DNA of 64,000 nucleotides from positions 32,612,001 through 32,676,000 of the forward strand of contig OX597832.1 in NCBI GenBank assembly GCA_951406725.2, read 5' to 3'. The translations under genes were made by a program, and so were the position numbers. The notes under the pieces are model-generated. The model had not been told where the DNA came from, made no database searches, and was given only the letters and a program-made list of their open reading frames with translations. Of the stretch, positions 1 through 64,000 are shown in pieces. The DNA is from Octopus vulgaris (Eukaryota). Numbering within the stretch: position 1 is the stretch's first letter; every line of letters begins with the position of its first letter.

Positions 1-260
1 TTGGAATGCAATTAACTTATTTATTGTATTAAACGGGTGAAGGTAAAGAAATATTTTACCGTTAATTTATAATACAAATAAAAAACATGGAGAACAAATT
101 TAGCTTGTTCATCAACTTTCGGATATTAAAATGTTGAATTATTTATTCATTTAACAAAATGAGAACCTTAATAGCATACATATATATCTTATAATTCAAT
201 ACATATAAGATAAGAATACAAATTATAAAAATCATAATATAAATTATTGAAATCATTAAA

Positions 261-404
261 ATCACCCCTTACAGCTGTTTCAGCCTATGGTTAAAAGTAG
301 TTATTTTTATTTTTATTGCCTATAGTTGTGAATTATATTGAGGTTGTAGGCATTTAAAAATATGGTACTTATATGTATAACCATAGGCCTCATCAGGATA
401 CACG
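261..404 (-). ncRNA. Type I hammerhead ribozyme motif with long stem II insertion (Penelope/retrozyme type)
   Basis: Minus strand reads CUGAUGA (396-390), GGCCUAUGGUUA ... UAACCAUAGGCU (12-bp stem II, arms 378-389 and 282-293), GAAA, CAGCUG, UA. Stem III is the palindrome ACAGCUGU. Stem I pairs poorly. Confidence 0.7.
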
Positions 405-1002
405 TATACTTTAATATATATAAAAATATGAACAAATATCCATATAGACTTATACATATACATAAGCAGAGTGTATATACTTTTACATGTGATGGGGAAA
501 GGCGGAATTGCCAGATAACTGGGATGAGGATATGGAGGTGGTACTACCTAAATGCCAACTGAAGGAACTTCAAGATGAACTTAAGAACGCTTACGTGTTG
601 ATATATAGGAGATTAGACAGGAAAAAGAAAAAGGAACTTGAGAGACATTACGGGGTAATATTAGAGGACTATGTAGAGTTTGATTCGATTAAGTAAGAGG
701 GTAAGTAAGTGATGTTGACCGATGGGGCGGTTAACATCGCTGTCATTACTCATTTCACTCCTTTTCATCTTTATCATGCGCTTATGGTTTTTTTTGGTGT
801 TTTGTGTCCCCAATGTTTTGTGTTGTCCCATTCTGTGTATAGCCCCTTGTGGTTAATAAGAAATCATGCTGTGTTTTTGATAAAGCTCTGTTGGATTCTA
901 TTATACTTTATCGAACTACGGTTGGATTATTATTGTTGAAGTTGTTGTTGCCGTTGTTTTTTATTGGACTACTGTTGAAAAGCAGTAACGGTAAGCCTAA
1001 TA

Positions 1003-2765
1003 ATGGCTAGCCCTGAGAGGCCAAGGATGGCTAGCCCTGAGAGAGACGAAGAGGAAATGGAACGGATATGCGAATTGAGATTGGATTCAGACTCTGAGGA
1101 GGAAGAGAACATAACAGAAAAAAAAAAAATGTTAGCAACTACAAAAAGAAATATAGCAGTGCCAAGCCTGGAGGCTGGAAAGCTAAATGGACAATTGAAT
1201 TTTGCAGCACCGGCTGGCGCAAAAGTAAAAAAAATAGACATGAGTAATTTGGAGGAGGCGAAAAAGTTTTTGACGAAAGAGGGAATCGAAACCAAAGTGA
1301 AGACTCCACAACAAATCAAAGGAAAGCGTTGAAAAAAGAACGCTAATATATAATAAAACAAAACAAAGGAGTAATAATTGATTTTGTCGACGAGAAGAAA
1401 ATTGAGAAGTTTCTTGAGCGCCTATTGGGTAAAAATCAAATATTTAACTCGTGGAAAGAAAGTCGCAACAGTAGAGGTCAGATTCGGGTCAGAAAAAGAA
1501 GCAAAACTTCACTCGGTAGAGCCGATTAGAACGGAAGAAGTGGTGCTTCTACCAATTTATATTGGTAGAAGACCCTCCAGAATAACAAATGCTAACATAC
1601 CACCTGAAGTGGAACCCGAGTGTTTCGTCGCGGCAATAACGATGGGTCTGGCAAGTAAACCGAAATTGTCGACGGTGTCGTGGAGGAGCCACGAAACTAG
1701 GTCGGTCAAAGGGTAAAAATTACCCTATAGGCTGAGCCAGCTGCACTGGAAGAAATAACGGAGATCATAGAGGTTGGTGAGAACCGTCTGCCTGTAATGG
1801 TAGAAGGTCGCCAGCCATGCTGTTTTCAGTGTGGCGAAAAAGGCCACCTCAAAAAGAACTGCAAACCAGCAGAAGAAAAACTCACGAGTGAACCTGCAAC
1901 AACATCAAACGTTTCAACAACTCCGGTACCAGATGAGTAAGCAGGGGTGGGGTGACAGCCACAAAAGGAAACACAAAAATCCCCCCCCCCCTGTAAAAGA
2001 GAAAAAGGATGAGCCGAGGAACTTCAAAAAAGCCAAGGTACCGGAGAGGAAAGAAAGTTATTATGTGGCAGTAAGGACTACAAATAGAGATTAAATGAGA
2101 AAAATTGAGATAAAAAAAATTACAGAAAGTAGAAAGAGAAGAAATTATCAAAGACTGTGAAGTGAACAAAATTGCCCAAAAATATTTCAATGAAGTTTAT
2201 AATGAACTCAGGAAGGTTGTTGGCCCTTTACGTCTAGACATATCAGACAACTTATATGTAGGCCTCATCCAGCCGACTCCACGAGTCCGGAAGAAAGAGG
2301 AGGCGGGTTCTCTCCCGCCTTTAGATAGCGAATGACTGAGGTAAAACATTTTTGGCTGTTCACGTAGGTTGCATAAATGTGCGTGGCCTGATGTCAGACT
2401 GGAAACACGGGCGCTTCCAAAACTACATCAGGTCACAAATTTAGATGTTGTTGTTGCTACTGAAACTCAGTTGAAGGGGCCAAGAGATCTACTCCAGCTC
2501 CTGCATGGCTACGAGAAATTTCTTTCTCCATGCCGGGGGGGGGGCGAAGTGGCGTGTTAGTCCTACTTAAATGAAATCGAGTTTCAGAGAAAAAGTTAAT
2601 TTTTTCTGACCCAGAAGGTAGGCTGGTCGTCTTAGATCTGACGTTCAGTTGTGTATGGAAATCAGGCTGGTGACGGTGTTCGCACCCAATTTACGTCAGA
2701 CTGAATATTACCGAGACCTAGAGAGGTTTTCTAGCACGTCACGTTCCATAGTTGTGTTAGGGGTC
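1003..2765 (+). mobile_element. Degenerate L1/Tx1-like non-LTR retrotransposon, 5' part (ORF1 with CCHC zinc knuckle, start of ORF2 APE endonuclease)
   Basis: ORF1 is broken by stops and frameshifts. 1821-1862 encodes CFQCGEKGHLKKNC (CX2CX4HX4C), preceded by LPVMVEGRQP. From about 2365, across frames: VGCINVRGL, LDVVVATETQL, DPEGRLVVLDL and IRLVTVFAPN, which are APE endonuclease motifs. Confidence 0.85.
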
Positions 2766-5254
2766 TTTAACACTCATTTCCTAATCCCCTTTCCTCACTC
2801 CTAACTAAATACAGCAATGCTCTTTGTACGATATGCTTAGGACTCGATTCATCAAACACCCTTAAATGAGAAATTAACATCAACGATATATTTTGGAATA
2901 TATTTAATATTGTCGAAGAAACGTTATCGAAACTAAGAAAGATATTCATAAGCGTTTTCAAATGATATTATTAATAATTCGTGCCAGACGATTCCATATA
3001 AAACTTGAAATATTTCCTCAGGCGGAATATTCTGAGTCTCTGCAAATCAATAATGTTCTGCAATATGACGTAACTACTAACATGTCCGTGACTCTTGTGG
3101 CTCATTACTTCATAATTATCGAACATTTTCTTCCTTTACATAGAATAATTATACGGCATCCATAGCTGCAATGAATTAGAGTTGATCCTTTTTAGCAGAG
3201 AGAAGGTTTTTCGTGTAACCTATAGCAAGTAGAGAAGAATGATTCTATGTGATTTGGAGTCGCCTTGTTTCAATTGTCACCGGGTCTCTATCTTCATCTT
3301 GACCCCTCTCTGTACAATGAACTCTCAAACGTGTTCGGCGTCAGTCAACATCAACATTAGAATGGATTTGTACATTTGCTATTCTCATATCAACCAGACC
3401 CTCTCTCATAATTTTCAGAGAAATCATATTCTAAAATGTGAAAAGCAGTGTTTTGGAAGAATGTTTAAATTGGTTGATATTTATTTTAGCGCTTTATGTT
3501 TTGAGTTCTAAGCCCGCCGGGGTCAGCTTTGCATTTCTTCATTTCCAGGGACTATAAAATAAAGAACCAACAAGCATGGGGATCAATGGTAATAAGAAAC
3601 ACTCTCTTGTACTTAAATCAAAAGCAATATTCTCAGGAGTGATTTCGCCCGTAAGCTCTACATCTGCACATCTCAATTAACTCCCCCCAAATATCTTAAA
3701 GGACTTCCACCTTAAATATGGAAAACAAAACTTTAAAAATGTTTCAAAAATATGTCGTAATGGATATTTGCTTCGCAGTAAATGCTGTGCTGTAAGCATT
3801 TGACTGAACGGTTATTGTATAAAATATTCATGAATATTTTAGCATTGTAATTAATATTTCGAAACCAAAAGCTGTTGCTATCGCGACCTTTGAGAAATCT
3901 ACTGCGAACTATACGTCAGATCCCGCTACCTTGCATCGATACAAGATATTGAATGGTACTTATAACAAGCAACAGAGTGAATAATTTGTCGTGAGTATGA
4001 AGTAAATTTAATGTATTTCTCTTCAAGAGAATATAATATATCTTTACTTATGACAGCTTTATGGCTTCCGAATTGTGAATCTCTCATTCGTTATCTTAGG
4101 TGTTGTATGTTAGATCCTAGCACAGAATTATGTGAAGTAGGTGTAGAATGATTGATCAACATAGAGATATAAAACTGCCATATAAGCATCATTTTAAGAG
4201 ACCGAATGTCAACAATATGCGAAGAGAATTAGGGTGGGAATCTCGCCAAGTATATTATCAAATTGTTGACCTTAGCTCTGAAATTATCCACTCGTTCATA
4301 TTAAAGTATGAATCTGTGCCTGGCTGTAAATTATTAACTTCCGGCAAATTCCAGTTGAAAATGACTGCCATATTGTAATTCTTGAATCAAATATCTATAA
4401 ACTAGAAGCTCGATATTTACTGCATTATGATTACAGCTTAAAATGGATGCCTGTTTGTCGGTAAGATGTAGTAATATGAAAATGTAGGTAAAGAATAGAG
4501 AGATCCTCTATAAACTCTCACCCAAAGAGGTGAAAGGTTATCATTACTTTACTTCATCACTTGGCAATTGATGCTACTTGGTATCGAGATTTGGGAAAGA
4601 AGGGTCATTTTAACAAGGATAAATAGTTCACAAGAGGTGCCTGTTCGTGATCTTTAACGGCTCCGAAACAAGCCTTTTATGAATAATTACAGACGTATAA
4701 TTTTGCCAAATTTATAATAGCAGCCATTCACATGCTTCCGAATGTATATTAGTGAAAAGAATGAAGTCAAATTACAAAGACGTGACATGTGACTCATAAT
4801 AGTCATCCAACATCCGTTTCGGAATTAAACGATTATCATTGGACAGTTATTAATTATTTATTCCATCTTGCGAACTTTTCGAAAGTTTTTCACGCGTTGT
4901 ATCATTGCCAATGGCTACGAAGAATTTATTAAAGGAAATTTTCGACAACATATTTTTTTTTCTTTAGGATCTATGTAGTCAAAGAGGTTTTTTATTAAAT
5001 AGAGGCCCGAATCTTTCATTAAAAGGAAAGAAAATTATAATTCACAATGCATAACTGATATGTGTATTGATGGAAAACATAAGGGAGCAACTGTAGTATA
5101 TTATATCAGCTTATTTTATTCTTTTCACTCTCAAATACCCAATCTAAGATCGAATCTCATCAATGCCAACTTTGAAAAACTTTCATTTCTGCTTCGATTA
5201 TATTGTACATACATACTTACATACTTACATACATACATACAAAAATAAATATAC

Positions 5255-5308
<54 letters not shown>

Positions 5309-6587
5309 TTGTAACATACACACTTTGTTGAGAAATATATGAATGCCTGTTTTTGACTTATTGATTATCAACCGACTATATAAACGATTATATATACACG
5401 GATATGTGTGTCTATATATGTACATGCGCATGCATATATATACATATACGCATGCACACATACATATATATATGCATGTCTACATGTATGTATATATGTA
5501 TGTATATATATGTATATACCCACGTATACATACTTACATACACTAAAAGACGCATTCATACACATTATACACATATCGATGATGCCATATATTTTATTGA
5601 TCAATTGGCGAGAGAACATTCTTTATAAATCGATGTTCAATAACACATACATTATAAAGTTATCGGTAAAATAAACACATCTTCACGTCATGTGAACGAC
5701 GGAGTCTCTAAGTGGCAGCTCAGCCTGCTAGAAATACCAGTGAAATATTCATTTCTTAGTCTTAAAAACGCGAAGGGAACATTTGACGGAGACAGACGAC
5801 ACATTTATGTGAAATGATATCTTAATGTGTAAACAAAGGAAATATATGTTGGCTAATGTAACATTCTAAAGTAATATTTCTTATGATAAAATATGACTGG
5901 AAGGTCACGATTGGAACGCCGTTGATTACACGCTACTCTCGTATTAACTGTCTTAGGACTAAATAAACTCAACAGTGTATGAAGCAAAATCTTCGTTCTA
6001 TTCTCTGCACCGTTGATCTAGCAGTAATAAGGATCATTAAATCCCCTTCAAATTATTTCTCAGTGTCTGAAAGAAAGTTTGCTTCTTAGCTTCGTAGCTT
6101 CGTCATCAGTTCTTACCGTATGGCCCCTTGGTCGAATGCCTTGTGTTACATGCGCGGGCCGTTCGCATATTTGTGAGTGGATTTTGTAAGAGGAAAGATT
6201 TGGAGAAACCCATCCATAAGCAATAAATAGTAACGAATCCTTAAAATTGGATGTTATTCATATCGCAGGAACACTTTTGATCATCGAGTGGTTCGATCGC
6301 CTTTGACGTGGCCTGTTGTTAAACAGCAACAACAACAACAACGACAGGATCCCATTATAAACTGCATAGAAGCAGCCTACAACATTTTCTTACCTTTAGA
6401 GTGGTCGCACAAAGAGGTTTTGTGCATTTGTCCCTTTCGCCATTTGAATTCAACCTTGTGAAGATTTCTTACCATAATTATCATAGATTAGTGTAGAATG
6501 AAGGTAATTTAGACGAATGTATTTCTGCCCTGAATCACTGCTAAGCTACGATGCCAGCCAGTCACGAAAGACATACGTGCACAAGTA

Positions 6588-6597
6588 CACACACACA

Positions 6598-6668
<71 letters not shown>

Positions 6669-6718
6669 ACACACACACAAACGCAAGCGCACACACGCAA
6701 ACACATACTTTCTCTGCT

Positions 6719-6750
<32 letters not shown>
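6588..6750. repeat. (CA)n followed by (CT)n microsatellite
   Basis: Direct inspection. Confidence 0.95.
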
Positions 6751-6752
<2 letters not shown>

Positions 6753-7144
6753 ACACGCACACACAACAGATGCGTTGTTAGACAAAGGCGGTTCGCTGTC
6801 GGCCATTTCGCCTGAACAACGTAACGCTTTCTCCTCTGAATCAGGAGATTAATGACTTCAGTATTGCATTACTTGGCAATAAATTACAACAATAACAACA
6901 CGACCAGCAAGAATCGGCCGTTGTAAGATCTGAAGATCAAACATGGTTATAGTAGAGTTAGGAGAGTCAGATTACACAGATGAAAGGCATGTAGATGGTA
7001 TGTTACAACGGTAAAACTGTGTGAATATAGTTTGATGGATGCAGCAATAGTTAGAGGGAATAGGAGTGTAGCGAAACTGATAAATACACAGATATGTAAA
7101 TATAGAGAAAGATAGCTGGACAGATTAGCGGGAAAATGGGAGGG

Positions 7145-7359
7145 ATTGATAGATAGAGAGATGGACAGAGAGATGGATAAAGAGATGGATTGATAGATGG
7201 ATAGATAGATAGATGGATAGAGAGATGGATGGATGGATGGATGGATGGATAGATAAATAGATAGATAGATAGATAGACAGACAGATAGACAGATAGATAG
7301 AGAGATAGATGGATAGAGAGATGGATAGAGGGATATGTAGATAGATGGACAGAGAGATG

Positions 7360-7434
<75 letters not shown>

Positions 7435-7460
7435 GGATAGATAGATAGATAGATAGAGAG
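7145..7460. repeat. (GATA)n/(GATG)n compound microsatellite
   Basis: Direct inspection. Explains the SIYL-repeat ORFs. Confidence 0.95.
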
Positions 7461-8064
7461 ACGCATAGATGATAAAGACAGATAGATATGTGGGTAGAGA
7501 TGGGTGAATAGAAAGATGCATAATTAGGAACGTAGATCGATTGATGGATACAGAAATAGAGATGGATAAAACAGAATATATAAATATATACATACAAGCA
7601 TACGTACACGGCAATAAATTGCGTGTATGCATAAATTCACGTATACAAACGTAGATATATATAGCCATCCATCTATACACACATACATATATACAGGCAT
7701 ACATGCATATTAATATACATGCAAATATAACATATAAAATACTTTACTATAAACAAATATACATACATTCAAGTAAACATAAGTATATATGCAGAGTATA
7801 CTTAATTGGAAAATAGGCTCTATGTATATATAATTATGTATGTACAAGTGTGTGCGCGCGTATATATATATATATGAGTTTGTGTGTGTGTGGATGTTCA
7901 TGAGTGATAGTGTCGTCTGTATTCATACGATCCATGCACACATACTCATATGCAAGTAGTTTTATAATTACAAGAATCAACAGGTACACAGATATCTAAT
8001 TAGTTACATCTGTGACCAGAATGGTTAATACTGTCTGCAATGACAGTATTCGTTGCACCATCTC

Positions 8065-8117
<53 letters not shown>

Positions 8118-8226
8118 CTCTGTCTCTCTCTTACTCTCTCCCTCACTATTTGCCGATACACAAACTGGCATGCACACACATACAGGTAGATATTTTCTAT
8201 ATTCATAAGTGTATATATATATACAC

Positions 8227-8265
<39 letters not shown>

Positions 8266-8530
8266 TAGAGAGAGTGAGAGAGAGAGAGAGCAACATGTAA
8301 TATCTTCGTATGTCTCCCCACAGTCGCTCTTCTTGTTCTTCCTTCTCTTCTCCAGACCATCCTCCTCATCTCCATCAACACTCTCATCCGAATCTCGTTC
8401 TCCTTCAACATCATTCAAGACAAATACACAATACAATGTGTGTTGTGATGCCTGAATATGTGAGCAACATACAGATGTGTGAGTATGTATGTATGTACGT
8501 GTGTATATATATGTGTATGCACACACACAC

Positions 8531-8583
<53 letters not shown>

Positions 8584-10588
8584 CGTGTGTGTGTATGTAC
8601 ATTTACATACATATTCTTATGTATAGCACTTTACATGCGCTGATACATAAATTCATATAATTATACACATTTAAACAAACGTGTAGTGACTGGCGTATGC
8701 TATGACGCATTGGCTACTAAAGGCGACGGGCGCGACGGTGGCAAGGTGACAGCGATGAGACGACAATGAAGAGATGAGGGTGACGTTGATGGTGAGGCTG
8801 CTGATGCCATTTTGTAAGACACGAGTTAGCTTATATCATTTTCTTTGGGCTTTATTCCTCTAACAACTTCTCTCTCACACTATTAGACTCGCCATGATCA
8901 TCGTCGTCGCCGTTAACATGGCTAGAATCACCATCGCCCTCCTTATCGAGCGCTTTATGGCAAAGTTTGTATGTCTTTTAATGAATGCTGAAATCACAGC
9001 AGAGAAGTTGTTGTAGTCACTCTCAAAGACAAAAGCATACACAAGCGCACAGACATACATACATACAGACAGATACGTGCGCGTGCACACACACTCACAC
9101 ACGCACATACACACGCACACACGCATAAACATATGTATATATGTATATATATTTTTATATGTGTCTATGTACGGCTGTCCACATATATAAATACACATGT
9201 ATATACATCTATACGCACACTTTATTATACGATAAATGGTAGATACGAGTAAATCTAGACATATAGAAAAATATCTTTATGTTTATACCCTTGTATATGT
9301 GTGTGTCTACAAGTGTCTGCATGTGTGTATACACCCCCCACACATATATGTATATATACATATATATGCATATACAGATAATTCTGTGTAAAGTTTGATA
9401 TATATGCGTGCATATATATATATATACACACGAAAACGCGCACATAATCCTCTTTCCATCTCACTTTCTCTCTCTCGCCCTCTATCTCTTTGTTTCGCTA
9501 TTTCTGTCTCTGTGTATCTCTCTGTGTCTCTCCCTCTCTCTCTCTCTCTCACACACAGACACACAAACGTACAAGCATCCATATTGATATTCAGAGAAAT
9601 AGACAGAAACACACAAGGACCAAAATGCAGATAAGGTCTACACAGCCAGTCAGGCAAAGCAAAAGACACGTACACAAACCTAGAGTCACTGAAAAACGCA
9701 AACCTTAACCTTAAGTTCTCTACTGTTATATGACAAAGTGAGTGGATGAACAAGATTTCCTCACCTTTGACCCTTTGGCTATACATTGCATTTTGCTTTT
9801 CATCTTATTTCAACGTTATCAATAAGACTTTTGTGAATCAATAGTAATAATTCTACATTTATTCCATCATTTCATCCCTCGATTTGCCCCCTTCTTTCTC
9901 TCCAGTTCGAATAAAACTAGTTTTACTTCATTTCCCTTCTTTTTATTGGTATCGAAAAATTTCTATATGCACGAAGAAATCATTGAGATTTGAGAAATGT
10001 AATTCCGTTAGAGAAAGCGAAACTTAAACGCATTTATATGGTGATAGATGAAGTAAAATTTGCGTTCAGGAAATGTAACAGCACCGACTATTAGCGTAAA
10101 TCCGTCAAACATCCTACATTTATATAGAATAATCCTTTTAGTCTTTGGAATAAACCTTCCGATATATTTGCTCATTGATTATCCTGAATCACACCGCCAC
10201 ACTGAAAGTGTTCTAGAGTCAGCTATTAGCTTCCGATAGATCAATTGATATGTTGCGTGATCGAAGTGCTGTGTTTTAAAAGGAAGCTGACGTGTATCTA
10301 ACTACCTCGGTTACATTCAATAGAAAAGTATTTTTTCTGATTTTCAATATATACATACATTCATACATGGGCAGACATACAGACGGACTGACAAACACAC
10401 AGATAGATAGATAGATTGATAGATAAAATAGATAGATATATTTGCATGTGTATATAGCTTATGATATTCATTTATAAGTAATACCTATGAGTTAAATGGA
10501 TATAAAATTTATAAGATAATTACACATTATTGCGTGCGGACAATTCGATTAGAGATACCCAGGTATTGACACACCGATTTCGTTTTAC

Positions 10589-10716
10589 CGCATTCTATAA
10601 AAAGAAGTTCGTTCCAATTCTTTTTTGCTATAGAACTCAAGTCAAGAACTGTGATCGTTGCAAGGATTCCAAGAGTGGTGAGGCGAAGACCTGACGTAAA
10701 AACATCATTTAGGTTC
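10589..10716 (-). other. Candidate internal exon (128 nt) of an unidentified minus-strand transcript
   Basis: Long polypyrimidine acceptor ttttctttcttatatttctctttattcctctttcag|GAACC and donor ATGCG|gtaaaa, in unique sequence. Confidence 0.4.
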
Positions 10717-10904
10717 CTGAAAGAGGAATAAAGAGAAATATAAGAAAGAAAATGTTAGGTTTTGCTCGAAACTAAGGCCTCTCCGAATTGCTTTCACGAC
10801 GGTCGCTACAGAATATCCAGTGTAAGTGGTTCAGTGTTACATAAAGTTTCAAGAAGTCCATATATACATAGTTTACAAATATATGCATAGATGTATGAAT
10901 GGAT

Positions 10905-10943
<39 letters not shown>

Positions 10944-10989
10944 GCATATATAAACACATACGCACACACAAACACACATATATACACAT

Positions 10990-11059
<70 letters not shown>

Positions 11060-11160
11060 ATATCCATAAATATATATGTGTGTGTATATGTATGTATGTA
11101 TGTATGTATATACACACAGTGATAACGATGTGATAACCAGAAATATGAAGCCTTTGTAAG

Positions 11161-11241
11161 TTTTTCCTGGTGAAAATGTGTTTCCTTTCGATTTCCTACA
11201 TCAACAATGCGAAGCAGGATTCTTTGAAACGATCGTAGAGA
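11161..11241 (+). ncRNA. Degenerate type I hammerhead-like motif
   Basis: UUUC, CUGGUGA (11167-11173), then GAAA (11226-11229), CGAUCG, UA, GAGA. Palindromic ACGAUCGU stem III and 4-bp stem I. Stem II is decayed and the core is A6G. Confidence 0.5.
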
Positions 11242-11631
11242 TGGGCTTGAATGGACTCAGTTCTGGTTACCTTACACGTATTTATTTCACTTATATTCTT
11301 CTATTTTTTATATATTTATATTTATATTATTTTAGCTCCACTGCCTTCAAGTCTTAGTCGCCTTCTTTACACAATCATTTATTCCATATACTTTTCTTCA
11401 TTCGACTTCACTCTTATTTCCCTTTTAGCTTTTATCACCTTTTATTCCTGTATATGAGTACATTTTATATTGTTGGCTTTTTGCATTAGGTGTCCTATTG
11501 TTTTAATACATATTCACATTCGAGTTTTGATGATTTGGGAATGATATAAAGCTGTGTTGAGCGATTGAGACGTTTATTCATTATGCTTTTCAATGTATAT
11601 GTAAATATATATATCATATTATGTTAGTGTG

Positions 11632-11700
<69 letters not shown>

Positions 11701-11843
11701 ATATATGTATGTGACGTTTCTATATATATATATGTATGTGACTATTTTATATATATATATATATGTATGTATGTATATATATATATGTATGTATACATTT
11801 ATATATCGCGTATGTATGTATGTATGTATGTATGACCAATACG

Positions 11844-11881
<38 letters not shown>

Positions 11882-12028
11882 AATTTAATATATATACAAT
11901 ATATATATCTACATATATATATATATACATATACATATATATATCAGATTAAGCACATAGATGAGAAACAAGGTGGAAATTTAGTGCTCCAATACCGGAG
12001 GTAGAGTATTATGCTATATTAAAATATC

Positions 12029-12152
12029 TGCAAAGACATCACAAAAACTGTTACTCAGAGTTTCGGGTTCCCGTTCGTCGGGCAATTAAACCAAAAAGTC
12101 CGACGAACGGGAACGAGAAAATCTGAGTAATAGTTTTTCTGATGTTTTTGCA
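12029..12152. mobile_element. Inverted pair of hammerhead-like motifs (53-bp arms) in a short element beside (TA)n
   Basis: Arms 12029-12081 and 12100-12152 match at 47/53 positions. Each reads CCGACGA ACG-GGAA-CNN GAAA (C/A)UCUGAG UA A(C/U)AGUU. Confidence 0.7.
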
Positions 12153-12213
12153 CTCTGAATCCACAAGTTTTTAAATTTCTTTTTCTATCCTCTCTCTGTT
12201 TATTTCTGTGTTC

Positions 12214-12249
12214 CTTTCTGTTGCAGAGCGTAGGCTCGAAATGTAAAAG
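12214..12249 (+). ncRNA. Minimal hammerhead-like motif with variant or degenerate core
   Basis: CUUU CUGUUGC A GAGC-GUAG-GCUC GAAA UG UA AAAG. Stem I is CUUU/AAAG and stem II is GAGC/GCUC, with correct GAAA...UA spacing. Confidence 0.5.
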
Positions 12250-12354
12250 AATTTCTCACTCTCGCGAAGGGTCAACCTTACGCGACTTGTTGATTACACA
12301 ACTGTCATAGTCTTTTATTTTCCTGTAGATTCTAACAATATATTATGTATATAT

Positions 12355-12491
<137 letters not shown>

Positions 12492-12633
12492 ATAATTCAG
12501 GGTAAAATTAATTAGTTATTAATCAATTTCACCAAGTAGTGTTCAGTATGTAAAAGGACCATTTAAAGCGTATTCAAAATATTACATTATATAATTAGGG
12601 TTTAGTAAAATAAATTACTTTGCCACATACTGA

Positions 12634-12671
<38 letters not shown>

Positions 12672-12765
12672 CATATATACATACATCCATACATACATGT
12701 ATACATAAATACTTGGATATATAAGCATGCATAGATTTACACATGAAAGCGCAAATATGCATTCG

Positions 12766-12815
<50 letters not shown>

Positions 12816-13119
12816 CTCTCTCTTTGTCTTTCACTCTTTCTGTGTCTTTGTCTCTCCCTTACACACACATACACGCGCGCGCGCCTATACACTGTTGATG
12901 ACCGTTTTACAACAACGTCACTGTTTACTTATTTAAAGCAATCCCTGGTTTACGCTCATATGGAAATATCTTTCTATCGTTGCAATAAAAATCGTCTAAG
13001 CAAATAGGAAATTTTACATACACAAACATACACATGCACACACATACACGCACACACATATACACGCACACATATACACATGCACACTGAAATAAGCCTG
13101 AACAGACACAGTCGCATAC

Positions 13120-13210
13120 CTATGCTGTCTCTCTGGACTAGCTTTTGCAATCTGATCTCTCTAATGTGGTCTCTCGTCAGCTTTAAAAACTTCCATATTT
13201 CTAAAACCAT
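13120..13210 (-). other. Candidate exon (91 nt) of an unidentified minus-strand transcript
   Basis: Acceptor atttttctttcag|ATGG and donor GCATAG|gtatgc. One frame is open (MVLEIWKFLKLTRDHIREIRLQKLVQRDSI). Unique sequence between microsatellites. Confidence 0.45.
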
Positions 13211-13309
13211 CTGAAAGAAAAATATATGAATGAACCTACGTCGCAATAAACGCAAGTAAATATACACATATGTCTATGTGGGTATGTATATATATATATA
13301 TACATGTAT

Positions 13310-13374
<65 letters not shown>

Positions 13375-13678
13375 TATATACATACATATATATATATATA
13401 CACACATATATTTATATAATTATACATATACATACATAACTACATATATATATACAAATACACATATATATATAAATATATATCTATATACATATATACA
13501 TTTACATACATATATATATATAAATATATATATATATGTATACATATATATATACATACACATATGTATATACAAATATTGTGTCTGTCTGCACATAAAG
13601 ACATATATATATATACACACACATACAAACATATACATATATATATATTGAGTGTGTTTGTATGCATATATAAACATA

Positions 13679-13714
<36 letters not shown>

Positions 13715-14299
13715 AGCTGAACATTGTGATCTGGAAATGCTTGACACAGATATAGTCGGGATAACAGGACAAGAATATAAAACACACACACAAACACGCA
13801 TACACGCATACACGCGCAACAAACTGCCTCTCACACATACATACATTGCGTGTGTATTCTGTGTGTGAATCCAAGCGTGTCACTTTCTGGAATACGTCAC
13901 GAGGTGTCAGTAGCGCCGAACCCGGCAGGATGCAAAAGATCAATGACTAAAAATGTCGCACGGGTGAGTAAATTGCATAAAGATGGCTTCTCGTATTAAA
14001 GCGTTCATCTCACACACACATTACAAATGGTAGTACAGAATATAATGGGGGTCTTTAACTCTTAGCTTCTAGCAAATTTTACACCACACGCAAATATAGA
14101 AACAAACCAAAGAACTGAATGTAGTTGAGAAGAGGTGGTTAATTAAATAATGTCCAATGAATGGTCGCCAGATCAGATTAATATATATTTCATAATGGGA
14201 TTATTTCCTTTGTTTAATCTTTAATAAGTCATATGATGCACTGAATCATTTTCGACAAAGCCATAAACTACATAAGAATGTGCGTGTGTGTGTGTGGTG

Positions 14300-14340
<41 letters not shown>

Positions 14341-14343
14341 ATC

Positions 14344-14436
14344 AAGTGGGCACGCGAGGCGCCTACTTGCTAGAAATGATGTTAAAATTGGGGGGTTTAA
14401 CACTTCTTCTAGAAGGGAGGCGCCTTGGGTGCACTT
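14344..14436. repeat. Imperfect hairpin / MITE-like inverted repeat
   Basis: aagtg..gcac..aggcgcct..ctagaa..tgttaaa is mirrored by tttaaca..ttctag..aggcgcct..gtgcactt. Confidence 0.65.
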
Positions 14437-14619
14437 ATGATAAATATAAACTTAAATTTTATAGCTTCTAATTCGATTTAAGGCCTGTAACCACGTATAT
14501 TATTTTGCTGTAATGTTCAACTATCTATATTTACTTCAGATAATGATAAGATTCATAATATCTACATAAATATTCACTTCTGAATATTTATTCCTTACAT
14601 ATATATAAAGGAGGCTTCA

Positions 14620-15420
14620 CTTCTTGTCAATGTTACTGTCTTCTTCAAGTTTTCGTGAAACATACCCATGCATGGTCTTACTTTGGTATGCTGAGGGTTT
14701 CACCTGCAGGTCTTCTTTTATGTGTGTTATTCCGGATGATTTGGTGTTGTATGGGAGATAATCAAGAAGAGAGAGTTCGCTTCCGACACTTAGGATACTG
14801 TTTTGTTCACTTTTTGCATTAAGCTAATGTCTTTATTTATGCTGTTGTTCTTTAGCAACGTGCTCTCTCTCTGTCAGAGTGACAATGCGAAGCTAATCTC
14901 CAGCATCTACGTCTTTTATTATTTCATTATTTCTGTGGACACATCCAGTCGGTGTCGGTATCTTGTGAGTTTTATTGTCTGTGGATTGGATTTCTTCTAC
15001 AGATCAGTCAAGTACCCTAAATGTTGGAATCAGCACTGGTACTGCAAATGATTTGCAGGGTATTGTCTTGTTGTAAAAGGAGAGTTCTGTCTGCTATATT
15101 TTCTCTAAGCCTGGTATAATATTCTTGGGTCATTCTGCCATTATCCACAGTACCTTGGTATGATATATCGTGATCAATGCCTAGTTACTTGTAGCATTCT
15201 TTGTGTGTGACGGGTGCGATAGTGAAACTATTGATGCGCAGGTTTGGGAGACTGACTTCCTTGTTCAACAATGAAGTGAAAACATTTTTTTCGACCAAAG
15301 TCCCTTCCTAAGTCACCAGAAAATGTTATTAATTCCAGCTGTTGTTTGGCATTGTTAACAATGTTAGTATAAATTTTGAGGTCATCCACAAACTAGTTCT
15401 TTCCATTAATATCTCTGTTT
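14620..15420 (-). mobile_element. R4/Dong-like (RLE-type) non-LTR retrotransposon RT remnant
   Basis: Minus-strand translation gives FVDDLK (about 15390), FAVPVLIPTF...EEIQS (about 15050-14985) and KTMHGY (about 14680). These motifs are typical of the R4/Dong RT and post-RT region. Multiple stops. Confidence 0.7.
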
Positions 15421-15682
15421 ACATTGATAAATATGTATGCATATATGTATGAATGTATGCATATATGTATGTAGATGTGTATATATGTATGTATGAATGT
15501 GTATTTCGTTGGGTTTTGTTTCAGTTATTCTTAAGAGTTCGATAAATTTTGAGTTAAGAGAGTTGCTTCTGTTTGTAAATATGTGGTTGAGTGTGTGTGT
15601 TCGTTGAGCTGTCGATTCATAAACCCTAGTATCTGCCTGGATTCACTTGAAGGGGATCAGATAGAGCAATCTCCATCCCTCT

Positions 15683-15743
<61 letters not shown>

Positions 15744-18079
15744 CATGCATATACATGTATATATGTATATATCAATATATAAATATAGGATGAATACTTG
15801 ATAAGTGTAAGCACCTGTATATGCCAGATAGTGGCAGAGGTGAGAGGGTGTATATTAAATAAAATTAGATTAAAAACACGTGAATTGCGATATCTTTTGT
15901 GTTCTGTTTTTAATTTCATTTGATATATTCAATATCTAAACATATATATATATATGCAAACATATATACGCATACCCACATATACACACACACATACATA
16001 ACTGTACCCCTCCGTCTGTATGTTATATGTATATAGTGTGTGTAAATGGTGATATATTCAGCTTATCCATTGGGTTTTGAACTTAATAATCTTTCACCAT
16101 TGATAACTAATCACAAATAAGTTTGCATCTTCGACCCGGAATCACTTTTCTTCTTCAGCATGACATCAGTTGATTGCATCAAAAGCTAATGTCACACAAA
16201 TCGGAATCACACACATCATTAACCACTAATAATACAAATTAGAGATTTTTTTTTTCCATTTTTGCTTTGTCGCCGGATTTCACAGTGGTCTGTGTCGTGC
16301 AAAGATTAATGAATATTTATAAACAATGTGAGGCTCTTTTATATTTCCATAAATATAAACGTCCTCGTTTTACCGTTTCGAACGGTCTACCTCTGTATAC
16401 ATTCTTTTACTGTATCATTGTGTGTTCGTATTTCTATTTGCTGTGTATATTTTGATTATATTCACCTTTTGTGATTCCTGTAACTTCCCCAAGCTTTGCA
16501 TTCAATGAAGTTATTAGGTTTTAGAAAGCTTTACAAGCCACTGATCCGGTTCTTATCGGCAGTTTCCATGGAGTTAAACGGACCACAACGTTTACTGTTA
16601 ATATCACAATGTAGTCGATGATTACATCAGTGCAGTATACCAGCTTGCGATAATTACTTGCGGCAAGCACTCCGCTCATTCTTATATTTCAATACAATTG
16701 CGATAAATTGAATTGAATAGACGCGCAATCGATTCAAATACGTAGTGCCCGAATATATAGAGTTAACTGTTAAATCTGATTACGTGAAGTATCTAAATAG
16801 TTTTACCTTAATTTATAAGCTTATTCGATGCCATCCAGTAGAGTGTGTGTCGTTGAAATGACCGAATAAATAATATATAATTTTGCTCAGTTCGCATTTA
16901 CTAGAACTCAATCTTGTGCTGTCAGACAACCTTACTGTGACGCTCCTTAGTAAGGAAGCGATATGCGCTATATATTCAAATGTAACATTATACAGCTGCT
17001 GAAATATGTAGATGTTTGTAGTCGGAACGTTGGGGAAAGACTTGCTGACTTTTCAGAAATTCCGAAAACAAATGGTTGAATTTATGACTTCATACTGGAC
17101 AACACATTGTTGGCCAGAAAGAAACTAAACAGTTTTTCAGAAATATTGAAGAAGAAATATTTGCCACGGAAGATTCACATTGAATAATTCATTACAAGGG
17201 CACTTCTAAATAGTCGCTCGATCAACTAGAAATAGCAGGCAAGTACCTGAAATTTAACTACTAGCGACTTGAACCAAAGAAGACCATCGGTAAATGCATT
17301 CCTATTCATACAATGGAGGCAGAATGATCAAGGCTCAAATGTCTTAGGTTATCGGTCAATATGTTGATTCGATTAGCGGTAATCGAGGGGTAAATGGCAA
17401 AAACAACAACAACAACCACGGTAGTATCAATAACAGCCGCGATTACCGTTGTGATTCTTCTTGCAGCTAAAAGCAAGCAAATCAAATAATTCGCCAAATG
17501 TGTGCCAGAATGTTGAAATGAGCGGAGGGGACGTTGAGTAACAGAGTTCTCAGTAAACAATACCAGACGGAAAACATCACTAGAGTAATGATTGGAATAT
17601 CATGAATTTAAATATGACTGGATGAAATGTGAACGGAACGTAAAGAACAATAAGAGGAGGAGTAAACAAAATGAGGAGATAATGAGATGGAAGGAAATGA
17701 ATATGGATGGGCGCCATTTTAGTAGCAGCATTATTAATCTCAGAGTTACCTAAGCGTATAGCACTGTCAAAAAAATAAGGGTGGCACTTCAACTTCATAT
17801 ATTCCCTTTGAAGTTTAACAAATTTTAATAGCACGAATTAATTCCCCTTTATTTTGTCGTATTCTCTAATAGTTTATATAATCTATATCAAATATACATA
17901 AATTATGAATTGATGTATATTTAATATACCTAATATACACTAGGGCGTTATCCGAAATTAAGAAGTATATTTTTTCCACCATGAATGATATAGATACAAT
18001 AATTATAATTGAATCTTTGATATTTCTTAATGAAGAACGATGAAAGGAAGGTTAATTTCCAAACGAAAAATACTCATAA

Positions 18080-18473
<394 letters not shown>

Positions 18474-18562
18474 GGTGGGCATATGGCGTAGTTGATATGA
18501 AAATAATGAAAAGTACTCATTACATTCATATAAGATTAAAGGATATTGTCACTTGTATATTT

Positions 18563-18605
<43 letters not shown>

Positions 18606-19189
18606 GTAAATACTAAGGTGACGATGTGACATAACTGTTATCGCCCCGGGCGAACAGCCTATCGTCATTTTTCCCGTCTTTACATTTTGCATTCAAGTGC
18701 CGCCGACATCAACTTTTCCTTTCGATCTCAGTAAAATAAGTACTTATTCCAAGAACTAGCTGTGCAAAGTTTTAATTTAAAATATGGTGACGATGATGCA
18801 CTTCCGTATTATTCAGCAAATTATAAGACAAGCGCCATATTCTTCTTATGTAACCCTTCTCTCTGTGTCTCTTCCTACCATGTGAGACGTGAGTGCAGAA
18901 GTCAACATACCAACCAACATTCATAACGATCCGCATTTAACAGAGACCATGTACTATGACATACAATACAACCTATAACGTATAATATAATGTATATTTC
19001 AACTGTTTCTTTCAATGAATTTTCCCTTCAATAACCTACGACTATGCAACTATTTTAATAATTTATTTGCTAATGCAAACCATCAACATTTCGCCGGTTG
19101 ATAAACTCCTCAGTTTTGTTTATAATTCAGTTAATCTATTGCCGACAGATATGTCAGTGTACACGGTCGATGCTCTATAAGCAAACCTA

Positions 19190-19510
19190 TAATACGTGGT
19201 AATCCACTTAAGTCCACCAAGGTTTTTTTTTCTTTTGGATTGCTTGATAATGTGTACCATGCTTTCACAAAATACTTTAGCTGCCGGTGGAGTTGCAATC
19301 TGGCGTAGACACGCTGACGGACCTTCAGAGCTCGGGCAGAAAGTAACAACCTATGTGAGGAGAAGCAAGATGCAACATCATTCGTCCGGATGCAACAGCA
19401 GGATGCAACAAGATGCAACGGCGGGGTACATTGGATCAACGTAAAGCGAAGTGTCTTGCTCAAAGACACCGAATGTCAAGCCTTCAGGAATCCCACACAA
19501 AGCTTATATT
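19190..19510 (-). mobile_element. CORE-type SINE remnant
   Basis: Contains gtgtcttgctcaaagacac (reverse of the CORE-like tgtgtctttgagcaagacac) and a tRNA-like head remnant. Confidence 0.55.
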
Positions 19511-20596
19511 TGGTCGCCGTTGCCCCTAAACAATGTACTTATACCTTTGTATCTAGGGAAGCATCCCATATGTCCATTATTTTCAAAGAGAAAAGTACAT
19601 GATTTAAGTCCAATAAGTTTGTTATTCCTAACAGACTGCGCCTTCTCTAGACGCTCTCTCATTGGCACATATTCAACGGTAGTGCTGTGAAAGGTAGATC
19701 TTGGTGTAATTCCAGCTTTTCGATTCCTCAAACTGTTATTATCCAATATATCACTAAACGAAATTTAGTATTTCCTGCTGGCGTCATATGGTGAGAGAAT
19801 TATTGCCAGATTGTCGATAATTGCGTTTGTTTTGATAATGTTTCGTCTATTATTTATTGTATGGGTGTTTGACTGCTATTACCTGCAGATCGAGCGACTG
19901 TAAAAAAGCAAATAAAGTCGAGAGCCATGTTTTCAATGTTGTCAAAGTGTAGCTTAGAAATAACAGTTGTTTACATCTTGGAATTTACACGCTGCTGACT
20001 TAAAATCAGAAGTACACTTTGAAAAATGTACTAATGAATATGTAAATATAAGCATGAACTTATAGGTTTGGCATGGAAGGAATGTCGTTGATTATATAAA
20101 CTGCTCGGTCATCAAAGCAGTAGAACAGCCTCATAGCTTGAAACTTTAATCCAAATTAATAAAAAGTATACATGACTATAACAAACATAAGCATACAGTG
20201 TTGTCACGGAAGGAACGTCTTCAGTTATAAACTCTGTTCAATCATCGAAGAACTATAGCAAGGAAAACTATGATATAGCATGAAGTTATAAACAACTTTT
20301 GCAAACATTTATATAGACAATGTGGATTTTGATAAAACATGACTGTCATGGATGGAATGTCGTTGATCATGAATATACTGTATCAGAACTGCGGTGTGCC
20401 GATGAACTCCTGTTGCCTCGGATTATTACATACCTTTGTAGCAACAGTTTTAATTACTCAGAGCCCAGTGGAGCAGACATATCGGAACCTTCTATGCAAA
20501 TCTTGCGGATTGTGATATAGGTGATATTTGACTGCTATTTCTAGACGTTGCAATGATAATTGTAGGAACAGGTGTTCGATTACTGTAACCACAGAA

Positions 20597-20627
<31 letters not shown>

Positions 20628-21501
20628 AGCACAGAAATACAACACAACACACACACACACATACATATATATTCAGTATATTTTCGTGTACCATGTGCTC
20701 CAGAACAGTTAATTACCATAATTATATTAATTAGTGTTTCTTCTCTTATTATTGCATTATCTCTGTGTTATGATAAGTTTGTTTGGTGCATTTTGTTTTC
20801 GTGACTTCTGTTCAGTCTAGAGAGGGCGGTGGAATTAAATATTCCGATATGCAATTATCAGGTCCCAAATTCGATTCCAGTGTGTGGTGTCTTCTGTTAT
20901 CCTTTGTTTTCTTTTCTACAGCATCTGTCGATCATTGCTTTATGACGAATCGAATTAGGTGAGAGGAAACTGTGGAAGCCCATATGCGGTATTGTAACTG
21001 CAATTCTAAGGACCAAGCGAGACAATCATGTTCGGTTTGAGGATAATGTTAAATGCACATGAAACTACAGAATACTTAACTATGTATAGGTTATTTTCAC
21101 GAGAAAATTGTCGACCGAATAATTATAAATACAGACGGTGCAAGATATATTTGTTTGTGCGATTTCATCAATTTCTCCTATGTTGATAGTCATTCAATAT
21201 ACCAAACGTCAAAACAAGTCCATTTTGTAATGGGAGGTCACGGTTTTGCTTTCAAATAAAATCTTCTGAATATTCTTTTGAATTACAAAATAAATTCCTC
21301 GCATTTCGAACGAACAATTCACGAGACTCGAAGAGGGCATTAGAACTGATAGAGATAGCAACAATCAGAACAAAATCAACAACCAAAGCAGCTTCTTACT
21401 TTCAGAAGGTAGTGGCAGCGCTTCTACATACGTTTGCAAGAAATAGCAACCGGATGGAGAACTCAATTTATGATATGGCACCAGATATCAGGAGTCTGCA
21501 A

Positions 21502-21551
<50 letters not shown>

Positions 21552-22048
21552 GTCGTATTTGAATATCTTCGAATTATAGTTTTATTTCATCTAAGCTGAC
21601 CTGGAGTTAAACACCAATACCAAAAAGAAGAAAAACACAAAAACGACGAGGTCAACAGAAACGAGAATGTTAACCATATTAGGAAGAATAATAAAAATAA
21701 GAAAATGACCGAAATCAGAGGAAGTACAACATCAGGAATAAAGAATAAACAGCAAAACGAATTGTAATATTAACAATAACAATGGCAGCTGCAAAGGAAA
21801 ATATAAAAATTAAATTTAAGAATTAATAAAGAAATAGAATATGAAAGCTTCAAGAAAAAGATAAACTCCTCCTTAATACAATGGGAATAGAAGGAATAAT
21901 AAACATGTTATCAACAAGGGAATGAAGAATATACACGAGGAAACATAACAAAGGACTAAATATATTTAAACAGATTACAATAAGAATTGTAAGAGTAATG
22001 GACAGAAAGAGGGGGAATATTTCAAAGAGAAGTACACGCAAAAATAAA

Positions 22049-22051
<3 letters not shown>

Positions 22052-22118
<67 letters not shown>

Positions 22119-22128
22119 ATACTAATAA

Positions 22129-22160
<32 letters not shown>

Positions 22161-22163
22161 TAG

Positions 22164-22257
<94 letters not shown>

Positions 22258-22270
22258 TAATAATAATAAC
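22052..22270. repeat. (ACT)n-(GCT)n-(AAT)n compound trinucleotide repeat
   Basis: Direct inspection. Confidence 0.95.
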
Positions 22271-23078
22271 GAACATACTGATGATGGAAATGCGACAAAA
22301 GTCTATAATAATAGTCACGATATAACGATCTCTCCTGAGGAACTTAAGAATTATTTGAAACATAAACAATACAAGAATAAAAAGAAGGCACTTCAGCCCG
22401 TTTATATGAATATTTGAAGAATGGCAGACGATGTTAGAAACAGAATGTGAATCGAATTAATATTGTAAAAATATTTAGTATTTTTTTTTTCGTTATTTTC
22501 TCATGTTTTCGTTATTCTTAATTCTCTGTCTCTCTCTCTCTCTTTCTGTTTTTTTTTCTTCTTGTCTTTCATCTTTCGATAATTTTCCCTTTTTATTAAT
22601 TCCCTGACTGATTCCCCTATTCTCTCTTTCCAGACCGTTCCACCACTTTTCATATTTCAATATATGGGTTAATGTACAAATAGATAAGCTCGCACACACG
22701 ATCTCTCGCACACACATTCACACCTACATGCACACACACCCAAACATACACCTGCCTTCGTTAGAAATATTACATTTATATTTCTCTGTACGCATCTGTC
22801 TTCTCTTTATTTAGACACATACACGGAGGCTCATACATGTATACACCTCTCTAAAAACACACATACGAATGTACATACACACAAATACATATATACATAC
22901 ACACACACACTCACAAACAAACACACACACATGTTCACATAGGCACACATATATAGATATCCATACACACAGACATAGATATACCTCCATATATATGTAT
23001 TTATATATTAATATATCTCTTTCTCTCTCCCTCTCTCTCCACGTATACATACATACATACATAAATATATATACATAC

Positions 23079-23115
<37 letters not shown>

Positions 23116-23145
23116 CGTGTGTGTGTGTATGTATATATGTATATA

Positions 23146-23179
<34 letters not shown>

Positions 23180-23675
23180 CGAACATACATATTCAATATG
23201 TGGTATCTTGGAAACTATGTCAGACGATGGCTGTGCATAGTAAATATATAAAAATATTGTAGCTTCATGTATATGAAATAAAGATTTTTTATTTGGACTG
23301 TCTCTCATACCAATTAGAAGATAAATCTCGTGAAAATGTGAAATAAATGTTAGCCAGTTCGAATATCCTGCAAAGTAAAAGCATAGAAATGGAAAATTGC
23401 TTGGAAACCAAATGGTTAAATTAGAGACAAGTTTTCATCTCTGTAGACTACATCAACACAATTTTGTCACCTCAGTTACTTGACATCGAAATGAAAACGC
23501 ATTTGAAGAACTAAGAGAGTACGAAGCGTGATGATAATGGCTGACGGAAGATGCCTCCCAATTCTGCAAAATATATGTTCTTTTATCCTTTTACTTGTTT
23601 CAGACATTTGATTGCAGTCATGCTAGAGCAGCACCTTTATAAATAAATAAATACATAAATATATATATATATATA

Positions 23676-23900
23676 CAACATTGAGAGGACTTACCACTAA
23701 AAAAAATGAACAGCCTATATGCTAGATATAGACGTCAAAATCGCCATTTTCCATAAAAATCGTTTCTTTTATTTCGTATATTTTCATTTGTCTTATTTTT
23801 ACACTTTGGTTTTTTGCTGAATTTTTTCTTGAGAACACATTCTTCGTGGAAAATGGCGATTTTGACGTCTATTTTTTCGTGGTCAGTCCTCTAAATTTTG
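23676..23900. repeat. Inverted-repeat element beside (TA)n
   Basis: Perfect 26-bp IR atagacgtcaaaatcgccattttcca (23728-23753 and 23847-23872), plus outer gaggac..accac / gtggt..gtcctc. Confidence 0.8.
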
Positions 23901-24036
23901 TATGTAAAAAAATTGTTTATTTTCGGATTTTTTAAAATATGCGAGGCCACTGGTTTTAATTGATTAATATCAACTTCTACCCTTATTTAATATTAAATAT
24001 GTATATATATATTATGGAAAAAAATGAGTTACAAAT

Positions 24037-24200
24037 GGTTTCATGGTTTTACGATACTTTAAGTAGGCATGTTTATATACTACTCCTTGTATCTCCAAGG
24101 CTCTGTTAATGCAGTATAAATGATTGCTTGGAGGTTTTTTTATAATATGCCTACTTAAAGTACCACAAACGTACGAAACAGTTTATAGCTGTTTCGGTTT
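24037..24200. repeat. Nested inverted-repeat (hairpin) element
   Basis: Perfect 16-bp IR tactttaagtaggcat (24055-24070 and 24147-24162), with inner ctccaag/cttggag and outer gtttc/gaaac. Confidence 0.75.
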
Positions 24201-24264
24201 TGTATTAAATTGATATTTATCTGTCACTGAATGCAGTACATTTTGTTGATTCTTCCTCTATTGG

Positions 24265-24265
<1 letters not shown>

Positions 24266-24343
<78 letters not shown>

Positions 24344-24349
24344 AATCTA

Positions 24350-24412
<63 letters not shown>

Positions 24413-24419
24413 TTATCTC

Positions 24420-24470
<51 letters not shown>

Positions 24471-24520
24471 ATCTATCTATTTATCTATCTATATATCTAT
24501 CTATCTATCTATCTATCTAT
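24266..24520. repeat. (TATC)n microsatellite
   Basis: Direct inspection. Confidence 0.95.
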
Positions 24521-25557
24521 TTCTCTCTGTTATATGTGCGTGTCTGTGTGGGAGATGGATGGATACGTATATATATACATATATATATACATGCATGCAT
24601 ACATATGACAGGGTAACATGATTCATGTAACCAACTTAATTAGCTAACAGTTGTACGCTAAAGAGGATGAATTCGTGACCCTAGTTCCATCCTCCTTCAT
24701 TAATTGATATCAAGTTTTCTACTAGCCTAACGCTTCACTGTCAAAATATCTGAAGCGCTGTTACAACAGTGTTGTTAGAATGGAATATAACTGTGTCGTA
24801 GAAATAAGGGATTACGAAGGTGTGCAGGTAGTTCTTTGCAGCTTTTTCCAAAGTAGATGCGCATAAGGGGTATATGGTGCATTTCTCAGTGGACGAAGGT
24901 AAGCTTTCCATATATTAGCGGACTCTTCCATGTTCAGAGATGAAAAACATCGAGGCAGTTCCTTAGCAGAATAGCATCCGTCATACCGTCACCTACACTG
25001 AGCATGCCAAAAGGAAGGCTGGCATCCTTATGGGTGCCGAATATGGTTTTAAAAGACAGAGGGCAGAAATCTGTACGGAATCGGATGTTAAGCTAAAGTT
25101 GTATAGCTTTATCTGGTTGATCCACTATTAAAGCCTACCTCATTTTTTCTCACTCTGAATAATAATCCGCTAATAAATAGGAAGCTTATCTTTGTACACT
25201 GAAAAATGCACCTTATGAGTATCTATATCGCCAAATATGTTACTCCCTTATTTCTATGGCGCACTCTCTTCCATTCTCACAACACTACTGTAAATTCCAT
25301 AATTTAAAACGATACCTGTTGTTCCCCTGTTAATTACCTACTTCTTTCCCAGCGTACATGTCCACGCTCAATGTTCAAACACTTGTAGCCATTCATTATA
25401 AAGTGACTACCACACAACTTCCTGATGAAGTTGCAATTCAAGTCGGAGATTTAAGAGGTGTGACAAACTCAGTATTTAATGTATACACCTGCTATATGAC
25501 GTCATCAGACGCAGTTGTTACCTGAGCTCTATACATGTATGTGTGTAGGTACGTATA

Positions 25558-25626
<69 letters not shown>

Positions 25627-25806
25627 TATATATATATATATATCAGTTTGTGTGTGCACTCTTTTGCCTATCGACTTTGAAGCTTTATGCTGGAATTTGC
25701 TATGATTCTAATATTCTAGTATATTGAGGCTCTTGACTTCTTCTCGAGGCCATGTTCGTTTATATTCCCTCTTCCCTGTGTTCATTATATTTTACGCATT
25801 GGTATT

Positions 25807-25926
25807 GCACTCTGATGAAGCTTCATGTACTAGATCGTGTATCCTACGAAAAGGACGAATATTAGTTTCGTATTTCCTTCATAGGCACCGACTGGCATTG
25901 GAAGCGGAAACGGCCGTAAGAATTGC
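25807..25926 (+). ncRNA. Type I hammerhead ribozyme motif with stem II insertion, within a ~560-bp element flanked by (TA)n
   Basis: GCACU, CUGAUGA (25812-25818), A GCUUC...GAAGC G, GAAA (25907-25910), CGGCCG, UA, AG. Stem III is the palindrome ACGGCCGU. Confidence 0.7.
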
Positions 25927-26239
25927 TATGTCACAGAAATATAATGTAATGTTTTGTATTAAAAATTAATCTACAGGTGTGGTTCTATTTGTTTGTTTGT
26001 TGATTAAAAGTTTTCTCCAATTTTTGATTATTTAAATTTCATTCTCGATAAAATTTTGCTTATTGTGTTATTACCTGTCCCCTACGAGCATAGTGTGCCT
26101 GCATATCCATGCCCAGGGATAGCACAGGTAACTGATACCGATAGTAAATACGGATATCATATCCCTTAGCCGGTTGCTATTTATATTTAAGTATGTATTT
26201 AGGTATCTGTTTATTCATACGCGCGCGCACACACACACG

Positions 26240-26308
<69 letters not shown>

Positions 26309-26915
26309 ATGTACGTAGGTATGTAATTATAAATTCATATATACATACTTTCATGCACCCACTTCTTATGAGATAATTCACATTTTTCATTCTCTTCAGC
26401 CGCAAAGATACTGCTTGTGTTTATCCAGTTTTGGTGTAGAAACTTTTCACCATTTTATTCTCCGCTTCATTTTCTTTGTAATTCATCGACAAACTTCGCT
26501 GCTCTTTGTGCGTCCATCATACATTAAATTTCCCGCACACGTTCCCATTAATCAAACAAACAGATAAATTGGCAGTAGTACAGATTATTAGCGTTATGAA
26601 AGACCGGTCTGAGAGACCAATGAAAACAAACTTAATTTCATTAAAATCATAAGCTATCCCTCTATGCCACTAATATGCATTGGAAATATTTATTCGATAA
26701 ACGCTCCGCCATTTTCTCACTAGCGCTTACTTCATTCAACTTTGCCAAGAAACACCTGCTGTCGATTTCACTAATCTAACGGAAATCGTGTTATTTGTAT
26801 AGACATGATGTAACTACGGAATGAGAGAAACTTAACCAAAAATATATACAGACATATGTGTGTGTGTGCGTGTGTGTGTCTATCCATTATACGTCTCTCT
26901 ATCGATTACTCACTT

Positions 26916-26956
<41 letters not shown>

Positions 26957-27064
26957 ATCACAAAGAACAGACACACGTATGTCCATATAGGCACACACAT
27001 ATGCGCCTGCATGTCTATGTAGTATGCATGTATATAAATATATATATATACACACTTATATATA

Positions 27065-27102
<38 letters not shown>

Positions 27103-27869
27103 CATATATATTCACACATATTTATATATATATGTATACATGTATATATATACACACATATATATATATGCATATATATATATACATATATATACGCATG
27201 TATGTATGTATACGCATTTACATATATACTACATATATATGCATACATGCATGAGTACCACTGCACACATGCATGTGTATGTACAATTTTACATATCATT
27301 TTGAACATCTCTATGTACAGATATATGAATATAAGTATGTACACACGAATACACACACAACACAACCACACAACCACAAACACACACACACAGAGGCATC
27401 TAGTCAATATATTGACTGACGCAATGTTACTAGTTGCTTTGTGGCTGATTAAAATTCGAGTCAATCTTTGGCCGATATAACAGCAATGACGTTCCACAAG
27501 TCTTGTATTTGTGAGAGGATTACGTCGCATGAGGTGAGGCATGACGCCCGGTCAGCTGCACATCTTTACAACTCTTCAACACTTCAATAATTCATAATAA
27601 TATGTGAAATTTTCAAGCAAATTATTCATTTTCAGTTTCAGTTTCACAATAAATGACAAAAGTTCACAATACGGTACCATGTAATTTGGAGTATATATAT
27701 ATTTCAAATGTATCATTTTGTTTTCAAATTTGATATTTTATGCGAACTGTAATAGTAAAAAAAATATTTGAAATGCAATACTACAGGATGTGAAACACAA
27801 TACAAGGTGTTCGGGATAAAATTTTACACCATGGAAGCAAAAGCAACCCAATCTAGCATCCGAAAATAC

Positions 27870-28120
27870 AAATCCTAGTTTTCGTATCTCTCGTTCTAAA
27901 AATTCTAAGAATCCATCCGGTCAGCCGCCTGCATTTCATTGACAACTTAGCAACATGCACATGGAAGAATGCGTCATTACTCATGTAAATGCCCAAGTCT
28001 TGCACTGTCTGCGTTACTGGGATCGCAATCCCTCTAGGTCCGGTGTATTTAATTGGTATTGCATTTAGTTTTGCATACTGATAGCACAAGACTTGTTATG
28101 TTTCAGCATTCAACTGCATT
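27870..28120 (-). mobile_element. CR1/L2-group LINE RT C-terminal fragment
   Basis: VQDLGIYMSNDAFFHVHVAKLSMKCRRLTGWILRIFRTRD matches the DLG..S..L.F..H...GWILR.F pattern after RT domain 7. Confidence 0.7.
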
Positions 28121-29187
28121 CTAAGGTGTGTCTTGGAATCCGGTGTATTTATAATTCTTTCCGAGAGCGGATCTGATTTTTTGATTCATTAAAGTCCGAA
28201 TGACATCTGGTTTTTCCGGTGGTCAAGTTTGTCATTCTGCCTGGTTGGCTTCGATATGTGGAACGGTCAGTAGCCGTTCCGGTTGGTTAATTCTCTTAAA
28301 GGGTCATTTTGTTGTATTTGCTGAAGTTCTATTTTGATCGAAGGTAAAATTTCATTCGACTAGACTTAGGTAACTTCAGCAACGGGTGTTTGTAAAATTT
28401 CATTGGTCTATAGATCGGTAATGTTGGTGTTCGTATGGTGCTATTGTATGGTGATTTGGAATTGCGGTTTCGGAAACCGGGTGGAAGACTCTTACTGAAG
28501 TCTTTGAAATTACCTGTTGTTACTTGACTTTTGTGCAGAAATTGAGTCTTTTTTTCCTTTTTTCTTTATTGTTTTTTGATCTTTCTAAACGATATTCAAC
28601 TGCGGTTTATATATTTTAATGAGTATGCTTCACTTATTGACGTGGAATTCGGTTGAAGTGTTTCCGGTGAATTGACAGAGAGGGAAGATTTGGTATTTCG
28701 GGTTTATGTTACGGGGCATTAGTTTAGGTGATTGCTCACGGGAATTTTCCTAGCCGTGGGGTCTCGGATTTGTTGCCTGTGCACCGTTAGTCTGTCCCGC
28801 AAGGTTAACCTAGTTTGACCTGAGTAATCTCCACTACTTCCTCCACATTTGAGAACATAGATAAAGTTTTTCGAAGCACAAGTGGAGTGATTTTTTATGG
28901 TAAAACATTGACCCGCCTTAAATTTTTACGCTGAGCCCTCTAATAGGAAGATTCAAGTTCTGTAGATAGGGCGGTTGCACTTTTTGACTAGTGGGGTTGT
29001 AATTTTGGTGGGTAATTTGGCGCTGGTGAGTAACTGTTTTAGCGATTACGATTGTGTTTTGCATTTGATAATTCTGTGTTTCCACTGCCCTTTCCTTTCG
29101 CAGATCTTTCATAAGCAGGGGTATGTTTTGGAGGATGAGGTATATATGGTGTGGTGGAGACTACATAGGTCAGATTTAGATAATTTG

Positions 29188-29460
<273 letters not shown>

Positions 29461-29856
29461 ATACATATGGGAAGCAACAGAAATTGAGAGAGAAGTAACA
29501 ACGGTAAACCAATAAGTATTGTTTCCATTATAATTATGTTTAATTTATAATCAGTTTTTGAATTGTTTTTTTAAAGGTTGTATGACTTCGTCTCATATAA
29601 TTATTGGTTATCATGAGTACTTATACAACAACATCAACAATATTACAGAACATAAATGTAGTTTCTCATGAAATACAGTGGGGCCCTACGGTAAAATGCC
29701 AATTTAAACAAACACGCTTATGTGTGTGTACGCGTCTATATATATATATATATATATATATACATACATACATACATATATATAATGTGTTTGTGTGTGT
29801 GTAAAGAGAGAGCGTGAGAGGAGAGATGGAGGCGAGAGAGAAAGAAAGAGATACGC

Positions 29857-29904
<48 letters not shown>

Positions 29905-30218
29905 AAGAAATGTCTAAACGAAATATGTAAATATTCATTATGCATAAATAAGTTTTTGTTATCATAATAGGTTTCCAACTTGAAGATATCTCTATATACA
30001 TTGAGGAATCTAGCAGCCTCCCGGCAATAAGATGTTTCAGTCTTTGATGAGAATTATTAACAACATCATTTCTTGGAAACACTATTAATTATTGATACTA
30101 ATGGGAATAGCTGCACAACAAGTCCCCACCACACTCATAGAAATGCAGTTACATACATGCATACACTTATGCATACACATAAACATACATACACACATAT
30201 ATACATACACACACACAC

Positions 30219-30253
<35 letters not shown>

Positions 30254-30257
30254 CATG

Positions 30258-30547
30258 TGGAGGCGCAATGGCCCAGTGGTTAGGGCAGCGGACTCGCGAT
30301 CGTAGGATCGCGGTTTCGATTCCCAGACCGGGCGTTGTGAGTGTTTATTGAGCGAAAACACCTAAAAGTTTCACGACGTTCCGGCAGGGGGTGGCGAAAC
30401 CTGCCGTACTCTTTCGCCACAACTTTCTCTCACTCTTTCTTCTGTTGGCCTGCTCGCTTGGCCAGCGTGGTGGCGTCATTCAAACGCATTGTGACCAGCG
30501 ATGTGTAACTGCATCTGATGGACTGGTCGGTCACGTGATCACGTGAT
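30258..30547 (+). mobile_element. Near full-length tRNA-derived SINE inserted in (TA)n
   Basis: Head GGAGGCGCAATGGCCCAGTGGTTAGGGCAGCGG (A box) and GGTTTCGATTCCC (B box). Ends in TCACGTGATCACGTGAT. (TA)n on both sides. Confidence 0.85.
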
Positions 30548-30633
30548 ATACATACATATATATATATATACATATATATATAAATATATATGTATATATA
30601 TATACGTACATATAAATATATATATAAATATAT

Positions 30634-30714
30634 ATATTTTTAGTGAATTGAAGAAATAAAACGATTTCTGTTCAATCTTCGTTCAACTCCATTTCTTCAA
30701 TTCACTAAAAATAT
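30634..30714. repeat. Perfect 24-bp inverted repeat abutting (TA)n
   Basis: atatttttagtgaattgaagaaat (30634-30657) and its reverse complement (30691-30714). Confidence 0.85.
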
Positions 30715-30861
30715 TAAAATTCAATTATTCGCACCAACGCACGGTTGCAACACCATATGGTTGTACCTCCAACCGTGCTGTCTTCTGCTGTGATTTTTGC
30801 TACCAAGGTATCGGTTAAACTTTTGATTAATCTGCAACAAGATTATTCATCTTTCTATTTC

Positions 30862-30906
<45 letters not shown>

Positions 30907-30936
30907 CACAGATACATATCTAACTATTTATCTATG

Positions 30937-30976
<40 letters not shown>

Positions 30977-31604
30977 GATATATTTATATAGGTAGATACA
31001 TAGATATATTCTACTGATTTTTCGCCTAAATTTTTGCTTATGACTTTGTTGTAGAAAGAAGTAGAACAGATGTTTAACAGAAATAATGAGTCTTTAAATA
31101 TTTGTTAATTATTTTCAAAGCAATGTATAGATATGAATATAGTTGAAAATATAATCGATGAAACCTTAGTTTACGAAAATAATTGTATAATTTAGGGAAT
31201 ATGTAAAAAAATGTACATATATTCGGAGCAATAATAACAGAAGCAGGTCATTAAATTTTCAAAATCATATAATAGCGATGACGTTATTAAATGACATTAA
31301 AACACTAATGATCCACTTCTAACTGTTATATTTGCTCCATTTCTTATCGTCTCTCTATGTATTCAACCACGGTTTTACCTTTTAAATCACCTACCACCGT
31401 ATACCTTATAACAAGGACCAAACATACTGAGATAATACACCAGGTGTGCCTAAGGATACATCTATCCCTTAGATAGTTGCATTACCTCTAATTTATGTCT
31501 TACAAAATATATATAAACATACACATTGGCACAAAAAACGCACATACGCACACATATGCGTATGCACCCCCATACCCCCATACACTCATATATATATATA
31601 CATA

Positions 31605-31670
<66 letters not shown>

Positions 31671-32679
31671 AGGCTGAATTTTGGGGTGAGTCATTTCAAA
31701 GTTCCCTTCGCAAACACGATGTCATGTGGCCGTAAGTTTTCGAAGCAAATCACTTAATCGCTCAGCTCTCTCACGCATATGGCTTAGCTTAACAAGGTCT
31801 TATATGTTTGAACTTCATCAAAAGGAAACTGTTTCGAAACCTGTCAAATTATCTGTACATTTAGTGTAAGGTTCCTGTGTTGTGACACTCACACGCTTAT
31901 TCGTCTTCAGAAATGCTTTAAAAATGCTCCAGTCTGATAATTCTTAGTTTATTTTAATGATATGATCGAACCTGTACGTGGTTGGTTCATTATGCAAACG
32001 ACTGTGCAACGTTGACCATACCAGAATTTGAACTCAGTATGTAGGGAACCAGAAAACACACTATTGTGTTTTCCCGAAGCTGTATCTGATCTGGAAACCC
32101 ACCACACGTCAGTAAATAGTATAATTATGTTTTCAATATAAGCCACAAGGCCAGCAGTGAGTGCATGGATTGGTCTACGATCCCAATCAGAAATTGATTG
32201 GTTCTTTATTTTTCGGATCGGAATGGGAGAAAAGCAATGTTAGTGCCTTTGGGATTTGATCCAAGAGCGTAAAATCTCGGGGAAATTATTTTTTGGTATT
32301 TTGTCCAAATATCTAAAGTTTTAAGTATTTATTAATAAGTGTGTTTATATAATTAGTTATTGATTTTTTTGTCACAAATTAAGATAAAGTTCAGTAATTT
32401 TGAGGGGGCGGGTGACAAATCAATTACATGTACACCTACATATGGTTTTAATGAAGGCGAAATTATAAAGCCGAAATTGATAATAGGTGGTTTTGAACCT
32501 TGAACATAAAAACAAGTACAAGGCATATTTTTGGATGACCTAACACTTTGAGTAATCAACGACACCAAAACGAATAGCTGTGATAATTTCTGATCTTGAC
32601 ACGAAGCCAAGAATATTAAAGGTTAGGCTATTAAATCGATACAAGTTTTTAAATGGTATTTTTATTGAACCTGAAGTCA

Positions 32680-33100
32680 TTCTTTCTACTATAGGAGCAA
32701 GGCCTGACATTTGAGAGAGGGAGAAGGTCGATTACATTGACCCCAGTACTCAACTGGTACTTATTTGATCGAACCCGAAAGAATGAAAGGCAAAGTCGAC
32801 CTCGGTGGAATTTGAACTCAGAACGTAGTTATGAAATAAATGCTGCTAGCCCGTTTACGTGTTAACGTTTTTGTCAGCTCTCCACCTTTCTACTATTGAC
32901 AACAAAGCGTGAAATTTCAGTGGGGCGTAGGGAGGGTACCAGTTGATCATATTGTCCTCAATGCGTAGCTCCTTCTTAACCTATCGAGTGAAAAGCAAAA
33001 TCGACCTCAGCCGATTTGGAGGCAGAACGTAATTTCGGACGAAATGCGTACCAGCATTTCGTCCGACAGGCTAAGGAGTCTGCATACTCACCGCCTTTCG
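32680..33100 (-). mobile_element. Two tandem remnants of a tRNA-derived SINE (same family as 48419-48542)
   Basis: gaaaggcaaagtcgacctcggtggaatttgaactcagaacgtag (about 32785-32830) and gcaaaatcgacctcagccgatttg (about 33000). Confidence 0.75.
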
Positions 33101-33449
33101 CCATACATATAACCATAAGCAGAAACTCTAATCGAATTCCCACAAACCATTTAGTGTAATAAATAAATAAAAAAACCTTTCTTCTTATAATTTGCTTCAA
33201 TATATGTTCTATATTCCTTACAGGTTCGATGGAACTAAATGTGTATTTTATTTAATAATGAACGTTTGAGGAGAGGCGATTCTACGCACATAAGAGACTA
33301 TTCTGTATTGGAAACAAATAAACGGGATGCAGTTTGTTGCTTATTGATAAACAGGATGATGGCGAATATCTTTTACTAAATACTAAAATCACAGCCAGAC
33401 TTCTCTGACAATCATTTGCTTCCTGATGTAAGATACGCACACACACCCG

Positions 33450-33492
<43 letters not shown>

Positions 33493-33574
33493 ATGTTGAT
33501 ACGGGAATATCTCTCTCACTCTTACTTTCTTTCTCTCTCTCTCTCTCTGTATATTATATATATATATACATATA

Positions 33575-33872
33575 GTCGAAGGCCTGATTCCCAACCACAT
33601 GATTCCGGGTTCAGTCCCACTGCGCAGCACTTTCCGCAAACGTCTTCTACTATAAACTCGGGCCGGCCAAAGCCACTTTGTGGATTTGGTAGGCGTTAAC
33701 TGGAATAAACCTATCATGCACATATGTGAATGTGTGTATACATTTCTATGTGTGTGTGTCTTTGTGTCTGCGCTTGTCCACCACAATCGCTTAACAACCG
33801 GTGTTAGTGCCTTTGTTTACCTGTAACTTGGCCGATCGGCAAAGAATATCGATGGAATAAGTACAAAGTATG
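33575..33872 (+). mobile_element. tRNA-derived SINE (family shared with 47257-47657 and 53815-53975)
   Basis: cccaaccacatg..ccgggttcagtcccactg, tcttctactata..cgggccg.ccaaagc..gtggatttggtag, with an internal (TG)n. Confidence 0.75.
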
Positions 33873-33903
33873 CCGTGCGCTTATAAACACACACACATAC
33901 ACG

Positions 33904-33965
<62 letters not shown>

Positions 33966-35593
33966 TACACGGACACAAGTACACAAACACACATATATAT
34001 GCGTTTATGTATGTTTCCCTGTGCGTGTACACATTGGTACAATAAGCCAAACAGGAAGAAAGAAAGAGAGATCGAGTCCATGAGATAGCTGGTAATCAGC
34101 TCAAATACAAATAACATGAGGCAAGCAAAAGGGTATATAGAGGTTTAACGAAACACGCAAGTTCTGTGAATTCTTGAACATTGTAGATTAGCAGAAGAGA
34201 GAGGGTGAGAGGAAACCTCGTCTGTTGGCCAAGGATTGCAGCGTATTCGTTGATGAATACATGGAAATTCATTGGATCAATTGTAAGCGTCTAAGAAACA
34301 TGAAGAGAATCAGGTTCTCATATGCAACTTGTGAAGGGTTATTAACAGCTGGATACTTACGTCAATTTTGGAAAATTCTTCTTCTGAAATTCTCGTTACT
34401 CAGAAGAAATAAGAACGAAAGAATATTCTCATTTATTGGCATTCATAGGGATGGTAAGAGTTTTAGTTGACTGTTTTTTAGGGATTTGATTGGAAAACTA
34501 AATAGAGCGTGTAGAATAGGAACACAGTATAGGTAAAAAATATACATATATATATAGGTAAAAAAAAAATACATTTATTTGTTTTGTCATGACTAAAATG
34601 AATTTTCGTGTCATACATCTCGTGCATGAGGAAAGACAGCGATCGCAAAGTCTAGGACAATCTTTGATACGTTTGTTCAGTTAGATATACACCATAGTGA
34701 CGTATATATTTAACCCCTTCTTCAGGGAAAACCATTAAGATGAACCCGGTTGCTTTTGTTGTTAAGTATCCCTTACAGAATGCACTTTGTTACGGTTTGA
34801 TATTATAAGGCAAGAGACCCAGTTATTGGTCTAAGTTCTTGAGATAAGGCCTACAGGACTCAGAAGACAGCTGGCATTCTATACACGTGTCACACAGGCG
34901 TAAGATATATTGATACACTCTAATGTAACTTGAATCATTCCTCCTGCATAACGGTTAAAATGATCCTGTGAAATAAGAGAAAACTCGAAACAGCAGCAGA
35001 GTAGCAGAAGGAAGAAAACAACTGTACGAAACAGAAGATAAGTGAAACAATTGTTGTGTATTTTCCACAGCAAACCAAAATCAATCTTCAGAATTTGACA
35101 TAGATTTCCATGACCATCGATAGTCTGAAGCATGGCGTATGGCGAGCTATAGCTACAATGCAGACAGTGTGCTGGACATTTAAGGAGGTTCCGATATTAG
35201 CCGGAAGTTAACGAAGTAGGATGTGTCCAAAGCCGCAATCCTGTATCAAATCGGGCGATGGATTGGTTTACCACTTATATATTTACTTCTCTGATATATC
35301 TACTTTACAACAGACGACATTTTGGTAATAGTTCGTATGAAGCCACTTGGTGGAGCAAAGCGCACAAACTGTGTTGTCTCACAGCCAGTATTGACAGACA
35401 CGTGAAAATGTTACATTCTCACTCTATTCTGTACCATAAAAGAATCTATAGAGAACTGAGTAATTAGGTACGCATCAAATGACTTCGGGTGCTTAGTTCA
35501 ACATAATTATGTATAGAGCAAGTTTGTCTAAGCTCTTCTCTGCTGATTCTATTACTATAATATCCCCAGCATATATACATACATTCATACATG

Positions 35594-35649
<56 letters not shown>

Positions 35650-35699
35650 TATATGAATGTCTGTGTGTGAGATTATAAACGCACGCACACATATATACT

Positions 35700-35768
<69 letters not shown>

Positions 35769-35783
35769 ATATATATATGTATG

Positions 35784-35834
<51 letters not shown>

Positions 35835-36217
35835 CTATGTATATATATATATGTATATATGTATATAAATACGTATATATATATATATGTGTGTGTATAT
35901 ATTTATATATATACATATACATTATTTTATTTACATACATTCGTACATATACATGTGTTACCTATATTTATGTGTATGTATATATGCAATCATGTAGATT
36001 GATGTATATGTGTACATGCAGAGATGGAAGCAGTTTATTGCAACATGGCCGCAAATGGTTGGGCGATGCCACTTACGACTGAAGTGAAACTCGATTAATA
36101 ATCGATTTCGCTGATGCTTTATTGACCACTCAAATATGAAATTGTAGCATTTGGAACCAAAATCCATTTCAGGTTATTTGTGTTACCATAAGTCTGAGAA
36201 AAAAAAAGGAGAAAAAG

Positions 36218-36287
36218 AACTCTGATGGAGAATAATTTAGTATAGGAATATGGCCATTATTCTCAGAAATACTTGTCACTAGAGAGC
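36218..36287 (+). ncRNA. Degenerate hammerhead-like motif
   Basis: CU CUGAUG GAGAAUAAU..AUUAUUCUC A GAAA UACUUG UC. A 9-bp stem II lies between the core-like motifs. Stems I and III are imperfect. Confidence 0.4.
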
Positions 36288-36396
36288 ATAAAATATTTTA
36301 TGAGTATTGCACTGTACGATATGGTGCTTACACGGACCACAGACACGCGTGCGAAGACGGATACACACGCATACATATATGTGTTTATGTATATAT

Positions 36397-36451
<55 letters not shown>

Positions 36452-37334
36452 TACATATACATATATATATATACACACACATATATATACATGTATATAT
36501 ATATACACACACATATATATACATCTATACATACATACATATATATAATTATTTATCTATATTTATATACAAGAACATACATACATTTACATACATAAAT
36601 ATCTGTTTGTGTGTGTGCGTGTGTGTGTGTGCGTGTGTGTGTGTACACACCCACACAGATAGATAGAGAGACAGACAGAAACAGAGACAAAAAGACAGAC
36701 AGACAGAAAGTGAGACAGAAAGGTAGACAATTAGATATATAGATAGATCAGTTTGGTAGCTAGATTGATAGATACAGGGTTTGACATAATAAAGGAAACA
36801 TCACTCATATCTGACTATCCTGACTATGTTTCTTCCTATTAATGGCAATATGACAAACTCAAAATCGTTCCACTCTGCATATAGTAAGTGCTCCGTTCAT
36901 AGCTTATGCATTCGTGGCATGGCACTCACGTATTTGATTTCGGTATTACGCATACTTGTATTTGAATAAGTTAAAATCCGTATCGTGTCTCTGATTTCCA
37001 AAGACGACACATTGCTGGAGTGCAGATGAATGGATGCCCAAAGCATTCCTCATTACAACTGATGAAATGTTTAATGCTTCCCGAGACATAGGATCTCGAA
37101 CAATATGCATATAAAACGGATGTAGAAGGCACTGGACTTCATTCCTAGATTCTCTATAACATATTATTCCTAGGCATGGCTATGCGGGGATAAGCTAGCT
37201 TACCAACTACATGGATGTGCGGTCGATCTCACAGATCCTTTCACAGGCCAAACCTTTGTGGTTGAATCCAGTAGACGGAAACTGAAAGGAGCCCGTCTTA
37301 TATATACATATATACATGTATATACGTCCAATTT

Positions 37335-37625
37335 CTCGAGCTCTTGACTTGTTGATTTTTCTGGGCTGCGAATAAACATTTCCCGCACTGTTACCACGTT
37401 CTCTGCTGATCGGGATGTGGCTGGATGGCCACTTCTTGCATCTGTCATAGAGCCCGTTGTCATCAGCTTTAAATGACAACTTTTTATTGTCTCCGGACGT
37501 AGTGTTGCAATGCTTACCTTTCAATGCACGCCACCATCCGTGAACCAAAACAATGGAATTCTGAACTTCCCATCGTGTTGCTATCTTAGCTCACTCCTGA
37601 ACAGTCAATTGACCGGCCATCTGGA
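37335..37625 (-). mobile_element. Tc1/IS630-like transposon 5' remnant (transposase HTH region)
   Basis: TTGSMTDARSGHPATSRSAENVVTVREMFIRSPEKSTSQ matches the TGSV.D..RSGRP.T.R..EN...VRE.F.RSP.KS pattern. Confidence 0.7.
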
Positions 37626-37962
37626 AAAAAAGAAATCAGATGGTGAAAAAATAAGACCTCTCCATTACTGTTGTCTGTTTAAACAGCCTTTTCTTCACTG
37701 ACTTCAGTGAAACTAAAAATTCTATAAGCAATTTCTAATGCCAAGTTAATTTCCATTGGCTGAAACCTATAAAAGAATATATATATGTATGTGTGTGTCT
37801 GAGAACCGGTGAGAGTGTGTTTACATCAACGTGACCTTAGCTGTTCGGCGAAAATGAACGATGGTATGACTACCATGGTTCTTCATTCGTCGCTTCATTC
37901 GTCTAAAAATTCAAGGCGAAGCCCCACTATAACTATAATCTAATGCCTGAAGCAGGTAAAAG

Positions 37963-38000
<38 letters not shown>

Positions 38001-38094
38001 CACACACGCATGTATGTATATTTATGTATTTATATATAAATGTATCTATCTACCTATGTAGGTACGTATGTATATATCTATCTCGCTCTCATGT

Positions 38095-38173
<79 letters not shown>

Positions 38174-38837
38174 TTTATTAATAAATATATAGACTTACAA
38201 ATTTATATTTCTCCTCTGATAAACTAGGTAATTAGGTATTTATTCTGGGAATAACGTTTATGTGAATATGAATAAGTAGATTATGAAAATTATTATATAT
38301 AATTATATATTTTTGAATAATCGTAAAGATATGTATCAAATGTGATACAAACCAAGTTGAAAATTTTAATATCGTGTACTTTAGGGATTCTATAAATATT
38401 GCAACACACTAATTCCGTTACTTCTAAAGGAATTCCTAAAATTTAGATATGTTTTTATTTGTAGTTTATGATCTAAGAAATATGTATCTAAGAAATAATA
38501 TCATCTAGATCCATCTTTTTTTTTTTAATTTTAATTTAAGAAATTCTCCCTTCAATAAACGAGATGAATAAGGACTATTATTTGTTGGTTACTTTGAATA
38601 ATCCATATGTCAATAACAATAAATAAAGGAGAGGAAATGTCATATATTATCATTACAGATAATTTAAATATATTTTCTTTGAGTCATCATAAATATATGA
38701 AAAGCAGCATAAATAAATAGTAAGTTGATATACTAGGAATACGTCCGTTCGAACATGTATAGGCATGGTTATAGAATAAATATTGATTTACACGATTTAT
38801 CCGTCACTAAACTGTGATGCTTTATGTATTTATATAT

Positions 38838-38838
<1 letters not shown>

Positions 38839-38916
<78 letters not shown>

Positions 38917-38929
38917 CAATGTTATTATT

Positions 38930-38961
<32 letters not shown>

Positions 38962-39002
38962 CATCATCATTATCATCATCATTATCATTATTATTATCAT
39001 CA

Positions 39003-39084
<82 letters not shown>

Positions 39085-39270
39085 ATAGTCTTATTTTTAC
39101 CACGTGCTCTCATTTCGCTACCAAGTGCAGCTCTGTGTGCCTTCGGCATGTGCTGTGGTCTTTTCTGGTGCTCTTATAGTTAGTGTATTGAAAGCGTTTT
39201 AAGTAGGATGTGTGCAGTGCCTAGTAGTGCAATTTTCTGTATGTTACACATATATTTGTCAGTCCTTTCT
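38839..39270 (-). mobile_element. 3' end of R4/Dong-like retrotransposon joined to a long (TAA)n tract
   Basis: Minus strand encodes NIQKIALLGTAHILLKTLS* (about 39245-39185), followed by a short 3' UTR and (TAA)n at 39082-38839. Confidence 0.8.
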
Positions 39271-39994
39271 TGGGTTGGCAACATAGAAAACGAACTTTTT
39301 ATGGAACAACAAATAAAACAAACAGATAACCGAGACATACAACATAAAGAACATTCCCTTCTTCAGTTGCCTCTGTTTCATCTACTCCGCGTTTGGAAGG
39401 TAAGGACAACACGCAACTTCGTTGAAACAGTCCTTCCCGCAGAAGGAGGGTGAAAGAGGTAACAAAAACCGGGCATTGAGAACAAGACAGTAAAAAACAA
39501 ACGGTGAGAGATCTTAAGCCAAAACGATGTGAAAAACTACGAACGCTAGAAAAACGAGCTTTGAGAAGAGACAGGTAAAAACTCGTCTTGTCTTTACGAA
39601 GGGAGTGGAAGAAAGAAATTAGATCGCCTTTTGTCACGTGTCAGCGACGAGTGAGACAAGGAGCAAGATTGAGAGAGTGAAAGAGAGGGATCGGTGAAGG
39701 GGAGCTGAGAAGAATACGGAAAGGGTGGGAGAGAGAAACAGAAAGGAAGAAGAACAAGGGAGGGAGATAGATAGACAGAGAAGAGATAGAAGTGCGCATC
39801 GTAATTATTAAGATAAAACTTACTTGAAAAAGAATGTGTATAAGTATAATATATAAATATGGCATATATACATACATATCTGTACATACCTACATATATA
39901 TGTATATGTAAATCCACATATGGGTACAGGACATCATAAAATGTGGACACAATGAGCAACGAAAACAAAAGCAAAATCATAGGAAACACCGCTT

Positions 39995-40270
39995 GGCTCA
40001 CGATCGTCAGGTGGTGAGTTCAGTTCCCGACGACGCGTTGTGTCATAGAATAGGGCACTTTTTTCACGTTGCTCCAGTCCACTCAGGTGGCAAAAATGTG
40101 TAGCACTTGTATTTCGAAGGACCAGCCTTGTCAGACTCTGTGTCACGCTAAATCTCCCTGATAACTACGGTGAGGGTACACGTGTCTGTTGAGTGCTCAG
40201 CCACTTGCACGTTAATTTCAAGAGCAAGCTGTTCCGCTGAAACACACATCGTCGTAACCGACGGAGTACC
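39995..40270 (+). mobile_element. CORE-type SINE (second copy inverted at 49858-50165)
   Basis: tRNA-like B box gagttcagttcc, a CORE-like segment and 3' end gtcgtaaccgacgg, which also appears reverse-complemented at about 49862. Confidence 0.75.
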
Positions 40271-40349
40271 ATATATATATAATCTATGAAGCGAAGGTGA
40301 ACTAGTTACTCGCCATTATTGCTATCGCTGCCAGCTCCGTCTATCCTTC

Positions 40350-40622
40350 ATTACCATTAATAGAGATGCGGTAAAGAGCTTAGAGATGGTATGTCCTTGC
40401 TTGACACCTTCTCACTCAGGAACTTTACCGTCGGTGATAGCAAATATATATCTATTTTGCATCCAGAGTTCGTATCTCTGAGCAGTTTGATGTATGGCGT
40501 TTTGACTCCTGGGATTTCCAGAAATTTAATCAATGCGTCCATCTCGACGCTATTGAAGGCCTATTCCTTCATCACCAAAAGTGATGTACATAGAAAGCAT
40601 ATGTTCGAGAATTACAGGCTGT
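40350..40622 (-). mobile_element. RTE-clade LINE RT fragment (domains 3-4)
   Basis: Across frames: AFNSVEMDALIKFLE..GV..PYIKLL, EKGVKQG and KLFTA. Confidence 0.75.
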
Positions 40623-40624
40623 AG

Positions 40625-41188
40625 AAGAAACGGATAGTTTAATAAGATGGATGGCTGGGCTGATACTCTATAAGTCAGAGGTACAGCCCTTAAGAACAAG
40701 TATGGTCTCATGTTGACAAAGGAGAGATGGGGAGTGTATGCAAGACCCACACCAACCTTTTTAAGCCATCAATGAAACTCGATTCCACGCCTCTGTACTG
40801 GAAGAAATGCCTCTAATTCTGATTAGTGAAACTGAAAATGCCCTCAAACTTAGAAAACAGAGAATCCCTGGGAAAGATGGCATCCCAATAGAGGTGTTAA
40901 GATTCGGAGGTGAAGGTCTGTGGAAAATACTCGTTCTGTTTTAATTGCTATCCGCAGGAGTGTAAAATACCTTCACTGGGGAAAAGAGTCAATTACGATC
41001 CTGCTTCATAAGAAGAGTGAAAAAGAAGATTAAAAAAAACTAACACACAGTATGTCTCTTGTCTTACCTCTACATACTGTTTACAAAGGTCAGAGACACT
41101 AGATTATCAAAACTCCTTCACGACCAACGACCGAGAGCGCAAGCAGGTTTCCGTAAGAAATACATAGTAAGATACATCACATTTTCGC
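40625..41188 (+). mobile_element. RTE-clade LINE RT N-terminal fragment (domains 0-2), inverted relative to 40350-40622
   Basis: Across frames: EEMPLILISE, PGKDGIPIEVLRFGG, LLHKK, CLLSYLYILFTKV and QAGFRK. Confidence 0.8.
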
Positions 41189-41223
41189 TCTAAAATGTAT
41201 GTATATGTGTGTGTGTGTGTGTG

Positions 41224-41291
<68 letters not shown>

Positions 41292-41315
41292 TCTGTGTAA
41301 AACGTGCATCATATT

Positions 41316-41351
<36 letters not shown>

Positions 41352-42083
41352 GTATAAGTACTGATATACACATACATACAAGAGGTATATCTATATATCA
41401 TCGATAGATTTTTACATCAGACACAAGCACTTATATAGAACGCACATATATGCACACATCCTTGTTTATATAATTATAGAACATTGAAGTTTAGAAGACA
41501 AATTAATACAATATACATTGTTTATTAAGGGTCTTTTTCACTTGCCAGCCGTGAATTTGATGGATCATTTACGCGCCTGCGGCTAATACGAGGCCGATAA
41601 AATTATATATTCTTCATAAATCATTGTTAATGTGAAGTGTAGGAAAATCAAAGTCGCATTGTTTCCATCCTTACTTATCTGGTTTAGCAGGCTATGTATA
41701 AAATTATATGAATTTCGCTCGCTTTTATTTCCTTTCTTGTTTGACAATACCTTCGCTGAAACTTTTATATTAATAAAGCTACAGGATCAGATATATTAAT
41801 AGCCTTCGGATAATAAATAAAATTTAAGCAGATTGCCTGAATGGATGCTAATCTATGATGTGAAATATACGTCTTCTCTATTTTCTTCTATAGTATTGTT
41901 ATATATAATTATTGTTATATCATCATCATCATCATCCATAACATCATCATCATCATCATCATCATCATCAGTCTTATTGTTATGATTATCACCATCATCA
42001 TTCATATGATTTTTATTTTGCTGTTGTTGTCTTTATTAGTATTGTTATTATCACCATCATTTGTGTTGTTGTTGTTGTTATCA

Positions 42084-42130
<47 letters not shown>

Positions 42131-42689
42131 GTTATTATGATCATCATCATTATTATTGATTTCGCTATTTTTGTTGGTTTGGCTCCTTCTCATTTTCATT
42201 GGTAAATATAATATATAAAGTGGTTCCAGTATAATATTTGTGTGTATGTGTGTGTGTTTGTGTGTATGTGTGGGTGTGTATGCGTATGTATCCGTGTCCG
42301 TGTGCCCGCGCGCCTCTGTATGTATACGTCTGCCTGGATATTGTTTAACGTTATGTTTCGTTTTGTTTCTTGCTTCAGACATGGCTAAACATTTTCCGAT
42401 CGCGTCAGTGATTTTACCGCAAAGATGATCGATAATAAAGACTCATATATTTTCCTCTCTTTGTCACTTTTTCTTCTTTTTTTTTTTTTACCTTTTATTT
42501 TTGTTGGAGATCATGACAAAAGAGTGTATATAACAAGGAAGCTGGCTGAAGCAATTCTACTTTCGGGGCTAAAAATGGGGAGAATGCTAAAAGTGTCCCC
42601 GGCAATTATCATTTTTTCTCTTAATTCTTCTGTTCCAACGTGACATTCTTTATCGTAGGCAAGGTTGATTTAGCAGCCGCAGAGCGATC

Positions 42690-42731
<42 letters not shown>

Positions 42732-42738
42732 ATGAATG

Positions 42739-42769
<31 letters not shown>

Positions 42770-42926
42770 ATATATATACGTATATGGAGATAGAGTGAAT
42801 ACAAGAGAAGTGGACAGATGGCGATAGTAGATACAGACATATAGTTCTATGCATACAAGCATATATACACATATATACATTTGTACATATTCACATTCAG
42901 ATATATATATAAACTGATTAGTTTTT

Positions 42927-43063
<137 letters not shown>

Positions 43064-43352
43064 GACGAGGTGGTATGAAACATTTCCTAGACTAGGTCTG
43101 TAGAGCACCAATAGATGGCAGCACACGGTTGAGTGTACATTGAGAGCTGGCACAGGTATTCATTGGTTGGTGTGCCGAATGACATCGCTGTGTTTACTTG
43201 TGTAGTTGTGAAATTTGAGATTTTGTGAACACATGTATGCTGTAGTCTGCGATTTTGTCATGGAGAAGAAGTTGGAAGAAAGAGACACTGAGCATGCTTG
43301 AGCAAGATTACGTCGACCAAGCAATGAGTCATACTCTATGTCTCGAATGATA
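43064..43352 (+). mobile_element. Mariner transposon left end with internally deleted transposase start
   Basis: TIR-like acgaggtggtatgaaacatttcctagactag follows (TA)n. Then ATG GAG AAG AAG TTG GAA and ETLSMLEQDYVDQAMS. Confidence 0.65.
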
Positions 43353-43554
43353 CGTTTTCCCTTGTTCCTGTATTCCTTGCCCCTCCCCTTATTTATACAT
43401 TGATGATCAAGGTTTCTGTTTGACTCTAGGCTTCCATATTCTGTTCTCTTCGTCTGGTGAAAGACTGATACCTGTATAGTTAAATAATTATCATTATCAC
43501 TCTCAGTAAAAGTAGTTCCATTGTTATCAACTTAAATTATTCCCGAGAACTCCA

Positions 43555-44180
43555 TTTCAAATTTTGGCACAACGCCAGCAATTTCAAGATCAGGGATTAG
43601 TGGATTACGTTGCCAACAGTGCACAACTGGTAATTATTTGTGCATAACTGTTACTTATTTTAACCGGTACTTATTCTTCGGCGAAATTCGAAATCGGGAA
43701 GTAAAGACGAGTGAAAAGCCACATAACATTTTTCCCGGTTTGCTCGCCGCAGTTTAATGTCGAATGTGCTCACTCTAAGCGCCAATGTGTGTCTGTTTAT
43801 GTCTTTCATTGTCTACATGTTTATCTTATACTTGTTTCAGTGGCCATGCTGTAACACCGCCTCGGAAAATCTAAGTCGATCAAATCCTCCTCATTACTTT
43901 TCCCTTTTTTGAAGTTTGGTAGTTTATCAGTTAGCGTTTGCCAAACCGCTAGTGTAAACACTAAACAAACCAACACTGGTTACGAATCAGTGAGGGGGAG
44001 TGACAAAGACACAGAGAAAGAAACAAACGGGCACATATTCAACAGTCTTCCCAACAGCTTCCTTCGCCAATTTTCTTCACAAGGCCATGGTAGACACAGG
44101 ACTATAGACGAAGACACGTGCAAGGCCTGAACCCGAAACCGCATGGCTGCAAAGTGACATTTTTTTACCCATGCAGCTAT
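43555..44180 (-). mobile_element. Cluster of decayed SINE fragments
   Basis: Contains degenerate versions of motifs in the SINEs at 32680, 47257 and 53815. Confidence 0.5.
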
Positions 44181-44314
44181 ACCAATCTTAGTAGGTCTAT
44201 GTTTGTATATGCCTAACTATATGATTATGAACAAGCGTATATATAAGTATCTGCATGTACTTATAACGAAACAGATATTACGAAATATAAATGAAAAGAA
44301 AAAAGAAAGACAAA

Positions 44315-44369
<55 letters not shown>

Positions 44370-44891
44370 GCAAACAGTTTTAATGGAAATATGGCGATGG
44401 AGCTTGTATAGTAGAAAAAATGGTGGATTTCATATGGAAATTATTTCGTATTCTTTGCCACGAATGCGAAAATCAATCTCTGAACTTTTAAACTACATTC
44501 CTGCTAACCCTGCGACATTGCTAATTATCTTAACAAATTCCAACAAAGAAGCGAACTGTTTCAACCTCTATGATTACGCGAAATATCTTCTTTTGTGCTT
44601 CTCAAACAATTGCAATTATATAGTAGGTCAAATAACAGGTATTCTTGTAATATTATACCGAACATAGATTTGATATTGTAATATAATACCGAACATAGAT
44701 TTTGAAAAGCTTTCGATTCATCTGCTAACATCGTATTATCATCGTATTAGTTTACACTCTGTGACGAGGATCTTCCTATGAAGATTACAATTCGGTTTCT
44801 CTCACGCTCTCTTTCTCTTTCTTTCTTCTCTTATCTCTTTCTTTCTGTCTCTCTCTCACTCTCTCTATCTATCTCTCTGCCACTCCGTCCA

Positions 44892-44976
<85 letters not shown>

Positions 44977-45171
44977 GTCTGCCAGTCTGTCTGTGTGACT
45001 GCCTATCTCTAATCTTTTAATTTATACTTTCTGCACAGTAATTCCCCATTGTTCCCTAATCCAGGATTTTTCACTGACACCTTAAACCTTACGCGCATAT
45101 GTTTGTACATATATTTATATATATATATATATATATAATATATAATATTCAAATATATATATCATATATAA

Positions 45172-45246
<75 letters not shown>

Positions 45247-45306
45247 CATATATGTACACCTTTGTGTGTGTGTATATATAAATATATGTGCATGTGTGCG
45301 TGCTTG

Positions 45307-45371
<65 letters not shown>

Positions 45372-45535
45372 ATATATATATATATGAATATAATTAAGAG
45401 GAACAGAAAGTAGAGAAAGAAGGAGGGAGGGAGAAATGCACACATAAGCATGTATAATTAAATGTATGCATTTCCATTTTTGTGTGTGCGTTTTGCATGT
45501 TTATGTAAAGATCATTGTTTCTGATCAGCAGTTTA

Positions 45536-45597
<62 letters not shown>

Positions 45598-45963
45598 CGT
45601 GTGTAAGCTGTAAATGATTATTCATGTAAGGTTTAAAACGCGAAGAATCAGCTTTGGATTTTAGTGTAATTACATTCTTAGAATATCTGTGTATTTCATT
45701 GATTATTATAGTGTTGTTGTTGTTATTTTTGTTGGGGTTAGAAACAAAGGCAATGGATGACGAGGAATGTGAGACATAGAGTCAATCTACACAACCTATA
45801 TTAGCATCAGAAATCGGAATATAGGATTCGGTTGCTGCAAATTGAACCACGTGACAATTCGTAACACAATCATTTTTAACGGAATGAATGTTATATTCGA
45901 ACTAATTCGATTGACCACGCATCCGAGGGATTGGGAGGCGAGCGATTTCTGCATTTTATATTA

Positions 45964-46028
<65 letters not shown>

Positions 46029-46225
46029 TATGCATACATAGATATATAATACATAACCTTCCACACACATACTCGCGGACATTTGCAAAAATGAGTAGAA
46101 ATAGGTTTTCTGATAATTTTTGCATATTAAGTAGATGTTTGTAAATTATTGAAATGTAAATATTCTCAGAAAAGTAATTTCTATTCATCGTTTCAAATAT
46201 ACAATTCTGTACTCCCAGGATTTCT

Positions 46226-46443
<218 letters not shown>

Positions 46444-47256
46444 AAATTAAAAAATAACAATAATAATCAACAAGTGGACATGATATGTATTAGTTTAACA
46501 CTCGGTAGGATCTGAGAGTTTTTGTTTCCTGCATGGCTCTTCGTCGGAAAAGAAAAAGGAAAAGAGGAAAGTTTAAAGAAAGGAGAAAAAACACCAACGT
46601 GTATGTAGTTACATTGAACTGCAATATACATACGATACGTACATACATAAATAAACACGGAACAGGTTTTTGAGAAAATTTATGTTAAAAAAATATGGGA
46701 GTTCCTTATACATGGATAGTATCATAATCCCTTACAAAACCTTTTTTCCAAATTTTAAGACCACAAAATTACGCTAAAATACCGTATATATATCGGCCAA
46801 ATATCTTTGAGTGGGACGAGAAATTAAAGATATATTGTGGAAATCAATTGCCACGAACGTGGTTACAAGGTACAAATATCAAAAAGAGAAAGCAGAGTAA
46901 GCAAACATCTATGGACATTTCATAAGGAGTTTGCCAATCCAGGTCTCATGGTACTCTTTAGCTTCGCATCTATTATCATTGGAACAACAGGGTACGTGCC
47001 AACCATTTTGGAGCTATGTATGGCAAAAATTAAGATTTGGGGAGAAGATGCAGTTCTTCATTCATATGGTATAAATGATTACACTATTTGGGACTATAAA
47101 ATTACATCTTAAGACTTACTTAAAATCTTAAGACTTTCTTAAGATTGAAAGAATGAAGTTCAAAACATGATACTTTCTTTCACAACCTTGCTCTCATGTA
47201 GTTTGCAGGTCAAAATTTACTCTAAATTCAAAATAGAAAGAGAACATGCAAACATA

Positions 47257-47405
47257 CAGGCGTCGCTGTGCGGTAAGAAGCTTGGAACCCAACCACATGC
47301 TTCCGGGTTAAGTCCAACTACATGGCAGCTTGGGCAAATGTCTTCTACTAAAGCCTCGGGCCGACCGAAGCGTTCTGAGTGGATTTGGTAGGCCGAAACA
47401 TATAT

Positions 47406-47441
<36 letters not shown>

Positions 47442-47657
47442 ATGTATATGTTTGTGTGTCTTTGTACCCCCACCATCGCTTGGCGGATGATGTTGGTGTG
47501 TTTACGTCACCGTACCTTAGCGGTTCGGCGAAAAGACCAATAGAATAAGTACTAGGCTTACAAAGAATAAGTTCTGAGGTGAATTAGTTCGATTGAAGGC
47601 GGTGCTCCAGCGTGGCCGCAGTCAAATTCCTGAGAAAAGTAAAAGAATAAAAGAATG
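47257..47657 (+). mobile_element. tRNA-derived SINE with internal (TG)n and (AAAAGAAT)n tail
   Basis: Head ggcgtcgctgtgcggtaagaagcttg..ccgggttaagtcc, body cttgggcaaatgtcttctacta, 3' ggcggtgctccagcgtggccgcagtc..gtaaaagaataaaagaat. Confidence 0.8.
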
Positions 47658-47945
47658 CACTGTAAAAGTGCCACGCGAAAAGATGTTGGTAGAGGAAGAT
47701 GGTAAGCGGCGAGTCTGTCCACAGCTTGTATAGAGGACACAAAGCGGATAATACACGATCAAAGAATTATAATAACCGGCGCGTGATATACAGTTTGTTC
47801 GATATTTAAATGGACGGAAATTTCAATAAGATGTCCGCCACTATACAATTCACGCTTTAGCATGAATTATTACTAATTATGAGAATATAAATCAAATATA
47901 ACTCGAATACACACACACACACATACTTGCACACATATATGTGTG

Positions 47946-47997
<52 letters not shown>

Positions 47998-48418
47998 AGT
48001 TGGGATGCTTGTGTGTGTGTGCGTGCGTGCGACTGTGTGTGTGTGTATCCGTCCGTCCGTGTGTGCCCCTGTGAGTTCCTTTTAGTTTTGTCTGAATTAT
48101 TTTGGGCATGAAATACAGAGACAGGGTTATTATACAATCGCAAATACCAGCGGCCGATGAAGCAAAGATGAAGACTAAGTGAGAGAATAAGGCGGTAGGA
48201 GGAAGGGAGAGAGAGAGAGGTAGATAAGAGAGAGAGAGTGAAATGGGTGAAACTAAAAGATGTAAACAGAAAAAGACAACCAAAAGATCAAACAAAATGT
48301 GTTATCTTTGTCGACGTAGGTCCACAATCAAAAGTGATATAAAATAGAGAGTATTTGCTGGTCTCTGTACATCACTCTTTCATGTGTATATACGATACAT
48401 TGATTTTAATGTTTGGCT

Positions 48419-48542
48419 AAGGCGGCGAGCTGGCAGACACGGTAGCACGCCGGGCGAAATGCTTAGCGGTATTTCGCCTGCCGCTACGTTCTGAGTTCAA
48501 ATTCCGCCGAGGTCGACTTTGCCTTTCATCCTTTCGGGGTCG
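48419..48542 (+). mobile_element. tRNA-derived SINE 5' part, well preserved
   Basis: GGCGGCGAGCTGGCAGACACGGTAGCACGCCGGGCG...GAGTTCAAATTCCGCCGAGGTCGACTTTGCCTTTCATCCTTTCGGGGTCG with A and B boxes. Confidence 0.85.
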
Positions 48543-48661
48543 TGAGGGGAAAAGTTTCGCTTTTCGTCAGAGCAACAAAGGTATTAGACACATCTGTCAG
48601 TGGTTACAACGTGTAACATGATCTCCAATAATCATTGACTGATCAAACTCGACGATCAGGA

Positions 48662-48740
<79 letters not shown>

Positions 48741-49857
48741 CAATTATCAATAAGGGCAAACCGATTCATGGGCATCTATATTTCTATGAATTTCGGTTAG
48801 CTTTCTTTCCTTGTTTCGGCACCTGGTGTAATAATATAAGTGAAAATATTTTATGTGGTTAGACGATTTAGCCTCTAATTTCCAGCATATTGGAGAAGAA
48901 GAATTGCTTTTTTTCTTTTTGCCCTTATTTATTATTCGGTAGAGAAAAACTGAAACAAGTAAGTCCTCTCTGTGTGTATATATATGTATATATGTGTGTG
49001 TGTGTATGTTTGTGCATGTGTGTGTGTCTGGGTGTGCTTTCAAGTCTGTGCATATATGTGTATATGTGCGTGTATTTTCATGTGTTGCATGTGTATGTAT
49101 GTGCGTGTGTGCATGTTTGTGCATGCATGTGTGTGTGTGTGTCCTTGTGCCTGTATTTGTCGCCGACCACTGCTTGATATCTAGCGTTCGCGTGTTCCCG
49201 TCCGATTCGGTAAAATAGACATTGGAAAATCTATCAGAGTGAAAGAAAAACAAAAGTTCTACGGTCGATTCTTTCGATAAAACACTATTTATGGTGGTGC
49301 TCCAGCTTGGTCGCACTCTAATGACTGAAGCAAGTCAAAGATTATAGATAACAAACATCTATGGTTTCAGATAATGTATTGTCATCAGCAGCGCAGGAAT
49401 CAGAACATAAACATCATTCTCACTTTTCACCCCGTCTCTCTCAAGTTTCCAATGAACAGCAATTCCAATTTGATATTGCCTGAATTTTGTTTAGAAAGGC
49501 TTTTTGTATTCAACTTGGTGGTTATTCATTCAACCATTCACTGATTTATTCTGTTTCCTACCTAGAAAGTGACGAATTCTTGTGCGGAGATAAGCTTCAC
49601 GTTTTTAATGATGCACCTGAATAGCAAAATACCTGGGGTGATTTTTCGTCCCTCCCCGACGTTCATTTTGGTTTGCGTACAGCAATCCGTAACAGATAGT
49701 ATGTCAGGAAGAATAGGTACTATCTGTGTATATACATTTGTTATGCTATATACATATCTATTTTACTTGTAATACAGCCCTAATTGCATGTATACCCACA
49801 GACACAGGAAGACAGACAGACAGACACACACACACACGCACACAGACACAAAAATGG

Positions 49858-50165
49858 CAGTCCGTCGGTTACGACAAGAAGTGCTCCACTTGATCCGATC
49901 AACGGAACAGCCTGCACATGAAATTAACATGCACGTGGTTGAGCATTCCACAAACACATGTACTCTTAACGCTGTTCTCTAGGAGATTTAGCGTGGAACA
50001 GAATGGGACCAGGTTTGCCCTTGAGAATTATAGGTATTGCTCATTTTTGCCAGCAGAGTCGACTGCGACAAGGTAAAACGAAATGTCTTGCTCAGGGACT
50101 CAACGCGTCACCGGGAATTGAACTCACGACATTAAGATCATGACCTAGATATACTAAGCTACACG
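49858..50165 (-). mobile_element. CORE-type SINE (copy of 39995-40270)
   Basis: Reverse-complement similarity to 39995-40270, including gggaattgaactc (B box) and aatgtcttgctcaggga. Confidence 0.75.
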
Positions 50166-50269
50166 CTTTCAAACACACACATACACAAACACACACACGC
50201 GCGTGTGCTTATGTATATATGAATATATGTATGCATGCATGCATGCATGTATGTGTGTGTGTATGTATA

Positions 50270-50610
50270 TTATGGGCGACGTATGAGCACTTACCTTTGG
50301 CCGAACGACCTGTACAAATGGTTTGTTTTTTAGTGATCAAGTTTTCGTGCCTCACCTTAGCTCACTCTCTCCACCAAATAGACGTTGTCTGAACAAGTGC
50401 ACGATGTGCCACGCGTCAGGTGTCGAAGTCATAATAGAACCATTGGAGATGTTTTTCCCAACGCAGAAACTAGAAGAGCTACTCAGATGTTTTGCAAGCT
50501 TTTCCAAATGCTTTACAGTGCTGGAAACCCTTTTGTACCGTCAGCAAGAATTTAACTCAGAGTCACACGTGTTTCGCCCTTTAGCCTGCTTCATTCGTCT
50601 GAGCAGGTAG
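50270..50610 (-). mobile_element. Possible mariner/Tc1 right-end remnant
   Basis: Weak similarity to the mariner C-terminal G...LVKRWEKC region on the minus strand, and a TA-flanked end at about 50270. Confidence 0.35.
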
Positions 50611-52447
50611 TGAAAACTAAACTACACTTCACCTTCAATGACAAAGAGAATGAGAGAGGGGGAGATATAAAGGGGGAGAAGGGTGAGAGAGATGTGAGAG
50701 AGGGGAGAGAGAGAAGAGAGAGAGAGAGAGCCATAAAAACACTCGAAGACAGGAGAACCGATTTTCTTTTGACTAAAACATATTACTGTAACATTTTCTT
50801 CGTCATGATCATCCTCGATATACTCTCTATATTTCTCTCTCTTTCGCTCTCATACACACGAAATATTTTTTTCATTAATTCTATTGAAATACGATTCTTT
50901 TGCACATCTATTTCCAAAATTAATATTTTATAAACGCTATTTTCGTTTCCCTCTTATTTCTTCCATTATTTATTCTGATATTGTTCACTGTAACATTTTT
51001 CTATTTATTTCAATGGATGTTTCAGTTAGAAACCATTGAAAATAAATATAGGATATACTAAAAAGTGGCATTAGTCTCAATGTATAGTTTTTTTTTTCTC
51101 TTTTGTGTACACAGTGAAATGTTCCGTGCAGCTGAGTCGATATATAATGCATTTGATTCGATATATTTTTTCCTGTTCTCCAATCGAAATTATTTGGATT
51201 TCGTTGCTTCACTTATTATTTAATCGTTTCACAAAATGTGTAAATTATTTAACGTAAACGAAATCGAAAACGAGATTTTACTCTACGCTGGTGCATTTAA
51301 TGATTACTGGATTCTGTTTAACTTTGTGTTCGCTGCTCTACATCAAGTATCTGTTAGCTTTACATTGAGAAACTAGTTCTTGTAAGCTTTCCGAATTATC
51401 GCACTTTAATGAAAGAAAATGGCAGATTATCACAGAATGAAAGAAGGCGTAGAGCACTATTAAAGATAAAAGTGTGTGGATTGCATGTAATATCTAAAGC
51501 AAATAGAAAGTAACCGTTTGTAATTAATATAAAATTAAGATTGGAAATTAACCAGTAAATTGCGGTCGAGATCAAATGCCTGTCTTCTGTTCTTCGAATA
51601 ATCCAGCGGCAAGTGATGTCAAGAAGCAAACATCTTCAAGCGTGACAGATTGAAACCATGGGTACTATTCAACCACCTCGTTCTTGGTCTACCCCAAGAT
51701 ATAGACAGAGACACTCTCAGTCATAATAGAGATATGAACACGCGTACAAACACATATACGGAAATATAAGACCATATACACACATAGAGATATACAAATT
51801 ATTATGTTCGCACAAACCATTGTCTGAATGAAAGGTGCTCAAACATTTTATACCTGTGCAGCCAATTGAATTCCCATTTTACTCAGGGGCAAGGGCCCAT
51901 AAAATCTTTCGATGTCTAAAAACTCCTATTATATTTTTATAGATTAATATTGAGAATTTTATATAAAGTTTTGAAAATATTTTGCGTATTGTAATATTAT
52001 AATCGCATATGGCTCATGAATTTTAACAACCTAGACCTGAAAGTGGTGCGGAAGTATGGATACGTTTTATATCATTTTAGGGAGCTGGGGCTCTGTCAGT
52101 TTTTGGTGTTCTTTCCATTTTGAGCGGAGTTATATAATTGAGTAGTGTTTAGAGGCGACTCAGGTACGATAAAACAATAAATTCCAAAGCAGTATTCTTT
52201 TATCTCAGTCAATGGACAGCGGGTGAACTGGGCGCCGCCTTCAGAGATTTTCACCAAACATAACACCTCTATCACTTACTTATATATTTACGGATACTTA
52301 TGGTCCGTGTTAATTTAGGTTTTCATTCCTGCGCCTTAACTATAGCATTGGAGCGGTTTAACTCTTATATACAGCAATGTATGTGTCTCCTAACACCCTA
52401 GTCACATTTAGTGACATTTGTAATTCTTTTTTGGTTATATTAATTTC

Positions 52448-52487
<40 letters not shown>

Positions 52488-52563
52488 GTACATATATATA
52501 TGCATATATACATACATATATATGCATATGTATATACATATATATACATACACATATACATAC

Positions 52564-52648
<85 letters not shown>

Positions 52649-52657
52649 CATACATAC

Positions 52658-52708
<51 letters not shown>

Positions 52709-52866
52709 AATACATACATATATAATAATAATAATCATAATAAAAGACAGAGGTAGAGATGAAAGCAGAGTAAAGGTAAAAAGATTGGGGGCAGATAGAA
52801 AGCAAGAACTGCAGAAGTCAGAGACAAAGGAAGGGAATGTGTGTGTATATATTTATATATATATAT

Positions 52867-53547
52867 ACAAGAAAAAAGCAACAAGAATGGATTAGTTGTT
52901 CAGTACAATTGTTTCATACGAAGAACAGATTTATTAAAAACTGCAAATATTGCAGTAAATACACGTTCCCCGTATTCATCAGCCAAAACACATATGAGTT
53001 TTCAAAACATCCTAGGGGGTGAGGCTACCCTCATGAAGTATCGAAGAGAGTTCTATGAAAAGCAAAGTTAGATTGTAAGCAGACTTAAAATATTTTCTAA
53101 TGATGCACAGTTTTATATAAGGTTTTTAAAAAAGATTGTTAGCTTCACAGAAAAGGTAAATCCATCCATAATAATGCAGGTGTAATTTCCGGAGATATGA
53201 GGAGAGATTTTGTTCTCAGAGAAGATGAATGTATCCATATTAATGCAGATGTAAATTTCCTGATATATGAGGAGAAGATGTTGATCACACAACTATTCGT
53301 TTCGCAAAACTCAAAGAAGTTTTGCGAATTCATTTTGCTGCAATATTTGCAGCTTTTAATAAATCTGTTCTTCGTATGAAACAATTGAACTGAACAACTA
53401 ATCCATTCTTGTTGCTTTTTTCTTGTTTATAATTACCCCACATTATTTTATGGTTTATACCATAAAGATTTCTGCTGCATCTAAGTTAAGTACCACATTC
53501 ATGTGAATTCATTGGAACTCACTTGAATCTTAATTGTTTTACTGAAA
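52867..53547. mobile_element. Non-autonomous Penelope-like element in (TA)n with 93-bp inverted repeat
   Basis: Arms 52867-52959 and 53334-53426 differ at 3 positions. The left arm abuts (TA)n. The right arm continues about 120 bp to another (TA)n. The element contains a hammerhead. Confidence 0.75.
52898..52989 (-). ncRNA. Apparently intact type I hammerhead ribozyme
   Basis: UUUGG CUGAUGA AUACGGGGAAC...GUUCUUCGUAU GAAA CAAUUG UA|CUGAA. 5-bp stem I, 11-bp stem II, palindromic ACAAUUGU stem III and a canonical core. Confidence 0.85.
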
Positions 53548-53548
53548 T

Positions 53549-53597
<49 letters not shown>

Positions 53598-53814
53598 ATG
53601 TATATAGAGAGAGGGAGGCACAGTAAAATCTATTTGCCAACGTAAAGTGGCAGTCCTCATTAGGACAAGGTTACTGCCTTTTTTTTTTATCCCGATGAAA
53701 ACATCTTTTCCAGGTGGCTACCGACGCACATCTATGTTTTTATATCTCGAACAAGGGACCTAATGTCCCCACTCAGCACCTCCCTCTTTCTATATATATA
53801 TATATATATATATA

Positions 53815-53975
53815 TACGACGGGCTTCTTTCAGTTTCCGTCTCTCCCAAATCTCCTCACAAGACTTTGGTCGGACCGAGGCTATAGTAGAAGACACTTGC
53901 CCAAGGCAGTGGGACTGAACCCGGAGCCATGTGGTTGGTAAGCAAGCTACTTACCACACAGCCATTCCTGCACCT
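53815..53975 (-). mobile_element. tRNA-derived SINE 5' part
   Basis: ctatagtagaagacacttgcccaagg..gtgggactgaacccgga..cttaccacacagcca is the reverse of the SINE head seen at 47257. Confidence 0.8.
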
Positions 53976-53981
53976 AAATAT

Positions 53982-54014
<33 letters not shown>

Positions 54015-55275
54015 CTTGTATTGCATTCATCCTATTTTCTCCTCTTACATGTCTTTTTAGTCACAGGATTTCCGTAGAAACTAAATTAATTGATGCTTGC
54101 CTATTCAGAAATGTAATGTGAATCTTATTTCTGATTCGGTTTTTCACCAGTTTTGACCTGAACATGCATAGGATCGCAGTTATTTCGACCGTGACCATCA
54201 TGAGGTTTGGTATTATTCGCTTAGCCACGGGAATATTGCAGTGTCTAATACGCCATTTCCTTACGTAAAATTAATTTGCAGCGGTGTAATAGTAATTGTG
54301 TTACTATTTATAGCATGAATACAACAACATAGAAACACTCGTTGTCACATGATGAATCAACAGGATGTTATTCATGTCAATGGGAAACTGTTTGGGAAAA
54401 ACGCTTTCTTTTACTTCTCCTTTTCTTTTATAAAATTTTATTTATTTATTGTTATTTATTTTTTTTTTTTTAGTTGAATGTAGGTGTGCAGAAACAAACG
54501 AATCCCAGGAGCCAAAACTGAGATAAAGCAATGATTCGTGTATTTCTTAAGAAAAAGATTCCTTTGGGGGAAGAAACAATGAATTGTTTCAGAAAACCCT
54601 GAGAAAAAACTAGATTTTTAAGGTCTGTTTGATCATGAAAGAATTTTAACAGGGATTGCCAATTCTCTGAAAAACGAAATTAATGTAACATGAAATTGTT
54701 CATCGGGAATTTTCAGTTTTTCCTTTTTGTCGCAATAACAGTTTCTTGCGTTAAATTTGTCTGAACTTTGTCTTTGGTGAATTCTTCCTGTGTTTTCTTT
54801 GTCTCCCTTCATTATTTAGATTCAAGTAGGTGGTTGGTCTTTGAGTGCGCCTAACTGGTCATTCTGAGAACAAAACTCATACCTAGTAGTGTCCTGTGTA
54901 CAGTGGTATTGTGTATGTATGTATGTATGTATGTATGTATGTATATATATATGTGAGCGTATTTGTATATGTATATATATACATACATATATGCAAAAGC
55001 ATACACAAATATATATGTATCTATCTATCTGTGTAAGTATACATACACAAGTATATATATGTATATATATATATATAGTATGAAAATTAATTCCTCAACT
55101 TACTGGGAAAAATTCAATTTAACAATTTTAAATCAAATTTCACAATATTTACTACTATTTACTATTTATTGTACTTTATTGATTTTTAAAATAGTTTTTT
55201 TTTATTATATGTTTTCTATATGGTGTGAATAATATCTTTCTTTATTGAATTGTTTAATAGTGGTTTTTCTCAAAT

Positions 55276-55344
<69 letters not shown>

Positions 55345-55938
55345 ATTTTATTATATAGTCATGACAGAGTTAAATAGATACCCAATAAAACTTTGCTTTA
55401 TTTTCATTTTAACTTGAAAGTGTCTATATTTCTTATTGACATTTTAATGTTCCGGGTTCTATATGAGACTATTATATCAGACCACATAGAAAAGAAGCCA
55501 TGGAACTGAATTTGAAAGATGCCTTATTGAGGGTAATTCTGAAGGTGGACATAGCGTAAAATCACTGAAAACCTACGGTAAATAGAGAAATTGTGCAATT
55601 CACCGGAGAGACCAAAGAGTCCACATCACTTTGTTCAGGTTGACCAGGGCCCTCTAACAGGACCCTTCTCTTTGTTAAGAGAGGTGTGGACAGTAATCTT
55701 CGTTGCAAGACATCTGACATTACAGAACAAGTTGATGTCTGTCCTAGGACATCTGTCAGTTATCTCCACTAACTTGGTTACTATGGCAGAGCTGCAGGAA
55801 ACAAGCCACTCCTTCGACCAGTCAACATCGAGCGAAGAAAAGATTAGGCCAATGAGAAAGTGGTGTGGCTACTAGCATTTGTTTCAACACGGGATTTTAC
55901 ACATGAATCTTGCAAAACAAATTGATAATTGATAAACG

Positions 55939-56008
<70 letters not shown>

Positions 56009-56019
56009 AAAAGATAGAT

Positions 56020-56111
<92 letters not shown>

Positions 56112-56623
56112 GTATACAGATATCTGTACACACATATTTATTTATACATGAATGTGTGTATAAATACACATATACAAAATGAGATAATTATGAAAATAAG
56201 CAAATAAAACTGCTTGGGTTTGATGTACAAACTATATATTTACACATGTACAAGTAAATAACGAAAAACAAGGACCGAAAACATTCATACGAGGAATATT
56301 GAAGTATGAATATTGAAGTATGAATATAAATGGATATTCAATATATTAAGAGAGCAAACTTCTACAGAGTAGAAAAGACAGAAAAAAAACTTAGAAGGGA
56401 GAAAAGCACGGTGTTACACATTCCAACGGTATGATGTAACACCGGGGTTGTAGGACTTGTAACACTCACAGGTATCATTACCGTCAACCTCCTCCTCCTC
56501 TTCATCATCATTGTCAACAAAAACCAATTGATTGAAGTAACTACAACTAAAATGTACGAATTTCGAATATAAAATGCCAGTCCATGACGATGATCGTGTT
56601 GATTATGCTATTGATGATGCTAC

Positions 56624-56669
<46 letters not shown>

Positions 56670-56859
56670 AATGATGATGAGGGTGATTATAATTATTTTT
56701 ACTATCTATCTATATGTATACATACATAAACACACACATTCGAACACACACACACACATTCGAACACGTAGACGAAGGCGCACAAAGACTGTAATAAACA
56801 GGAAGACAATTATTGCTCAATCTAATAAATGTCATTTTCTTTTGGTTTGCTGTAAAATG

Positions 56860-57787
56860 AAATTTGGCTGAAAAGGTCCCAGTTTTTCCTTGAAACACTC
56901 ATGAAATGTGGACAATATGTGACCCTTTTTCCATCAACGTTGGAGTGATTAAAACACATTGGTTAACACGTTTTCATCTTGTTGTGAAACAAACATACCA
57001 ATGGCAGATATGACGTCATCATCACTGCCATGCTCTTTACCAGCCAAGCAATACTATATTTTGGGGAGAACAGACGAATTTCAGATGAGGCCAAATCAGT
57101 TCAAAACTACAATCTCACAGTGCAGTTATTGGAAGCGAGTAGTTCTCTGCTGGAGCATTGTCCTTATGAAGCAAGACGTTTCCGTAAGATGAACCTAACA
57201 TTCATACTGGTTGAGGAAACTTTCAGGGAAACCAGCAGAATCTGCATGAAGCAATATCAGATTTCGCCATGATGTGAACGGCCGGTGCACTTTTGACGAG
57301 GAGTTAAAAGACCAAAATAGATAGCATCGCTATGCCAAGTTCCTTGCGCAGAATTTCCTCAAGTATCTCAGAGGACATACTCACAACTTCGACATTTTGG
57401 TTTATAGCCAATCGTCTGTAATACATCAACATCTGTCGAACACGATCAATGGTTGTTTTCGGTGTTGGAAGCTGCAGGCTGTCCAGACATTTGGACATTT
57501 TCAAGACCGTCTCTTGCCCTCTCCAAATTAGTTGTTCTCGTTTGCACAGTTAATAAAGATGGCACATGTCAGCTTGAATAAAGTTAGAGGCTAAACCCTA
57601 CTTTTGAAGGTACTTGATAAAACCACGATACATTTGAAGTCTTCTTTGACCTGTCAAATGTCAATTTATCTGGAAAGGAACAACACAGTTGTTAATAAGA
57701 CGGCTTGTAATTAATGTATGCAAAATTTCACAGCTGTAGCGTTATCTCTTCACAGTCAACCTATGGACTTTTCAGCCACCATCCTAA
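56860..57787 (-). mobile_element. Degenerate mariner transposon
   Basis: TIR-like ggtggctgaaaagtccataggttgac at about 57780 and ggctgaaaaggtcc at about 56866. Transposase pieces IDRVRQMLM..RRL..I..ILRKELG and VLLHKDNAPA. Confidence 0.75.
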
Positions 57788-58109
57788 GTCACACTTCACC
57801 ATCGTAAATGTCATTTTAATTGCGCTCAGCTTAAACACAACTCGCGGTCGTAATGGTTGTTTTCACTGTTGAAACGAGCAACAACATGCGCAATAAGATC
57901 ATTATCATCATCATCATCGACATCATCGTCGTCGTCGTCGTCATAATCAACGTAATCATCATCATCGTCGTCATCATCATCAAAATCTTTATCATCATGA
58001 TCATCATGATTATAATCGTCATAATCATGTAAGAAGCATTTACATAAAATACAGAATAGACAACTCATCAAAAAGTGATAAGTGCAGAATTTGTAGACGA
58101 AACAGTGAA

Positions 58110-58330
58110 ACCGTACGGCATATTACCAGTCAACGTACGACACCAGCCCAGAAAGAATATAAGAGACGCCACGACAATATAGCAAGGACACTTTGCGAGA
58201 ATTATGATCTTGACAGAGCAAAAAAATTGGTAGGACCACAAACCAGAAGTCATCATCGAAAATGATAATGTAAAGATTCTGTGGGATTTTATGATTTAGT
58301 GCGACCAAGAGACAGAGAATAGGAAGCTGT
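58110..58330 (+). mobile_element. R4/Dong-like retrotransposon RLE-region fragment
   Basis: AQKEYKRRHDNIAR and W*DHKPEVIIENDNVKILWDFMI. Confidence 0.8.
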
Positions 58331-58929
58331 GTAACGACAATAAAATAAAAATAATAAATATTTGGTATAAAAGATGGTCTACAGCAAATATTCGGCTCAA
58401 TACCACAGATTTGCTTGTTATTTGTTTGGCCTTAACCAGTTGACCATGTCCCTTAGTGGCTGATGATATGTGCATCTCTGATCATGGGCAGAAGTAGTGG
58501 GGGAGCATCATAGCTATGTATTGAGGGGAATTTTACTATAGGCACAAAGTCTGAAATCTTAGTGGAAGGTGCTGGTCGCTTGCATCCAACCCAGTACTCG
58601 TCTGGCATTTATTGCATTATCATTAACATTATGCCATTCAAGGAGCCAGTCACTGTGCGCCACGGCGTCGCCGTCATCCTCATCATCAGAGTCATCATCA
58701 TCATCTTCACCATTATCCTGTGAACCACTTAGAATTAATTCTCAGATCCATAGAAATATTTATTCTTACGACGTTAGTTCTCAATTACATATTCTTCGCT
58801 ACCGTATCTCTCTGATCTTTGAAACATAACCGAATAAACTGAGAAAGGAAATAAAATATGGAACCACATCAACAACAGCAACGACACCAAACGGCAAAGT
58901 AACACAACTCATACCAATAACAAAAACAA

Positions 58930-60440
<1,511 letters not shown>

Positions 60441-60730
60441 GGGTGATGATGCTGGTGGATGTGAAGGCTTCGTCACACAATGTATTATTCGGGCTGCCAT
60501 GAAATGTGATAATATTAAGTGAAATATTAAAAGACATCAAAGGTCCAGTAATTAATGAGGTGTATCGTTACATATTGAAAAACAATAGCGCTGCCATTGA
60601 TTCCAAGAAATAATCATACAATAAACACATAATGACCGCTTTGATGTTAAACTTCTCTAATTACAAACATTTTCTTCTTTGCCTATGAAATATTAATAAA
60701 AGCCAAACTGCTGCTGCGAGAAATCTAGTA

Positions 60731-60792
<62 letters not shown>

Positions 60793-61023
60793 CATGTATA
60801 TAGCTACACATAAATAGATAGACATATATATATATATATACACACACGCATCTGCATGTGTGTGCTTGTTTATGCATCTGTATATGTTTATATGTATACC
60901 TTTATATGTATGTATATATTATACCCTTGTTCATATACATAAATACACAAATACACCCACACACATGCATGCATACACGATCGTGGTCACGTGCCTATGT
61001 AATCAGGGAAATGTACATAAACG

Positions 61024-61061
<38 letters not shown>

Positions 61062-61111
61062 TATAAATGCATATATATATATTTATATACATATACATAA
61101 GTATGTATATA

Positions 61112-61152
<41 letters not shown>

Positions 61153-61172
61153 GTACATGTATATATATATGC

Positions 61173-61212
<40 letters not shown>

Positions 61213-61233
61213 GCGTGTGCGTTCATATATATG

Positions 61234-61356
61234 TATGTGTGTGTGCGCATGCGCTCATATACGTGTGTGTTTGTGTTTGTATTTTCATAGAAAATATGTG
61301 TGTGTGCGCATGCGCTCATATACGTGTGTGTTTGTGTTTGTATTTTCATAGAAAAT
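61234..61356. repeat. Perfect 61-bp tandem duplication
   Basis: tatgtgtgtgtgcgcatgcgctcatatacgtgtgtgtttgtgtttgtattttcatagaaaa occurs twice in tandem. Confidence 0.9.
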
Positions 61357-62039
61357 AACTTAGTAAAACCACTTGAGGAATGCTAACCACCAATTTATCG
61401 ACTTCATATGACAAATCAGAATTAATGGGGATTTAAAGAGTTACGAAATTGATAAATCGTTCAAGGACAAACGTATGTATATATATATATGCGCGTGGGT
61501 GTATATTTGTGCGTGTGTTTGTGTGTATACGTGTGTGTTTGCGTGTGTGTTTGTGTGAGTGTGTGAATGTATATCCAAATATACGCAAAGTAATTTTCTA
61601 ACGACAAAGCTACAATGACAAAAATGAGTGTAAGGAACAGGAAGAGACTCTACCCTCATCGTTTATTATTCTGAGATCAGAGATCGTATATTTAATGTTA
61701 TATATTAAAGAATTTAATTGTCTATTATTTTCAAAGGAGATAATAGGCATTGTTTTATTTATTGCTTTTCATTTATGATAATATTGAGCCATTTTATGTG
61801 TGTTTTGTTTTTGTTTTTCTACTTTGTTTTTTCTTTTTCCACGATGCTCTTTTGACATTTCATATCTAGAATTATGTGCTGCCGTATTGCAATTCGTATT
61901 TTACCTGAAGCATTTTCTTTGAATATATACACACATGTGTGTGTGTATATATATATATGTGTGTGTGTGTAGTAAGAGAGAGGGAGAGAGAGAGAGAGAG
62001 AGCGAAAGATAGATAGATAGATACGTGTATATATCTATA

Positions 62040-62076
<37 letters not shown>

Positions 62077-62229
62077 TTATGTTTCTATATATATATATTT
62101 ATATTTATATACGTACACATACATACACACATGCACACAAATACATATATATGAATATATATATATACAGACACAGACAGTGTGAGAGAGAGAGAGAGGG
62201 AGAGAAAGAGGGAGGGGAAGAGAGGGAGA

Positions 62230-62533
62230 GAGAAGGTCATGCATGGAAGATCTCATAGTGAGATATGGTTGTGGTGGCTGAAAAAAAACTGTAGAGTGGG
62301 AAAGAATTTGCTAGTCGCGTTAACCATTTGCGTTAGTGAATGTAGTATGATGTCACAGAAGGAGACCAAGATAAGACAAACGGTGAGAATAATCTACTGA
62401 GAATTATGCAGAAAGCCATGATTTGTCAATGCTAAGAATTGGTATGAACATGAAGCTAGTATAGTGCAAGTATGTGAGAAGTATAATGTTTTGAAGGATT
62501 TTCACATTGAGACTGACAGATTGATAGAAACTC
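62230..62533 (+). mobile_element. R4/Dong-like retrotransposon fragment
   Basis: Across frames: KVMHG, VSECSMMSQKE, KNWYEHE and DFHIETDRLIE. Confidence 0.7.
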
Positions 62534-62534
62534 T

Positions 62535-63160
62535 GAAGGTTAGTTTAAAAGTTTATGGGCTGACCAAGATACTCCAATGGAATGTGACCAAATGACGTTT
62601 ATTTTCCAACATATTCCTCTTTGCGCCCCACAAAATTCTTCCATCGGTGTTGCAGTTCCTGGACTCAATTGTTGAAGCAGTTTTCCTCCTGTTGTTGGAA
62701 ACACTCATCAACCGCAGACGTTCCGTCATCATTATTTCGATTAAATGATAGACGGAACCGAATCAGGCGAATATGGGGAGAAATCCACCAGTTCATATAA
62801 ACGCACATCTTCCATTAAAACCAATGTCCTGATTGCTGGAGCATTGTCCTGATGAATCGAGTCTCCATTAATCAGATTTCCTGGGCGGTTGTTCTTCATA
62901 GCTTTCAATAATTGTATCAGCAAGTTCGTATAGTATTCTCCATTGATCGTGTGTCCCCTTTGGAGAGACTCACTATGCTCAATGCCATTTGCATAAAAAA
63001 AATAAATCTGAGGCCAAAACTTTCCCTGGAGATGAAACGAACTTAGCCTTCTATGAAGAAAGTTGGGGGTGTTTTTTCACTGTATGGACTGCCATTTTAT
63101 CTCTGGCATAAAGTGATGAACACAACAGTTATCATGAGTTAGGAAACATCTTTAGATATT
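62535..63160 (-). mobile_element. Mariner (DD34D) transposon 3' half remnant
   Basis: HQDNAPA and SPYSPDSVPS (the YSPDLAPSD motif), with a TIR-like aaaagtttatgggctgaccaagatactc at about 62545. Confidence 0.85.
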
Positions 63161-63728
63161 CCATTCTAGCCTATTCCGTCCATACGAATTGCAATGCATA
63201 TATATTAATATATCAGCACGTTTTCTCTCAGTATGTTCCTTGAAAAGAAAATGCGCGTATGACTGTGTGTGTATCTTGTTCAATACTAATGTTGCTTCCC
63301 ATAATCCACTGCTAAATGACGGTATATGTCCTTAATTGAGAAATGAAGATAGATCGGCCGCACTTAAAGCTATATAAGGAAGAAAAATATACACGTACGT
63401 ATATATGTCTCTATATATACATATGCAAGTATATCTATCTGTCTATCTCTCTACCTGCCTATATATCTATCTATCAATCTATCTACCTACCTATCTACCT
63501 TCAACATCCTTAAACAACCCAATGGACCTTCTGGGCAGGATGTGCTACTCGATTTGAAGGACATTCTAATTGGGCCTCACCTGCAAGATCATGCGTTGTT
63601 TATCTTGGTATCAAATTCAAGGGACACTTTGCTTGTTTATGACTGTCTCTGTCTTTCTTGTTTACTATGTAAATATTCTTTTAAAAGCCTTTTCTTTTAA
63701 TTTTTCCAAAATTTAATTGCTTCCCATA

Positions 63729-63770
63729 CTTACTGTTGAAAAAGTCTCAATGACTGAAACCTGTAATGAA
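63729..63770 (+). ncRNA. Hammerhead-like motif with CUGUUGA core
   Basis: CUGUUGA (63733-63739) AAA AGUC-UCAAU-GACU GAAA CCUG UA. Near-palindromic stem III and weak stem I. Confidence 0.45.
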
Positions 63771-63819
63771 ATGTTTGTTTTTTCATAAAATTATTTCAGC
63801 GTTTCTCCCTTGACTCTTT

Positions 63820-63934
<115 letters not shown>

Positions 63935-64000
63935 ATGATATATGCAGACAGCTAGATAGGGTGATAGGTAGATAGAGTGATAGAGAGAAAGAAAGAAAGA

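Follow-up and report, generated by a model that had tools for sequence, protein, structure and literature searches.

The locus

The window, by which we mean the whole 64-kb stretch of Octopus vulgaris DNA under analysis, is AT-rich and laden with microsatellites. Two of these flank an insertion that consists of two fragments of a Penelope-like element (PLE) in opposite orientation (Table 1). The sense fragment carries the hammerhead motif and a 'short' end, reaching the TA repeat 36 nt past the cut site. The tail of the inverted fragment corresponds to the 5' UTR of the element. This fragment is not a ribozyme, because CUGAUGA is missing and U16.1 is changed to A (at 53388), but it includes 98 nt with 96% complementarity to 52862-52959. 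The fold-back between the fragments is likely an integration scar of the template-switch or snap-back type. The internal duplication of the 3' UTR is common to family copies. A list of open reading frames showed what look like repeats and transposon-like fragments. Directly to the right of the insertion, at 53640-53960, lies a different common interspersed repeat with 70-88% matches at many fetched loci.

Table 1. Features of the insertion and of its hammerhead motif (positions in the window)
Feature	Position	Strand	Remarks
TA microsatellite target, left flank	52843-52867
5'-truncated sense fragment of Hydra-clade PLE	53311-52868	-	3' UTR only, no ORF
~70-nt internal duplication in element 3' UTR	53144-53289	-	80% identical
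11-bp fold-back between the two fragments	53301-53328		arms 53301-53311 and 53318-53328
Inverted 5'-truncated fragment	53334-53548	+	'long' end in TA repeat, 159 nt past equivalent site
TA/TG microsatellite target, right flank	53549-53601
Type I hammerhead motif of PLE 3' UTR / pseudo-LTR (pLTR)	52899..52987	-	predicted cut 52904/52903
Stem I 5' strand, UUUGG	52987-52983	-	partner 52903-52899; two G-U wobbles
Core C3-A9, CUGAUGA	52982-52976	-
Stem II arm, 60 nt	52916..52975	-	basal helix 11-12 bp vs 7 bp in family
Stem II 5' strand	52975-52965	-
Inner hairpin CUGCA/UGCAG within stem II arm	52955-52941	-
Stem II 3' strand	52926-52916	-	11 bp including two G-U, plus 12th pair G-U
GAA (G12-A14)	52915-52913	-
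ACAAUUGU, palindromic stem III	52912-52905	-	8 bp as dimer; 2 bp + tetraloop as monomer
H17 = A	52904	-
Stem I 3' strand, CUGAA	52903-52899	-

The hammerhead motif

The initial annotation described an intact canonical hammerhead and named its core, its three stems and the hairpin inside stem II. Each part was found on the minus strand where it had been placed, and the cut site is correct. In standard hammerhead numbering, CUGAUGA, GAA, A15.1-U16.1 and H17 are all present, and the 11-bp stem II with its CUGCA/UGCAG hairpin gains a twelfth, wobble pair. "Intact" stands for the core, the motif being the only intact hammerhead in the window, but "canonical" does not: pair 10.1-11.1 is A-U instead of G-C, stem I contains two G-U pairs, and the palindrome of stem III requires a dimer. 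The stem I duplex is predicted at +0.5 kcal/mol (nearest-neighbour), joint second-weakest among 16 motifs compared. The 60-nt stem II arm has no short terminal loop 2 of the kind that contacts loop 1 in canonical hammerheads.

A descriptor scan of the window returned this motif as its single match, and a relaxed descriptor again returned it alone, against 0.08 matches per block-shuffled window. There is no second hammerhead on the same strand in the 64 kb. Seven further CUGANGA half-cores, at 396 (-), 25422 (+), 25508 (-), 25812 (+), 31910 (-), 34725 (-) and 48570 (-), fail even the relaxed descriptor; the one at 31910 is followed by GAAAC after about 75 nt and may be what is left of a long-arm hammerhead.

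A chance match within AT-rich repetitive DNA could be suspected, since Rfam finds no hammerhead in the window, either at the gathering threshold or with the limit relaxed to E 10 (14 matches), and the minimum-energy fold of 52890-52995, in which stem II is formed and stems I and III are not, has a modest z-score (-2.32). The lack of an Rfam match is likely due to the 60-nt stem II arm. None of 200 dinucleotide shuffles of the window gave a descriptor match, the core is invariant and the stems change in a compensatory manner among relatives (see below), and the position agrees with the published site of PLE hammerheads. Coincidence can therefore be dismissed almost entirely; the motif is a genuine hammerhead-ribozyme sequence, far beyond chance.

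The parent element

In long relatives an ORF for RT and GIY-YIG lies upstream of the hammerhead on the same strand. The full-length layout is a hammerhead-bearing pLTR, 209 nt, the ORF, a 3' UTR of 1.1 to 1.5 kb and a second hammerhead-bearing pLTR. Two same-strand hammerheads occur 4.2-4.66 kb apart in six long copies, and in seven copies the cut of the first is 208-212 nt upstream of the ATG. An unbroken frame of 970-984 codons (796-3750 in L072) is present in three sister copies (L072, L077 and L080; ~81% DNA identity) out of 20 that were fetched. None of the eight long copies nearest the window's subfamily (L035, L036, L059-L064) has one. L006 and L005, 2.6 kb apart, contain no ORF.

The L072 protein, 957 aa from its Met, contains RWK (residue 37), DKT (124), YRDD, CxCX5C, VIY..YIG, CxxC..E and CxH. 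The linker is CxCX5C, a CCHH motif is absent, CxxC and CxH surround the E and N residues, and a single Cys stands between VIY and YIG. L060, a copy that belongs with the window in one subfamily and is 85% identical over 536 aa, has RWK and DKT as well. Pfam recognizes RT (E 7e-4) and GIY-YIG (E 0.009-0.02), both below gathering cut-offs. Among the best 120 RT relatives, DK[TS] is present in all 120, RW[KR] in 111 and CxCX5C in 107; Argonauta hians is the sole named source among them. In the proteins of L072, L077 and L080 there are inserts rich in Asn (28% over 330 residues), which most relatives lack; the 120 relatives have a median length of 707 aa, against 957 aa in L072.

By motif, the element is assigned to the Hydra clade, whose definition these proteins match (Craig et al. 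2021, PMC8557442). Copies also show other Hydra traits, namely insertion into (TA)n, pLTRs in direct or inverted arrangement, a tail at one end and a hammerhead close to the 3' end. The unit of 4.2-4.66 kb departs from the "generally short (under 3 kb)" elements of the clade, but that trait is descriptive, not defining. The Neptune clade, first suggested by the TA targeting, was ruled out on protein motifs.

A second, unrelated PLE frame, of 551 aa with RT and GIY-YIG, lies in the same genome (L034:4348-6000, minus strand; C10 near 13325350-13327000). With a CX4CxxC linker and a CxxC inside the endonuclease it is Neptune-like by motif, and it is 24% identical to the Hydra RT over 224 aa. Hammerheads of two further families were also seen (L079:6422 (-), L082:4839 (+), L079:5618 (-) and L060:7737 (+)), with stem II arms of 56-66 nt; their stem III is a palindrome or nearly so, and all but one of the four motifs enter TA-type repeats ~40 nt past the cut.

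Copies of the family

A 231-nt query against the 2.8-Gb genome gave 1304 first-look candidates, the best 40 of which, the self-match aside, scored 93-96%. Single motifs of the family had 186, 308, 308 and 464 exact genome matches, and controls had none. Family copies are nested 5' truncations that share a 3' end in TA repeats and often lie head to head: an opposite-strand partner was found at 19 of 30 loci, and a same-strand pair within 1.5 kb at two (one insertion seen twice).

Both halves of the core are intact in 19 of the 30 sampled copies, so that singling out the window copy as the best candidate for an active ribozyme was an overstatement. Nor is its long stem II a hallmark of the family. 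For core plus stem II, the genome has 186 exact matches to the family's form and one (itself) to the window's. The window copy departs from most of 28 compared copies at five letters (52968, 52967, 52964, 52956 and 52940), three of them seen in none of the 28 and two in two copies; two neighbouring letters of the five make stem II 11-12 bp long instead of 7. This extended perfect helix is thus private to the window copy and may perhaps have been templated by the opposite arm. Two copies, L093 and L121, have internal deletions of the stem II arm; L121 retains both core halves with a shorter arm, which makes it a possible natural control.

The prevalence of short copies, the AT-rich sequence and the presence of a type I hammerhead within an animal genomic repeat would suit a non-LTR retrozyme, a source of circular RNAs made of small tandem repeats without coding capacity. 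Retrozymes, however, are tandem repeats of 150-450 bp (PMC7229834), whereas the copies here are 5' truncations of a 4.2-4.7-kb element, neither tandem nor, at the level of the family, non-coding. The predominance of opposite-strand over same-strand partners also speaks against a retrozyme, and the linked RT/GIY-YIG ORF contradicts it, which makes this origin hardly credible.

Selection on the motif

In 12 aligned representatives the core is invariant except at N7. Stem I is found in three states (C-G/G-C, U-G/G-U and U-A/A-U), its two columns reading C-G/U-G/U-A and G-C/G-U/A-U, and stem II cells are 100% paired. Overall, 96% of cells are paired and five pairs have changed on both sides. The covariation score is 0.281, versus 0.205 +/- 0.017 for shuffled and at most 0.084 for slid alignments, the sequences being hand-picked and related so that shuffle counts are not probabilities. 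Pair 10.1-11.1 is G-C in three, G-U in six and A-U in three. The window's subfamily has the double-wobble state of stem I together with A10.1-U11.1. The compensatory changes of stems I and II among sister subfamilies indicate that the motif is selected in the element. The window's own subfamily has reached at least 186 copies with its wobble-weakened stem I.

Copy ends and the template

Copy ends are bimodal. In a tally that required sequence downstream of the cut, and hence was blind to ends at the cut, 39 of 84 ends fall between +34 and +45 and 30 between +150 and +167; 12 copies run on (10 into the ORF's beginning) and three end elsewhere. The PLE "tail" of this family is therefore the ~120 nt between two fixed ends, ~36 and ~157 nt past the cut. 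Tails of 30-40 bp have been described for PLEs (PMC8557442).

Copies do not accumulate at the cut itself. Exact genome matches just 3' of the cut and spanning it are equal in number (308 each), and only one of 30 copies has a 5' end within 2 nt of the cut. An excess of upstream-only matches (464 versus 308) had suggested copies that end there, but it was rejected as subfamily variation: in 20 regions drawn from the excess, all 25 matches continue beyond the cut, and 23 go on into CTGAA. The template was, for this reason, uncut or re-ligated.

In Anolis carolinensis Poseidon, the tail has been linked to two RT start sites, and hammerhead cleavage is dispensable for insertion in vitro (Frangieh et al. 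2024, PMC11167929). By analogy, the endonuclease would nick a TA repeat and RT would start at two positions of the RNA; it would copy across an uncut or re-ligated hammerhead and halt early, leaving short- and long-ended fragments head to head. In the full-length element, the selected role of the ribozyme would be exercised by two hammerheads pairing through the ACAAUUGU palindrome and cutting slowly as a dimer, thereby trimming the element RNA.

Alternatively, the family hammerhead may cut and re-ligate the full-length RNA, and the resulting circle may be the true template, with RT starting from +36 or +157. This concerns the family and not the activity of the window copy, and would yield the pLTR-ORF-pLTR layout. 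A circular template has been proposed for PLEs (Cervera and De la Pena 2014, PMC4209133); it fits two direct hammerheads one unit apart, stems under selection and the lack of copies that end at the cut. The same data, however, suit an uncut linear template, the dominant one in vitro for Anolis Poseidon, where RNA-seq ends at the cut are absent (PMC11167929), and the copy number reached by the window's subfamily with a weak stem I also argues against the circle. We consider the circle possible but unlikely.

Predicted activity of the window copy

Statements about activity are nearest-neighbour predictions, in which Mg2+, non-canonical pairs of the core, loop contacts and chaperones are ignored. 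In the excised 106-mer, stem II has a probability of 0.95-1.0 (0.01 in family-type copies), stem I of about 0.02 and stem III of 0.004, so that the stable monomer stem III of a canonical hammerhead is lacking. The active-like fraction is 4e-4, compared with 3e-6 in family-type copies, and the folding penalty 4.8 kcal/mol, compared with 7.2-7.7. Stem III is predicted at +2.4 kcal/mol as a hairpin and at -6.4 as an 8-bp dimer duplex. The active-like dimer (-47.6 kcal/mol) lies 3.0 kcal/mol below two monomers (-44.6) and 2.5 above the best dimer (-50.1). In the sister motifs L068, L080b and L082, which have G10.1-C11.1, the active-like dimer is the best fold; the two motifs of L079 and that of L060 have a shifted stem II register and were constrained without stem II, hence their dimer energies are not comparable. 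Slow cleavage of the excised dimer in vitro seems plausible from these energies, in accord with the minimal PLE hammerhead of S. mansoni, which does not cleave singly and cleaves at a low level as dimers and trimers (PMC4209133).

The situation is different in context. In a 731-nt transcript, the predicted stem probabilities are 0.00 and the penalty is 62.6 kcal/mol. The 98-nt inverted duplex is predicted at -140.8 kcal/mol, the z-score for masking is -15.6, and in minus-strand transcription the antisense arm comes ~370 nt ahead of the 3' half of the ribozyme. In read-through RNA the arm is thus predicted to mask the entire 3' half. The motif would be left unmasked if transcription began between 53333 and 52990, or if the duplex underwent A-to-I editing.

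The initial annotation had proposed that a minus-strand host transcript could be cut here co-transcriptionally, which would make the site an exapted RNA-processing signal. The intact core, its being the sole intact motif in 64 kb, and the private changes that extend stem II into the dominant fold of the isolated RNA are all compatible with that proposal. However, the window offers no same-strand partner for a dimer, stems I and III of the monomer are predicted scarcely to form, the masking arm would be transcribed first, and the core is kept no better than in most of the sampled copies. On these predictions host-RNA cleavage at the site is unlikely, and an exapted, active ribozyme is very improbable.

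Among the sequencing runs listed as containing the sequence, none is recorded as RNA. Contigs from four runs guessed to be RNA, compared with 52868-53545, do not alter this assessment. Family-like contigs cover the motif in these runs and three bridge the cut site, and at 52964 and 52967 the entire depth carries the family letter, not the window letter; such contigs drop rare variants, give neither strand nor ends and may be DNA or come from other individuals or species, and so do not count for or against activity. All four runs have a loose end at 53391, which was considered as a cut product; since at a second loose end, 53404, the same letters return into family sequence, this was rejected and the end was read as the stem I of another subfamily. 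In run X1, contigs of the tail and 5' UTR (53420-53535, ~88% match) have a summed depth of 1800-3600 against ~150 over the hammerhead, a run only guessed to be RNA and a measure that cannot rank expression.

The annotation's observation is confirmed, and its interpretation is supported in part. Very probably the locus is the hammerhead of a Hydra-clade PLE within an insertion that is truncated and lacks an ORF; the inverted duplicate is predicted to mask it, and it likely does not cut. As modelled, the window copy is most likely a silent relic.

Relation to known systems

The family shares with Hydra-clade PLEs, including Hydra-1_Obim of Octopus bimaculoides (PMC8557442), a single ORF with RT followed by a C-terminal GIY-YIG, the RWK, DKT and CxCX5C motifs, the absence of CCHH, the CxxC and CxH that surround E and N, and TA repeats as targets. 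Common to them as well is a type I hammerhead close to the 3' end whose stem III is nearly palindromic. Compared by eye rather than by computation, the protein of Hydra-1_Obim and the family protein P0121 are collinear. In the hammerhead of Hydra-1_Obim, as parsed in the supplement, the first pair of stem II is likewise A-U and follows one bulged G, but the sequence is different, so that the family here is a separate one. The pLTRs are clear here, while Hydra-1_Obim is listed with none. The 1.1-1.5-kb 3' UTR is a further departure from the Hydra-clade elements described in PMC8557442, and the stem II arm is 57-60 nt, while Hydra entries in its File S2 have about 10-25 nt.

The minimal and dimeric PLE hammerheads of PMC4209133 are similar in having a stem I of 4-6 bp, a stem II base of 7 bp, a palindromic stem III, a predicted dependence on dimers and mostly solitary or opposite-strand truncated copies; opposite-strand pairs 100-700 bp apart were already recorded there. 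Dimeric PLE hammerheads were also reported by Lunse et al. 2017 (cited in the review PMC6765202). The window motif, in contrast, lacks the conserved G10.1-C11.1 and the extra nucleotide after A9 reported in PMC4209133, and carries an inner hairpin within its long stem II arm. Long second loops are on record in other PLEs, namely PLE-X1_sMoe and the Naiad "half cores" 35-50 nt apart.

In Anolis Poseidon also, two fixed ends downstream of the hammerhead define the tail and copies span the cut site (PMC11167929). However, it belongs to another clade, and its hammerhead overlaps the ORF start instead of lying upstream of the ATG; the tail of the family here is ~120 nt.

Penelope-like elements have been named in Octopus vulgaris (PMC13282606), in a main text without the words hammerhead, ribozyme or Hydra. 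No description of the hammerhead of this family, or of a long Hydra stem II arm, was found in the literature searched, which left Repbase, Dfam and most subscription journals outside. Judged from its sequence, the element is a new family of a known clade, with a ribozyme of a known kind and a long stem II arm.

A broader reading draws on several subfamilies and on the two further TA-ending families of this genome, and takes their hammerheads as a long-arm class (56-66-nt arm, inner hairpin kept) that Rfam misses and in which the arm is a working module. As a place of docking or RT binding, for example, the arm could tie priming at +36 and +157 to cleavage and re-ligation. We regard such a class as doubtful; if it were real, the series of strong, wobble and restored stem I would offer a direct test of the role of PLE hammerheads in transposition.

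Implications

As a single locus the window copy, one decayed transposon fragment among hundreds, carries little weight. The function of PLE hammerheads, by contrast, is posed as an open question in PMC8557442 and PMC11167929, and there the family is of modest value: this genome offers graded stem strengths, unbroken ORFs in three of 20 copies, sharp copy ends and an unusually long tail. Since long-arm hammerheads evade Rfam, such genomes contain more hammerheads than are counted. Read-through transcripts of the head-to-head layout, seen at 19 of 30 loci, would form long dsRNA, possibly a substrate for editing.
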